This document shows, one piece after another, positions 1-13,210 of a DNA stretch of 13,210 nt. The stretch spans positions 1 through 13,210 of the forward strand of contig JASLZZ010000005.1 in NCBI GenBank assembly GCA_030754595.1, written 5' to 3'. Source of the stretch: Nitrospinota bacterium. Lineage in GTDB: Bacteria > UBA8248. Positions within the stretch are counted from its first letter, which is position 1; each line of letters opens with the position of its first letter. The position numbers and the translations under genes are program-made. The notes below the pieces were generated by a model. It was given only the letters and a program-made list of their open reading frames with translations. It had not been told where the DNA came from and made no database searches.

Positions 1-822
1 TCCATTCAAGTTCTGGTTCTCGGGAAGTCTGATGAAGTAGGTGATCCGCTTCTTCTCGCAGTACTCGTACATTTCCGGGCTGGCGGGGGCGGCGTCGCCG
101 CGAAGCCAGAACAAATCGAACCAGGGACGATACCTCTCCACGACGGGATGAATGAACGGGAGAGTTCCATCGGCCGGGTGAACATTACCCGGCCTGAGCT
201 TCGCTCCCAGGCAGGCGCCCTCGCCCGTGAAGGCAAACAGCGGATGAAAGCAGTTCGTGCCGAAGTGGCCGTTACAAGCAACTCTCTCATGGCTGCCGTG
301 GGCCGGGTCCTTGATGGAATCGACATCCACAATCAGCCGCCGCTTGCCCCGCTTCCCTAAAAAGGCCCCGGTCGAGCGCTGAAGCGCGCCGTCCAGCGCC
401 TTGAGCCCAGCCTCGCTGCCAAGAACATCGTTCTCCAGCCGCGAGAGCATGGACTGGCTCGCTCCCGCCTCGTGGCCTTTGCCGATTTAAAGCCGAAGCG
501 CCGGATCGATCCGGAGATGATCGGCATCGTTGCGGTCCTCGTAGCCGGCTCCTATCTGGTAGACCCGCTGACGGATCACCTGGACCAGGGAATGCCTGGT
601 GCGTACGGGAGACCTTCGGTCTTCGAGGCAACCACTCATGGGGCCGATGATGTCGAAGCGCCCGTCCATCTCCCGCAGGAGAAGAAAACCTGTGTCGGAG
701 CTGATTATGGCACCCTGGAAACCCACCAGGATAGAGCGGTTGAAATCGGGCCCCAGCACCTCTTTTTGGCCGCCACCACCTCCGAGCACCTGATGTCCTC
801 TCGCTCGGGCAATTTTAGCCAA
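1..822 (-). pseudogene. IS1380-family transposase, interrupted by an in-frame stop and truncated by the window edge
   Basis: ORF 487..822 has the IS1380-type N-terminus (PDFNRSILVGFQGAIISSDTGFLLLRE...QRVYQIGAGYEDRNDADHLRIDPALRL). Manual translation past the TAA at 487-489 continues in the same frame with no further stop to base 1: IGKGHEAGASQSMLSRLENDVLG...RLIVDVDSIKDPAHG...NGHFGTNCFHPLFAF...KLRPGNVH...FWLRGDAA...YFIRLPEN. This contains the DxDS and RGD acidic motifs typical of the family. Confidence 0.88.
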
Positions 823-889
823 TCATGTCATATAGTTACAAAGATTCTCGGCCCTTTTTGCTCTGTTGGATAATGTGGGGTACCATTCC

Positions 890-1093
890 CTACGAGAGTC
901 CTGGAACCATGGACGAAGGGCGAAGCGGAGCGAAGCCCGGAGGCCATGGTTCTTTCGTTTCGGGTGCTGGAGGCCGGTAGCCCAGTGAACTGTGCGGCCT
1001 GGTCCTGTTGTAGACATGCCGCCAGCGTTCCACCAGCACTTTTGCTTCATGTAGCGTATCGAATCCCTCTAGATTCAAGAGCTCATCCCGCAT
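890..1093 (-). pseudogene. IS3-family transposase OrfB C-terminal fragment
   Basis: MRDELLNLEGFDTLHEAKVLVERWRHVYNRTRPHSSLGYRPPAPE matches the IS3 OrfB tail (RDE.LN...W...YN..RPHSSLGY.PP). The upstream DDE region is absent. Confidence 0.9.
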
Positions 1094-1095
1094 CC

Positions 1096-1215
1096 CTGCT
1101 CTGATATCTCGATTCTCTTGCAGGCCACAGGCACGCTCTGGCCTTGAGAGAGCAGGAACTCGGCCTCTCTCAGCCTGGATATGATCTGCCCGGGTGTATG
1201 GCGCTTCTTGCTCAT
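1096..1215 (-). pseudogene. IS3-family OrfA N-terminal fragment (40 codons, not in the ORF track)
   Basis: Manual translation from the ATG at 1215 gives MSKKRHTPGQIISRLREAEFLLSQGQSVPVACKRIEISEQ, a typical OrfA HTH start. It breaks off exactly where TYYRW would follow. A GGGGGA SD lies just upstream (about 1221-1226). Confidence 0.85.
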
Positions 1216-1305
1216 CTACATCCCCCCAGATTGGGCGGTCACACCGAAAGAGTACCGAAAATACTCCCATTCAGCATGGACCGGTTTGAGGGGGGGGAAG
1301 ATCAA

Positions 1306-1713
1306 TTAGTCGTCCCTATTTAAAAATTCTACCCACCCGCCAAAATTTGTAATATCCCTCGCGGCTAGAATTACATACGATTCGCACAAAAAACCCTTCA
1401 CGAATTCTCCGTCTTCAAGCTCGATGGTCCCGATGCAAAGTGGGGCGAGGATATTTTCCATGAAAGCGCCAAAATATTCCGCATTTAACTCCCAGACCTC
1501 GACCTGAATTTCAGCACCTTCTTCGGGAACGCAACGCACGAGCCCCGGCTTAGGAGGGGTCGCCCCATCAAGTTCGTAAAGCCGATAAAGAGGACCTGTC
1601 CGGGCGGAGCGCACAAATTCGGCGCCCAGGTCTGTCAGCTGATGATTCAAGGGCTGGCCCCGCAGGTGCGCCCCGACGACTGCCAGGCGGATTCGCTTTG
1701 TCCCAGATATCAT
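1306..1713 (-). CDS. atzF: Allophanate hydrolase C-terminal domain (separated from the amidase domain by one in-frame stop)
   Basis: LAVVGAHLRGQPLNHQL...YRLY...PPKPGLVR...EVWEL...PLCIGTIELEDG..VKGFLCE......DITNFGGW is the allophanate hydrolase C-domain pattern. It is in the same frame as 1717..3153 and has no obvious SD before the ATG at 1713. Confidence 0.88.
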   Translation of the reverse strand: MISGTKRIRLAVVGAHLRGQPLNHQLTDLGAEFVRSARTGPLYRLYELDGATPPKPGLVRCVPEEGAEIQVEVWELNAEYFGAFMENILAPLCIGTIELEDGEFVKGFLCESYVILAARDITNFGGWVEFLNRDD

Positions 1714-1716
1714 GGT

Positions 1717-3153
1717 TTATTCTGCGGGGATGGGATGCGGGGTGGCGCCGAGGTTCAGTCCCGATTCACGTTGAAACGCCGTGCCTAGGGCGCAAAGCCC
1801 GCTTTCCTGAAATGCAGGCGCTATAAAAGTGACCCCTGCTGGAAGGCCGTTCGAATAAAAGCCGTTCGGCACCGCGATGCCGCACAAATCCAGCAGGTTC
1901 ATGAAATTCGTGTAGAAACTCAGGTTGTTGTTCAGGGCAATTGGATCGGATTCGACATCGGAGATTGAATAGATCGTTCCGGTAGTAGGAACGACCATCA
2001 TGTCGATATCGTCCCATGTTTTTCCCGTAATTTTTTTCAGCCCTTCCAGCCGGTAAATCCCCCCAAAAGTGTCAGAGGCCGAATATCCCCGGCCTTTTAC
2101 AATCAAATCCCGGGTAACGGGATGCAATGCTTCTGGTTTGGCATCGAAAAATTCACGAATGGCAGCATACCGCTCGGCCATCCAGGGACCTTCATACACC
2201 AATCGGGCCGTCTCATGAAATGTTGTGTAGTCAATTTCGACGACAACCGTCCCCATTTTCCGCAGCCGATCGATGGCACCGTTAAAAAGTTCCTCTGCAT
2301 TTTCATTGCCGAAAAACTCCCGCTGATTTTTACGCGGTACGCCCACCCGGAGTCCACCGGAGGAATCGGCTAATGATTTTTTTATCCATTCGTGGGGTAC
2401 AGAGCGAGAGAATGGATCCGACTCGTCTTCTTCCGCCATCGTTCGGAGCGCTTCCAGCGCGTCTGGAACGGTCAGGGCGAACACCGATGCGCAATCCAGC
2501 GAGCGGCAGGCCGGGACAACCCCGGACATGCTCACAAGCCCCCGGGTAGGCTTTAAGCCGACGATGTTGTTGAAGCCGGCGGGCACGCGCCCCGATCCGG
2601 CGGTGTCCGTCCCCAGCGCGAAGCTCACCAGACCGGCGGAAACCGCCACCGCTGAACCCGAGCTCGAACCACCCGGGATAAATCGCTCGTCAAAAGGATT
2701 CCGCGCAACCCCGTAGGGAGAGCGCACCCCCACCAGGCCGGTTGCGAACTGATCCATGTTCGTCTTGCCGATTAAAATTGTGCCGGCATCTAAAAGTCGC
2801 TCGACGGCGGGGGCTGTTTTTTCGGGAACGTAGGTGTATTCCGGGCACCCCGCTGTTGTGGGCCTGCCCATCCAATCGATATTGTCCTTGATGGCAAACG
2901 GAAGGCCGTACAGAGGGTATCGGGATAAAAGCGCCTCGGCGGACAGCCCTTCGGCGAGAGATTCCAATTCCTCCGCTCTGGCGAAAACCTTTTCCTCGGG
3001 TTCAAGGTAAATCCAGACGCCGTCTTTGCCTCGGCGAGCGATCCGGCCGATTACGGTCTTCGCCACATCGCGGGGCTTTAGCTCATCTCTACCGTATAAA
3101 CCCCTGAGTGCAATGAAATTCAGACTTCCCGATTCATCGGACCAATCTCTCAT
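1717..3153 (-). CDS. atzF: Allophanate hydrolase, amidase-signature N-terminal domain
   Basis: Amidase signature and Ser-cisSer-Lys triad motifs: PFAIKDNID, GKTNMDQFATGLVGVRSPYG, GGSSSGSAVAV, GTDTAGSGRVPAGFNNIVGLKPT. Also carries the allophanate-hydrolase-type YEGPWMAERY and YTNFMNLLDL motifs. Confidence 0.93.
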   Translation of the reverse strand: MRDWSDESGSLNFIALRGLYGRDELKPRDVAKTVIGRIARRGKDGVWIYLEPEEKVFARAEELESLAEGLSAEALLSRYPLYGLPFAIKDNIDWMGRPTTAGCPEYTYVPEKTAPAVERLLDAGTILIGKTNMDQFATGLVGVRSPYGVARNPFDERFIPGGSSSGSAVAVSAGLVSFALGTDTAGSGRVPAGFNNIVGLKPTRGLVSMSGVVPACRSLDCASVFALTVPDALEALRTMAEEDESDPFSRSVPHEWIKKSLADSSGGLRVGVPRKNQREFFGNENAEELFNGAIDRLRKMGTVVVEIDYTTFHETARLVYEGPWMAERYAAIREFFDAKPEALHPVTRDLIVKGRGYSASDTFGGIYRLEGLKKITGKTWDDIDMMVVPTTGTIYSISDVESDPIALNNNLSFYTNFMNLLDLCGIAVPNGFYSNGLPAGVTFIAPAFQESGLCALGTAFQRESGLNLGATPHPIPAE

Positions 3154-3416
3154 GCGATACGAACTCTCTCTCGCGGAGGGTCAGTATACTCCTCCGGAAA
3201 ATGACAGGCCATCCCCAAGCCGCCGCAATAGGGTCGTAATATCGGCATTTCACTCATGCACCGCCCCTCTCCTTTCGAGCAACGGCTGTGGAAGCGGCAA
3301 CACTTAGGAGAGAAACCGATCGGGCTCATCGGCTCGCCGGTAATGCGGATTCGTTCAAAGCGGTGTTCTTTCCGTAGAGCCGGGACCGCCGAGAGAAGCG
3401 CCTTCGTGTAGGGATG
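3150..3416 (-). pseudogene. C-terminal remnant of an oligopeptide/dipeptide ABC transporter ATP-binding subunit (oligo_HPY domain, OppD/OppF/DppD/DppF-like)
   Basis: HPYTKALLSAVP...GEPMSP...CCRFHSRC......C....P........ACH is the characteristic HPY plus Cys-rich tail. No Walker A/B region is present upstream. Its TGA overlaps the atzF ATG (ATGA, 3153-3150). Confidence 0.88.
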
Positions 3417-3600
3417 CCTAGTTACACCCACATGCATGATCCGCCGCGAGCCATGCTCCAAAAGGACGAATACATAGAGAATCCAAAACGTCACCGTTAC
3501 AGGTACAAAGAAATCACAGGCCAGGATGAATCCAGCATAATTTTGCAAGAAAGTGGCCCAGCGCTAGTCATTTCGTAATTCGCGTGATGGCAGTCCATGG
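3411..3600 (-). pseudogene. Integrase-core (rve) transposase fragment with an in-frame stop
   Basis: The frame reads ...LPSRELRND*RWATFLQNYAGFILACDFFVPVTVTFWILYVFVLLEHGSRRIMHVGVTRHP. This resembles the (Q)RW.TFL.NHA..I.ACDFF...T..F..LYVF...EH.SRRI.H..VT.HPT segment of rve-domain IS transposases. The TAG at 3564-3566 sits where Gln (CAG) would be expected. The upstream boundary is approximate. Confidence 0.8.
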
Positions 3601-3901
3601 CGGAGATTTTGCCACACTCGGATCCCATCAAGTGACCTTTTTAACCTATTCAGTCCAGGTAAGATCCGCTTTTTGCGGAGCACAAGTATTTCGCCATGCA
3701 CAGGTAGTAAGTACCTTAAAGGAATGAGTACAGGAAAAATTTTCCTCAATCACAATACGGTTTCAATGTACTCAATTTCCTCTGGAATCACTTTTGTGGG
3801 GCTCCGCTATAGCCGCGTTAATAATAAGCAAGACGCAGGCACGGCCACGAGATACTATCATGCCGGATGAACCCAGCTCTCCTGATCATTTGGGCGCTCT
3901 T

Positions 3902-4869
3902 TCATTTTTTTGTAATGTGCGTACCCGTTTCGCCATGTAAGGTGGGGAGCGCCTCTTCCAATTCGGCAATAATGACATGTTTCCCACCCCCCTCGAGAAA
4001 GCGGATGGCAGCTTCGACCTTGGGCCCCATGCCTCCCGGCGGGAAGTGTCCTTCGGCTGGTAGATCCGAAGCTCGGAAAGGGAAATTTTATCGAGTTCTC
4101 TCTCCTTATCCGTGCCGAAGTAGATGGCGACACTGGAAACCGATGTCAAGATCATCATATGCTCAATTCTGAGAACGTTCCCCATCAGCGCCGAGGTAAG
4201 GTCTTTATCGATAACCGACTCGACACCCTCGCGTGTTCCTCTCGCGCTGCGCACAACAGGAATTCCGCCTCCGCCTCCGGCGATGCAGACGGCGCCTCCT
4301 TCGATAACCGTCCGGACGAGGGAGGTGTCTGCGATATGCTTCGGTTCCAGCGAGGGAACAACATGCCGCCAGCCTCGGTTCGCATCCTCTTGCATCTCCC
4401 AACCCATTTGCTTCTTGAGTTCTTGAGCTTCTTCTTCGGTGTAGAAATAACCGATGGGTTTCGTAGGGTTTTGGAAAGCGGGGTCACCGGGGTCCACTTC
4501 GACTTGGGTCAGAAGACACGCCACGTGATGAGGGTTTCCTGCCTCCCGAAGCGTGTTTTCGAGCGCCTGCATGAGGGGGTAGGCGATTCTCCCTTGGCTA
4601 TGCGCAACGCAAATGTCCATCGACATTGGAGTTACCCGGTCACGGGCAAGAATTTGGCACATCAATATTTTGCCCACAACGGGCCCATTGCCGTGCGTAA
4701 TTACCAGTTCGTTATTTAATTCCATGAGAGGGAGAAGGGCGCATCCTGTAGCGTGAGCAATCGCTCCTTGGTCTTCCGGGGTGCCCAAAATGCCGGGCGG
4801 ATGGGTAGCGTTCCCACCGATTGCGACGTGAAACCGACCAGGAATATCTGGATGGCGGCCCATGCTCAT
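3902..4869 (-). pseudogene. arcC: Carbamate kinase (ArcC/YbcF/YahI-like) with a 1-nt frameshift near the C-terminus
   Basis: Motifs VAIGGNA, ITHGNGPVVG, DPAFQNPTKPIG, GGGGIPV and GVESVIDKD. At about 4056-4057 homology shifts frame: the alternative frame gives [50 protein letters not shown] with TGA at 3902-3904. Adding one base restores a 322-aa protein. Confidence 0.9.
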
Positions 4870-4989
4870 CCATCCCCAGGGGCAAGAACCATTTATCGCG
4901 AACCTTCGAGACCACTACCTTCGACATTTCCTTCGGCGAATCTCTTGAACCTCGCTGCGGCCGAAAATTGACCTCACGCTCTCATCTGT

Positions 4990-5015
4990 AAAAGGCGGGG
5001 TAAAAATATTCCCCG
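4990..5015 (-). terminator. Possible weak intrinsic terminator after the DUF1116 gene
   Basis: Minus strand CGGGG-AATATTTTTA-CCCCG-CCTTTT: a 5-bp GC stem followed by a short U run, about 55 bp after the DUF1116 stop. The stem and U tract are short. Confidence 0.3.
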
Positions 5016-5071
5016 ATTGTAATCCCCTTTGAAAATATCCTGCCGCGGTTTTCCCGGCGAAGCCTTCCAGG

Positions 5072-6490
5072 CTATGCGGACATCTTTTCGGCTAGGGCCT
5101 CGAAAGCTTCCTGGAACGGAGCTTCGGGCGCACGGAGAATGCCCGCCCCTATCTGCCCGATACCCGCATCCCGGTGGGCGATTCCGGTATTGATATTGGG
5201 ATATATACCCGTTTCGATCACTTTCCGGATGTCGATTCCCATCGGAACTCCCGTAAAATCAAATATCGGAAGGGTATAGTCCCGGCTCCTCGTCCAGGTG
5301 ATTCCGTACATCTCGTTGGTCGCCTGAATGGCCTCGGCCGTTGACCCTCCGACAAACTGGACGATCGCGGGCGCGGCCCCCATCGCAAATCCACCGAGGC
5401 CGAGGGTCTCCATAATCGCCGAATCGCCAATATCCAGGTTGGCGTCCTCCTGGCCATAGCCGGGGAAAAAGAGCCCGACCGGATGCTTCGCCGGCGCGGT
5501 GAACCACTGATTCCCCAGACCACTAACCCGAATGCCAAACTCGGTCCCATTGCGCGCCATGGCGTAGACCAGGGAGCAGCCTTCCACGTTGGCCATAGCA
5601 TCCAGGCTCGCCTTGGCAGCCGGCATCCCCAAATTCAGAAAAAAGTGATCGTTCCCGGCAATAAAATCCGCCACGCGGGATATCACCTTCGTATCGCTCA
5701 CCGAATCCGCCAGGTGGGGCATAATCATCCGAAATACCGTTGCCGTCGCCGCCAAGTTTCGGTTGTGGACCTCATCGCCCATGTGCAAGGCCCGCGCAAT
5801 TATGTTTTTGATATCGAGGCCACCTTCCATCGCCTTCACCGTCTCCTGCATGGCCGGGGCCAGTTCATCCGCCATCCACCGGAGGCGATCCAAGACGTCC
5901 GGCGAATATGCGCCGTACCGAAGAACCTTGCCCAGACCCTCGTTAAGGTTTGAATAGCTCCTGTTGCCGCCTCCCAAATCGGACGGCGCCTGATTTTCGA
6001 TGATGTTGACAGGCATCGAGGGCGAAATCACGCCCGCCATCGGCCCCACCGCCGAATGGTGATGACAGGGCTCGAAGGTAATCTCTCCGCCCGCGCCAAG
6101 CTTTTCCGCCTCGCTTTCGTCTTTTGCCCAGCCCTCCAGGAGCATGGCTCCGATCATCGCGCCCCGCATGGGGCCCGACATATTCTCCCAGATGATGGGA
6201 GGTCCGGCGTGCAGGAACATCCTCTCCCCCATTCCGGGTATCGCGTCGGCGGCAACCCCCACATCCACCCATACGGGCCTCGCGGCCTGAAGACGCTCCA
6301 TTGCGATATCGTTGGCCGCATCGCAAGAGGTTAGTCGGTCGAGACGTTCAACCATTTCCGGATCTCCTCCCGCAGCGGGACGCCAATCCACCTGGACGAC
6401 AGGGGCATTCTGGGAAACAAGGCTGTCCGAAAACAGCTCCACCCCAATATTTGCAACACGAACACCCTCCAGTAGCTTTTCCTCATTCAC
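5072..6490 (-). CDS. DUF1116 family protein (YlbE/AllG/YahG-like; putative carbamoyltransferase component)
   Basis: Motifs LHAGPPI.WE.M.GPMRGA, PCHHHSAVGPMAGV.SPSM, NEGLGKVLRYGA, ALHMGDEVHNRN, MARNGTEFGIRVSG, DIGDSAIMET.GLGGFAM and INTGIAH..AGIGQIGAG. The GTG start overlaps the fdrA-like TGA (GTGA, 6490-6487). Confidence 0.93.
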   Translation of the reverse strand: MNEEKLLEGVRVANIGVELFSDSLVSQNAPVVQVDWRPAAGGDPEMVERLDRLTSCDAANDIAMERLQAARPVWVDVGVAADAIPGMGERMFLHAGPPIIWENMSGPMRGAMIGAMLLEGWAKDESEAEKLGAGGEITFEPCHHHSAVGPMAGVISPSMPVNIIENQAPSDLGGGNRSYSNLNEGLGKVLRYGAYSPDVLDRLRWMADELAPAMQETVKAMEGGLDIKNIIARALHMGDEVHNRNLAATATVFRMIMPHLADSVSDTKVISRVADFIAGNDHFFLNLGMPAAKASLDAMANVEGCSLVYAMARNGTEFGIRVSGLGNQWFTAPAKHPVGLFFPGYGQEDANLDIGDSAIMETLGLGGFAMGAAPAIVQFVGGSTAEAIQATNEMYGITWTRSRDYTLPIFDFTGVPMGIDIRKVIETGIYPNINTGIAHRDAGIGQIGAGILRAPEAPFQEAFEALAEKMSA

Positions 6491-8055
6491 CCGGCAAACT
6501 CCTTAAGCGCGGCCGCGGCTGACAGGCATGCCTCTACATGCGTATCCGCGACCAAAGCCCCGGCCTCCGCCAGTTTGACGCGCTGGGCTTTCAGATCCTG
6601 CGGATCGCCTCTAGTCCCCGTCACGGAACCGACAAACAAAACGTCTGGACTCGAAATCAGCGCCTTTTCAATCGCTTTTGCCACCTCCCCCGCCGGATTT
6701 TCATGCGAACCCAATCCCAAAACCACATCAAAGAGCACCACAGCCGTTTCGGAATCCTCAGCTTCTTGAATGAGCCTGGCGTTTCTCGGCTCGGGATCGA
6801 CCATGGGATGGGGTTTTCCCCGGGTGAAAAAGTCATCGCCCAAATCTACCACCGAATGGCCTTCCGACTTCATGGGATCCGCCATCATCCCATTGATTTT
6901 ATTGATTGGCGCATTTGAACGGATACCCGAAACTGTCCTTCCGATGACTGCCTGCGCTTCGGCGCACAGCGTCCCGCCCGTATAGACGCCCCGCAGGAAT
7001 CGCCTACTCTTCGCGCATCGCCGGCCCCATTCGGAAATCCTTTTTGACGATTCTGGGCCGAATTCAAATGTCTCTACAACACCCGGCCGGCCGGCTAGTA
7101 AAACCGAAAGTCTCCCTGCGGCGGCCAACGAATCTGCCTCGTAAAGATGGGAAAATTTGCCGACCCACCGGCGGATTTCCCCGGTCCGGACCCCGACAAA
7201 GTGTATAACTATCGGCTTTCCGCACCTGGCGGCCGCTTCGAGCACTTTCTCCATCGCCACAGCCTCGGGGGGTTTTCCCAGTATCAACAGAACCTCCGTG
7301 CCCGAATCTTTCGCGAGCATCTCGATGGACTGAATCATGGCAAGGCCGCCCACGGCGTCGGAAACATCCCGCCCCCCGGTGCCCAAGGCGCATGAAATTC
7401 CGCCACCCGCCGCGTCAATAGCGGCCATGACTTCCTGAATGCCCGTCCCGGCCGCGCCTACGATTCCGATTTTCCCCGGCCGCATTACATTGCAAAAACC
7501 GAGTCCAACGCCTCCGATATGAGCCGTTCCGCAGTCGGGGCCCATTACCAGCAGGCCCTTCTCCCGGCCCATTCGCTTGAGCGCCACCTCGTCCTCGACG
7601 GAGACGCTATCGCTAAAGATCAGGCAATGAAGGCCTTTTCGGAGCGCACGCTCCGCCTCGCGGCGTACGTTCGGTCCGGGAATCGAAAAAAGAGCGAGAT
7701 TGATCTGGGAATCTTTTCCCAATGCGGCGTCCAGGGTCGGTACGGGGAAATTCGTAAATACTCCTGCTCCTCCGCCGGATCGAGGTGTACTCAGGTCCGC
7801 TTCCATGGAAGCCAGCAGATCTTCCGCCACCTGTGCACTGTCCGCCTCTACAGCCAGGACAAGATCGTTCGGTCCTGCATGATCCGCCTGGCCGGCAAGC
7901 AGGCCTCCCTGGGCAAGCAGTTCGCGGTTCATTGGGGTTCCCAAAACTGCCACTGCCTGCCGAATACCCGGTTTCTCCCAGGGGGCAGCGCTGACACGCA
8001 TCAGCTTCACCGAATCGTGGTATACACCTGACAATACGCGAACAGCTACCGCCAT
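6487..8055 (-). CDS. fdrA: FdrA/YahF-family acyl-CoA synthetase-like protein (succinyl-CoA ligase fold)
   Basis: Motifs YHDSVKLM, GTPMNRELL, LLVMGPDCGTA, GIVGAAGTGIQEV, GTGGRD.S..VGG, GVYTGGTLCAEA, DLGDDFFTRGKPHPMVDP, DVVLGLGSH and GT..DPQ. A GGAG SD lies upstream of the ATG at 8055. Confidence 0.93.
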   Translation of the reverse strand: MAVAVRVLSGVYHDSVKLMRVSAAPWEKPGIRQAVAVLGTPMNRELLAQGGLLAGQADHAGPNDLVLAVEADSAQVAEDLLASMEADLSTPRSGGGAGVFTNFPVPTLDAALGKDSQINLALFSIPGPNVRREAERALRKGLHCLIFSDSVSVEDEVALKRMGREKGLLVMGPDCGTAHIGGVGLGFCNVMRPGKIGIVGAAGTGIQEVMAAIDAAGGGISCALGTGGRDVSDAVGGLAMIQSIEMLAKDSGTEVLLILGKPPEAVAMEKVLEAAARCGKPIVIHFVGVRTGEIRRWVGKFSHLYEADSLAAAGRLSVLLAGRPGVVETFEFGPESSKRISEWGRRCAKSRRFLRGVYTGGTLCAEAQAVIGRTVSGIRSNAPINKINGMMADPMKSEGHSVVDLGDDFFTRGKPHPMVDPEPRNARLIQEAEDSETAVVLFDVVLGLGSHENPAGEVAKAIEKALISSPDVLFVGSVTGTRGDPQDLKAQRVKLAEAGALVADTHVEACLSAAAALKEFAG

Positions 8056-8081
8056 TTCATTTTCTCCACTTCATCCGAAAC

Positions 8082-8801
8082 CTAATTCTCTATCATCGCC
8101 ACCGCACGAATGGGGGAGCCCGAAATGCCGCGGAACTTGATGGGGAGCACCGAAATTTTAAAACCGTGCGGCTTAGGAATTAGATGTAAATTCACCAAAT
8201 TTTCGATATGGCAGTACTCCTTTTCGAGCATGACTCGGTGGGCTTCCCAGTATCGCCGGGTTTCGTGCATTTTCCAAATCGGGACATCCCATCCGCTCCC
8301 GTCGATTCCCATCACGTAGATGCCGTTGTCGATCAAGTAGTGGGTCGCCTCAGCGCTCATACCCGGCTGGTTCTTCGTGTAATCCGGGTTCGTCTGCCAG
8401 TCCAGGCTTGCATCGGTGCGGATCAATACAATGTCTAAAGGCTTGAGGGTATAGTCGATTTTTTTTAGGACAGCTTCCACATCTGCCGCCACGATCTCGT
8501 AACCGTGTTCCTTGTCGGTAAAATCTAAAATGACCCCGTCCGAAATACACCATTCAATCGGAATCCGTTCAGTCGTAAATCCGTCAGGATTATTATGCCA
8601 GGGGGAGTCGATGTGTGTCCCGGTATGGTCGCTCATAAATATTACGCAATGGTTCGTAACTATGTCGGCGCCATAGTTAATAGCACCGGTCCGTCGGGCC
8701 ACGGTATCCCAGTCTTCATCAACGGTGAGGGATGGGCCTGGAAGATCGGGATAAATCGGCATATCCCGATATATTTCCATACTCAAATCGATCAATTCCA
8801 T
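8082..8801 (-). CDS. Cyclase family (kynurenine formamidase/isatin hydrolase-like) metal-dependent amidohydrolase
   Basis: IDLS start, metal-binding HTGTHIDSPWH (HxGTHxDxPxH), GID, EAH, HIENL.NL and SPIRAVA. The ATG at 8801 (MELIDLS) has an AAGGAG SD at 8816-8811, so it is preferred to the ORF-track start at 8843. Confidence 0.92.
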   Translation of the reverse strand: MELIDLSMEIYRDMPIYPDLPGPSLTVDEDWDTVARRTGAINYGADIVTNHCVIFMSDHTGTHIDSPWHNNPDGFTTERIPIEWCISDGVILDFTDKEHGYEIVAADVEAVLKKIDYTLKPLDIVLIRTDASLDWQTNPDYTKNQPGMSAEATHYLIDNGIYVMGIDGSGWDVPIWKMHETRRYWEAHRVMLEKEYCHIENLVNLHLIPKPHGFKISVLPIKFRGISGSPIRAVAMIEN

Positions 8802-8864
8802 TTTGGAAGTCTCCTTTTGGCTAAGAAACGATTCCCAGAACATGTGTCCAATTATCCAGCACGG

Positions 8865-11800
8865 TCACCTTGACGGCCGCACCGAAGAATAATTCACCCC
8901 GCGATCAAAGAAAGCGGGAATCCCTCGCCGGGCCCGGATCGAATCTCGAAGCGAGGCGGTCGCATTCTCGTCAACTTCGAGAGATTCCTCATTCCGGAAC
9001 ACGACCCCATAGTCGCGGCCCGCGCCTTCGGCGCTTACCTTTCCCCAGAGAACGTCCCGGCTAACCAGATCTACCTCGCGCTCGAGCGGATCGCCCCACC
9101 CGCCACCACCCGTGGTGACCACGCGAATTAAATCCCCTTCAGCGATCGCGACACGATTGCTGAGGGCGGGGACCCCGCGCTCATCGGGCCGACCTGGGTT
9201 TACCGTAACTCGGTAGAGCCCGCCCGCACCGCCACCATTCGTTCCCCAGGGGGCTAGAAACGACCGGTCGGCGTTGCTCAAGGCCTCGCAGTCACAAAGC
9301 ACCCTAACCTCCTTGAAGTAGCCCAATCCTCCGCGCCACTTTCCCGGCCCGCCGGAATCGCATGCAAGCCCGAGACGCTCCACCCGTACAGGGAAGCGCC
9401 CCTCGCTAAACTCGGCGGGAAGATTCCGGCTGTTGGGAACGACGTGAATCACGTCCTCACCATCCCCCCAGGGGCGACCGCCCGAGCCGCCTCCCAGAAT
9501 TTCCCGGAAAAGGAAAAACTTCCCTTGCTCGTCGTGGCCGTGGATTCCCCAGTAGCGAATGGTTTCTTGATCGGCCGGCATGGCCCCTTTCGTCGCGAGA
9601 CCCAACACACCGCAGAACAGGCTCAACAGGCGTAGTATGGTAAAGGTCCGCATATTCGTGGGAGCCGGAAACACAGGCGTGATCAGGGTGCCGGGCTCCG
9701 GGAAACGGATATCGATCAACCGGCAGATTCCTTCGTTGATGTCGATCTCGAACATTCGCTCGTAGCTGTCGGCCAGATTCCGGAGAATGGGGCCGATCCA
9801 TTTTTTTAAAAACTGCCCGTCGGAATAATTGCCCGGCCAATTGATCGGCCCCATCGCCTGGGAAGAGGTGCCTTGAAAATCGAGAAGCAGGCGACCGCTA
9901 ATTTTCGTCATCTTCAATTTTAGGGTGTGGATTCTACCCGCCTCCACCCCGTCGGATTCAATGTAATCTTCCCATTCGTATTCACCGTCGGGAATTTTCG
10001 AAATGAGTTCCTCCCGAATCGTGTGCTCGCATTTATCCAAAAAACCCTCGAAACATTGAATTGCCGTATTTCTGCCGAATCGCTCGAAAAGCTCAATCAC
10101 GCGGGCGGCGCCCACCCGGCAGGCAGCGATTTCGGCGTCGATGTCTGCCTGAAGGTGTTCGGAGAGGCGGCTGTTTCGGAAAATTACCGTATAGAGGTCT
10201 TCGTTCCGGACCCCTTTATCGTAAAGCTTGACCGGGGGGACCAGCAGGCCTTCTTGGAATATTTCCGTCGCGTTCGTCGGAAGGCTGCCCGGAATCATCC
10301 CGCCGATATCGTCATGATGCCCGAACACCAGCGCAAATGCGACGATTTCATCTTCATGGAAAATTGGAATGCACGAACACAAGTCGGGCAGGTGGCCGAT
10401 GCCGCCCTCGGCAAGATACACATCGTTCCAAATGAACACATCCCCCGGACAGATTTCATCGACGGTCCATTTTTTAAAAATCGGATCCACCACGGCGGAA
10501 TAGGACCGCCCGGTGAGCTTTCGGCCTTCACGGTCGAACAGGCCTACCCTGTAATCGTGCATATCCCGAATGAGGGGAGAGCGCGCGGTCCGCTCGACCA
10601 GGTCTTCCATCTCGCGCTCCGCCGCATAAAGAGCTCCTTCAATAATTTCCTGAACAACGGGGCCCGGTTCATTTTCCGATTGGCCGCCGTTATTTGCGGA
10701 CCTCGTCTCTCCCTTTTCTCCAGCCGGCAGCGAAATTCGCAAATTCCCCCACTCGTCGATCCCGCACCGGCTTCCGGGTAAAATCACCGTAGTGGCTCCG
10801 AAATCCTCGACGATGGTGGGCCCTTCGACTCGATCTCCTTTGCCGAGCCTGGCGCGGTCGTATACGGGGGTCTCGACAAAACCCAACGAGGCGAAATACA
10901 CCGGCCGCTCGCCGGTTCGCGCCGGTTCCGCTCCTTTTCCTTCAGCTATTCGCTTCATTGGCGCTTTTTTCATCTCACCAATCGCGGTGAGCCTGAGGTT
11001 CACCATTTCCACCGGCGTCTGGCTCTCGTAGTTAAAGCCGAATTGTGCTTTGTATTCCTCATGAAATCGGTCAACCGCGAGACGGGTGACTTCGGCAAAC
11101 GTCCCGGCCGGCGAAATATCTACGCGCATCTCTTGCCCCTCACCGAAATAGCGCATATCCACGGACCGGACGAAAACGCGGGAAGCGGAGTCCACCAGTT
11201 CCACCTTTAAATCGGCATCGGCTTCCTCTTCCATTTTATGAAACTCGTTTTCAATCCGCTCCGGGGAAATTTCGTCCATCCGGGTGATGAAAGTCTTGAC
11301 GTAATCGTTTCGAAGGTCCACTTCGACGAGACCGACCGAGCTCCCGCATCCGGGCTGTGGCGGGACAACGATTTCCCGCACACCCAGAACTTCGGCGATG
11401 TCGGCGGCCATCAACGGACCCGCCCCGCCGAATGCCACCAGGACGAACTCCCGGGGATCCTTGCCTTGGTTCACCGTCATTTTCCGAATGGCGAGGGCCT
11501 GGTTCCATGCCGCCACCTCGATAATCCCGCGCGCCGCCTCCTCGGGACCGAGCCCTTGCTTTTCCGCGATGGTACGAATTCCCATTTCGGCGAGGGCTTT
11601 GTCCAGGGACAGACTTCCACCCGCCAGGGATTGAGGTAGCCGTCCAAGGAACAGCTGCGCGTCGGTCACGGTGGGTTCCTCGCCACCCTTGCCGTAGCAC
11701 ATGGGACCCGGGTTCGCCCCCGCGCTACGCGGGCCCACCTGAAGCCGGCCATCGGTATTCATCCAGGCGACGGACCCGCCACCCGTTCCCACGGCAACGA

Positions 11801-12800
11801 TATCGATCATCGGAACCTTGACGGTGTGCTCGCCGATTTTCGAGTTGGTTGTGAAGCGCGGATTTCCGTTCTCAACGACGGAAACGTCGGTCGAGGTTCC
11901 ACCGGCATCGAACGTGATAATTTTCGAGAGGCCCGCCTCGCGGGCGAGCGCCGAACAAGCCAGTACTCCCGCCGCCGGCCCGGATAAGGCTGTCGTCAGG
12001 GGGCGGCCCGCAATCTTGCCAGCTCCCATCACGCCGCCATTGGACTTCATCACGAGAAACGGCGTTTCCGGCGTAAGGGTCTCGCGAATGCGGGTCTCCG
12101 CCCGGTCGATGTAGCCTTTGATAACCGGCTTGCAGGCAGCGTCCATCAGGGTGGTCAGCGCCCGCTCGTATTCCTGGTATTCCGGCAATACATCGGATGA
12201 AAGCGACACATGGCACTCTGGATATTCTTCCGAAAATATTTGCCGGAGGCGGATTTCGTGCGCGGGATTCACATAGGAATGGAGCAAGCACACCCCGGCC
12301 GTCTCGACCCCCATTTTCCGTAACCGACGGGCCGCGCTCCGCGCGGAGGCTTCATCGAATTCCTTGAGTTCCTTTCCTAAATAATCGAAACGCCCGCCAA
12401 CCTCCATGACCCTCGAAACGGGAACCAAGCGTGGCGGCTTCACCCAAAAAAAAGAATTGCCGTATCCGTCCGGGACGCTCTGCCTCGCGATTTCCAGGAG
12501 AAACCGGAAACCCTCGCTCACCACTAGGCCCATGTTGTGGTCTTCCCGCTCCAGCAGGGAGTTCGTGGCGACGGTCGTTCCGTGGATGAAAGCAGATACG
12601 GCCGAAGGCGCCGCCGCTCCTTTTTCGAGAATCACCCGGATTGCGGAAAGCAGGGATTCGGCTGGATCCCAGGGAGTGGAAGGGACTTTATCCGAAAAAA
12701 CCTCTCCGTCCTCTTCCCGGACGGCCACCACATCGGTAAACGTGCCGCCCGTGTCCACGCCAATTCGGAATTTCGAGTTCGAATTCACGTGTTTCCCCAT
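8865..12800 (-). CDS. Fused hydantoinase A + hydantoinase B / oxoprolinase family ATP-dependent cyclic amide hydrolase
   Basis: A half: IGVDTGGTFTD, HGTTVATN, EYER, SGPAAGV, DAGGTSTD, GTGGGS, VGPRSAGANPGPMCYG, TVTDA, AFGGAGPL. B half: RTARSPLIRD..D, GHLPD, GHHDDIGG..PGS, EIFQEG, GGGSGGR, DSGGPGKWRGG, GGGGWGDPLER. The ORF-track start at 12839 is TTG. ATG 12800 or GTG 12788 is more plausible. Confidence 0.93.
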   Translation of the reverse strand: MGKHVNSNSKFRIGVDTGGTFTDVVAVREEDGEVFSDKVPSTPWDPAESLLSAIRVILEKGAAAPSAVSAFIHGTTVATNSLLEREDHNMGLVVSEGFRFLLEIARQSVPDGYGNSFFWVKPPRLVPVSRVMEVGGRFDYLGKELKEFDEASARSAARRLRKMGVETAGVCLLHSYVNPAHEIRLRQIFSEEYPECHVSLSSDVLPEYQEYERALTTLMDAACKPVIKGYIDRAETRIRETLTPETPFLVMKSNGGVMGAGKIAGRPLTTALSGPAAGVLACSALAREAGLSKIITFDAGGTSTDVSVVENGNPRFTTNSKIGEHTVKVPMIDIVAVGTGGGSVAWMNTDGRLQVGPRSAGANPGPMCYGKGGEEPTVTDAQLFLGRLPQSLAGGSLSLDKALAEMGIRTIAEKQGLGPEEAARGIIEVAAWNQALAIRKMTVNQGKDPREFVLVAFGGAGPLMAADIAEVLGVREIVVPPQPGCGSSVGLVEVDLRNDYVKTFITRMDEISPERIENEFHKMEEEADADLKVELVDSASRVFVRSVDMRYFGEGQEMRVDISPAGTFAEVTRLAVDRFHEEYKAQFGFNYESQTPVEMVNLRLTAIGEMKKAPMKRIAEGKGAEPARTGERPVYFASLGFVETPVYDRARLGKGDRVEGPTIVEDFGATTVILPGSRCGIDEWGNLRISLPAGEKGETRSANNGGQSENEPGPVVQEIIEGALYAAEREMEDLVERTARSPLIRDMHDYRVGLFDREGRKLTGRSYSAVVDPIFKKWTVDEICPGDVFIWNDVYLAEGGIGHLPDLCSCIPIFHEDEIVAFALVFGHHDDIGGMIPGSLPTNATEIFQEGLLVPPVKLYDKGVRNEDLYTVIFRNSRLSEHLQADIDAEIAACRVGAARVIELFERFGRNTAIQCFEGFLDKCEHTIREELISKIPDGEYEWEDYIESDGVEAGRIHTLKLKMTKISGRLLLDFQGTSSQAMGPINWPGNYSDGQFLKKWIGPILRNLADSYERMFEIDINEGICRLIDIRFPEPGTLITPVFPAPTNMRTFTILRLLSLFCGVLGLATKGAMPADQETIRYWGIHGHDEQGKFFLFREILGGGSGGRPWGDGEDVIHVVPNSRNLPAEFSEGRFPVRVERLGLACDSGGPGKWRGGLGYFKEVRVLCDCEALSNADRSFLAPWGTNGGGAGGLYRVTVNPGRPDERGVPALSNRVAIAEGDLIRVVTTGGGGWGDPLEREVDLVSRDVLWGKVSAEGAGRDYGVVFRNEESLEVDENATASLRDSIRARRGIPAFFDRGVNYSSVRPSR

Positions 12801-12917
12801 CAGTAAATAAACTTCTTCCGTGTTTTTTTCAAAATGCAATCATCCGTTTTGCCCATAGTGGTTATTGCCGCCGCAAATCCTGGAAACCAGAACGACAGAC
12901 CCCGAAATTTCTTTTGG

Positions 12918-12992
12918 AATCCATGTAACATACTGGACCTAATTACCAAAATTTGGAATAAAATAGTGAGAAAATCCACGTAACATACTGGA
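12918..12992. repeat. Two direct copies of a 20-bp quasi-palindromic box (candidate operators)
   Basis: AATCCATGTAACATACTGGA (12918-12937) and AATCCACGTAACATACTGGA (12973-12992) are 19/20 identical with a 55-bp period. Each is TCCA-N10-TGGA with an inner GTA-N3-TAC. Confidence 0.85.
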
Positions 12993-13027
12993 ATCGGAAT
13001 TATGCGGCAACGCCCCCAATTTAGCAA
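12982..13027 (-). promoter_or_regulatory. Candidate sigma70-type promoter(s) for the operon
   Basis: Minus strand TTGCTA(13027-13022)-N17-CATAAT(13004-12999). An overlapping alternative is TTGCCG(13010-13005)-N17-TATGTT(12987-12982). Motif match only. Confidence 0.45.
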
Positions 13028-13210
13028 AATCCGACCTTATTTTCCTTCCTCGGCGGTGCTTCTCACGGAGATGGCCATCAAGTGCGCTGAAAGATCCCTC
13101 TGAGGCGGCTCCTATAGTCAAAATCACGGTGCACAAGCAGTATTCTCCATTTCAGGGCGCGGTGGTTCCCTCTCCTCCTGACTCAACACCCCCTGATGCC
13201 CTCATCAGCC

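Follow-up and report, generated by a model that had tools for sequence, protein, structure and literature searches.

A contig from a marine bacterium related to Nitrospinota carries, in a row, genes for a HyuA/HyuB-type hydrolase, a cyclase-family amidohydrolase, homologs of E. coli FdrA/AllF and YlbE/AllG, and a carbamate kinase-like protein. Do these genes form one catabolic pathway and, if so, on what kind of ring would it act? The window, that is, the whole stretch of DNA analyzed, is one complete 13,210-bp contig of a metagenome-assembled genome (MAG), both ends of which are multi-copy repeats of the same MAG. Gene content, order, conservation, selection, and co-occurrence were determined; the survey covered 51 phylum genomes and a set of 38 loci, and locus structure was compared among 25 species-level genome loci containing the cyclase. 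We favor, with a probability of about 0.55, the reading that the five genes, which belong to a marine family related to Nitrospinota, act as a single catabolic unit in which ring opening would be followed by the release of carbamoyl phosphate.

Architecture and conservation of the five-gene block

The block extends from 3886 to 12839, with all genes co-oriented on the minus strand. Open reading frame positions and domain profiles confirmed the five genes and the spacings described in an earlier, sequence-only reading; the span given there, 3902–12800, covers a real block but ends slightly inside its true borders. The first gene (8865..12839, minus strand) encodes a HyuA/HyuB fusion of 1324 aa (HyuAB; TTG start as listed), in which Hydant_A_N, Hydantoinase_A, Hydant_A_C, and Hydantoinase_B are all above their Pfam cut-offs. 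It is followed by a metal-dependent amidohydrolase of the cyclase family (PF04199, 124 bits; longest ORF 8082..8843, minus strand). Counted from the first ATG of the cyclase, the gap between the two is 21 bp; the ATG at 8801 (239 aa), with AAGGAG as a ribosome-binding site in front of it, is a more probable start and leaves 63 bp. After 26 bp comes the FdrA/AllF homolog (6487..8055, minus strand; 522 aa), whose stop codon overlaps the start of the AllG (DUF1116) homolog (5072..6490, minus strand; 472 aa, GTG start) in a GTGA; a further 202 bp separate the latter from a divergent carbamate kinase-like gene (CK; 3886..4869, minus strand; 327 aa). Upstream of HyuAB, two copies of a 20-bp motif at 12973–12992 and 12918–12937 (span 12918..12992, minus strand) form a candidate operator pair: the motif has only two matches in the whole MAG at up to three mismatches, and the pair is kept upstream of HyuAB in loci L006 and L007, while L050 and L026 gave no match. 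On the 3' side of CK lie IS3 and IS1380 fragments, a truncated ABC ATPase, and an allophanate hydrolase, the last 340 bp beyond CK and outside the conserved block. We considered the allophanate hydrolase as an operon member and rejected it, as homology to L050 ends at 3861 and the truncated ABC ATPase separates the hydrolase from CK.

All five genes were found in the same order, at 66–91% amino-acid identity, on L050, a 100-kb metagenome contig that gives a single nucleotide alignment spanning 3861–12828 of the window. Four of the five are present in the same order in L006, L007, and L026; in L006, the first ~190 bp of CK are kept as a stump truncated by an IS, and FdrA looks fragmented. Because the same order recurs in L050, L006, L007, and L026, the arrangement is beyond chance and represents a conserved unit. 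All five genes are under purifying selection (dN/dS 0.02–0.17), the cyclase being the most constrained (0.02–0.05); HyuAB is at 0.09–0.13 and CK at 0.16. These data bear on the possibility that nitrogen-catabolic genes without a shared pathway were gathered here by flanking insertion sequences. The repeats at the contig ends, the IS3/IS1380 fragments after CK, and the IS or serine recombinase found directly after the L006 and L007 blocks would agree with such a collection. However, order and spacing are kept without these elements, in L050 and, for cyclase-allF-allG, in complete chromosomes of genus g3, and the homology to L050 ends exactly at the block borders. Conservation thus largely refutes a chance assemblage, which we regard as very improbable.

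Sixteen marine or seawater DNA runs contained the stretch almost verbatim, so the organism is not rare. Short, near-identical contigs from four RNA libraries touch all five genes, with DNA carry-over possible, and none of them bridges a gene junction; runs X21 and X22 contained next to none of the sampled words. In the RNA libraries of two studies, contigs terminate at 12893 and 12896, which weakly hints at transcription starting there. Promoter and terminator scans returned counts at the level of shuffled sequences.

An invariant core and a variable HyuA/HyuB partner

Among the 25 loci, FdrA directly follows the cyclase in 24 (the contig of the 25th ends there), and AllG follows FdrA in 22, the other three contigs ending before it. 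Cyclase orthologs of at least 82% identity were identified in 27 of the 51 phylum genomes, and the invariant core of the block is cyclase-allF-allG (27/51), not HyuAB. The latter adjoins the cyclase in 7 of the 51 genomes, that is, in 7 of the 27 that possess the core. The gene combination proposed earlier is conserved in full in L050 and for four genes in L006, L007, and L026, but its hydantoinase end is not generally so. Given this 7/27 proportion, the comparison does not bear out the accompanying idea of a ring opened jointly by hydantoinase and cyclase; it is the cyclase that is conserved alongside FdrA/AllG.

The cyclase has an intact HxGTHxDxPxH metal motif (HTGTHIDSPWH, from residue 73). 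Among solved structures, it is closest to 8hmo, kynurenine formamidases, and isatin hydrolases, and it scores 55 bits against the arylformamidase (kynurenine formamidase) model TIGR03035, for which the cut-off is 223.

For HyuAB, the best solved relative is 7hk5_A, a fused 1288-aa "N-methylhydantoinase" that aligns over the full length (E-value 4e-224). The protein falls under every NCBIfam equivalog cut-off (for example, 478 for a cut-off of 1000 against caprolactamase alpha, and 290 for 1500 against acetophenone carboxylase gamma). In the creatinine/N-methylhydantoin route, an ATP-dependent N-methylhydantoinase of the HyuA/B type yields an N-carbamoyl compound, which is handled by N-carbamoylsarcosine amidase. 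The structural kinship of HyuAB recalls this route; unlike it, the block would replace the hydrolytic N-carbamoyl amidase by phosphorolysis and carbamate kinase, and neither creatinine deaminase nor sarcosine genes turned up in the block.

Could HyuAB be functionally separate, for example, an N-methylhydantoinase or an oxoprolinase-type lactamase, and simply lie upstream of an independent cyclase-allF-allG-CK unit? Twenty of the 27 core-bearing genomes lack it, and L028 retains the remnant of a deleted copy. Elsewhere in the phylum, a different family has orthologs of 69–73% identity whose surroundings differ and do not include the cyclase; those of family f4 adjoin an NCS2 nucleobase permease and an amidohydrolase, or transporters, and the genome under study contains nine further HyuA/B sets. 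On the other hand, no gene intervenes in the 21–63 bp between HyuAB and the cyclase, their adjacency is kept in genera g1, g2, and g7 and, down to 70% identity, in L050, HyuAB is under purifying selection in the block, and the paired upstream motif precedes HyuAB rather than the cyclase. Taken together, we hold a separate HyuAB to be unlikely. One genome, G046, displays HyuAB-cyclase-AllG without an intervening FdrA.

AllF, AllG, AllH, and carbamate kinase

In E. coli, AllFGH interconverts oxamate plus carbamoyl phosphate and oxalurate plus phosphate, and this oxamic transcarbamylase requires AllH/DUF2877 (Kim and Kim 2024, PMC11326118). The sequence-only reading had FdrA/YlbE/YlbF as "linked" to the oxalurate reaction, a wording overtaken by the 2024 demonstration that it is oxamic transcarbamylase; that reading also left out AllH, which the E. 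coli enzyme needs. The E. coli allFGHK system is reportedly also the concern of a 2022 study by Kim and Kim (PMC9843812).

The FdrA/AllF homolog of the block passes NCBIfam NF004760 (444 bits, cut-off 433), matches the FdrA structure 3dmy (E-value 5e-77), and is 37% identical to E. coli AllF and likewise to YahF. The AllG homolog (PF06545, 315 bits) shares 51% identity with E. coli YlbE/AllG and 44% with YahG, and its first ~50 residues correspond to the C-terminal tail of E. coli AllF. In a tree of 11 sequences, the cyclase-linked AllGs grouped into a clade of their own (support 100/99), which includes neither E. coli AllG nor the second AllG copy that sister genomes have. AllG occurs in 42 of the 51 phylum genomes. 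The second AllG copy of G001 adjoins an amidohydrolase, without FdrA or AllH.

The genome under study encodes exactly one AllF/AllG pair, that of the block, and one AllH (DUF2877), located at C114:6248-7399 beside a second carbamate kinase. No AllH was detected in the window or, by tblastn, within 10 kb of the core in the 25 loci; AllH is present in 40 of the 51 genomes, this one included, always as a single full copy that never adjoins the core. With AllH so distributed, the cyclase was set aside as a stand-in for this third subunit.

CK is below all curated carbamate kinase cut-offs (score/cut-off: TIGR00746, 263/358; PRK12354, 235/361; PRK12352, 234/266; PRK09411, 182/416). Carbamate kinase is the sole family matched, with the Pfam AA_kinase domain at 29.9 for a cut-off of 24.9; CK aligns over its full length, at 58% identity, with a carbamate kinase that passes PRK12352, and is 36% identical to E. 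coli AllK. A CK ortholog occupies the same position in L050.

A further earlier suggestion, that FdrA activates the released acid as a CoA ester, found no support: the purified E. coli enzyme was characterized with carbamoyl phosphate and oxamate as its substrates (PMC11326118), and a regular-expression search for the succinyl-CoA-synthetase phosphohistidine motif gave no match in five FdrA-family sequences.

The block resembles E. coli allFGHK in the order of its AllF and AllG homologs, whose stop and start codons overlap, in the carbamate kinase downstream of them, in the presence of AllH in the genome, and in a presumed N-carbamoyl phosphorolysis leading to carbamoyl phosphate and then ATP. 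It differs in that AllH is absent from the operon and a cyclase-family amidohydrolase always precedes allF, in its AllG, which belongs to a separate clade at 51% identity and whose domain split is YahF/YahG-like, and in the attachment of a HyuA/B or AtzD ring-opener where E. coli queries found no convincing allantoin genes that would supply oxalurate. Profile searches of the ORFs of the window confirmed that allantoinase, allantoate amidohydrolase, and ureidoglycolate dehydrogenase families are absent from it. At the genome level, E. coli AllA and AllE queries had no match, and AllB, AllC, and AllD queries retrieved only matches of at most 33% identity from generic superfamilies; these queries thus found no standard allantoin pathway, and the module stands apart from any recognizable one.

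This leaves an ordinary oxalurate-splitting oxamic transcarbamylase to be weighed, in which the cyclase would make oxalurate by opening a five-membered trione (e.g., parabanate) or hydrolyze the product oxamate, with HyuAB and AtzD as mere neighbors in a nitrogen-scavenging region. The 51% identity to E. coli AllG, the NF004760 match of FdrA, and the presence of AllH and carbamate kinase in the genome agree with it, oxalurate is the sole proven substrate of the enzyme family (PMC11326118), and the isatin hydrolases among the solved relatives of the cyclase open a cyclic alpha-keto-amide. Against it stand the missing AllA and AllE with no convincing AllB, AllC, or AllD, the separate and well-supported clade of cyclase-linked AllGs, and the ring-opener linked to the core in relatives, a cyanuric acid hydrolase, which does not yield oxalurate. 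We therefore see only a small chance that the block serves ordinary oxalurate breakdown.

Ring-openers beside the core and a putative route

In a sister genus, the core has as its neighbors a cyanuric acid hydrolase (AtzD), a carbamate kinase, and an ABC importer of the BMP type. Among the loci, 17 have their 10 kb upstream complete, and AtzD is present in 13 of these; across all 25, a BMP-type ABC binding protein occurs in 19 and a carbamate kinase within 10 kb of the core in 12. Irrespective of linkage, AtzD occurs in 39 of the 51 phylum genomes. L007 combines AtzD, the ABC importer, HyuAB, cyclase, AllF, and AllG on a single contig. The linked AtzD passes the NCBIfam cyanuric acid amidohydrolase equivalog (521 bits vs. 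360); its match to solved cyanuric acid hydrolases reaches 490 and 455 bits and that to barbiturase 268, which makes a barbiturase of the oxidative pyrimidine route less likely; a second, unlinked AtzD paralog is less clear (330 vs. 247 bits). The genome under study (G000, 96.9% complete) has zero matches to PF09663 and no BMP importer, so the link to cyanurate comes from its relatives. In at least two cases (L014/G029 and L015/G033), both HyuAB and the linked type of AtzD are missing from the vicinity of the core. Beside the core, neither biuret hydrolase nor AtzE was recognized. In G001, a search for a canonical AtzE/AtzF cluster came upon an allophanate-hydrolase-like gene among generic amidases that fall below the AtzE cut-off.

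Because the core adjoins AtzD in the sister genus, and both AtzD and HyuAB in one locus, the ring-openers look interchangeable ahead of one putative carbamoyl-phosphate-forming module. The AtzD and carbamate kinase genes beside the core of sister genomes fit a predicted sequence of ring opening, phosphorolysis to carbamoyl phosphate, and ATP formation. As to the substrate class, the neighborhoods appear to point to cyanurate/biuret-like polyureides or nucleobase-derived rings, not to allantoin.

Under our preferred reading of one catabolic unit, each reaction is assigned from protein families and gene neighborhoods. The fused HyuA/HyuB would spend one ATP to open a cyclic ureide or imide, yielding an N-carbamoyl compound, a step that the cyanuric acid hydrolase AtzD would perform without ATP in sister genomes. 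AllF/AllG, probably aided by the single AllH on contig C114, would then phosphorolyze the carbamoyl-nitrogen bond to carbamoyl phosphate, from which carbamate kinase would form ATP, NH3, and CO2 with ADP, repaying the ATP spent. The cyclase would hydrolyze the remaining amide, as an amidase of the oxamate, urea, biuret, or malonamate type, or might catalyze another hydrolytic step just before the transferase.

Catabolic routes through arginine deiminase and agmatine or putrescine carbamoyltransferases likewise convert a ureido group into carbamoyl phosphate and then ATP. The block would share this ATP-recovery logic with the carbamoyltransferase plus carbamate kinase routes, whose transferases are of the OTCase fold, whereas it uses the unrelated AllF/AllG type. 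Cyanuric acid mineralization proceeds from AtzD/TrzD through BiuH or AtzEG-AtzH to the allophanate hydrolase AtzF. Sister loci have a cyanuric acid hydrolase of the characterized type, and the window has an allophanate hydrolase; however, cyclase, AllF/AllG, and carbamate kinase occupy the place after AtzD, and the genome under study lacks AtzD and has its allophanate hydrolase outside the conserved block. A published arrangement close to this one is that of comammox and archaeal ammonia oxidizers, in which allFGHK is co-located with triuret/biuret genes and bmpA-nupABC, so that AllF/AllG/CK again have polyureide genes and an ABC importer of the BMP type as neighbors; there, oxalurate and biuret are treated as separate pathways, AllH is in the cluster, no atzD was found in the nitrifier genomes, and, in the passages considered here, no cyclase or HyuA/B partner is mentioned (PMC12625717). 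Among the papers searched, we found no pathway joining cyclase, HyuAB, or AtzD to AllF/AllG, only the E. coli papers and PMC12625717, whose supplements may add allFGHK neighborhoods.

A bolder proposal is that AllF/AllG of this clade are polyureide phosphorylases, converting biuret, carboxybiuret, or allophanate, as compounds of the carbamoyl-urea or carbamoyl-carbamate type, plus phosphate to carbamoyl phosphate, with the fused HyuA/B as an ATP-driven alternative ring-opener or urea-activating enzyme that feeds this step and the cyclase as the matching small-amide hydrolase. We advance it as a long shot; if true, cyanuric acid and related rings would be mineralized with a gain of ATP and without biuret hydrolase or urease.

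Cyanuric acid is both a pollutant and a product of guanine oxidation. The AllF/AllG/AllH carbamoyltransferase was identified only in 2024, and for oxalurate alone (PMC11326118). The block ties a distinct AllG clade to a cyclase-family hydrolase, and across genomes this core is accompanied by two unrelated ring-openers, the ATP-dependent HyuA/B and cyanuric acid hydrolase, as well as by carbamate kinases. If the reading as one catabolic unit is true, the release of ureido groups as carbamoyl phosphate with the ATP banked would be a general means of cyclic-ureide degradation in widespread marine bacteria, covering cyanuric acid too, and functions would be gained for genes that are poorly understood, namely those of cyclase-family proteins, a fused bacterial HyuA/B, and YahF/YahG-like paralogs.

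Organization of the five-gene block

The source metagenome-assembled genome (MAG; 3.55 Mb, 138 contigs, 96.9% complete, 6.4% contamination) carries the block on the minus strand of its contig C5, which the window covers in full (13,210 bp). It comprises a 1324-aa HyuA/HyuB fusion (HyuAB; 8865–12839) with all four Pfam domains, a cyclase-family protein (PF04199, 124 bits by Pfam; 8082–8843), FdrA/AllF (NF004760, 444 bits vs. a cut-off of 433; 6487–8055), AllG/DUF1116 (PF06545, 315 bits; 5072–6490), and a carbamate kinase-like protein (3886–4869), whose sole matches are carbamate kinase models, each scoring under its curated cut-off. The gene spacing described in the sequence-only reading was borne out by these coordinates: 63 bp between HyuAB and the cyclase with the latter starting at the ATG at 8801, which an AAGGAG site precedes (21 bp counting from the first ATG), 26 bp between the cyclase and fdrA, a GTGA overlap of fdrA and allG, and 202 bp between allG and the kinase.

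Past the kinase, a truncated DppF/OppF-type ABC ATPase (3150–3548, minus strand), reduced to its C-terminal oligo_HPY part, overlaps the start of an allophanate hydrolase (1306–3153, minus strand; NF006043, 611 bits); it is what remains of a truncated transporter operon that is joined to the block on its kinase side. A single in-frame TAA interrupts the allophanate hydrolase within the linker that separates its amidase and C-terminal domains. Because homologs of this enzyme in three sister genomes also have one TAA inside the match, and the ORF of the only one examined (in the sister genome G001) ends at 459 aa, past the amidase domain, this split may be native rather than the mark of a pseudogene. 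IS3 and IS1380 fragments also lie beyond the kinase. Both contig ends (1–1300 and 12995–13210) are repeats, IS1380 and IS3 fragments included, that recur on dozens of the MAG's other contigs, frequently at their ends, which accounts for the assembly break on either side; 12995–13210 matches the end of contig C26 at 99.5% identity. The sharing of these repeats supports the binning of the window.

Conservation and gene partners

A scan with the cyclase protein, using one genome per species, returned 25 loci (cyclase identity 83–98%), every one from a MAG labeled Nitrospinota, Tectomicrobia, or "bacterium." By tblastn, FdrA lies directly 3' of the cyclase in 24 of these, the 25th contig ending at that point, and AllG follows FdrA in 22, the three remaining contigs ending earlier. 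HyuAB is upstream of the cyclase in five (L005, L006, L007, L026, and L027), and L028 keeps a remnant of it limited to the first ~100 residues and the final ~115. When metagenomes were scanned with the window's kinase, the source contig (L039) was recovered along with a 100-kb contig, L050, on which the five genes stand in the same order (HyuAB 87%, cyclase 91%, FdrA 83%, AllG 90%, and kinase 66%). A single nucleotide alignment with L050 spans window positions 3861–12828, so that homology ends where the five-gene block does; in L050, a GntR-FCD regulator fragment and an FmdA/AmdA-type amidase precede the block and an EamA permease follows it. This conserved order, along with dN/dS ratios of 0.02–0.17 for all five genes and lowest for the cyclase (0.02–0.05; comparisons with L050, L007, and L026), shows that the five-gene arrangement first noticed is real and that selection maintains the combination. 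In the closest relative, L006, homology continues through the first 190 bp of the kinase gene, where an insertion sequence with an rve_3 integrase cuts in; FdrA also looks fragmented in L006, and the block there (L006:5061–9556) seems to be decaying. That insertion sequences brought the five genes together by chance is, given the order and dN/dS values, very improbable.

In the sister genus, Pfam and NCBIfam annotation of neighboring genes revealed a common layout: a carbamate kinase, AtzD (cyanuric acid hydrolase), a divergent four-gene BMP/PnrA-type ABC importer, and cyclase–FdrA–AllG, in many cases with a UrtA-like binding protein after them. Among the 17 loci whose upstream flank is complete (10 kb), 13 had AtzD; the BMP binding protein was present in 19/25 loci and a carbamate kinase within 10 kb in 12/25. 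The linked AtzD passes the NCBIfam cyanuric acid amidohydrolase equivalog (521 bits vs. 360); its scores against solved cyanuric acid hydrolases are 490, 455, and 389 bits, vs. 268 against barbiturase. Both arrangements meet in L007, from the window's own genus, where AtzD, the importer, HyuAB, cyclase, FdrA, and AllG share one contig.

Across 51 genomes of the phylum, a cyclase ortholog (at least 82% identity) occurs in 27, from four genera of one family, AllG in 42, and AtzD in 39, with none in the window's own genome; HyuAB orthologs (at least 69% identity) occur in 13 and adjoin the cyclase in seven. The pathway logic proposed from the sequence alone is retained, with the cyclase rather than HyuAB as the fixed partner. 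In another family of the phylum, HyuAB orthologs occur without the cyclase, adjoining transporters in L056 and an NCS2 nucleobase permease and an amidohydrolase in L057. HyuAB might then be functionally separate from the cyclase–FdrA–AllG core, which we hold to be unlikely in view of the order shared with L050 and the dN/dS values.

Several further arrangements were observed. In L058 (G046:C303, 4313–10315), HyuAB, cyclase, and AllG stand back to back with no FdrA between, and AllG is without its first ~35 residues. The MAG itself (3.5 Mb) contains nine additional HyuA/HyuB sets and some fourteen additional cyclase-family genes; for three of these Hyu sets (on C66, C109, and C127), a cyclase gene lies no more than about 6–11 kb away.

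Relation to oxamic transcarbamylase and other enzymes

The block's FdrA is 37% identical to E. coli AllF and equally so to YahF; for its AllG, identity is 51% with YlbE/AllG and 44% with YahG. The first ~50 residues of this AllG align with the C-terminal tail of AllF from E. coli, the proteins being split like YahF/YahG. In an 11-sequence tree, cyclase-linked AllGs formed their own clade (support 100/99), apart from E. coli AllG and from YahG; a separate clade united the second AllG of G001 with those of marine kinase–AllG–AllF–AllH clusters. That second copy (416 aa; L053, G001:C2, 5530–10641) is flanked by an Amidohydro_3 gene and by an 803-aa ORF without Pfam matches, and neither FdrA nor AllH adjoins it; many genomes of genus g3 have a second AllG of 416 aa encoded elsewhere in the genome. 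Marine metagenome contigs L041–L049 share a different, recurrent order, in which a carbamate kinase, a ~1.5-kb gap, AllG, AllF, and AllH succeed one another on the same strand.

Among solved structures, HyuAB comes closest to a fused 1288-aa N-methylhydantoinase (7hk5, E-value 4e-224), next to 6yra_A (deposited as "5-oxoprolinase"), and then to acetophenone and acetone carboxylases. The cyclase keeps the HxGTHxDxPxH metal motif and resembles 8hmo, an uncharacterized metal hydrolase, kynurenine formamidases, and isatin hydrolases (E-values 1e-5 to 1e-14). A 76% identical paralog is encoded in locus L004 (C26:48000–67000), flanked by genes for a molybdopterin oxidoreductase and a homocysteine-S-methyltransferase-like protein; next in the locus come a corrinoid protein, two UroD-like methyltransferases, and a RACo activase, and an ABC importer and a CN-hydrolase are nearby. 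This locus looks like a demethylation system for an N-compound.

A simple regular expression found no phosphohistidine-loop motif in five FdrA-family sequences. The suggestion that FdrA might activate an acid as a CoA ester gained no support; PMC11326118 gives the substrates as carbamoyl phosphate and oxamate, and states that the E. coli enzyme requires three genes, allF, allG, and allH. AllH (DUF2877), left out of the gene set first proposed, is absent from the window. The genome has exactly one, at C114:6248–7399 within locus L031 (C114:5107–8009), immediately after a second carbamate kinase and followed by a 218-aa ORF. This ORF and an ACT-domain protein adjoining the HyuAB ortholog in L057 share 57% identity across 136 aligned residues. 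The kinase–AllH pair recurs in two other genomes with HyuAB, and AllH stands beside an ApbA/PanE-like reductase in three AtzD-type genomes. Among the 51 genomes, AllH is a single full copy in 40, largely co-occurs with AllG, and never adjoins the cyclase core; in G045, which is without the cyclase, it adjoins AllG. As the window's genome has this AllF/AllG pair only, AllH would most likely serve it in trans.

The kinship with AllF and AllG could mean an ordinary oxalurate enzyme. When the genome was queried with E. coli AllA, AllB, AllC, AllD, AllE, and AllW, there was no match to AllA, AllE, or AllW, and AllB, AllC, and AllD found only matches of 25–33% identity from large superfamilies. A divergent oxalurate source may exist in the genome; we nevertheless regard this reading as quite doubtful.

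Upstream region and proposed pathway

An 8,971-bp stretch was found, at no less than 0.85 of sampled words, in 16 seawater/marine metagenome runs, eight of which may be the source and one of which has a coded organism name. Four RNA libraries (at most three samples, from three studies) gave 26 contigs of 90–260 nt, with pieces mapping to the kinase, AllG, FdrA, cyclase, and HyuAB; DNA carry-over is possible, and none of the 26 spans a gene junction. Contigs from two of the studies terminate at 12893 and 12896, which lies 55 nt before the HyuAB start and hints weakly at a transcript start. A 20-bp motif occurs twice just upstream of HyuAB (12973–12992 and 12918–12937); because the pair is kept in L006 and L007 and has no other copy in the MAG, it is a candidate operator. 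The motif is absent from L050, where the GntR-FCD regulator is upstream.

PMC12625717 reports that, in comammox and archaeal ammonia oxidizers, allFGHK neighbors bmpA-nupABC and triuret/biuret genes; it assigns these genes to two separate pathways and found no atzD in its nitrifier genomes. None of the relevant papers in the literature searched (on E. coli allFGH/allK, on allF operon regulation, and PMC12625717) names a cyclase, HyuA/B, or AtzD as a partner of AllF/AllG.

The best-supported reading, at a probability of roughly 55%, is that the five-gene block is a modular ureide catabolic unit. A ring-opener, the ATP-dependent HyuA/B here and cyanuric acid hydrolase in relatives, would produce an N-carbamoyl compound, which AllF/AllG, together with AllH, would phosphorolyse to carbamoyl phosphate; carbamate kinase would then make ATP, and the invariant cyclase would hydrolyze the remaining amide or carry out an adjacent hydrolytic step.
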